DNA from: a virus
Lineage: Duplodnaviria > Caudoviricetes
Direction: 5' to 3' (one strand)
IMG/VR virus record: IMGVR_UViG_3300037483_000521
Span: 1 to 44,485 of that record
DNA length: 44,485 nt
Shown here: positions 1 to 44,485 of the stretch, piece after piece
Layout of the letters: every line of letters begins with the position of its first letter
Position numbering within the stretch: position 1 is the first letter of the stretch
The notes under the pieces: generated by a model
Seen by the model: the letters and a program-made list of their open reading frames with translations, nothing else
Database searches by the model: none
Told to the model about the DNA's origin: nothing
Made by a program: the position numbers and the translations under genes

Positions 1-126
1 AACCGTGGGCACATACAAGTCAAATTCTTGTCCTGAGACCCCAGCTAAAATGGTGACTGAGTTTGGGATAGGCACGAACACCGAAGGCACGTCGTACGTC
101 CACATTCCACCCCAGGTCACTCTGGG
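1..126. repeat. Terminal direct repeat, copy 1 (circular assembly overlap)
   Basis: 1-126 is identical to 44343-44468, and an ORF reads through the junction, giving a 44,342-bp circular or permuted genome. Confidence 0.95.
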
Positions 127-309
127 CATAGGCGGGTCGTAATCCGTCCATGAATCGTTTGGGTTTGTTATCGAGACGCCCGCAACAACATCCGAAATGG
201 TCTGCCCTGCCCCTTCATTTAAAGGAAAGAAGCTTTTACAAGTCGAGACCGTCGTGGGGTCGATGGAAACACCGCTGAGTGGAATCACCAACCGTGCTTT
301 TGTTTTCAA
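1..309 (-). CDS. 5' part of a 274-aa putative virion (LamG/lectin-like) protein that continues at 44342..43827
   Basis: Manual translation: TTG at 309, MKTKARLWIPLSGVSIDPTTVSTCKSFFPLNEGAGQTISDVVAG..., in frame with ORF 43827..44462 across the junction. SD-like AAGGGGTG upstream. Confidence 0.75.
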   Translation of the reverse strand, partial: MKTKARLVIPLSGVSIDPTTVSTCKSFFPLNEGAGQTISDVVAGVSITNPNDSWTDYDPPMPRVTWGGMWTYDVPSVFVPIPNSVTILAGVSGQEFDLYVPTV

Positions 310-1062
310 TCACGACACCCCTTTTAACGCCGGACAAATCCATTTATTACCATTAGCCCATTGATATGTCTGCCAAGCTAGGATCGACAAAATATTGGTA
401 GGTATCGTAGTAAACTTGGCAAACATAATGCCGTAAATGCCGCCCGTGCCCGCTGGGTTCCATCCACTGGCCCCAAAAATAAGATCATCAAGCGGATCAG
501 TCAACGCCACACCGCCAGCGGATGTAGCATCGGTAGGCGTATTGGCTAATGCTGTAGAGGTATCAGTGATGTTGCATTGATAGGTTGTCTGTCCGGTGCT
601 CGTATTAAACGCGCTTAAAACGTTGGCGCGACCATAATGAAGCGTGAACGCGGTTCCAGTAGCCTGATAAGCTGAAGCCGGGCCCAATATAAAAGGCGCA
701 GCAGTAGCTAAGTTTATAACGACCCCGGTAGCCGCGCCAAACGAAGATGGCGGGAAAGCACTACCGTCCCCCACGACAAAATACATAAATGGACTATCCA
801 GAGCGATGTCTGTACCAGTCGTGTTCTTCGCGCCAGAGGTCGTCTTTATCCCAAATCCGTCGGCTGTCCGAGTCAGACTCGCCACGGATAAAGTGGCTCC
901 CTGAACGATATCGGTTAACACCGCAGAAGCCGCCGCTTCGTTACATGGGAAAAACAACTCAACACAGGGGAAATTGGCGGCGATAGCATCAGCCGTTGTC
1001 GCATCCCAAGGACCACCCGCAGCGTGTCCAGAGAAATCTTTCCACGATCTGATAAGGCTCAT
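310..1062 (-). CDS. Putative virion protein, possibly LamG/concanavalin-like; paralog of the downstream gene
   Basis: 250 aa, Ala/Thr/Gly rich, FFPCNEAA...LTDIVQG motif, located in the structural operon. Confidence 0.65.
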   Translation of the reverse strand: MSLIRSWKDFSGHAAGGPWDATTADAIAANFPCVELFFPCNEAAASAVLTDIVQGATLSVASLTRTADGFGIKTTSGAKNTTGTDIALDSPFMYFVVGDGSAFPPSSFGAATGVVINLATAAPFILGPASAYQATGTAFTLHYGRANVLSAFNTSTGQTTYQCNITDTSTALANTPTDATSAGGVALTDPLDDLIFGASGWNPAGTGGIYGIMFAKFTTIPTNILSILAWQTYQWANGNKWICPALKGVS

Positions 1063-1460
1063 CGTGTGACCTCCTCGTTAACCGTCATGGTGTTGACCAT
1101 GCCTACGTAGTCCCATCGAATGATGGCGGGATCGAAATTAAAAGTTCGGGTAGTTCCTGCGGGAACAAAGACGTATTGTAAAACGCGCGAATCTGTCGTG
1201 GCTTCGGCAAACCAGTCCGTTGCGACGGCATCATTGGGCGCATCAAAAGAGACCCTTACGCCAGCCCCCGCACCAGCAGTACCTGTGGGAGAAACAGTGA
1301 GCTCCTTAATTCCAGTAGCGTCTGTCTGCTTATACGGGGCCGCCGCTGAATAAGTAGTGGTGATGTTGGTGGTAAGCTGGCTGAGTAAGGGGCCGGCATC
1401 GGGGAAGTTCTTTTTGATCTTGGCCGTATCGAGGGCCGCTTTCGTGAGTAGTGCGCTCAT
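1059..1460 (-). CDS. Putative virion structural protein (133 aa)
   Basis: ATG at 1460 with AGGAG RBS; ATGA overlap with the next gene; beta-strand-like Thr/Ala-rich sequence. Confidence 0.7.
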   Translation of the reverse strand: MSALLTKAALDTAKIKKNFPDAGPLLSQLTTNITTTYSAAAPYKQTDATGIKELTVSPTGTAGAGAGVRVSFDAPNDAVATDWFAEATTDSRVLQYVFVPAGTTRTFNFDPAIIRWDYVGMVNTMTVNEEVTR

Positions 1461-1468
1461 GGCCGCTC

Positions 1469-1705
1469 CTATGCGTATGTTAAAGCGGTTAGGTCCGTAG
1501 CGGCTTGAGTGAACTTGCCGCCGTCCGCCCACGTAATGACCGTGCCGGAGGACTCATCAATTTTCTGACAACGCCACGTGGCTGTTGCTTCCGCCGTACC
1601 AGGGACCGCCTCTGCGATGTACGTGACCGCACCGGAGACTGTAATCTTAGTCGCCAGCGCGCCGGCAACTGTTGGGTGGGAACTGCCTGGGGATGCCTCT
1701 AACAT
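1469..1705 (-). CDS. Small putative virion protein (78 aa)
   Basis: AGGAG RBS; YIAEAVPGT...WRCQKI motif; structural operon context. Confidence 0.7.
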   Translation of the reverse strand: MLEASPGSSHPTVAGALATKITVSGAVTYIAEAVPGTAEATATWRCQKIDESSGTVITWADGGKFTQAATDLTALTYA

Positions 1706-1720
1706 TGTCGTCTACTCCTG

Positions 1721-1777
1721 AAAAGAAAAGTCCGGAAAGCCGCGAAGCGTAACCCGCAAGCGTCTCCCCGGACTTCC
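1721..1777 (-). terminator. Rho-independent terminator after the capsid genes
   Basis: Minus strand AAGTCCGGGGAG...CTTTCCGGACTT long stem followed by TTCTTTT. Confidence 0.65.
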
Positions 1778-1802
1778 GTAATGAACGGTGTTGTGCTCGA
1801 CC

Positions 1803-1997
1803 TTACGCGATCGGGCTGGTTTCGGTTGCTTCGAGGTACGCCACGATGGCTTTCAGCCCCAGGAGCACGTCGAGCTTGGTCGTGTAAATCGAATCCGCCA
1901 CGCGCAGCTCGATCGCCTCGCTGGACGTGGACGCCCCCTCGGTCACCTGGCTCGCCAACTGCTCGCCGAGAATCACACTGTAAAAACGATCTGCCAT
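1803..1997 (-). CDS. Small capsid-associated hypothetical protein (64 aa)
   Basis: GAGG RBS; position downstream of the capsid and decoration genes. Confidence 0.7.
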   Translation of the reverse strand: MADRFYSVILGEQLASQVTEGASTSSEAIELRVADSIYTTKLDVLLGLKAIVAYLEATETSPIA

Positions 1998-2072
1998 GTT
2001 TCAGTTCCTCAGACAGAAGGGGCGGCTGAGCCGCGTAGCGCTTGCGCCGTTGGCAAGCCGCCCCGTTCCGTT

Positions 2073-2573
2073 TTAGATGACGTACCGGACCTTGAGTGAA
2101 ATCGAGGTCGGGCCGCCGTTGAACACGGTTTCCACGACGCAGCAGATGTCGTACTCGCGTTTGGAGTCGGCGGTCAGGCCGAGCACCTCCCACAACTGCT
2201 TCTCGCTCTCGGCGTAGGTGTACTCGCCGGACTCGAAGGTCTGGTCGCTGTTGTTGAACGGCCCGCCCGTGAGGGCCAACGCGCTCGCGAACAGGTCGCG
2301 GTCAACCACGGCGCTGCCGTTGTCGGCCGTCTGGTACACGCCGATGTCGATGGCGCCGCCGGTCGTCGCGTCCGCGGCGCACAGCATCAATTGCGAGATG
2401 CGGGCGTTTGACGGCACCCGAACCATGCGCATGATGGTGTCATCCGCTTGATCCGCGGCCGGGGTTACAACCCCAATCGCTTCGACGAGTCGACTGTTCG
2501 ACTCGAAGGCGTCGCCCTTCACGATCGGGGTGGCCGTCGCGTTGGTGATGTAGGTAGAAAGTAAGTCAGCCAT
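2073..2573 (-). CDS. Capsid decoration/cement-like protein
   Basis: 166 aa directly after MCP; beta-sandwich pattern (MVRVPSNARI, IDIGVY, ISLKVRYV); GAGGA RBS. Confidence 0.65.
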   Translation of the reverse strand: MADLLSTYITNATATPIVKGDAFESNSRLVEAIGVVTPAADQADDTIMRMVRVPSNARISQLMLCAADATTGGAIDIGVYQTADNGSAVVDRDLFASALALTGGPFNNSDQTFESGEYTYAESEKQLWEVLGLTADSKREYDICCVVETVFNGGPTSISLKVRYVI

Positions 2574-2603
2574 TTTGGTGTCCTCTGTTCAGTTCAACCG
2601 CGA

Positions 2604-3494
2604 TTACGCGCGATACGATTCGATTGCGTAGACCTTGTTTTCCTGCAGACGGGTCGCGCCCACAGTCATGAAGGCGTATGCCTGCCAGGGCTCGCCCTGA
2701 AGATCGTGGCGCATCGAGATTGAGGTCGAGATGTCGTTCCACTGGCCGAGATACATGCCACTCTTAACCCATACTGGCAGCGTCACCTCGTTGGTGCCCG
2801 CCAGCTCGGTCTCGATCAGTTCGCACTGAATGAACTTAAAGCCCAGGAACTCGACCAGCTTGCCGTCGTTCAGCACCGGCTTGGAGTTGAAGTCCAGCGA
2901 GATGATCTGAATTTCGTCCAGAAGCGCGGCGTGGTCCTCGGCGGTGAGGCCGATGTATGCCTCTTCGATGTCGAAATCGACGTGGTTCTTCATCATCAGT
3001 TTCTTCACGGCCTTGATCTTGGCGACGTTCAGCTTGGAATTGGCGCCGCCGGTGGCAACGTCAACCTCATTGGCCGCGGTGAAGATGGTGCTGGTCGCGC
3101 CTTGCTCGCCGGTCTTGGCGGTACCGGTGAAGGCCGCGCAGATTTCCTCGTCCTTCTTGCGGCCCAGCGCCAGCGCGGCGTTGAGGACGTAAGTGCTCGA
3201 AGGATCCGTCAGGAGCCGGAGCTTGTCGTAGTTGTCGATGAGCTGCGGCAGGTCGTAGTCGACCGGGAATACCCAACGGCGATCGGTGGGCGCGTCGACG
3301 CGTCCCATCGGAGCGAAGCGAGTGGTAACCTTGGTGGCCTCGATGGCGCCGAACTGGTCGACGGGCGAAGCCTGCTTGCCAGAATGGCCGCCGGTCATTA
3401 CGGCACCGGCCAGCTTGGAGCCTTTCTGTTGGAGCAGCAGCTCGATGTTGGAGCTGTACTGCTGGTAAAAATGAGTCGGTATATTGATCGACAT
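2604..3494 (-). CDS. Major capsid protein
   Basis: 296 aa; QQYSSNIELLLQQKGSKL, DKLRLLTDP and GATRLQE motifs typical of BPP-1-like podovirus capsids; follows the scaffold gene. Confidence 0.9.
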   Translation of the reverse strand: MSINIPTHFYQQYSSNIELLLQQKGSKLAGAVMTGGHSGKQASPVDQFGAIEATKVTTRFAPMGRVDAPTDRRWVFPVDYDLPQLIDNYDKLRLLTDPSSTYVLNAALALGRKKDEEICAAFTGTAKTGEQGATSTIFTAANEVDVATGGANSKLNVAKIKAVKKLMMKNHVDFDIEEAYIGLTAEDHAALLDEIQIISLDFNSKPVLNDGKLVEFLGFKFIQCELIETELAGTNEVTLPVWVKSGMYLGQWNDISTSISMRHDLQGEPWQAYAFMTVGATRLQENKVYAIESYRA

Positions 3495-3669
3495 GGGTCA
3501 ACCCCTTAAAAACCGTTGAAATTCGGGTTTTCGAAGAGGTTCCCCTTTCCCCACGCGCTGCCTTGCGTGAGTACGATCAGACCTGGCTTCTGCGTTGTCG
3601 CACCCCGCCGGGTGACCGTGCTTTCCGAGCTGTCAGCCGGGCCTTTTAGGCTTGTCGGCTTATGTTGGT

Positions 3670-3698
3670 AGTATCGCTACATGTTGCGTTTTTGTCAA
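3670..3698 (-). promoter_or_regulatory. Sigma70-like promoter for the capsid gene, with operator-like box
   Basis: TTGACA-N17-GATACT; the spacer contains CAACATGTAG (3677-3686). Confidence 0.75.
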
Positions 3699-3711
3699 TA
3701 CCTGACGCGAA

Positions 3712-4563
3712 CTACGCTGCCTTCGCCTCCGGATTGAGGAACTGATGCACCCGATCCCATTCTGCCTTGGCATCCACGTTACCGCCCATCAGTTTCGCAG
3801 AGAACTCCTTGTCCTGTTTCAGCGCCGTAATGCGCGCCCGAGCGGCGTCTGGCGTCATGACGTTCCCAAATTTTTGTCCGCCGTTAGCAGCCACGAACGT
3901 ATCTTCGCCCAACTTTTGACCAATGCCGTAAAGAAATTTCATGGCGCCTTCGGTTCCGAGCGCTTTGCGCAGCCCCAACACCTGTTCGGCCGACATGCCG
4001 AATTCGCGGGCTACGCCGTCCACGATGGCCTTGTTCTTTTCGAGCGCGGCGCCCCATTCCTTGTTCAGCTTCTCAGCGCCTTCTTTTACCGCCAGCGCCT
4101 CGGCTTCCGCGGCCGTTTGCCGCGTCTGCGCCATGTGCGCATTGAACTTCTCAATCACCTTCGCCGCCTGGCCGGTCGTCAGATTGGCTTCGTGGAACCA
4201 CGTCGAGGCATTCTTGACGAACTCGGGGTCGGCGCCGTTCGGCGCGGTCAGCTTGTAATCCTCGGCTTTGGCCGGACGGCCGAGACGATCGAACACCTTC
4301 GTCATGCCCTCGGCGTCGTCGGCCTTCGGCATCCGGATGATCTGGTCCGCCGGCACGCCGAGCAACTTCTCCATGTTCATGGTGCTGCGCACGGCTTCCG
4401 CCGGGTCTTTCCAGCCTTTCAGTTCCGCGTATCCCTTGACCTCGGGCTCGAACTTCGCGGTCCAGACCTCGGGCGCACCGCCCGCTCCGGCAGCACCCGC
4501 TGCGCCTGCCGCACCTTCGTTTCCAGCGGCACCCGCCGCACCTGCTGCGCCTGCTTCAGCCAT
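3712..4563 (-). CDS. Capsid scaffolding/assembly protein
   Basis: Gly/Ala low-complexity N-terminus, LGRP..EDY and LNKEWG motifs, between portal and MCP. Confidence 0.85.
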   Translation of the reverse strand: MAEAGAAGAAGAAGNEGAAGAAGAAGAGGAPEVWTAKFEPEVKGYAELKGWKDPAEAVRSTMNMEKLLGVPADQIIRMPKADDAEGMTKVFDRLGRPAKAEDYKLTAPNGADPEFVKNASTWFHEANLTTGQAAKVIEKFNAHMAQTRQTAAEAEALAVKEGAEKLNKEWGAALEKNKAIVDGVAREFGMSAEQVLGLRKALGTEGAMKFLYGIGQKLGEDTFVAANGGQKFGNVMTPDAARARITALKQDKEFSAKLMGGNVDAKAEWDRVHQFLNPEAKAA

Positions 4564-4574
4564 AAATCAGTTCC

Positions 4575-4832
4575 TCACTTGGTTTGATAGAGTTTCCACA
4601 GATCATCCGAACTCAGCTTCAGGTGCTGCTGAATCCGGAGAAAGACTTCGCGCCGACCGGCAAGCATGTCGGCTACGTGCGGGTCAGGGTGATACGTTGA
4701 CTCGTTGGCGCGGCAGAACTTCGCCAAGTCCGCCAGCACGACATCAGACATCGGCCCGTTGAACACGGCGCGATACGCCGTCTGCCGGCCAAACAGAAAC
4801 TGCTTGGCGCGCTCGATAACGTCGCTCATCAC
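4575..4832 (-). CDS. Conserved small head-module protein (Bbp19-like)
   Basis: YRAVF...VLADLAKFC...GRREVFLRI pattern commonly found between portal and scaffold genes. Confidence 0.7.
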   Translation of the reverse strand: MMSDVIERAKQFLFGRQTAYRAVFNGPMSDVVLADLAKFCRANESTYHPDPHVADMLAGRREVFLRIQQHLKLSSDDLWKLYQTK

Positions 4833-5056
4833 TTCACCGGGTAAGCCAGGCCGCGCTTATCGAGCTCATAGTCCGGCCGCAACCACTCTTCCCACGGCTT
4901 CGGATCCTCGCCGGAGGCTTGCGCGTCTGCGTTGTACTTGCCGTACTCAGTGCGCAATTTCTTCGTCAGACCCGCGCTGCCGGCGTTCATCAGATCGTCC
5001 GACGCCCGCGGTTTATCCTTCTCTTCCTTCATCATGATTTCGGATGCTTTTGCCAT
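4829..5056 (-). CDS. Hypothetical protein
   Basis: 75 aa, tightly packed between portal and the next gene. Confidence 0.7.
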   Translation of the reverse strand: MAKASEIMMKEEKDKPRASDDLMNAGSAGLTKKLRTEYGKYNADAQASGEDPKPWEEWLRPDYELDKRGLAYPVK

Positions 5057-5057
5057 G

Positions 5058-6674
5058 TCACGCCACCTGTTTCATCATGCCAGCCACTGCCGGCCCAGCT
5101 TCGATCGCCGTCGCCACCTGCTGCTGCTTGGCGCGCGCCTGGCGGATAATCTTTATCTGGTCGAGCGAGCGCATCCAGCGCGCCGGCACGGCCTGAATCT
5201 CGCCGATCTCCGGCATGATCGTGTCCCAATCGAACCAGTCCAACGGCTCCGGGTTCTGCGACTGCGCCACCACGTTAAGTGCAGTTTCGATGGTGCGCAT
5301 CAGGCCCGCGGCTTCCTCGGCGCGCTGCGCGCGGGACAGCGGGGAATCGTACTGCACGGTGTACTCGCCGCCGGCTTCGATGAGCGCCCCCGGCATCGGC
5401 GTCAGCATACCCTGCCGCGACAGCACATCCAGTTCACGTTCGATAAGCGGACCGAGGTATTCCGATTGCTGCCGACCCATCGTCGGCGACAACAGCATAC
5501 CCTTCTCACGCACGCGCTCCATCACTTCGGTCGCCGTCATTTCCGGCGTCTCGGTCAAAATCTGGAACAGGGTCACGAGGAACGCGTCGTTGATGACGCG
5601 CACCTCCATTTCCATCATCTTGTCGCCGACCGCCAGGTTCCCGGTCGGCAGCACATGCACCAGCGGGCGCCCGTCGGCATTCACGCCACCCGGGTTGATC
5701 GCGCCGGACTTCAGACTGAAGGTATCCACCACGCCGTCGTCGTGCGCCAGCAGCACCGGATCGACCACGCGCTGGCCCTGCTTCAGCATGGTTTTCTTTT
5801 CTTCGTTCAGCGTCTTGATCGCCGGCAGCACTTCCATCGCCGGACTACGGCCATAGACCTCGCCGGGCGCCTGGGTGTAGCGGCTGATGCTGTACGGGAA
5901 GGTGCGGTATCCGCCCTCCGACATCAGCGTTTTGGTTTCCTGCTCGACGTAGTACGACGCGAACGCCATGCCCTTGTAGTCACGGCGCTCGCTGTCCCGT
6001 TCCTCGCGCGGCTTCACGCAGTGCAGAAACCAGAACAGCCGCTTTGAATTCTTGCCATACTCGGCCTTGACGACCGGAGGCACCTTGTCCTCGCCCCATT
6101 TCTGAACGGCCTGGCGGGCCGTCATCGGGAACCGGCGGATGGCCTTGTCGATGATGCCCTGGTGGTTCTCGAAGAAATAAATCTCGCCGAGGTGGATGGC
6201 GCGGTAGCGGATGCCCGGCTCGTCGGCCAACTCATCCGTGAACAGACAGCCGGTGCCGAAGGCGCCCAAGCCGATATAATTCTGGTGATTCTGCCCGGCG
6301 AAGTTGGCCTTCGGGGCGTAGCGGTGCTTGAACAGCCGCGCGGTCGTCTCTTCCATCCACAGCCGAACTTCCCGATTGCGATTGAGTTCGGTGTTCCCCG
6401 GCATCAGCCGGTGCCACTTCTGGTTACGCGGGGTCAGCATCGACTCCATGACGGCGGCGAACCGGCTGAGCGCGATGGCCGCGGTGGAATCGTATTGCTT
6501 GGTGGTGCGCTTCTCGCCGGGGGTCTGATACTGGCCGTTCGTGGAGAACATGCCGGAATACGATGGCAGCGCCAGTTCGGCCACTTCCTGCCAGTGCGAT
6601 TCCCAGGTGCCGCGGTCACCCGAGACTTCCTGAAATTCACGACAGACTTCTTCGGCGATTGCGTTATCGACCAC
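5058..6674 (-). CDS. Portal (head-tail connector) protein
   Basis: 538 aa; GAFGTG, GEVYGRSP, MTATEV and SPLSRAQ motifs of T7/BPP-1-type connectors. Confidence 0.95.
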   Translation of the reverse strand: MVDNAIAEEVCREFQEVSGDRGTWESHWQEVAELALPSYSGMFSTNGQYQTPGEKRTTKQYDSTAAIALSRFAAVMESMLTPRNQKWHRLMPGNTELNRNREVRLWMEETTARLFKHRYAPKANFAGQNHQNYIGLGAFGTGCLFTDELADEPGIRYRAIHLGEIYFFENHQGIIDKAIRRFPMTARQAVQKWGEDKVPPVVKAEYGKNSKRLFWFLHCVKPREERDSERRDYKGMAFASYYVEQETKTLMSEGGYRTFPYSISRYTQAPGEVYGRSPAMEVLPAIKTLNEEKKTMLKQGQRVVDPVLLAHDDGVVDTFSLKSGAINPGGVNADGRPLVHVLPTGNLAVGDKMMEMEVRVINDAFLVTLFQILTETPEMTATEVMERVREKGMLLSPTMGRQQSEYLGPLIERELDVLSRQGMLTPMPGALIEAGGEYTVQYDSPLSRAQRAEEAAGLMRTIETALNVVAQSQNPEPLDWFDWDTIMPEIGEIQAVPARWMRSLDQIKIIRQARAKQQQVATAIEAGPAVAGMMKQVA

Positions 6675-6677
6675 GCG

Positions 6678-6926
6678 CTATGCTCCGAGCAACACTTTGC
6701 TGGCGAGCGTCGGCGCGGACGTGTCGCCCAAGCCACCGGTCAGCGTGGTGGATGCGCGCCCGGATTGACTGCGCTTTCTACGTTCCTCGGCCGCCGCTGC
6801 ATCGCGTTCAGCCGCGGCGCCGGTGTCGAGTTCGGGCGCGGTCGGTATCGGTGCCACTTCCGGCCTTTCCGGCACCAGCGCGTCCACTGCCTTGTCCGCC
6901 GCAAAAAGAGCAGTTATGCCGCTCAT
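6678..6926 (-). CDS. Small pre-portal virion assembly protein
   Basis: 82 aa; Pro-rich middle, GRASTTLTG and terminal LLG typical of the gene upstream of podovirus portals. Confidence 0.7.
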   Translation of the reverse strand: MSGITALFAADKAVDALVPERPEVAPIPTAPELDTGAAAERDAAAAEERRKRSQSGRASTTLTGGLGDTSAPTLASKVLLGA

Positions 6927-7390
6927 GCTTTCCCCTTTATTCGTTTCGTGTAGACGTGCTCGGTCACTTCGTATCCCATGTGTTCCAGCAGTTTGCCCAG
7001 CGCCGGGTGCCTGACCTTGACGTGGTGGTGCGCCACATCTACGCCCTCATCCGCCAACGCATTTTCCGCGTACTGCAAAAGCTCCAACCCCAGCCGGCCG
7101 CGCCTGTGTTCCGCCGAGACGAAAACCACGTCCTGCAGCGCCTGCTTCGAGGTGGCGTAGTGCGCGTGCCAGCTCACGAAAAAGACGGCGTACCCGATCA
7201 TCTTTCCGTCCAGCCGCGCCGTGAAACAGCGCAACGTCCCGCCGTCCTCGGCCCCGTTATAGCGGGCCTTGTCGGGCGCCAGCGGGATGTCCTGAAACGT
7301 AGCGATCTCGCGGTAGTGCGCTTCCAGCAGCGGCTCAATCTCGGCCCACAGGGCGTGCGCGCGTTCGCGCTGAAAGGTTACCGGCCGCAT
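6923..7390 (-). CDS. GNAT-family acetyltransferase
   Basis: Probable ATG at 7390 (TGATG overlap); VFVSAEHRRGRLGLELL acetyl-CoA motif A; LLEHMGY. Confidence 0.8.
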   Translation of the reverse strand: MRPVTFQRERAHALWAEIEPLLEAHYREIATFQDIPLAPDKARYNGAEDGGTLRCFTARLDGKMIGYAVFFVSWHAHYATSKQALQDVVFVSAEHRRGRLGLELLQYAENALADEGVDVAHHHVKVRHPALGKLLEHMGYEVTEHVYTKRIKGKA

Positions 7391-7647
7391 CAGTGCGACT
7401 CGACCGCCCCAAAACCTGTTACTTGCCCCAGCATGATGTGCCAATGCGGCGGCATGGAATGATTATCCACTGGCCCGTGTGACAGCCCGATAGTGCGCCG
7501 CTCTTCTTTGGCCCCGCTCAATTCCACAAAACCCTCGCCGACCAGGGTCAAAACCCCACGAAATCCGGTGCCATCCACCATGAAGAAGATGATTTCCTGC
7601 CCAATCAGCTCTCCAAGATGCGCGTCAAGCTTAGCAGGAATCAGCAT
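7390..7647 (-). CDS. Hypothetical protein with an Sm/LSm-like pattern
   Basis: LGELIGQEIIFFMVDGTGFRGVL...VELSGAKE...HIMLGQVTGF resembles the Sm1 and Sm2 motifs. Confidence 0.55.
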   Translation of the reverse strand: MLIPAKLDAHLGELIGQEIIFFMVDGTGFRGVLTLVGEGFVELSGAKEERRTIGLSHGPVDNHSMPPHWHIMLGQVTGFGAVESH

Positions 7648-7680
7648 GGGTGTTGCTTTTTGGACACTCTGTTGCGATTA

Positions 7681-9165
7681 TCAGTATGCCTCACAACCGG
7701 CCCCGTCCGCAAGCCTAGACCTGCGTTCCTTGGCCTTTTTCTTATTGAACACCACGTCGTGCTCGCCGCCACCCAGGAGCAGATACTGCAAAGCCTCGCA
7801 AACGTGGCTGTATTTGTTCTTGACCGGCGATTCATGGATTTGCGCCCCATTCGAGGACCGCACGAACTTGAAGTGGTAGCCGCTGACACACCCCTTGATG
7901 AGCGTCGGGCAGGTCGAGGACAGCAGGATCCCGGCGTTGCCATCCACCAGCCGGTTCAGGGTGTTGACCACCACCTCGCGGCGAATGTCGAAATCGTTCG
8001 AGGGCGCCGGGTACCACTTCCACTTCGTGTGCTGTTTCAGTATGTCGAGTGGAGTTTTCTCGTCGTTCTGCGAGCGCACGAGCCCTGCCGGGTCCGTCCA
8101 CCCCGCAGACACGTCTAAGTCTGGGTAGGTGCGCGCGATGTGGGCAGCCAGCAGGTCGGCGAAGCGGATCGTCCCGCAATCGTCAGTAACGAGTTCGTCC
8201 AGCAACAACCATCGCCCGTCCGCCAGGCGCTGCCCGATCACCGCGGCCGGGGTCAGCCCGAGGTCGGCGCCCACCAGCAGCGGCAGCCCGGCGACCGGTT
8301 CGATCTTCTCACTCGATACGTGGAGGTGGTGTCGGAACATCGGGTAGACCGGTCTGCCTTCCGCCACGAAACCGTACTCGCCGCGGATAAAAACCTTAAG
8401 ATAATCCTCGTCTTTGCCCACGCTGCTGAATTGGTAGTACCCGTTGCGCAGGTTCGGCAGGTTCTCGGCTTCCGGGGAGAGGCCCGAAGGCTGATCAAAA
8501 AACTGGATCAAGGGCTGACCGGGTTGCAGCGCGCCTAGGACGATGAGTTCGTTCGTCAGTTTCGCGACATCGGCCTCCATCTTCAGGTCGCTATGCGTAG
8601 CCATCCGGTAGTGCCACGACTCGGTATCAGGAGGATTGGTGTCGCAAATCAGTCCCGCCCACGTCGCGCCGCCCTTGCCTCCTTCTTTCTTGGGGTAACG
8701 ACCGACGCGGCCCGTCAGCGCGTCGAGAATAGACTTCGGAATAAACCGGCTTTCATTCAGCCACGCACCAGTCAGCTCTAGCGACATCACTTTTCTCACA
8801 TCATCATCGTTATCCAGGCCAAGAAAAAGGAACTCCATGTCGAGATCTTTCGTCTTAACTCGGTGGCTGAGAGGGGCCGACCAAGTGAACTTGCCGTAAT
8901 CGGCCGGAAGCCATTGCACCCACGTCGGTATCGTCGTGTTCTTCAAGTCGGGCATGGTGTTACGAACGACGGCCCATCTGGTACGACGTACGCCGTCACT
9001 GTCCGGGGCCTGCATTTGCGCACGGCGCAACAATTCAACCGCGCATGCGGTGGACTTGCCGGAACCGATCGGCCCCTTGATAACGCGAATAAAGGCGTTG
9101 GACTGGTGGAATGCCTTGACGACGGGGCCAGCCGGAGAATAGGAAATGACTTTGGGTTCAGCCAT
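7681..9165 (-). CDS. terL: Terminase large subunit
   Basis: Walker A GPIGSGKS, Walker B TGAWLNE, DTNPP coupling motif, nuclease motifs GADLG and HVCEALQY. Confidence 0.95.
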   Translation of the reverse strand: MAEPKVISYSPAGPVVKAFHQSNAFIRVIKGPIGSGKSTACAVELLRRAQMQAPDSDGVRRTRWAVVRNTMPDLKNTTIPTWVQWLPADYGKFTWSAPLSHRVKTKDLDMEFLFLGLDNDDDVRKVMSLELTGAWLNESRFIPKSILDALTGRVGRYPKKEGGKGGATWAGLICDTNPPDTESWHYRMATHSDLKMEADVAKLTNELIVLGALQPGQPLIQFFDQPSGLSPEAENLPNLRNGYYQFSSVGKDEDYLKVFIRGEYGFVAEGRPVYPMFRHHLHVSSEKIEPVAGLPLLVGADLGLTPAAVIGQRLADGRWLLLDELVTDDCGTIRFADLLAAHIARTYPDLDVSAGWTDPAGLVRSQNDEKTPLDILKQHTKWKWYPAPSNDFDIRREVVVNTLNRLVDGNAGILLSSTCPTLIKGCVSGYHFKFVRSSNGAQIHESPVKNKYSHVCEALQYLLLGGGEHDVVFNKKKAKERRSRLADGAGCEAY

Positions 9166-9331
9166 CTTGAGTCGTGCTTCTGTATCCCGGCGCTTCTTTT
9201 TCTTTGCATTTGTGATCGTTGGCGTGTCTGCACCCGTGTTTGCACTCCAACGGCAGATCGTGCTCTACACACACGTCCTCGGTGGGCTTGCATCCCCACC
9301 GATTAACCGGCCGGTTTCGTCGATCGCTCAT
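9158..9331 (-). CDS. Small Cys/His-rich protein (57 aa), not in the ORF track
   Basis: Manual translation MSDRRNRPVNRWGCKPTEDVCVEHDLPLECKHGCRHANDHKCKEKEAPGYRSTTQDG; fills the gap between terS and terL. Confidence 0.55.
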   Translation of the reverse strand: MSDRRNRPVNRWGCKPTEDVCVEHDLPLECKHGCRHANDHKCKEKEAPGYRSTTQDG

Positions 9332-9333
9332 TC

Positions 9334-9888
9334 TCAATCCAGACCAGAAATGTTGATGCTGAGGGCTGAGAGCTGCCGCACGTCCTGGCGCTCGACCAGC
9401 AAGCCGAACAGCTTGCTCTGCATCTCGCGGGCCCGGACGAGCGCCGTGGCATTTTCGGTTTTCATGGCGAACTCTGCCGCTTCCTTGAAATCCTGGAACG
9501 ACGAAGCCACGTCGTACTTAACCTCCAAGGCGATCTCTTTGCGCGCCACGGCGATGGCCGCGCGCACCAGCGGGTCTTTCTGCATGAGATGCCCGGCGCG
9601 GGAGTGGCCGGATGCCTTGTTGGAGGCGCGCCACCCAGCCTCGACTACCGCATCGGGACCGGTCGCGCCGCGCAGAATGGCGCTCACGAAGGCGGCCTTC
9701 TTCGTGGACATCATCGCCATCAGCTCTTCAAAGGATTTCTGTTTCAGCTCTTCCTCGGAGGGGAGAGGGATACGGCCACGGCGGCCTTTCCCGTCCTTGG
9801 CGAAGCCCGGGGGGCTTTTGAGCGCCTTGGGCGGGAGGCCAAGAATGTCCTCCATCGCTCGCTTATTGCCTGAGATTGCATTGGTCAT
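9334..9888 (-). CDS. terS: Terminase small subunit
   Basis: HTH-like AFVSAILRG...DAVVEAGW...HLMQKDP, then helical region ending KLFGLL; upstream of terL. Start codon uncertain. Confidence 0.75.
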   Translation of the reverse strand: MTNAISGNKRAMEDILGLPPKALKSPPGFAKDGKGRRGRIPLPSEEELKQKSFEELMAMMSTKKAAFVSAILRGATGPDAVVEAGWRASNKASGHSRAGHLMQKDPLVRAAIAVARKEIALEVKYDVASSFQDFKEAAEFAMKTENATALVRAREMQSKLFGLLVERQDVRQLSALSINISGLD

Positions 9889-9894
9889 TGTTGT

Positions 9895-9924
9895 ATTTTT
9901 GCATACGCGTTGCCATAATGTCAA
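9895..9924 (-). promoter_or_regulatory. Putative promoter for the packaging operon, with operator-like box
   Basis: TTGACA at 9924-9919 and CAACGCGTAT 6 bp downstream; the -10 element is weak. Confidence 0.5.
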
Positions 9925-9999
9925 TCCTGTATGCAGCTTAAAAAATAAAAATCGTGAGGGCAAAGTACCTACGCTCCTGCGCTTACGGCGCGCTATCGG

Positions 10000-10024
10000 C
10001 CCCCCACCCCACCCCCCACCCCCC
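10000..10024 (-). other. G-tract cluster (G6-T-G6-T-G4-T-G6), potential G-quadruplex
   Basis: Plus strand reads C6-A-C4-A-C6-A-C6 in the noncoding divergent region upstream of terS. Confidence 0.7.
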
Positions 10025-10260
10025 GGTCAGTCTTTTTCCTGTCCTGGCCTGGCGTTTATTCGCTCGATATCGTGGCCGTGCTCGCTCCCGCTCCGGAGCG
10101 ACTGACTATCAATCATTTGATTGCGTGCGTATTCGTGCATGGCTAGGCATGGCGCGCTGGCTAGGTCGCATGCAGGTCGCGTGGCGCCGGCGCTGCAGGT
10201 AGCTTGGCACGCTTTTTGCCCGCGCGCACGCGAGCGAGCGACCGAGCAATTAAAAGGTCG

Positions 10261-10297
10261 AGTACATTAGTATATTAGAATGTACTAATATACTAAT
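10261..10297. repeat. AT-rich overlapping inverted repeats
   Basis: ATTAGTATATTAG (10266-10278) / CTAATATACTAAT (10285-10297), plus AGTACATT / AATGTACT. Confidence 0.85.
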
Positions 10298-10316
10298 AGA
10301 TATCCCTTCATGCCTG

Positions 10317-10344
10317 TTGACATTATCGCAACGTGAACGATAAT
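10317..10344 (+). promoter_or_regulatory. Early sigma70-like promoter
   Basis: TTGACA-N16-GATAAT ahead of the first plus-strand genes; CAAC 6 bp after the -35. Confidence 0.7.
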
Positions 10345-10388
10345 TCGCAATAGTAGTTAACCCAACAACACACGGAGCACACAACGCC

Positions 10389-10520
10389 ATGAAATGCACC
10401 TTGATCCTGCTTTTGTTGCTATCCGCCTGTTCGCCAAGCACACGAACGGTGTGCAGCGCCGCAATGAACGCGGACACCGTTTCCATAAAGCTGTGCCACC
10501 AAGAGCACACAACGCCATGA
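10389..10520 (+). CDS. Small lipoprotein (43 aa), not in the ORF track
   Basis: MKCTLILLLLLSAC... with lipobox LSAC; GGAG RBS; flanked by a 19-bp direct repeat. Confidence 0.7.
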   Translation: MKCTLILLLLLSACSPSTRTVCSAAMNADTVSIKLCHQEHTTP

Positions 10521-10654
10521 ACAACACGCCAACCAAACGCCTGCAGCTCTTCCAAGCCATCCTGTCCCTCTACAACTCACAGTATTACCGATGCGGCGAC
10601 TACCAAGCCAAGGTCAGGGCGCTGCACGCCTTGCTGCGCACTCGCACGCCTTGA
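10517..10654 (+). CDS. Hypothetical protein (45 aa)
   Basis: ATGA-coupled start, MNNTPTKRLQLF... Confidence 0.55.
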   Translation: MNNTPTKRLQLFQAILSLYNSQYYRCGDYQAKVRALHALLRTRTP

Positions 10655-10690
10655 GTGCTGTTTAAACCTCAACACACGGAGCATAAGACA

Positions 10691-11527
10691 ATGACTACCG
10701 TCAAATCCCAAAAGAAAACTTTCCGCACCGACTACATCGACGCGCAAGGCAATCCCTGCACCTTAATTGCCGAAGTGCGCCATGACGATGAATGCCGGAA
10801 TGGGCACAACAGTTTCGCCATCACTGGCGATCTGTACGAGATACATCAGCAACGCGGGGAGCCCACCATAAAGCACGCCTCCGGAAAAACTTTGTGGCTT
10901 GGCGCGTGCGGCTGCTTGCACGATGAAATCGCCGCGCACATTCCGGAGCTGGCGCCGTTCATTAAGTGGCATCTGTGCAGCACAGACGGTCCGATGCACT
11001 ACATCGCCAATACTCTGTATCACGCTGGCGATCTTGACTACAACGGATTGAAAACCGGCGAGCCCAACCCGCGACACGTTGAACACCGGCTGCGCTGCCT
11101 CAATTCCCCTTTCACAAAACCCGTGCCCGGCGAACTGTACGCCTGGTTACAAGACAACCCTTGCGCCGAATATGTAGCCGTGGCCCACGTCAACCGGCCG
11201 GGCACAAATTACGACTTCGGACCAAAATACGCGCCTTTGGGATTCACTGACGATTGGTACGCGTGCCCTTGGGATACAGAGAGAGAGGCGCAGGAATTTG
11301 TCGCGGCTTACTCCCTGCCGCACGAAATCACTACTGTCCCGACATCCTTTGGCAAAGGCAAAACCCGCGATCTGGACGCCGCCAGGCGTTCTGCAGTATG
11401 GCCGGAGGCAACAGACGCCGAGTTGTCGCTACCCAAGGATGAGCTGCGCGCCAAGTTAGAAGCACGCCTCCCGGCCTTGCTGGTGGAGTTTCGTGCGGCT
11501 GTGGAATCCCTTGGGTTGACGTTCTAG
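10691..11527 (+). CDS. Early hypothetical protein with His/Cys motifs
   Basis: GGAG RBS before ATG 10691; DDECRNGHNSFAITG, GCLHDEI, KWHL and GPMHY motifs. Confidence 0.8.
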   Translation: MTTVKSQKKTFRTDYIDAQGNPCTLIAEVRHDDECRNGHNSFAITGDLYEIHQQRGEPTIKHASGKTLWLGACGCLHDEIAAHIPELAPFIKWHLCSTDGPMHYIANTLYHAGDLDYNGLKTGEPNPRHVEHRLRCLNSPFTKPVPGELYAWLQDNPCAEYVAVAHVNRPGTNYDFGPKYAPLGFTDDWYACPWDTEREAQEFVAAYSLPHEITTVPTSFGKGKTRDLDAARRSAVWPEATDAELSLPKDELRAKLEARLPALLVEFRAAVESLGLTF

Positions 11528-11608
11528 CGGACCCGCACCCTCTATCCCGTTCAACCATTGAGCGGGATACGGGGCGCAATTCCGCGCCAACTAACCGGAG
11601 CACCTAAC

Positions 11609-11836
11609 ATGCCGACAACCGACACACTAGACGGCGATTCTGGCGAAGGAATGGCCCTTGAAGCCATTGTGGACAAGTTTGGAATGCTGCGCGTGCTTGA
11701 GGCGCTTGGCGACATCTGCGAAGCCAAGGCAGAGCACATAGCGGCGTCGTACTCCGATAAACCCCTGGCGCAACGCTGGCACGCTCGTGGCAAAGCGCTC
11801 TACCACACGTCCGGCCTTGCGCCGTTCAAGGACTAA
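11609..11836 (+). CDS. Hypothetical protein
   Basis: ATG after the CCAACTAACCGGAGCAC RBS repeat. Confidence 0.7.
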   Translation: MPTTDTLDGDSGEGMALEAIVDKFGMLRVLEALGDICEAKAEHIAASYSDKPLAQRWHARGKALYHTSGLAPFKD

Positions 11837-11860
11837 ACCAACTAACCGGAGCACATAACC

Positions 11861-12169
11861 ATGAAAACAGCACAACACACGCCGGGGCCTTGGGAAGTAG
11901 ACAGCGAAGAAATATACGGCGACTGCCGAAACCCAAAAGGCCAAGACTTAATCGCCCGCTTGCCTATGGAGTGCAACGCCGGCGGCCTATTAACAGACAG
12001 GAACCGCGCAGACGCCCGCCTCATCGCCGCGGCGCCTGACCTGCTGGCGGCGTTGAAAAACGCAGTACGATGCGGCGAGAGAGACGGAATGCCGGGCAAC
12101 CCAGGGAGCGCGCCAGCTTGGACTGTTTCAGCCAGAGCCGCCATCACAAAAGCCACGGGAGGCGCCTAG
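11861..12169 (+). CDS. Phage early protein with HTPGPW...DARLIAAAPDLL modules
   Basis: Very common phage accessory motif pair; RBS repeat upstream. Confidence 0.85.
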   Translation: MKTAQHTPGPWEVDSEEIYGDCRNPKGQDLIARLPMECNAGGLLTDRNRADARLIAAAPDLLAALKNAVRCGERDGMPGNPGSAPAWTVSARAAITKATGGA

Positions 12170-12171
12170 CC

Positions 12172-12333
12172 ATGCACAGCCTATCGCTCGGCTTCACTGG
12201 CGCCATGGGCCTGTTCATCGGCCTGGACATCCTTGTCCGGATCCCATCCCTGTGGGGATATTCCGCCATCGTCTCAGGCCTGTTTCTTTTCATGCTCGGA
12301 GTAATCAGGGAGGCCAGCCCCAATGCCCGATAA
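12172..12333 (+). CDS. Small two-helix membrane protein
   Basis: GGAGG RBS; two hydrophobic stretches. Confidence 0.6.
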   Translation: MHSLSLGFTGAMGLFIGLDILVRIPSLWGYSAIVSGLFLFMLGVIREASPNAR

Positions 12334-12439
12334 TCAACGCGGTGGAAGCCTAAACGCGGCCAGGGGTATCTGTCTGGCTGTTCTACTCAGTGCCGGCTTC
12401 TGGCTGGCACTTGCCTTTTTCCTGATATGGAGGGATTGA
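12323..12439 (+). CDS. Small single-pass membrane protein (38 aa)
   Basis: MPDNQRGGSLNAARGICLAVLLSAGFWLALAFFLIWRD; GGAGG RBS. Confidence 0.55.
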   Translation: MPDNQRGGSLNAARGICLAVLLSAGFWLALAFFLIWRD

Positions 12440-12441
12440 AC

Positions 12442-12717
12442 GTGCAGACCGAACATCTTGAACAATTCCACGCTGAAGTTATGGCGGGGTGCGACATCCA
12501 GAAAGGCCGGCAAGGACTGTACCGGCAAGTGCGCGTTGTTGTGGGCCTTGGGCTGACAGTAACAGAGCTGCAACGCAACGAAATGCTGGCGGCGCTGCAA
12601 GAAATTGCCGCCATGTCGTGCAACCACGGGCCGCAGGAATACTGCCATCGAGAAGTTGCCCGGGACGCCATTAGGCGCGCGGAGTCGTACGCCCCTGCCG
12701 CCTATACCCCCGAATAA
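12442..12717 (+). CDS. Hypothetical protein
   Basis: GGAGG RBS before GTG; EMLAALQEIA module; followed by a terminator. Confidence 0.65.
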   Translation: MQTEHLEQFHAEVMAGCDIQKGRQGLYRQVRVVVGLGLTVTELQRNEMLAALQEIAAMSCNHGPQEYCHREVARDAIRRAESYAPAAYTPE

Positions 12718-12726
12718 CAACTCCCG

Positions 12727-12753
12727 CCATACGCCTACAAGGCGTATGGTTTT
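12727..12753 (+). terminator. Rho-independent terminator
   Basis: CCATACGCCT-ACA-AGGCGTATGG followed by TTTT. Confidence 0.75.
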
Positions 12754-12887
12754 CCCCCGATCGCCGGCTCCCTTATCCCCATAGCACCACCCGCAGCCCC
12801 AACTCGGCCATCGCCTGAGGAAAATCCCAGCGGCGCGCTCGATCGTTTTTTATTTTGAATCCTGGCTCGGCGGATTTGTACTCGTTT

Positions 12888-13148
12888 GTCACGGGAACAG
12901 CGAAGTTCACGAGAACGCCTCGAACCCCTAGTTTTACAGGGTATGATCTATTGTATCTATTATTCTTATATAAAATATATAAATCATACCATATACAATA
13001 CCTCTATGCCGCCGGCGGCGCGTGTCCCTGCCGATGGTCATTCACCACCCACGAAAATTCTGTAGCCGAACTCAAAAATGACACGAGAACATGGAACACT
13101 GGATCAGACCCTTGTTTTACAGTGTTTTCTGTTCCGGTTGTTCCAGTG
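12888..13148. other. Candidate replication origin
   Basis: Noncoding; AT-rich core at about 12942-13000 flanked by repeated CACGAGAAC, CCCT(A/T)GTTTTACAG and GGAAC/GTTCC elements. Confidence 0.45.
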
Positions 13149-13157
13149 CGGGCAGTG

Positions 13158-13186
13158 TTGCGTTTTTAGCTACGCGTTGATATGCT
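13158..13186 (+). promoter_or_regulatory. Promoter with operator-like box
   Basis: TTGCGT-N17-TATGCT; the spacer holds CTACGCGTTG (13170-13179). Confidence 0.6.
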
Positions 13187-13214
13187 TATAACTTCTAACT
13201 GCATGGAGTCTCTT

Positions 13215-13436
13215 ATGTTTGAAGCCGATAGCAAATTCAAAGCCCCAACAGTAACAACGCACCGCAAATACCCTTTCCGCACGATGCAGATTGGGGAGTC
13301 GTTTTTCGTTCCCGGGGGTAAGCAGGCCAACGTGGGCGGCTGCGCGTATGCCCACTGCAGCACGAGCGCCGGCCGCGGAAAACGATTCACCACGCGAACC
13401 GTCGAGGGCGGCGTGCGCTGCTGGCGGATCGCCTAA
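13215..13436 (+). CDS. Small putative DNA-binding protein
   Basis: KYPFRTMQIGESFFVP...FTTRTVEGGVRCWRIA, a recurrent phage family pattern; GGAG RBS. Confidence 0.75.
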   Translation: MFEADSKFKAPTVTTHRKYPFRTMQIGESFFVPGGKQANVGGCAYAHCSTSAGRGKRFTTRTVEGGVRCWRIA

Positions 13437-14038
13437 AACTTCATCCACACAATAGGCGACGCGCTCTCTACCACCACGTCCTCTTCCGTCCGATCCAGCA
13501 GGGTGTTCATCAGGTTGTACGTCCCGCGTCTGTACCCGGGCTTCAGCACCCTGATCCGGGCCGCCCCATCGGGCAGCCTAACTACGCACCATCGGCCCAT
13601 CGCATCCAGCGACACACTTGGTCGCGGCCGGTAATAGGCGATCACCCCATCCAGCGCGTCGGCGATCGAGTTGGCCGTCCGGTACCGCAGCGCTTCGAGC
13701 CCCGGCGCCTCCTGAGGCGGGGCGCTAACCCACCGCTCCCCTTTCACCCCTCCGGCGTGAACATTGAACTCCCCGTCAATCCAGCCCTTGATTGCCACTT
13801 TCCCCTCCCGGCTGGTGATGGCGCCGGGCTCGATCCCGGCGTTGACCAGCACTTCCTCGATGGGTACTCCTACAACATTGGCGAAAGCGGCGGCTTCGTC
13901 AAGCTGCATCCGTCGGACGCCCTTGAACGTCCGATTCATGGCAGCCGGATCCAGGTGCAGCATGGCCGCCAGGCGACGCTGGCTCAGTTGGTGGTCAGCC
14001 AGCTTGTCGATAAACCACTTCTTGTTGAACTGTGGCAT
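13433..14038 (-). CDS. XRE-family HTH repressor (CI-like)
   Basis: ATG at 14038 with AAGGAGG RBS; LSQRRLAAMLHLDPAAMNRTFKG HTH; C-terminal beta-rich domain loosely S24-like; divergent from the replication operon. Confidence 0.85.
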   Translation of the reverse strand: MPQFNKKWFIDKLADHQLSQRRLAAMLHLDPAAMNRTFKGVRRMQLDEAAAFANVVGVPIEEVLVNAGIEPGAITSREGKVAIKGWIDGEFNVHAGGVKGERWVSAPPQEAPGLEALRYRTANSIADALDGVIAYYRPRPSVSLDAMGRWCVVRLPDGAARIRVLKPGYRRGTYNLMNTLLDRTEEDVVVESASPIVWMKF

Positions 14039-14189
14039 ACGCCCTCCTTGGCGTGGATGATGAAATCCTCTACTTTTTGTAGGCACAACGCTTCCCCTTG
14101 GTTTTTGTTGTATTGCGAAAGCCGCCCTACATAGCAGAAAGCTCAACCACTTGCAAGCGGAGAATTTTACGGCGCCGCCACGCGCGGAC

Positions 14190-14218
14190 TTGACTTCCGG
14201 TGTTGTCGCGTTCACAAT
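14190..14218 (+). promoter_or_regulatory. Rightward promoter divergent from the repressor
   Basis: TTGACT-N17-CACAAT; CAACGCGTAT box at 14234-14243. Confidence 0.65.
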
Positions 14219-14416
14219 GCGGGGACATGATCGCAACGCGTATGTCGGGGGTTATATGGACGACGATACGATGAGCCACGGAGAACGAAGTGAAGGCGAT
14301 AGAGCCCGCGATAGGCGAGGCACGAAGTGTGGAACCGAGCCGTCAAGTCATTGTGCGCCTCTCAGCGCAGGACGGTCGCGGCAATTTAATCAACCATGAG
14401 CCCGGAGGATTTGCAC

Positions 14417-14584
14417 ATGTCACAAGGTCAATTTACGAAAGAAGAAGCGAAGGCGAGCGAAGATGCACTGAAAGAAATTATGGAGGCGTTCCCGAAGAAA
14501 AAGATGATGGAGTTTATCGGGCATTTCAACGATATCTTCCTGTTCCTCAGTGCAGCGAAGAAAAAGGCGCCGAGCGAAAAGTAG
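14417..14584 (+). CDS. Small helical hypothetical protein (55 aa)
   Basis: GGAGGA RBS; amphipathic helical sequence. Confidence 0.6.
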   Translation: MSQGQFTKEEAKASEDALKEIMEAFPKKKMMEFIGHFNDIFLFLSAAKKKAPSEK

Positions 14585-14633
14585 TGCAAAGCCTCATAAC
14601 CGCGAATCCGACGGACAGGACCGGAGGCGAGCG

Positions 14634-14780
14634 GTGACGGGCGAATACCTAGAAAGCAAACCCGTTCGGCTGCCGGTACGTATTTGTCCGGTAGGCGCCG
14701 GCTCACCTAACGCGGCGATACCGATTATCATCTTGGTGTTGCTGGTGCTTTTTTTCATTATACCGGCGATCCTAAAATGA
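14634..14780 (+). CDS. Small membrane protein (48 aa)
   Basis: GGAGG RBS, GTG start, C-terminal hydrophobic helix, ATGA overlap with the resolvase. Confidence 0.55.
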   Translation: MTGEYLESKPVRLPVRICPVGAGSPNAAIPIIILVLLVLFFIIPAILK

Positions 14781-15250
14781 TCCTCGGCATCGACCCCGGT
14801 CTTTCCGGCGCCCTCGCCTTCTACGATCCGGAGGCGAATACTCTGTCGATCTACGACATGCCGACCTTCACAGTATCCGTCAACAAGAAGCAACGACGGA
14901 TACTGGACGAGGACGAACTGTGCCGCATTATCGGCGTCTACCTGCTCAACCACGAACTCACCGCGATCATCGAGAACGTCCACTCCCTGCCCGAGCAGGG
15001 TGTGGCATCTTCCTTCAAGTTCGGCGTCTGCTTCGGCGCCATCCGTGGCGCCCTGGCTGCCCTCCAAGTTCCGCGCCGGTATGTCGAACCCGCTGTCTGG
15101 AAGCGTCACTTCAAGACGACATCCGATAAAGACGCCGCCAGGCGAAGAGCATCCGAGCTGCTGCCGGCGCACGCAGGGCTTTGGCCGCTCAAGAAGCACG
15201 ACGGCCGAGCCGAGAGCGCGTTGTTGGCTTACTTTGGAGCGCGGACATGA
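14777..15250 (+). CDS. RuvC-like Holliday junction resolvase
   Basis: ILGIDPGLSGA, IIENV, SSFKFG, PAVWK and DGRAESALLA motifs. Confidence 0.9.
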   Translation: MILGIDPGLSGALAFYDPEANTLSIYDMPTFTVSVNKKQRRILDEDELCRIIGVYLLNHELTAIIENVHSLPEQGVASSFKFGVCFGAIRGALAALQVPRRYVEPAVWKRHFKTTSDKDAARRRASELLPAHAGLWPLKKHDGRAESALLAYFGART

Positions 15251-15293
15251 CCCCCATCAAGCGCAAGCGGTTGGGGAAGGAGGGATAGGATGA
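15246..15293 (+). repeat. 48-bp cassette repeat, copy 1 (encodes mini-ORF MTPIKRKRLGKEG, 15247-15288)
   Basis: Identical to 15525-15572. Confidence 0.95.
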
Positions 15294-15529
15294 GATGGTT
15301 ACTTAGAAAGCTTGGATATCTAAAAGTTGATTACGGGTTTGCTTGTGGCAGACACTGGATCGAGATAGACGGCAAGACCATAGCTCAAACACCCGGTGAC
15401 GACTTCTGGCTGCGTGATGAGGATATCCGCAATCTCGCCGTTGCCGTGATACCAGGATGTATATGGAAAAATGGTCCGGCTTCATGGCAATGGGACCGAT
15501 GGATTAACGGGCACGGAGAAATGCCATGA
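15290..15529 (+). CDS. Cassette cargo gene A, hypothetical, Trp-rich (79 aa)
   Basis: Start lies in repeat 1 and stop in repeat 2; lower GC than the core genes. Confidence 0.75.
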   Translation: MRWLLRKLGYLKVDYGFACGRHWIEIDGKTIAQTPGDDFWLRDEDIRNLAVAVIPGCIWKNGPASWQWDRWINGHGEMP

Positions 15530-15572
15530 CCCCCATCAAGCGCAAGCGGTTGGGGAAGGAGGGATAGGATGA
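15525..15572 (+). repeat. 48-bp cassette repeat, copy 2 (mini-ORF 15526-15567)
   Basis: Identical to 15246-15293. Confidence 0.95.
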
Positions 15573-15748
15573 AAAACACAACTGGGCTTTACAAGCATCA
15601 GCGAGACAATCAAGGCAGGCGACGGTGCTTAACGTCTTATGCGCCCGTAAACAAACTGGTTGTGACCAAACCGGCACCTACCTGCGAGGCGTGCGGGTTT
15701 AGGATTGATTCAAACGCACATCAACTGTATTGCAAGGATAAGCCATGA
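15569..15748 (+). CDS. Cassette cargo gene B, possible zinc-binding protein (59 aa), not in the ORF track
   Basis: MKNTTGLYKH...PTCEACGFRIDSNAHQLYCKDKP; start in repeat 2, stop in partial repeat 3. Confidence 0.7.
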   Translation: MKNTTGLYKHQRDNQGRRRCLTSYAPVNKLVVTKPAPTCEACGFRIDSNAHQLYCKDKP

Positions 15749-15763
15749 CCCCCATCAAGCGCA
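15744..15763 (+). repeat. Partial (20-bp) third copy of the cassette repeat
   Basis: CATGACCCCCATCAAGCGCA forms the start of the 15745 gene. Confidence 0.9.
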
Positions 15764-16035
15764 TCTCCCGTGATCCGACAGAGGAAATGTTAGGAAATGG
15801 TTGTGATGCCATGTTTCGGATAAACGGTGTCCACGCAGTTTTGACTAAAGACGTAAGCGGTATATTCCAAGCCATGTTCGACGCCGCGCCTGACATCGAA
15901 ACGGAGGCGGAGAAGCGGGCCGAGGAATGGATTGCCGATGTAGATGATCCGCACATATATAATCTTCGCACTCCAATAGCAGAAAGAAAATTTGGCTTTC
16001 ATCCTAATCATGGAATGGAAAAACAATGCGCTTAA
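15745..16035 (+). CDS. Hypothetical protein C (RDPTEEM...FDAAP modules)
   Basis: 96 aa; shares a 41-bp segment with the next gene. Confidence 0.75.
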   Translation: MTPIKRISRDPTEEMLGNGCDAMFRINGVHAVLTKDVSGIFQAMFDAAPDIETEAEKRAEEWIADVDDPHIYNLRTPIAERKFGFHPNHGMEKQCA

Positions 16036-16298
16036 AATTATTAGCAAGGGAGCCGACGAAGAAGATGGTTCAGGCTTTACGCCTTTCGTTGGACGATGAA
16101 CACTGTTCTGATTTTGAAGCCTTGCGACGTGTGTTCGACGTCGCCCCTGACATCGAATCGGAGGCGGAGAAGGTTGCTCGTATTGAATTGGCTGAAAGAT
16201 TCGGTATCTATTCTCCGTGGTCGCCAGAGAATGATACGGATATTGGCAAAGCCATTGAAATCATCCGTGCCTTGCTGTGCGAACGGGGGAAGATATGA
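16026..16298 (+). CDS. Hypothetical protein D, paralog of C
   Basis: REPTKKM...FDVAPDIESEAEK. Confidence 0.75.
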   Translation: MRLKLLAREPTKKMVQALRLSLDDEHCSDFEALRRVFDVAPDIESEAEKVARIELAERFGIYSPWSPENDTDIGKAIEIIRALLCERGKI

Positions 16299-17002
16299 AT
16301 CTATATGTTGTTGATGTGTTGAAACGCATAGCTAACCATGCTGGCGACAACCCGGCACAAGACGCGGCTTCTGCTCTTTCTATTGCTTTTGAACACGCCA
16401 GCGAAATCGAACGCCTCACCCTCGACCTCCAATCCTCCCACGCGCTCACCCGCGAGCTGAACGACCAGATGGTGCGGCTTCAGCAGGATAACCGGAATCT
16501 GAATGAGCAGCTAAACGAGGCGCAATCGAACTATCAATTCATGGTTGACCGAGCGGCAAATGAAAAGCTAGATGGATATCGTGAATTGGGCGCGAAGTGC
16601 GCTTTGCTAGAAGAACGCGCCGAGAAAGCCGAAGCCGAACTCGCCCAAGCCAAGAACATGCCAGTAACAAGAAAACATGAAGTTGAATTCTGGAATGACG
16701 CGTTCAATGAAGTAGCTCGCCGCCTCAAGGAAGCCGAAGCGAGAGAGGCGGGGATGGTGGAGGCGCTTGAAAAGGCCCGAGCCACTCCGGTTTACCAACC
16801 AGGAGGGTGTCCATCTTGTCTAATTCAGGACATTGCAGATAAAGCCCTCCCCCTCGCCTCCCCTCGGGCGAAGCAGATATTGGAGGATGCGGCGCGCTAC
16901 CGTTGGCTTGCGGCAAACCCAGGCGATCGCGCTTCGCTAGAGTGGCTGGAAGCCGACACGATTGACGCCTACATAGACGAACAGCGCGGCGTCAAGTCGT
17001 GA
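16295..17002 (+). CDS. Mosaic coiled-coil accessory protein
   Basis: ATGA-coupled start; EIERL, ERAEKAEAELA and DAARYRWL modules. Confidence 0.8.
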   Translation: MNLYVVDVLKRIANHAGDNPAQDAASALSIAFEHASEIERLTLDLQSSHALTRELNDQMVRLQQDNRNLNEQLNEAQSNYQFMVDRAANEKLDGYRELGAKCALLEERAEKAEAELAQAKNMPVTRKHEVEFWNDAFNEVARRLKEAEAREAGMVEALEKARATPVYQPGGCPSCLIQDIADKALPLASPRAKQILEDAARYRWLAANPGDRASLEWLEADTIDAYIDEQRGVKS

Positions 17003-17124
17003 AACTTCGCATGGACCCGCTGGGCTACATCATCCTTGCTGTGATTTTGTCCATGCTGGGCGGTTACGTCAACGACACAACGAACGAGGAACCCGATGAG
17101 CGAACGAGCACTCCGGCACAATGA
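16999..17124 (+). CDS. Small membrane peptide (41 aa)
   Basis: GTGA-coupled start; PLGYIILAVILSMLGGY hydrophobic helix. Confidence 0.45.
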   Translation: MKLRMDPLGYIILAVILSMLGGYVNDTTNEEPDERTSTPAQ

Positions 17125-17674
17125 GGGCAAGCCGATCCTCCACACGGCGCTGACCTTCCCCGAAGCTCTGCGCGGTGTCGCCCGCGTCACCGCTTACGGC
17201 GAGAAGAAATACGCCCGCTTCAACTACCTGAAAGGCGCCCCGGCGTCGCAGTCCATCGACTGCGCGCTGCGGCACCTGCTCGCCTGGTACAACGGCGAGG
17301 ACAAGGACGCCGAATCGGGGCTGAACCACCTCGACCACTTTGTATGGAACGCGATGCGCCTGGCCGACGAGCTGCAAAGGCGCCCGGAGCTGGATGATAG
17401 GCCGGGGAAGCAGGCGACGCCGGTTGGTGTTGCGCGGCCGTTCAAGCCCGGCGATCGCGTGGTCTACAGCGTTGCCGGCCCTGTTGGTTGGGAGCGCATG
17501 GATTGGGCGGCGGTAGCCGAACTTCGGTTAGGCGAACAATACACAATAAGAAGCGTTGAGTCTAACGCCGATAACAAGATCGTGTACATAACAGAGGATA
17601 AGATGAGTCTTGAAATCCACCCAGGCCACTTCACGCATGCCCCAACTTCTCCCGCACCAAGTCAAGGGGGCTGA
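17096..17674 (+). CDS. dATP/dGTP diphosphohydrolase (DUF5664-like) with an extra C-terminal domain
   Basis: RHNEGKP, VARVTAYGEKKYARFNYLKG, ALRHL and DAESGLNHLDH motifs. Confidence 0.85.
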   Translation: MSERALRHNEGKPILHTALTFPEALRGVARVTAYGEKKYARFNYLKGAPASQSIDCALRHLLAWYNGEDKDAESGLNHLDHFVWNAMRLADELQRRPELDDRPGKQATPVGVARPFKPGDRVVYSVAGPVGWERMDWAAVAELRLGEQYTIRSVESNADNKIVYITEDKMSLEIHPGHFTHAPTSPAPSQGG

Positions 17675-18938
17675 ATGGCTCGCCAGCAAACGCCACGCCC
17701 TGCTCGCGGACGAAATGAGAGTCGGGAAGGCGGTGCAGACCGTCGTCGCCTGCGATCTGCTCGACGCCCAGCGGATCCTGGTGATCTGTCCTGCCGTCGC
17801 CAGGATAAACTGGCTGCGCGAATTTGGAAAGTTTTCTTCTCGCTCCCTGCTCACAAGCGCCTTACTTTCGTCAACCTGCTCCGCGCTATCGAGGGGAGTC
17901 AACGTCGTCTCCTACGATCTGGTAGACACATATGAAGCCCAGCACCTTCTCGGCGACACAGACGCGTTCGACCGCTTCGACGTGCTGGTTCTCGATGAGA
18001 GCCACTACCTGAAGAGCGCCGATGCCCAACGGTCCCAAGTTATTCTCGGAAGAGGCGGCCTTGTGCATCGAGCGAGACATGTTTGGGCGCTGTCCGGCAC
18101 CCCGGCGCCCAACCACTACGCCGAGCTGTGGCCCCTGCTGCGAGTGTTTGGTGTGTACAAGGGCGGCTACGATGAATTTGTACGGGAATTCTGCACCGGT
18201 TTTCGCGGGCCATACGGCTTTCAGATTACAGGATCGAAAAATACGATGAAACTTCGTGAACTGCTGAGCAAAGTGATGCTGCGTCGGACCATGAAAGAGG
18301 TGCGGCCCGAGATGCCCGCGATCGAGTTTGATGAGTTCGTGGTGCCCGGCGTTGCTTGGCCGAGCAACTCGCAAGATCAAGATGCGTTTTGGGTTGAAGA
18401 ACGCAAAGTATCCGAGACGTTAGGCGCGAATCTCCGCATCGAGGACGTTCCTGCTCCCACCCTGCGCCGCTACACCGGCCTCGCCAAAGTCCCAGCTGTG
18501 GTCGATCTGGTCAAGCTGCGGCTCGACGGCGGCACCAAGAAGATTGTTCTGTTCGCGTACCACCGCGAAGTGATCGAACAGCTTATGGAGCTGTTTCCGG
18601 GCGAGGCCATCGCCGCGGTCGCGCTGTACGGGCAGACTTCCGCCCAGCAGCGGGAGAAAAACATCCGAATGTTTCAAGAGGCTCCGTTTTGCAAAGTGTT
18701 CATCGGCCAAATCGTCGCCGCCGGCACCAACATTGATTTATCTGTTTCAGATGAAGCAATATTTGTGGAAGCCTCCTGGGTGCCAGGCGAGAACGCGCAA
18801 GCCGCTGCTCGCCTGCAAAACGTCAACAAGAACCGCCTGATCACGGCGACCTTCGTGGCACTGGCTGATTCGATCGACGAGCGCATCCAGACCACACTGC
18901 GCCGCAAGACGAAAGACTTGACGGCTTTGTTTGCCTAG
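17637..18938 (+). CDS. SNF2-family helicase
   Basis: LLADEMRVGK, VICPA, LDESH, LSGTP, GTNIDL and QAAARL motifs. Confidence 0.9.
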   Translation: MPQLLPHQVKGAEWLASKRHALLADEMRVGKAVQTVVACDLLDAQRILVICPAVARINWLREFGKFSSRSLLTSALLSSTCSALSRGVNVVSYDLVDTYEAQHLLGDTDAFDRFDVLVLDESHYLKSADAQRSQVILGRGGLVHRARHVWALSGTPAPNHYAELWPLLRVFGVYKGGYDEFVREFCTGFRGPYGFQITGSKNTMKLRELLSKVMLRRTMKEVRPEMPAIEFDEFVVPGVAWPSNSQDQDAFWVEERKVSETLGANLRIEDVPAPTLRRYTGLAKVPAVVDLVKLRLDGGTKKIVLFAYHREVIEQLMELFPGEAIAAVALYGQTSAQQREKNIRMFQEAPFCKVFIGQIVAAGTNIDLSVSDEAIFVEASWVPGENAQAAARLQNVNKNRLITATFVALADSIDERIQTTLRRKTKDLTALFA

Positions 18939-18964
18939 CGTATTGTTATAATCTCAACGCGTTG
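18918..18964 (+). promoter_or_regulatory. Promoter(s) with a perfect operator-like palindrome
   Basis: TTGACG-N17-TATTGT overlapping an extended -10 TGtTATAAT (18944-18952); CAACGCGTTG at 18955-18964. Confidence 0.7.
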
Positions 18965-18986
18965 TTAACCTGACATTGGAGCGTAC

Positions 18987-19403
18987 ATGAAAGCTGAACT
19001 GTCCTTCACGTTTGAATCCCTCGAAGAACTGCACGATTTCACGGCCAAGATGGCGGTGCCGGTGCCCGCATACAGCCCGCGTATGCCGAGCGAGTTGGAA
19101 GGCGCATCCGCAGTTGCCGGGTTTGCCAAGGCGCCGGCCGAAGAGCCTCGCACCACCAAGGTCCGCAAGACCAAAACGGCGGAAATGAAGTCCGTGGCTG
19201 TTGTGGACCTCCCCGCTACCGAAGAACAGGAACCCGCCACCGCCACCGTCGACGCCGTGCGTGCCGCCATCTCGGCCGTCAACGAGAAGTTCGGCCTGGT
19301 CCCGGCGCGCAAGGTGCTCAACCAGTTCGGCGTCAAACGCATACCTGAACTGAAGCCCGAGCAGTACGCCGACTTCGTGAAGGCATGCAGCGCGGTCAAG
19401 TGA
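18987..19403 (+). CDS. Conserved phage protein preceding DUF2800 nucleases
   Basis: C-terminal KVLNQFGVKRIPELKPEQYADF helical motif; GGAG RBS. Confidence 0.8.
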   Translation: MKAELSFTFESLEELHDFTAKMAVPVPAYSPRMPSELEGASAVAGFAKAPAEEPRTTKVRKTKTAEMKSVAVVDLPATEEQEPATATVDAVRAAISAVNEKFGLVPARKVLNQFGVKRIPELKPEQYADFVKACSAVK

Positions 19404-19416
19404 CCAAGGAGGCAAC

Positions 19417-19587
19417 GTGAAGGGCGTGAATAAAATGTTTTTCAACGAAGCGACGCTGATCGAAGCGGTTCAAAGGCAGTTTAATTTTGAATTCGCTGAA
19501 GGCTCTGCGCCTAAAGTCACGGGCGTGTCGTGGGATCCTCGGGAACTCACGTTCGAGGTCACCGTGGAATCACCGGACGGCCCGTGA
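19417..19587 (+). CDS. Hypothetical protein (56 aa), not in the ORF track
   Basis: AAGGAGG RBS, GTG start, MKGVNKMFFNEATLIEAVQ...TFEVTVESPDGP. Confidence 0.65.
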   Translation: MKGVNKMFFNEATLIEAVQRQFNFEFAEGSAPKVTGVSWDPRELTFEVTVESPDGP

Positions 19588-19775
19588 CCACCCTCGTCGT
19601 CATCGACACGAAAAGCGCCCGCATGGCCCGCTACGAGAACCGTCGGCGCAGCCACAAGGTCGCGCCGAGCGACCCAGAAGCGCACCCCTTGTCGGCCGCT
19701 TACGCGCCGCTGATAAACGAGTTCCGGATTCACCCCGAGAAGTTCTTCCCTACGGATCCACAGGAGGCAGCGTGA
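19584..19775 (+). CDS. Hypothetical protein (63 aa)
   Basis: GTGA coupling at both ends; ends QEAA with an embedded RBS. Confidence 0.6.
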   Translation: MTTLVVIDTKSARMARYENRRRSHKVAPSDPEAHPLSAAYAPLINEFRIHPEKFFPTDPQEAA

Positions 19776-19876
19776 AAGCCGAGCGGCAGATGGATGTGTT
19801 CTTTGCGGTGCTGTCAATCGCGGTCGGCGCGGGTGCTTGTCTGTTGATCGCGCTGGGCGTGATGGGGTGGATATGA
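19772..19876 (+). CDS. Small membrane peptide (34 aa)
   Basis: AGGAGG RBS; hydrophobic helix; ATGA overlap with the nuclease. Confidence 0.55.
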   Translation: MKAERQMDVFFAVLSIAVGAGACLLIALGVMGWI

Positions 19877-21033
19877 CTTCCAACCTCCCCGCCCACTCCA
19901 AACTCGGCGCCAGCCAGATGCACCGGTGGGAGAAATGCCCCGGCTCCGTCCGCCTGTCCGTCGGCATCGAGTCCGTCTCGTCCTCCTACGCCGCGGAAGG
20001 GACGGTGGCGCATGAGATCGCGGCGCTTTGCTTGAAAGAGTCGGAGAGCCCGAGTTTTTTTGTAGGCCAGATTCATGTCTATGAAGGGCACCGAATTGAA
20101 GTCACGGAAGAGCTGGCCGACGCCGTGCTCGTCTATCTCACGACCGTCCGCGGTGACTACGCCGATTCCCCGCATCGCCCGGAGCTGCTGATCGAGCACA
20201 AGTTCCACCTCAAGGACATCCACAACGATCTGTACGGCACGGCCGACTGCGTGGCGCTGTACCGCGAGCACAAAATGCTCCGGGTCTACGATTATAAACA
20301 CGGAGCGGGTGTCGCGGTCGAGGTCGAGGACAACCCGCAGCTCAAGTATTACGCCCTGGGCGCGTTGCTGACCTGCGGCGCCCCAGTGCGTGATGTGGAG
20401 ATGGTTATCGTCCAGCCCCGCTGCCCGCACCCCGATGGCCCGGTGCGTCGTCAGATCATCAAGGCGATCGACCTGCTGGAATTCTCGGCCGACCTGCTGG
20501 ATGCGGTTCATGCCACGGAAGCACCCGACGCCCCGCTCCACGATGGCGATTGGTGCCGCTGGTGCCCCGCCGCCGGTATCTGCCCCCAGCTCGCCAAGCG
20601 CGCCAACGAAACGGCCAAACTGGAATTCGCCCCGCAGTTGTCCTACGACCCGAAGGTGCTGGCTGAAACCCTTGACACCCTGCCACGGCTGGAAGCGTGG
20701 GTCGAGAGTGTAAGGCAGTTCGCCTACGGCGAAGCCTTGCACGGCCGGATCCCGCCCAACTACAAGCTGGTCGAGAAGCGCGCCACCCGCAAGTGGATTG
20801 ACGACCACACCGCCGAGATCGAGCTGAAGAAGCTCGGCTTGGCCGAGAGCGATCTGTACGCCGAGCGCAAGATTCTCTCCCCGGCGCAGATCGAGAAGAA
20901 GATCGGCAAGGTCAACAAACCTGCACTGGCGCCGCTGGTGCAGTCGGTGTCAAGTGGGATGACCTTGGTACACGCCAGCGACAACCGCGAGGCGATCAAA
21001 AACGATGCGAAGTCGGATTTCGAGGGGCGCTGA
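19873..21033 (+). CDS. Cas4-like PD-(D/E)XK exonuclease (DUF2800 family)
   Basis: HSKLGAS..RWEKCPGS, EGTVAHE, GTADC, DYKHG, QLKYYALG and WCRWCPAAGICP (Fe-S cysteines). Confidence 0.9.
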   Translation: MTSNLPAHSKLGASQMHRWEKCPGSVRLSVGIESVSSSYAAEGTVAHEIAALCLKESESPSFFVGQIHVYEGHRIEVTEELADAVLVYLTTVRGDYADSPHRPELLIEHKFHLKDIHNDLYGTADCVALYREHKMLRVYDYKHGAGVAVEVEDNPQLKYYALGALLTCGAPVRDVEMVIVQPRCPHPDGPVRRQIIKAIDLLEFSADLLDAVHATEAPDAPLHDGDWCRWCPAAGICPQLAKRANETAKLEFAPQLSYDPKVLAETLDTLPRLEAWVESVRQFAYGEALHGRIPPNYKLVEKRATRKWIDDHTAEIELKKLGLAESDLYAERKILSPAQIEKKIGKVNKPALAPLVQSVSSGMTLVHASDNREAIKNDAKSDFEGR

Positions 21034-21287
21034 TGGACTTCCGCGGCCTTGCTGAAGCGGTTGCCGAAGTTCCCCCGCCCCCGTGCGAGGTCTACCGGTG
21101 CCGGTACTACGCCAAGTGCGCGACGGAACTGCTGGCTTGCAAGGCGTTTCAGTATTACGTCTACACCGGCCTGGCGGTGGCGCCCCACAGCCTGCCGTCC
21201 AGGCGCAAATACGATGTCGTGATGCGCGGGTACGAACACTCGCAAGTTCGCAGCGGAAACAAAGTAACGGAGGTGCGCAGTGTCTGA
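21033..21287 (+). CDS. Cys-rich hypothetical protein
   Basis: PPC-x4-C-x5-C-x6-C pattern; TGATG coupling. Confidence 0.7.
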   Translation: MDFRGLAEAVAEVPPPPCEVYRCRYYAKCATELLACKAFQYYVYTGLAVAPHSLPSRRKYDVVMRGYEHSQVRSGNKVTEVRSV

Positions 21288-21729
21288 GACGAAAACACCG
21301 TTGATCCGAAATCGAACTCCTGAAGGCCGCTGGATACGTCCTCGGCCGAACGGCTGGAAAGCGCCGTTCCATTTCAGCATCCACAACCAAGCCTTCGTGG
21401 CTCGGGTGCTGGGTCTGCAGCACGCTAACGCCAAACCCCGGGCAGGCGTCCTGCCTTGGGACTTGGACAAGGCGCTGAAATCGGCGGCGCGCCGGTACCA
21501 GAAATTCTGCGGGAATACCGGTCGGCATTCTCCACATCAAGGCGAGCGCGAGCGTGAGCGCCGCCGGATCGGCGGAATGGCTACTCGGCACGATCACGCG
21601 ATGCACGAGACGCACGTTTCCGGTGACAGCCCGGTGTTTGATGGGTTTACCGGTGTGCCTGCGGGGTTTTTCCGAGGGTTCACTTTTATAACGCGCGAGC
21701 GTCGCTGCCCCGTATGCGACACACGCTGA
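21280..21729 (+). CDS. Basic hypothetical protein
   Basis: GGAGG RBS; HSPHQGERERERR motif; C-terminal CxxC. Confidence 0.55.
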   Translation: MSETKTPLIRNRTPEGRWIRPRPNGWKAPFHFSIHNQAFVARVLGLQHANAKPRAGVLPWDLDKALKSAARRYQKFCGNTGRHSPHQGERERERRRIGGMATRHDHAMHETHVSGDSPVFDGFTGVPAGFFRGFTFITRERRCPVCDTR

Positions 21730-21871
21730 AAGATCACCGGAGAGCGCGGCTGTCTTCTCCCGCACTCTCTTTGAGGTGAAAAACGGGCGACGGGTGAAAG
21801 CGGATGCTAGGGCGTTTGGAATAGTCCGGTGCAGCGAGTAGCCCCGAGCCTTTTCAACTTACTGAGGAACT

Positions 21872-22459
21872 GTGCAAATGACGACTGATACGAAAAAAGC
21901 TGAAAACATAATGACTCCGGAGTTCCGGGTGTCTTATCCGAGTGTGTTCAAGGCCAAACTGAACGAGCTGTCCAAGAAGATGGAATTCTCGCTCGTGGCG
22001 TTGTTCAAGAAAGGCGAAAACCTGGACGCGCTGAAGAAGGAAGCCGAGCGCGCCGTAATTGCCCGCTGGGGCAGTGACAAGACCAAGTGGCCGAAGAACC
22101 TCCGCAGTCCGTTCCGCGACCAGGGCGAACGCGAGAGTGACGGCTATGAAGCCGGCGCAGTGTTCATGAATCTGAAGTCATCGCAACGTCCCGGGCTGGT
22201 CGATGGTGGCAACAACGACATCATCAACGAGACGGATTTCTACGCTGGCTGCTACGCCCGCGCCACGCTTCGTGCGTATGCGTACCCGAAGCCTGGCGTG
22301 ACCGGTCAGACACCGGGCGTCGCCTTCGGATTACAGAACATCCAGAAGCTGCGCGATGGCGAGTCCCTGTCCGGCCGCATGAAGGCGCAGGACGAGTTCG
22401 AGCCGGTAGCCGACGCAGAAGTGAGCGCGGGCGGCGACGCCGGCTCGCTGTTCGGTTAA
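21872..22459 (+). CDS. Single-stranded DNA-binding protein (DUF2815 / T7 gp2.5-like)
   Basis: RVSYPSVF, SPFRD, RPGLVD, FYAGCYARA and GVAFGLQNIQKLRDGE motifs; acidic tail ending in F-G. Confidence 0.9.
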   Translation: MQMTTDTKKAENIMTPEFRVSYPSVFKAKLNELSKKMEFSLVALFKKGENLDALKKEAERAVIARWGSDKTKWPKNLRSPFRDQGERESDGYEAGAVFMNLKSSQRPGLVDGGNNDIINETDFYAGCYARATLRAYAYPKPGVTGQTPGVAFGLQNIQKLRDGESLSGRMKAQDEFEPVADAEVSAGGDAGSLFG

Positions 22460-22486
22460 TTTTTTGGGCGTGTGTTAAGGCAATTG

Positions 22487-22517
22487 GTCCCCGCCGTCAA
22501 ACGCGGGGACACTTTTT
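22487..22517 (+). terminator. Probable terminator after the SSB gene
   Basis: GTCCCCGC...GCGGGGAC stem followed by ACTTTTT. Confidence 0.6.
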
Positions 22518-22520
22518 AAA

Positions 22521-22730
22521 ATGCCGTACAAGGATCCAAAGCAGCATCGACGGCGTTTCAAAAAGTGGTACGCGGAGAACCCGGAACACGAACGTGCGCG
22601 TAAACGCGCCCGGCACAGGCGGAACCGGGAGCACGAACTGCTCAGTATGCGATTGTGGTACCAGCAGAACAGGCATCATCACATCATGAAACAGAGACGG
22701 AGGCGCGCACATGGGGCGACCCTTGACTGA
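22521..22730 (+). CDS. Basic helical peptide; possible homing-endonuclease N-terminal remnant
   Basis: MPYKDP...KWYAENPE...WYQQN repeats; no nuclease domain follows. Confidence 0.5.
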   Translation: MPYKDPKQHRRRFKKWYAENPEHERARKRARHRRNREHELLSMRLWYQQNRHHHIMKQRRRRAHGATLD

Positions 22731-23613
22731 GAAAGAGCGGCGTGAACGGGAAGCCCGGGCGGCGGCAGCGAATCGCCAGCACGAGGCCGAACGCAACGCC
22801 AACCACCGCCGCGCTCGCGGCCAGGCCCGCGTTCTCTTGCCGGCGCTGGACGGGTGCGTGTTCGTCTGCTCCGATCAGCACCACTATCCCGGTTTGGATC
22901 CCAGCCCAGCCCACAAGGCATCCTTGTTATTGGCGAAGAAATTCAAACCCTACGCCATTATCTCAAACGGAGATGCCATCGACGGCGCCAGCATTTCCCG
23001 CTGGCCGGTCGGGTCGTACTCCCAGCTCGGCGAGCAGCCGACTGTGAGCGCAGAACTATTGGAGACTCACAGGAGGCTGAAGGAATACGAGGACTTGTCC
23101 TTCGTCAAGTATTGCGTGTGGAACCTCGGCAACCACGACGCGCGATTCGAGACGCGCCTGGCGGCGGTGGCCCCGCAGTACGCCGGGGTGAACGGATTCA
23201 CGCTGAAGGACCACTACCCCGGCTGGCTGCCCGCCTGGGCGACGTGGATCACGTCGAACAAAGACAAGCACGCAGCACCCGAGGTAGTGGTGAAACACCG
23301 CTTCAAGGGCGGCACCTACGCCAGCCACAACAACGCGCTGTGGTCCGGCGTGTCGATGGTGACGGGCCACGACCACATGCTGTGGGCCAAGGCGCTGACG
23401 GACTACCACGGCACACGCTGGGGCATCGGCGCCGGCACGATGGCGCCCATCTACGGCCCGCACTTCACGAACTACACCGAGGACAACCCGGTGAACTGGC
23501 AAAGCGGCTTCGTCATCCTGCACTTCCGGGGCGGCAAGTTCACCGGCCCGGAACTGGTCCACGCGCTGCCGGACGGCCGGGTGCTGTTCCGCGGGGATGT
23601 GCTGAAGGTATGA
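22711..23613 (+). CDS. Calcineurin-like metallophosphoesterase
   Basis: SDQH, GDAID, GNHD, KH and GHDH metal-binding motifs. Confidence 0.85.
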   Translation: MGRPLTEKERREREARAAAANRQHEAERNANHRRARGQARVLLPALDGCVFVCSDQHHYPGLDPSPAHKASLLLAKKFKPYAIISNGDAIDGASISRWPVGSYSQLGEQPTVSAELLETHRRLKEYEDLSFVKYCVWNLGNHDARFETRLAAVAPQYAGVNGFTLKDHYPGWLPAWATWITSNKDKHAAPEVVVKHRFKGGTYASHNNALWSGVSMVTGHDHMLWAKALTDYHGTRWGIGAGTMAPIYGPHFTNYTEDNPVNWQSGFVILHFRGGKFTGPELVHALPDGRVLFRGDVLKV

Positions 23614-25799
23614 CCATTCTCCACTGCGACTTCGAGACGCGCTCCACGCTCGACCTGAAAGAAGTCGGGCTGGACAACTACGCCAAGCATCCGACGACGG
23701 ATGTGTGGTGCATGGGGTGGGCGGCTGGCGATCACCCGACAAAGATAGCTCTGCCGAAAGACTTTAGAAACTGGCAGTCAATGGGTGTTTTCGAGCACAC
23801 CGAAACTGGCGGCACCGTCGTCGCCCACAACGCGCCCTTCGAGCTGGCGATCTGGAACAACATCATGGTTCCCCGCTACGGCTGGCCGGAACTGAAGCCG
23901 GAGCAGTGCGTCTGCACGATGGCGATGGCCTACGCCATGTCGCTTCCCGGGGCGCTCGACAACGCTGCGGCGGCGGTTGGCCTTGCTGCGCAGAAGGATC
24001 AAGCGGGCCGCCGGCTGATGTTGCAGATGTGCCGACCGCGCGCCATAGAAGGGCCGCGTGATCCGAGCGGGCAAGACGCGTGGGAGCCCGAAAAAATTAA
24101 GTGGTGGGACGACGAAGAGCGGCTGCAAAAGCTCTACGCCTACTGCAAGAACGACGTGGAGGTGGAACGCCAGCTATACAAGCGCCTCGTCCCGCTCTCC
24201 GAGAAGGAACGCCGTATCTGGCAGCTCGACTACCAGATCAACAACCGCGGGGTGGCGGTTGACATCCCCACGATTCAAAAAGCCATCGAGGTGGTGCGCC
24301 ATGAGCAGGACAGACTCAATACGGATATTCGAGCTGCCACGGGAAATTTCGTCGGCTTCGTTACCGAGGTTGCGCGCACTACACAGTGGGTGCGATCTCA
24401 GGGTGTTGACATACCCGGACTCGCAAAAGCTGATGTGCTTGACGCACTCGAACTGGACGGACTGCCCGATCATGTCCGCACTGTCCTTCAAATACGGCAG
24501 GAAGCTGGTCGCTCATCCACCTCCAAGCTGCGCGCGTTCGTCGACGCCGCGAGCTCCGACGGCCGCGTGCGCAACACCATGCAGTATCACGGCGCCGGCA
24601 CCGGCCGCTGGGCGGGTCGTCGGATCCAACCGCACAACCTCCCCCGGCCGACGATGGCCCAAGCCGATATCGACGCCGCTATCGAACTACTTCAAGACGG
24701 GAGCCGCGACGAGATAGACCTGCTGTACGGCCCGCCGATGGACGTGGTGGCGAACTGCCTGCGCGGCATGATCGTCGCCGCACCGGGGCATGAGCTGCTG
24801 GTCGGCGACTTCTCGAACGTGGAAGGCCGCGTGATCGCCTGGCTCGCCGGAGAAGAGTGGAAACTTCAGGCGTTTCGCGATCAAGACGCCAAGACCGGCC
24901 CCGAGATTTATCTGGTTGCGGCCGGGCGCATCTATAACAAACCGCCGACAGCCTACACCAAAAAGAGTCCGGAGCGGCAGACCGGCAAGGTTTCCGAGCT
25001 GGCGTTTGGATTTCAAGGCGCGTTGGGCGCGTTTCGCACGATGGAAAAGTCGCTCGGGCTCAGACTTGGTTTGTCGGACGACAAAATAAACGAAGTTACC
25101 CGGGCCTGGCGCAACGCACATCCGGAGATCGTCGGGTACTGGTATGCCCTGGACACCGCCACGATGCAGGCAATTCGGCAGCCTGGGGCCATAAAAACTG
25201 CCGGAGCGAAACAGCGGCAAGTTAAGTACCGCGTGGCGGGGTCTTTCTTGTGGTGTCAGCTCCCGAGCGGGCGCGTGCTCTGTTATCCGTATCCAAAAAT
25301 CGGCAAGCAGGTGTTTGCTGAATTTAAATCCCCGAAAGGTGTTTTCAAAATGACGTTTGCGGCGCTCACCGAATACGACGCCGCCGTGGCCCCCGAGAAG
25401 TACGCGCAGAAAAACAAGCTGGAACTGCGGTCGGTTGGCGAGCCCAGCGATGTATTGACGTACATGACGGTGGTCAGTGATGGAGCGAAAGAGAAAGTCG
25501 TTCCCGACCCGGCCGCCTCCGGCAAGTGGCAGCGCGTCGCCACCTACGGCGGCAAGCTGGCCGAGAACGTGACGCAAGCGGTGGCGCGTGACCTGCTGGC
25601 TGAGGCGCTGATTCGTCTGGACGAACAGGGATTCCCGGTTGTGATGCACGTCCACGACGAAGCGGTATGCGAACTACCGTGGGACGCGCCGGAAGGACAG
25701 CTTCAAATGCTGGAACAGATTATGGCCGAAGTACCGGAATGGGCGACCGGGTTGCCGGTTGCCGTGGAAGCGTGGAGAGGACGGAGGTACAGAAAGTGA
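23610..25799 (+). CDS. polA: Family A DNA polymerase with 3'-5' exonuclease
   Basis: Probable ATG 23610 (ATGA overlap); DFETRS, AHNAPFE, YCKND, motif A DFSNVE, motif B RQTGKVSELAFGFQG, motif C HVHDE. Confidence 0.93.
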   Translation: MTILHCDFETRSTLDLKEVGLDNYAKHPTTDVWCMGWAAGDHPTKIALPKDFRNWQSMGVFEHTETGGTVVAHNAPFELAIWNNIMVPRYGWPELKPEQCVCTMAMAYAMSLPGALDNAAAAVGLAAQKDQAGRRLMLQMCRPRAIEGPRDPSGQDAWEPEKIKWWDDEERLQKLYAYCKNDVEVERQLYKRLVPLSEKERRIWQLDYQINNRGVAVDIPTIQKAIEVVRHEQDRLNTDIRAATGNFVGFVTEVARTTQWVRSQGVDIPGLAKADVLDALELDGLPDHVRTVLQIRQEAGRSSTSKLRAFVDAASSDGRVRNTMQYHGAGTGRWAGRRIQPHNLPRPTMAQADIDAAIELLQDGSRDEIDLLYGPPMDVVANCLRGMIVAAPGHELLVGDFSNVEGRVIAWLAGEEWKLQAFRDQDAKTGPEIYLVAAGRIYNKPPTAYTKKSPERQTGKVSELAFGFQGALGAFRTMEKSLGLRLGLSDDKINEVTRAWRNAHPEIVGYWYALDTATMQAIRQPGAIKTAGAKQRQVKYRVAGSFLWCQLPSGRVLCYPYPKIGKQVFAEFKSPKGVFKMTFAALTEYDAAVAPEKYAQKNKLELRSVGEPSDVLTYMTVVSDGAKEKVVPDPAASGKWQRVATYGGKLAENVTQAVARDLLAEALIRLDEQGFPVVMHVHDEAVCELPWDAPEGQLQMLEQIMAEVPEWATGLPVAVEAWRGRRYRK

Positions 25800-26029
25800 G
25801 TGACGAAATTGACCGCGCCAACGAACGCGCCCAGGAGCTGCTGGACGAATCCCTCGCCAAGCGCCGGGAGTCCGGCCCGCCTCCCTGCGGCGCCTGCTAC
25901 TTCTGCCACGAGCCGTTGGCCCCGGGGCTGCGCTGGTGCGACACCGACTGCCGCAAGGATTGGGAGCGACTGGAAGCGGTGAACAAGAGCAAGGCCGGGC
26001 GGTACTACGACGAGTCGGAGAAAGAATGA
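25796..26029 (+). CDS. TraR/DksA-like C4 zinc-finger protein
   Basis: N-terminal SDEIDRA (DxxDxA); CYFC...WCDTDC; GTGA coupling to the polymerase. Confidence 0.7.
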   Translation: MSDEIDRANERAQELLDESLAKRRESGPPPCGACYFCHEPLAPGLRWCDTDCRKDWERLEAVNKSKAGRYYDESEKE

Positions 26030-26424
26030 AAAAGCAAGTGCTGTATGTGGCGCACGCCATCCCGTCGAGCGATCACCCGCGGAACCTGATAAAAATCGGC
26101 GTGTCGTCGAGCGTACACTTGCGGCTGCGTGACTTACAAAAATGTTTTCCGTTTGAAATACGCCTTGTATATAAATCTAGGCCGCTAAACAAGTGGAACG
26201 CGCGCAGATTAGAGAAGCTTCTGCACTGTCATTTCAAGCCGTATCGTCTACGCGGAGAGTGGTTTGCCACGGACTTAAGATACGCGGATTTTATAAACAG
26301 CCAAACCGATGCTGATCCACTTAACTTCCCGGAGTTCCATGAGTACGCACGCTCTACACTGAAAACGTTGGTTCGCGGAAAAACAAAAATGTTAAAAGAA
26401 GGACGGAACTGGCGTGAAAACTAA
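26026..26424 (+). CDS. GIY-YIG superfamily (T5orf172-like) protein
   Basis: LYV...IKIGVS...RLRDLQ...LEKLLH...RLRGEWF; lower GC. Confidence 0.8.
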   Translation: MKKQVLYVAHAIPSSDHPRNLIKIGVSSSVHLRLRDLQKCFPFEIRLVYKSRPLNKWNARRLEKLLHCHFKPYRLRGEWFATDLRYADFINSQTDADPLNFPEFHEYARSTLKTLVRGKTKMLKEGRNWREN

Positions 26425-27595
26425 ACTTGATTCGGCCCTCGAACTGGCGAAAGACGGCTTCCACGTTTTTCCGCTCGTACAAAATTCCAAGTTGCCACTT
26501 ATTGACGGTTGGCAACGGAAAGCCACACGCGACCCGGAGCAAATCCGCCGTTGGTGGACGTGTCCCGTCATGGGCATCGAACAGGACAACAACATCGGCA
26601 TCTCCACCTCCCGCTTCGGCGACGACCAGGCGCTCGTCGTCATCGACGTGGACAACAAGGGTGACAAACATGGCGACGACGAACTGCTCAAGCTCGAACT
26701 CTCGGGGTTCGATTTCCCTGCCACGTTTGAACAGGTTACACCTACGGGTGGTCGACACCTTGTTTACCTCGTGGATAAACCGCTCCGGCAGGGTGCCAAC
26801 GTACTGGCAGCGGGACTGGATATACGCTCTCGCGGAGGATTTATTGTTGGAGTGGGAAGCACCCTCGACGGGCGAGAGTACGTCCGAGCTGGCGTTTGCG
26901 GTGAACTATCTCGCGCGCCATCTTGGCTTGTCGATAAGTGCGCTGACGCGCATCCTGATCGACCTGAGCGAGTTCACGCACCGGCACCTCCCGTCAATCA
27001 GGATCGGGCTGCACTACGAGCCATCGAGTACCTCGCCTCGCACGCACCACTAGCGGTCGAGGGCCAGGGCGGCGACCAAACCACGTTCCAGGTGGCGGCA
27101 CGGCTGAAGGACTTCGGCGTGGACGAGGCCGCGGCAGTTACGCTGATGAGCCACTGGAACGAACGCTGCTCGCCTCCGTGGCCCGCCGATGAATTGGCCG
27201 CGAAGGTGGCGAACGCCTACCGCTACGGCAAGGAAACGCCGGGGTCGTCGGCGCCGGAGGTTCAGTTTCCGAAAGTGCCAACTACTGATTCGGTAGAAAT
27301 TAGTAGCAAATTAGTATCTACCGCTCACCCCTTCGACATCCTGAATCGGGAGTTCGCGTTCGTGCTGGCCGGCGGGGGCAGTCACATCCTTTGGGAAACG
27401 GTGGACGCCAAGGGGCGGCCGGTTGTAGAGCACCTTAACCTGACCGCGTTCCACCAGAAGTTTGCGAGCTGGACGATGAACCTCGGCAAAAAAAACGAGC
27501 CTACGACAGAGTTGTGGATGAAGGACAAACGACGCCGCGGGTATGACGGCATCTGCTTTGACCCGAGCGCGGGTCCAGAGGTGGTGATTGGATGA
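26414..27595 (+). CDS. Bifunctional primase-polymerase with PriCT-like domain (N-terminal part of a split primase-helicase)
   Basis: VFPL..NSKLP, NIGI, VIDVD, TPTGGRHL, DIRSRGG and WNERCSPPW motifs. Confidence 0.88.
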   Translation: MKTKLDSALELAKDGFHVFPLVQNSKLPLIDGWQRKATRDPEQIRRWWTCPVMGIEQDNNIGISTSRFGDDQALVVIDVDNKGDKHGDDELLKLELSGFDFPATFEQVTPTGGRHLVYLVDKPLRQGANVLAAGLDIRSRGGFIVGVGSTLDGREYVRAGVCGELSRAPSWLVDKCADAHPDRPERVHAPAPPVNQDRAALRAIEYLASHAPLAVEGQGGDQTTFQVAARLKDFGVDEAAAVTLMSHWNERCSPPWPADELAAKVANAYRYGKETPGSSAPEVQFPKVPTTDSVEISSKLVSTAHPFDILNREFAFVLAGGGSHILWETVDAKGRPVVEHLNLTAFHQKFASWTMNLGKKNEPTTELWMKDKRRRGYDGICFDPSAGPEVVIG

Positions 27596-28647
27596 AAAAA
27601 TTCTACAACCTGTGGCGCGGGTTTGCGGTGGAGCCGATTCAACAAGGAGAACTTGTCAAACCGGAGTGGCAACGATCCGTCGACATGTGGTGCGAACATG
27701 TCGAGCAGAACGTGTGCGGCGGCGACAAGAAGCTGACCCGGTGGCTGATCGGGTACTTCGCGCACATGATGCAGTGCCCGGGGATCAAGCCCCTGGTGGC
27801 GCTGGTGTTCCGCGGTGATAAAGGTGTTGGCAAGAACGCTGCTGTGGAGAGGGTTGGCGCTCTGCTGGGGAGCCATTTTCTTGTCACTAGCAATAGGCGC
27901 TATCTTGTTTCTAATTTCAACTCTCATTTCGAGAACCTTATTCTTTTCGTGTTGGACGAAGCCAGTTGGCCGGGCGACAAACAAGCGGAAGGAATTCTGA
28001 AAGACTTGATAACTGGAACCCAGCATCTGATCGAGCACAAGGGCGAGAAGCCCTACTCCGTGGCGAACCTGATGCGCGTCATTATCATGGGCAACGAATC
28101 GTGGATCGCGCCCATGTCGCACGACGAGCGCCGGTTCGCGGCATTCAGCGTGGGAGAAGGGCGGAAGCAAGACCGGAACTTTTTTAAGCTCATGCGGGAG
28201 GGAATGGAGGCTGGCGGGTATCGTGTGCTGCTCCGCTACCTACTCGACTACGATATTTCCGGCCTGGATTTTAACGAGGCGCCAGTAACTCAGGAAATGC
28301 ACGATCAAAAAGAAGAAAGCCTCGGCGACGTGTATAAGTGGTGGCTCGACTGCCTCATCGAAGGCCAGATCGTCGGCAGCGACTTCGGCTCGGAGTGGCC
28401 GCAAGAAATCGAAACCGAAAGGTTCCGCGCTGCCTTCCGTCGTTACAGTAAGGATCGGAACATACGCTCGCGGTTTCCCGATTCACGCGCCATCGGAAAA
28501 CTCCTGAAGCACTGCGCCCCGACGATGGTCAAGCACCGCGCGCGCAAGGATAACGAGATGCCCTACCTGTACCGGCTGCCGGCGCTGGAAGATGCGCGGG
28601 AATCTTGGAGCAAATTTATCGGCCACCAAGTTTCGTGGAACGACTAG
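27592..28647 (+). CDS. SF3-type helicase / DUF5906-like NTPase (C-terminal part)
   Basis: YNLWRGF, Walker A GDKGVGKN, Walker B VLDE, LKDLIT and DERRF motifs. Confidence 0.88.
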   Translation: MKKFYNLWRGFAVEPIQQGELVKPEWQRSVDMWCEHVEQNVCGGDKKLTRWLIGYFAHMMQCPGIKPLVALVFRGDKGVGKNAAVERVGALLGSHFLVTSNRRYLVSNFNSHFENLILFVLDEASWPGDKQAEGILKDLITGTQHLIEHKGEKPYSVANLMRVIIMGNESWIAPMSHDERRFAAFSVGEGRKQDRNFFKLMREGMEAGGYRVLLRYLLDYDISGLDFNEAPVTQEMHDQKEESLGDVYKWWLDCLIEGQIVGSDFGSEWPQEIETERFRAAFRRYSKDRNIRSRFPDSRAIGKLLKHCAPTMVKHRARKDNEMPYLYRLPALEDARESWSKFIGHQVSWND

Positions 28648-28649
28648 CC

Positions 28650-28910
28650 GTGAAACAAACCCGCCTCGAATCCTTCGTCGAGTCCTGCCTGAACACGGCT
28701 ACCGGCTTCCTGGTGTCGCTGACGTTCTGGACGTTCGTCGTGGTGCCGGTGTGGCATCTGCCGGTGACGATGCATCAGAACCTCGTCATCACGTTCTGGT
28801 TCACCGTTCTGTCCGTGGCCCGCTCGTATGTGTGGCGGCGGTTCTTCAACGCGCGGATCCACCGAGCGGTTCATAAACGTACGAGGATACTATGGAAAAG
28901 GCAAAACTGA
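28650..28910 (+). CDS. Small conserved phage membrane protein
   Basis: QTRLESFVESCLNT...FTVLSVARSYVWRRFFN; two transmembrane helices. Confidence 0.75.
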   Translation: MKQTRLESFVESCLNTATGFLVSLTFWTFVVVPVWHLPVTMHQNLVITFWFTVLSVARSYVWRRFFNARIHRAVHKRTRILWKRQN

Positions 28911-29101
28911 TTACGTGGTCGAGCAACACCGGCAAGACGCTCAAGGCACAAGCCGTTGACATAAACCACTGCTACAGCAACAACCCGCCCATACTGGAAC
29001 TCATCCTGAAGCGGGGGCCAAGACAGAGCACCGCAATTCACATTCCAGTGGCGGCGGTGCTGCGCGCCATAGCGGGGTGTGGCCGGAGAACCGCGCGGTG
29101 A
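28892..29101 (+). CDS. Hypothetical protein
   Basis: GAGGA RBS; 69 aa. Confidence 0.6.
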   Translation: MEKAKLITWSSNTGKTLKAQAVDINHCYSNNPPILELILKRGPRQSTAIHIPVAAVLRAIAGCGRRTAR

Positions 29102-29235
29102 CCGCCCACGAACCGCCTTGGCCGGTCCTGCTGCTGGTCGGCGTCCTGTGCCTCGTGCTCGGCTACTACGGTGCTGGGTTGAAGGACTGGCCGTTGTGCC
29201 GGGCTGACCAGGTGCAGATGTGGAGGGGGAGATGA
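29098..29235 (+). CDS. Small membrane peptide (45 aa)
   Basis: GTGA and ATGA coupling; WPVLLLVGVLCLVLGYYG helix. Confidence 0.5.
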   Translation: MTAHEPPWPVLLLVGVLCLVLGYYGAGLKDWPLCRADQVQMWRGR

Positions 29236-30230
29236 GCGCCGAGATTTTGCACGGTGACTGCCGAGAAGTTCTCGATCTATGTGTCGCGGACAACAGCATC
29301 GACGCGGTTGTTACAGACCCACCCTATGGTCTAGGCTTCATGGGGAAAGATTGGGACCACGGTGTTCCGGGCGCTCACTTTTGGGCCGAAGCGCTGCGCG
29401 TCGCCAAGCCCGGCGCTCACCTGCTCGCGTTCGGCGGAACGCGCACCTACCACCGCCTGGCCTGCGCGATCGAGGACGCCGGCTGGGGCATCCGCGACTG
29501 CTTGATGTGGATTTATGGCTCGGGATTTCCGAAAAGCAAGAACCTCGAAGGCGGACGCGGGACCGCGCTCAAGCCCGCTTGGGAGCCGATAATCCTCGCG
29601 CGCAAAGCACTGGAAGGAACGGTCGAACAGAACGCCGCTAAGTACGGAACCGGCGTGCTGAACATCTATGGGTGCCGCACGAATGCGGGCCGCTGGCCCG
29701 CTAACCTTGTCCACGACGGCAGCGATGAGGTGGTGCGCGTGTTCCCGCAGAGCAACGGGCAGCAGGGCGACCTCGTAGGGCACAGTAAAGCCCGCAAGAG
29801 CCAAGGTATATACGGCGACATGCCGGCTGCGCGCGATGCTTTGAGGCGCGGTGATACGGGTAGCGCCGCCCGTTTTTTCTACTGTGCCAAGACGAGCAAG
29901 AAAGATCGAGACGAGGGGTGCGAAATGTTGCCGCCCGTCACCACCACCGACGGTCGGAAGGTCGACATTGAGAATCCGTACTTGCGTACAAAAACAACTC
30001 GGCGGAACAGCCACCCGACTGTCAAACCGACCGAGCTGATGCGCTACCTTTGCCGGCTCGTAACCCGGCCAAGCGGTGTGATTCTCGATCCTTTTATGGG
30101 TAGCGGCAGCACGGGCAAAGCCGCCGCGCTTGAAGGGTTCCGATTCATAGGCATAGAACTGGAAGCGGAGTATGTGGCGATCGCGCGGGCGCGTATCGCG
30201 GCTGCGACCCCCGCGCGACCTACGCCTTGA
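29232..30230 (+). CDS. DNA amino-methyltransferase (N6-A/N4-C, beta class), orphan
   Basis: TDPPY catalytic motif before HPTVKP and the LDPFMGSGSTG SAM motif. Confidence 0.92.
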   Translation: MSAEILHGDCREVLDLCVADNSIDAVVTDPPYGLGFMGKDWDHGVPGAHFWAEALRVAKPGAHLLAFGGTRTYHRLACAIEDAGWGIRDCLMWIYGSGFPKSKNLEGGRGTALKPAWEPIILARKALEGTVEQNAAKYGTGVLNIYGCRTNAGRWPANLVHDGSDEVVRVFPQSNGQQGDLVGHSKARKSQGIYGDMPAARDALRRGDTGSAARFFYCAKTSKKDRDEGCEMLPPVTTTDGRKVDIENPYLRTKTTRRNSHPTVKPTELMRYLCRLVTRPSGVILDPFMGSGSTGKAAALEGFRFIGIELEAEYVAIARARIAAATPARPTP

Positions 30231-30234
30231 AATT

Positions 30235-30284
30235 TGGAGCCGGTGAGGCGATTTGAACGCCTGACCTACTGATTACGAATCAGT
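30235..30284 (-). mobile_element. attP core: 3' half of tRNA-Thr(CGT)
   Basis: Minus strand ACTGA-TTCGTAA-TCAGT AGGTC AGGCG-TTCAAAT-CGCCT CACCGGC-T-CCA; no D-arm or 5' acceptor strand; integrase nearby. Confidence 0.9.
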
Positions 30285-30411
30285 TTTTATACCCTGAAAA
30301 AACAATGCGTTGCTGTTTCAACAACTATTTATCCCGAGAGAACCGCGTGCTGTTGCTATTTTAGCAACACCTTTCTCGCTTAGATTGCGACTAGCCTGCG
30401 ACCTGGGGGTA

Positions 30412-30439
30412 TTGACAAAGGTACAACGGGGCGTAGAAT
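30412..30439 (+). promoter_or_regulatory. Sigma70-like promoter, probably giving a leaderless mRNA
   Basis: TTGACA-N16-TAGAAT; ATG follows 7 nt later with no SD. Confidence 0.7.
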
Positions 30440-30446
30440 CCGCAGC

Positions 30447-30689
30447 ATGAACTCGACCCTCAAACAGATTCTGCACATCTTCCTCGTCGCCATCCTGGCG
30501 GCGATCGTCTTGGCGCTCGTTGGCTGCGCGGGGCCGCGGTACCAGAACCCCGGCAAGACCGATCAGGAATGGCACGCCGACGTGGCCGACTGCCAGAGCA
30601 AGGCGTACAGCACCAACGTCAACGCTGTTTTTCAGCGCCAGATATTCGACTCATGCATGAAGGGGAAGGGGTGGGCGCGTGCTGAATAA
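30447..30689 (+). CDS. Small lipoprotein
   Basis: Signal peptide with lipobox LVGC; D...C...CM..KGW motif. Confidence 0.8.
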   Translation: MNSTLKQILHIFLVAILAAIVLALVGCAGPRYQNPGKTDQEWHADVADCQSKAYSTNVNAVFQRQIFDSCMKGKGWARAE

Positions 30690-30969
30690 CGTAACCCCGC
30701 GTGGGCGTCAGTCCGGCCGTAAAAATATATGGGCCGGCTGGATTGAAGCGTGGCTCTACCACAACCCCGGCAAAACCCTCTTCGTGGCTCGTGCTGCGCG
30801 TGGCGCCAGTGTGGTGCTGAAACAGGAGTCAGAAGATTTCGTAGCGGTGCGGTGGGTAAAAGACGATGAGCCCCAAAAAGCACTCCCCGTGGGCATCAGT
30901 TACGATGAGGCGGCTGATTTTTCGGCCGATACGTGGACGAAATTGCGGGAGTCGGGGCTTCTGTGCTGA
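30679..30969 (+). CDS. Hypothetical protein
   Basis: 96 aa overlapping both neighbours. Confidence 0.55.
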   Translation: MLNNVTPRGRQSGRKNIWAGWIEAWLYHNPGKTLFVARAARGASVVLKQESEDFVAVRWVKDDEPQKALPVGISYDEAADFSADTWTKLRESGLLC

Positions 30970-32093
30970 CTAACGCCATCATCCGTGCCGCCCTCCCCGG
31001 CGACACCCTGTGGGATGAGAATTGTAAAGGTTTACACTTACGATGCACCGCGAATCGTAAGTCTTTATACTTATATTTCCGCACCAAGGCCGGCCGGGAA
31101 CGCCGGCCAAAGCTCGGCGACTACCCCACCATCTCGCTTGACCAAGCGCGCAAGATCGCGCGGGAATTGCTCGTACAGGCAAGCATGGGCCGCGACCCTA
31201 TGGCCGAGCGCCAAGCCTCCAAAGACGCGCCCACAGTGTCGCATTTATGCGACAAGTACTTGACCGACCACGCCAGCACCAAGAAAGCCCGCTCCGAGGC
31301 TGAGGATACGCGCCAGATCGAGGCGTATATCCGGCCAAAGCTCGGCGCGATTAAGGTACAAGCCGTTGTCGATAAAGACATTTCCACCCTCCACGCCGGC
31401 ATGAAAAGCGCGCCAATACAGGCGAACCGGGTGCTGTCCCTGCTCAAGACGATGTTCACCCTGGCCGAGAAGTGGGGGTGGCGACCCGCCAACAGCAACC
31501 CCTGCCGTTGGCAGAAGCCATACGCGGAGAGAAAGCGGCAACGGTACATGTCTGGTATCGAGGCGCCCAAGATCGGGGCGCTCCTGTCGTCCTGGGAGGC
31601 CCGCCGCCCGGAATCCGTGGCTTTCATCTACCTGCTGGTACTTTCCGGGGCGCGGCCAGAGGAAATCGCCAGAGCCCGTCCGGAGTGGGTGGCGCCACTC
31701 CTGATCGGGGGCCGACTGGACCTGCCAGACTCCAAGACAGGCGCAAAGCCTGTCTACCTGCCCCCGCAGGTCATGGAGCTGCTGGCTCGGCTGCCCAAGG
31801 GCGACACGCTTACCGGGATCCGCTCACCGAAGGCGCTGTGGGAGATCATTCGCGTCGAGGCTGGGTGCCCGGACCTGCGGCTGTACGACCTGCGTCACAC
31901 GTTTGCGTCCGCCGCGCTGCAGGCCGGCTACACGCTGGAACAAATTGGGGAGCTGCTGGGGCACAAGAACACGCAGACGACCAAACGCTATGCACATCTC
32001 ATCGACGGCCACGCTCAGCGCGCGGCGGCGGATACGGCAAACCTGCTTGAGGGGATGATGCGACCGGCGCCAAAGCTGGTCGCGCAGCGGTAG
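30933..32093 (+). CDS. int: Tyrosine integrase with N-terminal arm-binding domain
   Basis: LWD..CKGL...LGDYPTISLDQAR arm domain; GARPEEI, SKTG, YDLRH and LLGH...TKRYAH. True start may be GTG 30963. Confidence 0.95.
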   Translation: MDEIAGVGASVLTNAIIRAALPGDTLWDENCKGLHLRCTANRKSLYLYFRTKAGRERRPKLGDYPTISLDQARKIARELLVQASMGRDPMAERQASKDAPTVSHLCDKYLTDHASTKKARSEAEDTRQIEAYIRPKLGAIKVQAVVDKDISTLHAGMKSAPIQANRVLSLLKTMFTLAEKWGWRPANSNPCRWQKPYAERKRQRYMSGIEAPKIGALLSSWEARRPESVAFIYLLVLSGARPEEIARARPEWVAPLLIGGRLDLPDSKTGAKPVYLPPQVMELLARLPKGDTLTGIRSPKALWEIIRVEAGCPDLRLYDLRHTFASAALQAGYTLEQIGELLGHKNTQTTKRYAHLIDGHAQRAAADTANLLEGMMRPAPKLVAQR

Positions 32094-32094
32094 C

Positions 32095-32481
32095 TTACTT
32101 CCCGCGCATCAGCTTGATGGCGGAAGGCAGGTCTTTCAGGATGGCACGGCCGCCGAACCAGAATGTGAAATATATCAAGAAAACGACAGCCCAAAATTCG
32201 TCTTGCGTAATCTCCGGCGGTTTAGCCCACCCCATCACCCACGAAAATAGGTAGAAGCCCCACAGTGGGCGCTGTATCCGATTAGCTGCGTCGCATAGCT
32301 GGTTTATGACACCAGGCTGACCCGACACCCCTGCGAACTGCCGGGCGCTTTCCAGGTCTTGCGTATCGCGCTCGCTGCGTTCTTGCGACGTGTCGATGGC
32401 TTTGTCGGCCAAGTCCAGAGCTTTCTCGGCCGTACCGGTGGAACCAAACAGCCAGCCAACTGCTTTTGAAACGAAACTCAT
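32095..32481 (-). CDS. Holin-like membrane protein (GTA 3TM-holin-like)
   Basis: NRIQRP followed by hydrophobic helices and FWFGGR; end of the lysis cluster. Confidence 0.65.
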   Translation of the reverse strand: MSFVSKAVGWLFGSTGTAEKALDLADKAIDTSQERSERDTQDLESARQFAGVSGQPGVINQLCDAANRIQRPLWGFYLFSWVMGWAKPPEITQDEFWAVVFLIYFTFWFGGRAILKDLPSAIKLMRGK

Positions 32482-32490
32482 GCTGCTCTC

Positions 32491-32826
32491 CTAACAGTGC
32501 TCGCCGGACGGATCGTAGGGATCCAACCTGGCGCAAACCTGTAGCGCCCGGTTCCACCGCCACGAGCCCACTGGGTGCGTGTATTTGTATCGCTTCAGCC
32601 GGGAGGTGTAGGTGAACTCGCGCGGCAGATCGCGGAACTGCCCGGTACCGACGGTCCAGTTGTACACTACGTCCAGCACGTACCCGACAACCACGAACAG
32701 GTAGCCCGGTATCTTCACATACCACGGCAGCGTGTCGCGCCGGGCCTTGAGCCACATCACGCCGCGATACATCAGGAACAGGAATTCCGTGGTCACGAAG
32801 TCCACCAGTTTCAGGATCAAGTTCAT
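32491..32826 (-). CDS. Membrane-associated hypothetical protein
   Basis: ATG 32826 (ATGA overlap); LDVVYNWTVGT..F.DLPRE..TSRLKRY. Confidence 0.65.
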   Translation of the reverse strand: MNLILKLVDFVTTEFLFLMYRGVMWLKARRDTLPWYVKIPGYLFVVVGYVLDVVYNWTVGTGQFRDLPREFTYTSRLKRYKYTHPVGSWRWNRALQVCARLDPYDPSGEHC

Positions 32827-33140
32827 GCGTCGCTGTACCCCCGCTTCTTCATGCAAGAATCGTAAGCAACTTTCTTCATAACGGCCGGCTTGATGTCCGG
32901 GTTGGCATAGACGTACTGGATCATGTAGATGAGCAGCAAGGTGGCGTCGTTCGACCACTCTTTCTCGTTCGCCAGGTTGAGCGTTTTATCGATCAAGGTG
33001 TCGCGTGGCAGGTTCTCGTCGCGCAGTTCCGCGAACAGGCCGAGGTTGTTGCTGTAGTTGTAGCAAACCTCCTTGTCCTCGGCGAAGGCGGCGAAAGCCA
33101 GATTCGGAAGGAACAACAAAACGAAAATGAGTTTCTTCAT
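32823..33140 (-). CDS. Secreted hypothetical protein
   Basis: MKKLIFVLLFLPNLAFA signal peptide; one Cys pair. Confidence 0.7.
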   Translation of the reverse strand: MKKLIFVLLFLPNLAFAAFAEDKEVCYNYSNNLGLFAELRDENLPRDTLIDKTLNLANEKEWSNDATLLLIYMIQYVYANPDIKPAVMKKVAYDSCMKKRGYSDA

Positions 33141-33454
33141 GCGACCCCATCCCACTCAAAAGAATAGTGGTTCCCGTCCTCAAACCTGCCACCCCACCTG
33201 GCGAGCGGGTGCTGCTTCTCCCACCACTCGCCCAGCTCGCGGTGATCTTCCGTGGTGGTCAGGTACTTTCCGTCCTTGAACAAATTCAGATCGACTGCTA
33301 GACGTTTGCGGTGCGTGCTGTTCGGGTGGCCGTAGGTCACGCGTGGATCGCGGTAGGCGTCGCCGAACGTCATTTCGTAGCCGAGCTCGTAGGCGTGGAC
33401 GATCAGGTCGGCCACGCAAAGGGTGAAGGCTCGCTGTGCTTGTCCGAGGTTCAT
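33137..33454 (-). CDS. Endolysin, M15-family peptidase
   Basis: GDAYR, STHRKRLAVDL and WGGRFEDGNHYS zinc-peptidase motifs. Confidence 0.88.
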   Translation of the reverse strand: MNLGQAQRAFTLCVADLIVHAYELGYEMTFGDAYRDPRVTYGHPNSTHRKRLAVDLNLFKDGKYLTTTEDHRELGEWWEKQHPLARWGGRFEDGNHYSFEWDGVA

Positions 33455-33575
33455 CAATGGGACTTCAGCGGCCCGGCCGGCCAGGAGCCATCTTCATCTT
33501 CATCATCGTCGTCCACGTTATCCCTCGCTACACTACTTTATGCCCGCGCGGTTCATGCATGACGGGGCGTGGCGG

Positions 33576-33755
33576 TTATCTGTGCCATCCGCTTGCCATC
33601 AGCACGAAATAAACCAGAGCGCCGAAGATAGCCGCGGCAATCGCACGTAGAGCCCACAAGCCCAGGGTGGAAGTCCCTTTTTGAAACATCTCGGAAAGCC
33701 ACTCTTTGAAGGCTTCCTTGATGACTTTCTTTTGCTGTTCATCGGCTTCGCTCAT
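33576..33755 (-). CDS. Single-TM holin/antiholin-like protein
   Basis: KEAFKEWL...GLWALRAIAAAIFGALVYF; TAATG overlap with the tailspike; upstream of the endolysin. Confidence 0.6.
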   Translation of the reverse strand: MSEADEQQKKVIKEAFKEWLSEMFQKGTSTLGLWALRAIAAAIFGALVYFVLMASGWHR

Positions 33756-35557
33756 TAGATAAACGCCCGCCAATAAATATCTTGAGTCGTGCCGGCGGAA
33801 CCGTCGACTCGTTTCTTAATGGATACGGTGAAATTTGAAGCTGCCAGCGCCGTCACCTGCACTTCTTCTTGTGTGACAGAGGTGGTCGCCAGCACGCCCG
33901 TTGGCGTGGTCGCCAAACCATGACTGACGGTGGCTCCGTCGGCGACATTCGATACCCCTTCGTTTTCCGTGACGTATCCGATATTGCCGCGAACCTTGGT
34001 AGCCGCCCCGAGCTTTGTGATGCCGGTCGTGACGGTTCCGCTTATATGATTGTTGGCGATGAGGTTGGTGTTGGACGCTCCGATTTCTTCAATACCCGTA
34101 GCGATAGTGATGGTTGTTCCGCTTATTTTGTTGTCAGTAACGACGTTACTGGTTGCAACATCCAAAGAAATTCCGTTATAGGTGTTGGTGGTTTCCTGTG
34201 ACGGGCTGACGATGGTGTTGCTGCTGATTAGATTCCGGGTAGAACTGCCATCAAGCGTAATGGCGTTCCGATCCATATTTTCCATAGTGTTTCCGACAAC
34301 AGTACAATCACTGCTATTGAACAGACGAATGCCGCTGGAATTCTCATCAAAAACATTTCCGACAATAGTGTGTGTGTCGTTCCCGTTGGAGTGAAAGCCT
34401 GCTCCGTTGGCCGGATTTTTGCCGTTACCGGCTATGACGTTTCCGGTGACTATCACGGTATAGGATTGGTTCAGCGCGTAGATACCGTCACCCAAGTTGG
34501 TGTTGATGTAGCAATCCGAAACGTAGACGTAGGCGTTGTTTCGAGTGCCGGTGCCTTCCGCCAGGATGCCTTGTGCTTTGGCGTCGTTGATATAACACCC
34601 GGAAATGTGGGTGTCCTCTGCCGAGTGCAATCGTATAAGCGCCCCGGCTGACTGGTTGGCCGAGTTACCCGCCAGTCGCATGTTGCGAATCGCGTTGCCG
34701 GTGGTGTACGTGGAACCATCCCCGATGACGATCATGTGATCGTTGGTGGTGTTTCGCAGTGTTAGTTTAGTGTTGCTCCACCCAGCGCCGAGCAGCGTTA
34801 CGCCGCTTTTTACGCCAATGCTGATCTTTCCGATAGAATAATTACCGAAAGGGAAAAACACCGTGCCGCCCGATGCCGGGGCATCATCAATCGCGGCTTG
34901 AATGGCGGCAGTGTCGTTGGTTGCGCCGTCACCGGTAGCGCCATAGTCCTTGACATTGATGGCGGGTTCTGCGAATAGCGTGGCGCGTGCGGCCCGGGCA
35001 GTGGTGTCGTCCACCACCGTCGCCATGAAGGACGATATGGGTGTTGCGTCTGTCGTACCCGCGGTAGCAATCGGCTTGCCATCGGCATCCCACCCACTGT
35101 ACTTGCTGGCGCGGACGACTTTTGCCGGCATGTACATGTCGGCCGCTACGAAACCGGTGTCGCCTTCCGGCAGGCGCAGCGACCGCCCGATGACTTCCAG
35201 GACGCGCTGCACGATCATGGTCAGCTTGTCGAGCGGCTGTTCGATGGCGGTTTCCACAGGCAGCGGGTCGCCCTCTACCAGATCAACGTCCTGAATGGCG
35301 GACGGGTCGCGATAGATGGTGAGCGTCACGGTCGAAGCCGGCGCGGTCAGCATCGTTACCGAGCCGCCCGCGGGGTTGCCTTCACCGGACACGGTGTAGT
35401 GCGTAGTAAGAGATTTAACGGATTGGACTCCGGTAGCAATCACGGTTTCCAAAACGACCAAGTCGGCGTCCGCCAGGAAGTAGTACGGAAACGAGAAAAC
35501 GGTGGTAACGCCGTTGCCGGTAAACTCGACTCGATTGGTAGTGGTGTTGATTGTCAT
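33755..35557 (-). CDS. Tailspike / tail fibre with a right-handed beta-helix (pectate lyase-like) domain
   Basis: T7 gp17-like N-terminal adaptor (GNGVTTVFSFPY...LDKLTM), INVKDYGATGDG..NDTAAIQAAI and Asn-rich beta-helix repeats. Confidence 0.9.
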   Translation of the reverse strand: MTINTTTNRVEFTGNGVTTVFSFPYYFLADADLVVLETVIATGVQSVKSLTTHYTVSGEGNPAGGSVTMLTAPASTVTLTIYRDPSAIQDVDLVEGDPLPVETAIEQPLDKLTMIVQRVLEVIGRSLRLPEGDTGFVAADMYMPAKVVRASKYSGWDADGKPIATAGTTDATPISSFMATVVDDTTARAARATLFAEPAINVKDYGATGDGATNDTAAIQAAIDDAPASGGTVFFPFGNYSIGKISIGVKSGVTLLGAGWSNTKLTLRNTTNDHMIVIGDGSTYTTGNAIRNMRLAGNSANQSAGALIRLHSAEDTHISGCYINDAKAQGILAEGTGTRNNAYVYVSDCYINTNLGDGIYALNQSYTVIVTGNVIAGNGKNPANGAGFHSNGNDTHTIVGNVFDENSSGIRLFNSSDCTVVGNTMENMDRNAITLDGSSTRNLISSNTIVSPSQETTNTYNGISLDVATSNVVTDNKISGTTITIATGIEEIGASNTNLIANNHISGTVTTGITKLGAATKVRGNIGYVTENEGVSNVADGATVSHGLATTPTGVLATTSVTQEEVQVTALAASNFTVSIKKRVDGSAGTTQDIYWRAFI

Positions 35558-35566
35558 GGTATATCC

Positions 35567-35595
35567 ATTATCGCAATATGTTGCTTGTTTAACAA
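35567..35595 (-). promoter_or_regulatory. Promoter for tailspike/lysis genes, with operator-like box
   Basis: TTGTTA-N17-GATAAT; the spacer holds CAACATATTG (35574-35583). Confidence 0.65.
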
Positions 35596-35617
35596 CGCCA
35601 AACGCAAATGAATGAAA

Positions 35618-38600
35618 TCAACGATTTAACTGCGCCGCCATTTCGTCGGCAATTCGCTGTATTTCCGCGGCCCTGGCTTCCGGGGGCAGGGCCACAAGTG
35701 CCGCCTGTTGGCGTGCGCTGCGCAAGACCTTGGAGTAAATGCCCTCTTTCACGATGTCCGGTATCCGGTCCCAGCCCTCGCTGCCCACAATGCGGGCCAG
35801 CAGGTCATGGGCGAACTCACCCTGCTTCTGCGTGTAGGCGTTGCGCGCCTCCGGGGTGATCTCCACATCGCCGATCCGGCCGGTGCCGCGGCCGACGTGC
35901 ACCTTCTTGGGCGCGATCGGCAGGCGGATGCCCAAGCGTGCGGCCTCAGTTAACACCTTATCCTTGGACTCCCGGGTGACAGAGACCGGGGCCAACGGAA
36001 ACAGCCGTTCCGGTTCGACCGGTTGGCCGGTCAGAGTGTTGCGTTTTGGCAACAGTTCCTCGCGCCAGATCGGAATGCGCGCCTGTATCGCCTCAAACAC
36101 GGAGTTAACTTCGCGCGCATGTGGGTCCAAAGCGGTGGCCGGCTGCGCGATAAGGGATGGAACCAAGGAGCCTGCGTACTGATGCGTCCACCGGTCGCCG
36201 TACCGCTCGGGAACCGTCACGGCGTTGATGGCGTTCGCCAACCCAGATAGATAGTTTTGCGATACAGTGGCGTTGCCAATAGAAGCGACAATCACGGCGG
36301 CCACGTCCAATTTGTCTTGACTGTCGTCTTCCAGTTCGTTCATTATCTCGGATGCATCCGCAACGGCCGACATCATTCGCCCCAAAGGTTCTAGCCGCGC
36401 ATAGCTGTAGTACGAGTCGCCGATCTTGATGCTGTAGGGCTGTATACCGGCAGCCAGTTGCGCTCGGCGCTTGTCCGGATCAACGGCTAAACCCCCGGTA
36501 ATGGTGCCTTCTTTCACGGCAGCCGCCACAACCATCATCACGGTACCCCCGATAATCATGCGCGCGAACGCCATATCCTGCGCGATTTTTCCATTCTTGC
36601 CGGACAGATCAGTACGCGCGCTCTCCATGAGCAAGTTTATGCCCGGCAGCATTTCCGCCGCTCGTTTGAACAGGTTGATGGGCGTGCGCCTGGCCGGGAA
36701 TAGCAGTTCCCACAGCGACCCCTGCACCATCCGGTTGAACATCTGCCCGCGAGCGCCCAGCGGCGTCGTGAAAGTAGCATCGCGGCCAGCTTTTTCTACC
36801 GCCTCCGCAAGTGTTTTGGCGGCAGTTTCACCGAGAGCGGCTTCCGGATTCTGTACGATGCTTTCGACGCGCGAACGAAACTCCCTCGTCTCAGGGTGCA
36901 GGTTTTCTTTATACGCCGTCCGATACGCCTGCGCGTACAGCTCTGCGCGCTCAACCATCGTTCGTGTCAGGAAGTCACCGGCACTCAATGGGCGAAACGA
37001 TATTGATTCCAACACCTTTCCGAATGTGCCTTTGAACGCGCGTTTGTGTTCTATCTTCTGCGCAGCGTCCACTTCCCTGCGCCACGTCAGAATTTCCCCG
37101 GCGCCTCTCAGACCATCCAGAGCCCCGCGTTGCATCCCCATTAACAGCGCGTGCGCTTCCCCCAGCTCCACTCGCTCACCGGGAGTGGAGCCGCGCAGCC
37201 GGCCTATGCCCGCCGCTATGGCACGCGTCGGGACGCTCAGGCCCATCATAATCTTGTTGCCCATAATGTTCGCCATCCACGACGTAGGACCAGAGAAAAT
37301 GGACGCCTTGAACACCGTGGCAATTTTTTCCGTCAACGTCGCCTCAACGGCGGCTTTAGCCACCTTCAGCGCCGCAGTCGCGTTATCGACCTGGCTCAGC
37401 CTTTCCGCGATCACCATGTCGTCGGCGGCGCTTCCAAGTTCCTCGATGGCCCGGTGCATTTCCTGTCTGGTTTTGCGGCTCTTGGCCGTGGACTGAATCA
37501 CCTGAAGCACGCGCCCGCCCTCGCTCAACGCCCCTTCCGCTTCGGCCTCCAACATGGCGGCGCGTGCCACGCGAGCCTTGAAGTTGGCGCGCTGTTCAAT
37601 CGTGGCGCTTTCGCCCAAGTCCTTAAATTCTTTCGCTGCCTGGACGGCATCCTTAGCCGCGGCCTCGGCCATCATCTGGCGGGCCAATATTTCGGCTCTG
37701 CTCACACCTTCCAGCGGAACGCGCCGGCCGAGGGTGTCCATGAGCAGGTCGGCTTCCGCCTGGCTTTGCGTGTTGCTGACCCGACCGCCGTGCTGTTTCT
37801 GAATTTGTTCTTCAAACAGCTCCGTCAACCGCGTGCGGGCGGCAACAATTTCCTCCGCGGAGTTGATGTATTCCAGCCGGACAACTGTAGGAATTTTCGG
37901 TGTGGTTGGTGTCTTGGCGAGTGTTGAGAACGGCGTTTCCATGAAGGCCGTCACAGCCTCCGGCGACACGGTGGCGGGATCGGGGACAGCGGCCTTGGCG
38001 TTCTCGACAGCGGCCGCAGGGCGGTAGACGGTCGGGATTTCGTCCGATTTTGCCAGCTCGGCTTTCAGCGCCGGGTCTTTCATCGCCTCAACCGCTACCT
38101 GCTCGGGCGGCACGCCGGTCTTGGCATAGATATTGCGTAGCCGACCGACCACGGTTGTCGCGGCGTGCATACCGCCCACCACGATCGCCGCGTCGAGGAA
38201 GTCCTGCGCGGTCGGGAGTCGACCTTCGAGCGCGCTGCCAACCGTCGCCAGCGTCGTGATCTGGGCACCGACGGCGCCGATCTGCGTGGCCGGGCCGGTC
38301 CCGAGCCCGCGCACGAAGCGCCCAGCCCCGGCGGTGGCACCACCCAGCACGGCGCCCTTGATGCCTCCGGTCGCGCCGGCTTTCGTGATTTCCCACAGCT
38401 CTTCCCAGGTGTCGACCGCGCCCATCTCGTAGGCAGTCATCAAGGATTCTCTGATCGCTGTCGGCACGGCGAGCGCCCCGGCACCAGTGCCGATCGGCCC
38501 GGCCGCGCTGCCGGCAACGCCGCCCACGATCATCGCCGGCAGGTCGCCCACAACGCCCGCGATGTTACCGGCCGCGCGCTCGTACCAAGCGGCATCGGGC

Positions 38601-38812
38601 GACATGTGTACGTCCGGGGCTTTGCCGCGCAGGATAAGGCCGGTCGAGCTGGCCTGCAGATTGGCACGGATGGAATTGATGATGCCGCCGGGGGCGTTGA
38701 CCTGCGGCTGTTCGAGCATCTGCGTGCGCTGGTCTACAACCCAAGGGGCATCCGGTAGTCCCGGCGTAACCGGAGCATCATTCAACCACGGGGCGTCGGC
38801 CAGTTCGCTCAT
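35618..38812 (-). CDS. Large internal virion (DNA ejection) protein
   Basis: 1064 aa, helical; PF/PA.RTP.N and G.QPYSIKIG...SY.RLEP motifs; third gene of the ejection triplet. Confidence 0.8.
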   Translation of the reverse strand: MSELADAPWLNDAPVTPGLPDAPWVVDQRTQMLEQPQVNAPGGIINSIRANLQASSTGLILRGKAPDVHMSPDAAWYERAAGNIAGVVGDLPAMIVGGVAGSAAGPIGTGAGALAVPTAIRESLMTAYEMGAVDTWEELWEITKAGATGGIKGAVLGGATAGAGRFVRGLGTGPATQIGAVGAQITTLATVGSALEGRLPTAQDFLDAAIVVGGMHAATTVVGRLRNIYAKTGVPPEQVAVEAMKDPALKAELAKSDEIPTVYRPAAAVENAKAAVPDPATVSPEAVTAFMETPFSTLAKTPTTPKIPTVVRLEYINSAEEIVAARTRLTELFEEQIQKQHGGRVSNTQSQAEADLLMDTLGRRVPLEGVSRAEILARQMMAEAAAKDAVQAAKEFKDLGESATIEQRANFKARVARAAMLEAEAEGALSEGGRVLQVIQSTAKSRKTRQEMHRAIEELGSAADDMVIAERLSQVDNATAALKVAKAAVEATLTEKIATVFKASIFSGPTSWMANIMGNKIMMGLSVPTRAIAAGIGRLRGSTPGERVELGEAHALLMGMQRGALDGLRGAGEILTWRREVDAAQKIEHKRAFKGTFGKVLESISFRPLSAGDFLTRTMVERAELYAQAYRTAYKENLHPETREFRSRVESIVQNPEAALGETAAKTLAEAVEKAGRDATFTTPLGARGQMFNRMVQGSLWELLFPARRTPINLFKRAAEMLPGINLLMESARTDLSGKNGKIAQDMAFARMIIGGTVMMVVAAAVKEGTITGGLAVDPDKRRAQLAAGIQPYSIKIGDSYYSYARLEPLGRMMSAVADASEIMNELEDDSQDKLDVAAVIVASIGNATVSQNYLSGLANAINAVTVPERYGDRWTHQYAGSLVPSLIAQPATALDPHAREVNSVFEAIQARIPIWREELLPKRNTLTGQPVEPERLFPLAPVSVTRESKDKVLTEAARLGIRLPIAPKKVHVGRGTGRIGDVEITPEARNAYTQKQGEFAHDLLARIVGSEGWDRIPDIVKEGIYSKVLRSARQQAALVALPPEARAAEIQRIADEMAAQLNR

Positions 38813-40539
38813 TTTAATACATCACGAATGGCTTGCTGTGCTTCTTCACGCGACGCAAACTTCTTTCCGTTCAGCCGCGCTATGGAAGATTTTGGGGGCG
38901 CGTCGATAACCACAGATATAGATTTTGGCAAGGCTTCAATGAAACCAAATGCCGTTTCTAAACTCTGTTCCGCCCCCTTCTCGGCCGCTACCGGCAAGGT
39001 ATCAACCTTCCGCAGTTTTGCGGCTTCTTCCGCGGTTATGGGTTGCCATTTTCCACCGCGGTACACGCCCCATCCCTGTTTAAATTGCTGAATCGTGCCT
39101 TCCGCAGCCGTCTTTGCCGCATTTGCTTGGTCTATTACCGTGGATTTGGCCGTACCGAGGAACGTCGACAGCCGCCCCGGGGAGGCCACGTAGTCCTTGC
39201 TCTCCGGGTCCAGCAGGTCGCGCGGATTACCGCCTTCTTCACGTACCCGGGCCACTTCGCTGTCCACCCACTTGCGCCAGTTGTACATGGCCGTGTCGCC
39301 CATCGCGATCAGATCGGCACCGGTCGCCTGACCCATCGGCGAACGCATGAACGTGGAGTGAACCTGGCCGGAAAGGGTTTGCAGATCGCGCCCGAGCGCG
39401 TCCTGCGTCTTGGCCCGTTCCATGTCCAGCATTAAATCCTGCAAATCCTTGTGGCCCAATTGCTTGTTGACCGAGAACAGATTCATCACTACCCGCGGGT
39501 CGTCGATCTTGTCCGGGTGATCCGGTGGCAGGTAAATCTTGCGCTGCACGTCGAGATACACCTGCGGATTGCTCGTCACGTCAGGGTTTTTAATGCGCTG
39601 TTCCAGCACGGCCCGCATCCGCAACTTCAAATCGGGGTCGCTCAGCTTGGACTTGGCAATCTCCGTGAACGTCAGCCCGCCCAGGTCCGGCTTTTCCATG
39701 CGCTGTATGAAAGAGTCCCTGATTTTATCGTCGGCATCGGCCTTTGCCCGCTTCGCCAGCGTGTACGCCCGGTCCTCATCGGATCGTTGTGCTCGTATGG
39801 CTTCGTCCGCCATGCTGTCGAGCCCCGGCACCTTATCTGCTGGAATAAGCCCGTCCCACTGTCCTGCTTTGAGCTGCTTCTTAAACAGCTCCGGGCTCAC
39901 GTTGTCGATCATGCCGCGAGCCGCCAGAATACCCAGCTCGTCGCGCGAGGTTTGCAGCAGCTCTCGACGCTTGTCGGCCGGCAGCAGCGCATACGGCCCG
40001 TTTGGGTCGTTGATGAACGCCGTAGTCTCAGCCACTAGCGGCTGAAGTTGCGAAGGATCTCGGTATATCGCATCGCCATTCTTGTTATGCGCTACCTTGA
40101 AGTTGTCGACTACCAGCGCGCCGTCCGCCGCCGCTTTGACCCCGAACGCTTTCTTCCGCAGCCCCTCTGTAGTCTCGGCACCGCGGGCAGCCGCCGAAGC
40201 TTGCCCGCCGCGCGTGGTCATCTTGTTCTGTATCTGGCTGACGCGCTCGGATACCGCGTTGTTGTACTGGTCCAGCGCGTCCTCGGCGTTGATCTCGCCG
40301 GATTGCACCCGGCGCTGCAAATCTTCCTCCGCGTCAGCGCGTACGGTTGCCAATTCCGCGTGAAGGGTTGACAAATCCTTGCGCTCAGCTTCGCGGTGCG
40401 TGGCGCCAGCCACATCGCCAACGGCCTCCCCGAGACGCGATACGCCGCGACCCACGTCAAAGTCATCCGCGCTGGCACGACGGCCTTCGATACCGCGGTT
40501 GACGCGAATTTGCTGTTCGTATTGTGGAATTTTAGGCAT
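38809..40539 (-). CDS. Internal virion protein
   Basis: 576 aa; MPKIPQY start typical of the middle ejection protein. Confidence 0.75.
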   Translation of the reverse strand: MPKIPQYEQQIRVNRGIEGRRASADDFDVGRGVSRLGEAVGDVAGATHREAERKDLSTLHAELATVRADAEEDLQRRVQSGEINAEDALDQYNNAVSERVSQIQNKMTTRGGQASAAARGAETTEGLRKKAFGVKAAADGALVVDNFKVAHNKNGDAIYRDPSQLQPLVAETTAFINDPNGPYALLPADKRRELLQTSRDELGILAARGMIDNVSPELFKKQLKAGQWDGLIPADKVPGLDSMADEAIRAQRSDEDRAYTLAKRAKADADDKIRDSFIQRMEKPDLGGLTFTEIAKSKLSDPDLKLRMRAVLEQRIKNPDVTSNPQVYLDVQRKIYLPPDHPDKIDDPRVVMNLFSVNKQLGHKDLQDLMLDMERAKTQDALGRDLQTLSGQVHSTFMRSPMGQATGADLIAMGDTAMYNWRKWVDSEVARVREEGGNPRDLLDPESKDYVASPGRLSTFLGTAKSTVIDQANAAKTAAEGTIQQFKQGWGVYRGGKWQPITAEEAAKLRKVDTLPVAAEKGAEQSLETAFGFIEALPKSISVVIDAPPKSSIARLNGKKFASREEAQQAIRDVLK

Positions 40540-40541
40540 AT

Positions 40542-41000
40542 TTAGCTCGCTACCTGAACCGGCGTGCCGTAGGAGTACGCGTCTGACCCGCCCATGAGCA
40601 AGGCACTGGCGGCATTAAAGTAGCCCGCTTTCTTGGTAGTCTTTGACTCGTACTCGAACAGCGTGGCCTCGTTCTCGTACCCGCGCGCCCTCAGCTCCCC
40701 GGCGTATTGCAGGCGTTGAACGTCCAGCGTCGCTTCCGTCACGGACGACTCCAACACGTCGAGCGGCGAGCCTTCCATCGTCACACCGGAGGCGCCCACG
40801 GCGGCGCGAACCGCTCCGAGCTGCTGGTATTGCTTCTTGCGCAGGCCGATGACTTCGGCCTGCGTTTGCTGCTTGGCGATTTCGGCGTTCTGCAACGAAA
40901 TGTCGCGGTTGAAATCCGCTGCCTGAGATTTGGCCTTCGCGGACGCGATCGAACCGATAGCTTTCAGTCCGCCTGACGCCAGTGCTGCTGTTGCGCCCAT
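40542..41000 (-). CDS. Small internal virion protein (T7 gp14-like position)
   Basis: Ala/Gly-rich; GASGVTMEGSPLDV motif. Confidence 0.8.
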   Translation of the reverse strand: MGATAALASGGLKAIGSIASAKAKSQAADFNRDISLQNAEIAKQQTQAEVIGLRKKQYQQLGAVRAAVGASGVTMEGSPLDVLESSVTEATLDVQRLQYAGELRARGYENEATLFEYESKTTKKAGYFNAASALLMGGSDAYSYGTPVQVAS

Positions 41001-43184
41001 TTATCTGTCCTGTGTGTGAAGCTGCGGGCCGACGGCCAGCACGGTGCAGGCCATCGGCTTGTCCTGCCGCCAGCATATCTGCCCGTACACGTCGTAGTCC
41101 CCCGGCCAATCCACCAGCTTGTCGCCGGTGAACAACGGAACCGCCGCCGCCGTGATATCCGTACTGACCCGGAACGAAACCTCGTCCATATCCGTGAAAT
41201 TCGCGCCATACTTCAGCCCGACCGTGTTGTGCAGCCGGAAGAAACACGTGTGCGCACGTTTGATTTTGCCCTGCGCCGTGCCATCCGCCGCGCCGGCTTC
41301 CCACGGCATGTTCTTGCCGTCCGACACGTAGCCAAGGCCGATGTGGGCTTTGGTTGCCTCGCGGTCGAGCGTGATCTGCCCGCCCGAAACGACCTTGGTC
41401 GGATGCGCCGCGCCGTCCGCCAGAATGGATACCGTCTCGCCTTCGAGGTGATCCAGGCCGGAAATAACCGTAGCCGCGGCTCCGGAATACGTCAGGCCGC
41501 TGTCCACGAAGAACATGTCCTCCTGGGCGTCACCTTCCTCGAAATCTTTTGTCATGTATTCGATGTATCGCACAGTCGCCCCGTCGACGGTACGCTTGAC
41601 AACCAGCCACAGTTCGTCGTACCCGCCACTCGGCTCTGGAATAACCGCTACCGACTCGACCACCGCGATGCCGCTGCCAAACGACCCGCCGACTTCATGG
41701 CGATGCCAGCCCACGACTTCCTGATCGCGCTCGTAAGTCAGGCCCACCAACACACCATCGCCCCGCACGCCCCACACGATGCCGTGCGGTTCCTGCTGGT
41801 ACGCGAGCTCGCCGAGCCCGCCCCGGGTGATGTGCTCGGCCAGGGGGGTCAGGTCTGGCGCGCGGAAGCCGTCGACCTCAAACACGTAGGCCAGCTCGCG
41901 CAATTTACGCCCAGCGCGCTGCACAAACAGCGTCGCCCGGCCGGCCTTGATGGCCTGCACCCGCTTGCTGCCCTTGCCGTCCGATTGCTTGGCCGATATG
42001 TTCGTCGGCGAAAGCGCCTCGGACTGCGTGGACGGCCGCACCAGCCACTCGCCGCCGGTCGTGCCGACCAGCAGCCCCTTCTCGTTGTCCATCATCCACC
42101 GAATGACGTTGACGGTGCTGGCGTTAAGAGTGAACGCCACGCCGTTGTCCGCGGCCACAGTGCCGTCCGCAGCACTCGGCGCGTGGTTCTCGTAATCGCC
42201 GGATTTGGACCCGTCCAGGCGCTGCGGGTAATTCGTCGACCCTCCCCAAAACAGCCGATCTTCGAAGAACGCCGCGGCGCCGGGGTATCCGGTCGTATCG
42301 GACCACACCCCGAGACGCCAATTCACCGTTGCGGTGCCGGCCGAAGCATTCGGCCCGCGAATCAGGGCGGTAATGCTGGTCGTACTGGCCCGAGCGGTGA
42401 TCTCCAACCACGTCCAGTTACCGGCCGGATCCTTCCACCGTATAAGCCGGCCCACGTCAGTCGTCTGGAAACCGGTGTTGCTGTTGATGCCGGTGACGGC
42501 GCTAGCGGTGACGGTCACGGAACCGGTCGTACCAGAGAGCGTGAGCGTCGTTGTGCTGGCGTTCGTCGGCAGATAGGGGCCGTCAAGAAAATCAATGGCC
42601 GTCAGCGTCCAGTTCGTGTGCGCCGTGCGGCTGAGTTTGCGTTGCGCGTAGCCCTGATGCGCGATATACAGCACGTCCGCCGATTGGGTGAAACTAAGAT
42701 TGAACAGATCGGCCTCGACATAGGGCGTCGGTATTTCATAAGCCGTTCCAGTCAAAGCATACCAATACGTCGCGTTCGGCGGCGCGTTGCCCACCGTAGC
42801 CGCGATGCAGTAGTAGTTGACCCCCACCGAGGAAACCAGATCGCCAATGACGTAGTTCGTGGCCCCGTTGTAGGCCGCCACTCCGGATACCGCGATCTGT
42901 CCGTGGTCCTTGTAGAACCGGCAGTACAGATCACCGAACTCGATGATATACGCCTGCGTGGTCGAAAACTCGAATCGCACGACGCGCGTGGACTCGGCGC
43001 TGGTTTTTACTTCAGCAACGTGATAAGTGCCGGAGCGATTCTTCCAACCACCCTGAACGAGCGGGAAAGCGTTGTAGCAAACTTCCAGCCCGTTCTTGTA
43101 CTTCGCCACGTCCGAACGCCCGGCCATGAGCTTCGACAGCTCGCCTGCGTTGAAGCTCTGCTGGATGGGACTCGCTTTCGGCAT
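41001..43184 (-). CDS. Tail tubular protein B (nozzle)
   Basis: 727 aa; SFNAGELS, FTQSADVLYI, GYPG..AFFEDRL and QEVVGWHRH motifs. Confidence 0.9.
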   Translation of the reverse strand: MPKASPIQQSFNAGELSKLMAGRSDVAKYKNGLEVCYNAFPLVQGGWKNRSGTYHVAEVKTSAESTRVVRFEFSTTQAYIIEFGDLYCRFYKDHGQIAVSGVAAYNGATNYVIGDLVSSVGVNYYCIAATVGNAPPNATYWYALTGTAYEIPTPYVEADLFNLSFTQSADVLYIAHQGYAQRKLSRTAHTNWTLTAIDFLDGPYLPTNASTTTLTLSGTTGSVTVTASAVTGINSNTGFQTTDVGRLIRWKDPAGNWTWLEITARASTTSITALIRGPNASAGTATVNWRLGVWSDTTGYPGAAAFFEDRLFWGGSTNYPQRLDGSKSGDYENHAPSAADGTVAADNGVAFTLNASTVNVIRWMMDNEKGLLVGTTGGEWLVRPSTQSEALSPTNISAKQSDGKGSKRVQAIKAGRATLFVQRAGRKLRELAYVFEVDGFRAPDLTPLAEHITRGGLGELAYQQEPHGIVWGVRGDGVLVGLTYERDQEVVGWHRHEVGGSFGSGIAVVESVAVIPEPSGGYDELWLVVKRTVDGATVRYIEYMTKDFEEGDAQEDMFFVDSGLTYSGAAATVISGLDHLEGETVSILADGAAHPTKVVSGGQITLDREATKAHIGLGYVSDGKNMPWEAGAADGTAQGKIKRAHTCFFRLHNTVGLKYGANFTDMDEVSFRVSTDITAAAVPLFTGDKLVDWPGDYDVYGQICWRQDKPMACTVLAVGPQLHTQDR

Positions 43185-43759
43185 TAAGCCCTCGCGGTGA
43201 TCCAGGTGTCGTCGGGCGGCGTGTCGGGGGTCTGCTCGTAGGCGTTGTTGCGTTTAGCGTCGGCCAGCGCGGTCTTGATGTCGTCCTTGATGCTGTCCAT
43301 CTTGGTGTTCGACTGCGTGACTTCTTCGCACATGGCGGCGGCCAGTTGCAGCGCCAGCGCCTCACGGAAATCCGCGTGCATGTCGTTCGGATCGGTGATG
43401 ATCTTCTTGTACCGCACGTTCAGCGGCGCGGCCCAATCCGTGATAATTTTGCGGCCTTCCACCGTCCAGTCCAGATCGGGCATGTTGGGCGGGATGATGC
43501 CAAGGCAGTCCGCCGGCAGCGTAAACGCGTTGCCGTCTGGCACGGTCCCGTCCGTCTCGATCGGCGCCGTGGCGTCCGCCGCCAGTTGTACCCGCGTAAT
43601 GGCAAACGACCACCGATACCGCCGGAGCAGCGCGTCACGCACGGGCTCGTACGCGTTGTTGCAGGCGCGAGCGTTCTTGCTGTCATCGCTCAACGATGCG
43701 ATTCGAGCAGCACCCAGGCGCTGCAGCGCGCGATTACAGATGCCGACTACAGATGCCAT
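43184..43759 (-). CDS. Tail tubular protein A (adaptor/gatekeeper)
   Basis: ICNRALQRLG..I.SL, WSFA and LPADCL motifs. Confidence 0.9.
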   Translation of the reverse strand: MASVVGICNRALQRLGAARIASLSDDSKNARACNNAYEPVRDALLRRYRWSFAITRVQLAADATAPIETDGTVPDGNAFTLPADCLGIIPPNMPDLDWTVEGRKIITDWAAPLNVRYKKIITDPNDMHADFREALALQLAAAMCEEVTQSNTKMDSIKDDIKTALADAKRNNAYEQTPDTPPDDTWITARA

Positions 43760-43826
43760 TTATAAGTCCTCGCTTTCAGGTGCGCCGCGTGGACCGGGAT
43801 GGAGAAAAACAGGAGAAGCAGAATTC

Positions 43827-44342
43827 TCATGTCCAATCCACGCAACGCGGACTCAAAACTTTATTGCCCCTCGCCCACTCCCCGCCCATCCACTTAGCCT
43901 CGGTGAGATAGTTGCTGGGGAAATCGCCATCAAAAACAAAGAGTGCCGCGCCATATAAATTTCCAATTATCCTGGCATAGATAGACGGAACGATAGTAGC
44001 GATGGCCGCTAAAGACTGTTGAGTCATGCTGTTGATCGTGCTCCCGGTTCCAACCAGTTCAGATGCGTCAAACGTACCTGTCGCGCTCCCGTAAGACCAA
44101 ACAGTGTAGTCTGTTCCCGATACATGCGCTCCGATTGATGCTTGCACAACCGTACTCCCGTCCGAGGCAATACAGGTGTGTGTTCCGCTTGCAGAAATTC
44201 CAGTCAAAATACCGGCGTAAGTGGCGGCCGGAATCGCCGTTGAATGATACCCCCAATGCGCCGATACGGGATTTCCCGTTATGATCCTGCCAGCGATTAC
44301 AGAAAGAAATTTCTTGGTCCCGACGCTGTACGTGCCCTCCGG
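43827..44342 (-). CDS. 3' part of the 274-aa junction-spanning virion protein
   Basis: Continues the 1..309 frame; the C-terminus aligns by eye with that of 310..1062. Confidence 0.75.
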   Translation of the reverse strand, partial: PEGTYSVGTKKFLSVIAGRIITGNPVSAHWGYHSTAIPAATYAGILTGISASGTHTCIASDGSTVVQASIGAHVSGTDYTVWSYGSATGTFDASELVGTGSTINSMTQQSLAAIATIVPSIYARIIGNLYGAALFVFDGDFPSNYLTEAKWMGGEWARGNKVLSPRCVDWT

Positions 44343-44468
44343 AACCGTGGGCACATACAAGTCAAATTCTTGTCCTGAGACCCCAGCTAAAATGGTGACT
44401 GAGTTTGGGATAGGCACGAACACCGAAGGCACGTCGTACGTCCACATTCCACCCCAGGTCACTCTGGG
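44343..44468. repeat. Terminal direct repeat, copy 2
   Basis: Identical to 1-126. Confidence 0.95.
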
Positions 44469-44485
44469 GTGGAATGTGGACGTAC

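Follow-up and report, generated by a model that had tools for sequence, protein, structure and literature searches.

The region downstream of ruvC in the viral DNA analysed here (the window, a stretch of 44,485 nucleotides) raises the question of how two small genes came to be stacked there between copies of the same short repeat, and what kind of recombination the repeat might serve. Features of the window lie on the plus strand unless stated otherwise. The array is bordered upstream by ruvC (14777..15250), which encodes a RuvC-like Holliday junction resolvase (PHROG 1770, E 3e-29), and consists of cargo gene A (15290..15529, 79 aa, no known family) and cargo gene B (15569..15748, 59 aa, with a C-terminal CxxC..H..C motif and no family match), followed by gene C (15745..16035). 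As the initial annotation had reported, a 48-bp sequence is present twice, with identity at 48 of 48 bp (15246–15293 and 15525–15572), and its beginning recurs as a third, partial copy at 15744–15763, which matches copy 1 over 20 bp and copy 2 over 22 bp. The rough chance expectation is ~5e-19 for the 48-mer pair and 0.004 for the 20-mer pair, and no further match to the 20-mer with up to five mismatches was found on either strand of the whole window. Both full copies also have the composition that had been claimed for them, as each contains the TGA of the upstream gene, a 13-codon ORF, the Shine-Dalgarno (SD) sequence AAGGAGG and the ATG of the next gene. The cargo genes had further been described as lower in GC. 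The GC contents of A and B (0.49 each) are indeed below those of the window (0.59) and ruvC (0.61), but low GC is no mark of cargo because genes C (0.47) and D (0.49) are equally low.

The origin of the repeat can be traced through its two halves. The left half (L island, copy 1 at 15246..15265) corresponds to the first 20 bp of gene C (encoding MTPIKR), and the right half (R island, copy 1 at 15266..15293) comprises the last codons of another gene, X (KRLGKEG*), with the SD AAGGAGG (15277–15283) and the cargo ATG. The TGA of ruvC overlaps the ATG of the first L. Searches of 2.9 million viral contigs with an L 18-mer and with an R 21-mer led to the same two contigs, in which either pattern has a single match. 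These are record G002 (its locus is designated L003), a close relative with a RuvC 90% identical in amino acid sequence to that of the window, and record G001 (locus L002), a different phage that carries a RecE-like exonuclease. L and R are conserved at 97–100% in both, and L is identical to the start of gene C in the window, L002 and L003. In both relatives the halves lie apart and in the reverse order compared with the 48-mer (R…L), so that the arrangement is X-R-cargo-L-C. In L003, gene X comes next after ruvC and is followed by R, a 53-aa gene, L and gene C; in L002, gene X is followed by R, two small genes, L and a collapsed gene C. The match between R copy 1 and the end of X extends over 28 of 29 bp in L003 and 21 of 21 bp in L002. 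At the protein level, three of four X-family proteins end in RKRLGKEG or RKRLGKEGT and the fourth in KQLGKEG, and the MTPIKRIS start is found in 5 of 11 aligned C-family proteins.

Because the relatives carry R and L in the opposite order, the 48-mer is the head-to-tail, in-frame L|R junction of an R-cargo-L unit. It is a chimera in which the 20 bp of L, from the start of gene C, are followed by the 28 bp of R, from the end of gene X together with SD and ATG, and the mini-ORF of 13 codons (15247..15288 in copy 1, 15526–15567 in copy 2) represents the N-terminus of C fused in frame to the C-terminus of X at an Arg codon. The mini-ORF is predicted to act as a translational coupler. The second L|R junction (15523..15572) consists of the 48-mer with a GC extension on its left, and the native L island (15736..15789), which runs from the end of the cargo (KP*) into the start of gene C, matches L003 over 54 bp at 91% and L002 over 29 bp at 100%. 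The proposal that the 48-mer is a dedicated hairpin site is thus replaced by one of two coding ends that stand in reverse order in the relatives.

The slot between R and L is variable, with four unrelated fills in three phage records. Between the R and L cores lie 239 nt for A, 179 nt for B, 161 nt for the L003 gene and 284 nt for the L002 pair; all six pairwise comparisons indicate unrelated sequences (155–198 of 200 shuffles score as well), and blastp gave no cross-hit among the five slot proteins. The relatives carry other cargo; had they carried the same two genes, this would have spoken against the initial idea of exchangeable cargo. That idea, of cargo entering a fixed site with a ready-made coupler, holds as far as a slot with SD and ATG, stop-start coupling and four unrelated fills is concerned, and is not supported in its assumption of a dedicated recombinase site. 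Neither A nor B matched PHROG, Pfam, NCBIfam or PADLOC, and the ESM Atlas provided no usable function for A or C. Gene A has 21 unnamed relatives that have the N-terminal ~55 aa in common and differ in their tails, and none of six candidates for gene A in viral contigs was confirmed. For B, a comparison with cluster representatives gave 23 matches, of which some are spurious repeat proteins, and its homologs likewise have common cores and different tails. Four of the 19 B-like proteins that were read end in KP, like B and the cargoes of both relatives, which is only a hint. No promoter-like site was found inside the array (15246–15763), and the region 14000–17700 contains two such sites compared with 2.2 expected, a comparison to be read with the caveat that the host promoter type may differ. 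No terminator-like site was found within the array.

Gene C belongs to a mosaic family built of three conserved blocks with swapped middles, the third block being absent from the window's copy. In P0025, for example, the first middle is as in gene C of the window and the second is different. Gene D (16026..16298) is a tandem paralog of C with different middle segments, and the two have a common 41-bp block at 93% identity; the C-D pair forms a second tandem expansion adjoining the array. No homolog of gene C was found in named phages and plasmids, and an alignment-based search of viral contigs with C returned only the contig of L003 and one unrelated match.

L and R are part of a longer ordered scaffold, in which near-identical islands of 20–65 bp are separated by unrelated, in-frame DNA in five records with at least three backbones. 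The scaffold spans 15250–17105 in the window, 5470–7100 in L003 and 2510–3580 (minus strand) in L002, and is also present in L071 and L097. The islands lie inside genes as well as at gene boundaries. G001 (46 kb, terminal repeats, completeness estimate 62%) has only four islands in common with the window (21–49 bp, 93–100% identity), in the same order, while two fragments, G004 and G003, have three islands (122 bp) and five segments (441 bp) in common with it, respectively. When eight core and recombination proteins of the window were compared by tblastn, none was found in G001 or G004, one in G003 and four in G002. Two islands, I7 (16719..16767) and I8 (16846..16883), both inside gene E, are common to five phage records, and the segments between them are all different (78, 66, 147, 111 and 81 nt) and in frame in all five. 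Four-fold sites in I7 and I8 are invariant (11 of 11), whereas in RuvC the window agrees with its closest relative at 50 of 72, a contrast that is partly circular because the islands were picked for conservation; more generally, the islands were found by conservation, and their high identity partly reflects this selection of the data. Fusions of one island to another recur, examples being the joining of L to the last C block (L002) and of E1 to I7 (L097).

Similar patterns were observed outside these islands. When 17096–17674 of the window is compared with 7089–7603 of L003 and with L071, the dATP/dGTP diphosphohydrolase gene is seen to have the same start and end in L003 and another N-terminal domain there. 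One contig from sequencing run X1, with a depth of 3.9, joins 17034 to 17637, and the skipped stretch falls at this gene. A small gene of PHROG 1273 (window 11861–12169) shows the same island pattern when compared with L105 in G003 (~7990–8320), with 33-bp and 50-bp islands at 94–97% identity around an unrelated middle.

We consider it likely that the 48-mer consists of fused L and R boundary sequences, which elsewhere flank a variable slot, and that the A-B array was built there by homologous recombination. A single illegitimate event would join L back to R at the Arg codon common to both ends; only one base is in common at the join with both known X alleles, and for a microhomology of 4 bases one would have to assume an X allele other than those observed. 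The product, ruvC-L|R-cargo-L-C, would hold a cargo unit between direct L repeats, coupled through the 13-codon ORF, and crossovers in R and L could swap the cargo of different phages. A second unit would be stacked when two genomes that differ in cargo undergo an unequal crossover in L or, with the same product, when an R-cargo-L circle integrates, and the predicted outcome of stacking is exactly ruvC-L|R-A-L|R-B-L-C. An array formed in this way would expand and contract like an accordion, and no site-specific recombinase would be required. The GC left extension is present at copies 2 and 3 and at the native L of both relatives and absent at copy 1 beside ruvC, and this pattern counts for stacking because it agrees with a prediction of the model. 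The exact common lengths between records are ragged, 20–32 bp for L and 16–25 bp for R. Against the proposal count the length of 20–22 bp, which is short for homologous recombination, and the lack of an observed intermediate or of a second genome with the L|R junction.

The enzymes for such exchanges are probably encoded by the phage itself. The window represents a complete-looking 44.5-kb temperate podophage with BPP-1/BcepC6B-like head and tail genes, PolA, a primase and a tyrosine integrase, the nearest named terminases being ~41% identical. Beside PolA and an SF2 helicase it carries a DUF2800/PD-(D/E)XK exonuclease (19837..21033; PHROG 69, PF10926), a putative recombination partner, and a Gp2.5-like ssDNA-binding/annealing protein (21872..22459; PHROG 112, E 7e-37), a putative recombinase. 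According to Lopes 2010 (PMC2896510), Gp2.5-like recombinases are found in the same gene context and one of them has annealing activity in vivo; because of this matching context, the Gp2.5-like protein is a candidate recombinase, and the exonuclease and annealing protein would act with RuvC or host functions. The nuclease/SSB/RuvC set and the phage integrase had both been named earlier as candidates; the former remains likely, in the role of general homologous recombination, and the latter is not an IntI.

The initial annotation had suggested looking for other cargo, empty sites and circles, and neither a further junction nor an empty site or circle came to light: neither the two viral contig matches nor the 23 metagenome matches contained a second L|R junction, an empty ruvC-C site or a circle (0/2 and 0/23), and the X1 contigs contained no joint across the array, contigs being a form of data that loses low-frequency variants and does not distinguish a circle from an integrated A of equal abundance. 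The 23 metagenome matches came from a scan with the L 18-mer; none continues as gene C or as the junction or holds another island, and they are taken as chance matches. One of them, at ~4001–4018 of metagenome contig L073, falls within a spacer of a CRISPR array with 60 repeats; this spacer has 35 bases, of which 19 match L, and the other spacers have only short, chance-level matches to the five phage records. By RuvC, a single locus of 61 is a close relative, namely the fragment L003, and neither L nor R is present at the 60 others. Neither a relative of the E proteins nor the native L 23-mer (a pattern that is blind to the L|R junction) was present in the genome collection, and named phages and plasmids gave no DNA match.

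Three other histories were weighed against homologous exchange at L and R. The array could have arisen once, through separate illegitimate events or through one duplication with later replacement, and been kept for its translational coupling, with the islands not reused as crossover sites; the islands might even be mere leftovers of a recently shared module. The restriction of the L|R junction to a single genome fits such a one-off history, as do the ATGA overlaps and SD-like ends that provide microhomology at most gene boundaries here, and most mosaic boundaries are without conserved sequences in the account of Pope 2011. However, every one of the four slot fills and five I7–I8 segments would then require a pair of independent illegitimate events, at almost identical positions each time, and the combination of middles in P0025 is also difficult to reconcile with this history, which we regard as unlikely. 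The possibility that the array results from assembly, by chimeric joining of strain variants at the repeat, has to be considered for any metagenomic contig, particularly one whose 22-bp end fold-back looks artefactual, and the order of the pieces on either side of a 48-bp repeat cannot be read from a contig graph by itself. In a separate assembly (Logan contigs of X1), the 48-mer is one piece with a depth of 25.4 between single-copy pieces at 11–13.5, A has single-copy depth, and there is no alternative branch or joint. Since the depth of the 48-mer is about twice that of its single-copy flanks, exactly two copies fit these data. X1, the only run containing the stretch, may be the source sample and is hence not independent. 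An artefact is the least probable of the readings and very improbable.

A site-specific, integron-like system, in which a recombinase would read the 48-mer hairpin or an R/L stem and insert circular cassettes at L, is very improbable as well. Such a system would account for the two identical junctions, for the promoterless cassettes with no promoter-like site inside the array, and for the position of the junction at the centre of an imperfect palindrome, as expected of a circle closed at the base of the R/L stem. The imperfect stem proposed for the repeat can indeed be drawn, but its fold is at chance level (z −0.42 as DNA and −0.56 as RNA), with folds as good as that of the repeat in 66 of 200 DNA and 55 of 200 RNA shuffles, and the hairpin was rejected as a recombination site on these grounds. 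The R/L duplex does not pair better than shuffled sequences (p 0.43–0.90) and is weakened by the L003 allele, and the I7/I8 duplex gives p 0.09–0.49 against dinucleotide shuffles, with a register that differs between phages. The more general idea that islands around a variable segment pair into a stem was also rejected, based on dinucleotide shuffles (p 0.09–0.90) and core-gene codon recoding (p 0.08–0.38); the pairing was nominal only against small-gene recoding (p 0.01–0.11) and a random coding background (p 0.01–0.49), values that reflect composition. The inverse core of attC is RYYYAAC, and the GTTRRRY/RYYYAAC pair is absent from the repeats on both strands of 15200–15800, where a single core-like word is present, within gene B. 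With the IntI model TIGR02249 (cut-off 265) the integrase reaches 33 bits; it has an arm-binding domain and adjoins, at ~630 bp, a tRNA-like fragment (30244–30304, minus strand; Rfam 32.8 bits) that is the probable attP core; ARAGORN predicted no tRNA gene, and the fragment was the only match with Rfam. G001 has R and L and, at a completeness estimate of 62%, no homolog of this integrase. Finally, a dedicated site would not be expected to show ragged common lengths between records (16–32 bp for L and R taken together).

Homologous exchange at L and R, the reading that we favor, has parallels among known phage elements. The linker model of phage mosaicism is said to go back to Botstein, and conserved boundary sequences in mosaic temperate phages were reportedly described by Clark and colleagues in 2001. 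Boundary or linker sequences have been proposed for mosaic temperate phages in several accounts (PMC3029335, PMC2327257, PMC2839356, PMC3945230), and repeat-flanked insertions, such as Island3 gene 68 and LRRHood with its 29-bp repeats, are described in one of them (PMC3029335). The array appears to work in the same way, and both testable defining features of such sequences were found: short gene-end sequences are conserved in otherwise different phages and flank unrelated genes. The ragged common lengths would fit exchange by homologous recombination within the sequence. Unlike these elements, the repeated unit here is a chimera that unites two boundaries in reversed order and is translated as a mini-ORF, and the islands also lie within genes and are the only DNA common to the window and G001. 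In T4-type phages, PeSL cassettes occupy intergenic positions, number ~50 per genome and contain a terminator stem-loop as well as a sigma-70-like promoter (Arbiol 2010, PMC2839356). They resemble the array in the stop codon-SD-ATG arrangement between small genes of unknown function, which is present in the repeat here, and their shuffling by recombination between copies is akin to what is proposed for the array; for PeSLs circles are possible and, as that report presents them, no dedicated recombinase is known. The repeat described here differs in being coding, in its 2–3 copies and in having neither a sigma-70-like promoter nor a stable stem-loop (z −0.4 to −0.6). In Arthrobacter cluster AU phages, an intergenic 32-bp repeat occurs in six copies in all members examined (bioRxiv 10.1101/2020.01.10.891226), likewise punctuating an array of small genes that, by that account, are lost or moved between phages, whereas here coding ends make up the repeat, whose full form was seen in a single genome. 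Integron attC cassettes also occur phage-borne (PMC9892861), and like them the array consists of promoterless single genes separated by a repeat. However, it has no attC cores, no significant hairpin, no IntI and no evident fixed crossover point, and on present evidence the array is neither an integron nor a new recombinase system.

A search of mostly freely accessible papers turned up no description of a chimeric boundary that is translated as a mini-ORF coupler, or of an island scaffold like the present one. How phages gain and stack small genes, and whether illegitimate joins or short homologies are responsible, is an old and still debated question (PMC3029335, PMC3945230, PMC2327257). The locus offers an unusually clean and testable case, with two boundaries, their native order, four alternative cargoes and an identified candidate annealing system, and the same islands are the only DNA common to unrelated phage backbones (G001 compared with the window). 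A more far-reaching proposal, which we put forward with considerable doubt, is that the islands may be a standard plug format among unrelated phages of one host community, with the L|R junction as the closed end of circular R-cargo-L cassettes. If this were so, whole small genes and segments would be swapped combinatorially, forming a natural diversity-generating library of small phage proteins, and circular cassettes would add genes singly with translational coupling built in.

Several other features of the sequence were recorded. The window has a terminal overlap of 126 bp (1–126 and 44343–44468), and after it, where the contig ends (44436–44485), a perfect fold-back of 22 bp; as no fold-back is present in the left-end copy, this is probably an assembly artefact rather than a telomere. 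The primase/helicase is split into two overlapping ORFs (26414–27595 and 27592–28647), of which one corresponds to the N-terminal and the other to the C-terminal part of PHROG 1156. A 19-bp direct repeat (10375–10393 and 10503–10521) and a 35-bp inverted match (10263–10297) lie close to where the early region begins, and in L105 an array of 15-bp tandem repeats occupies 17603–17888, at the end of record G003.
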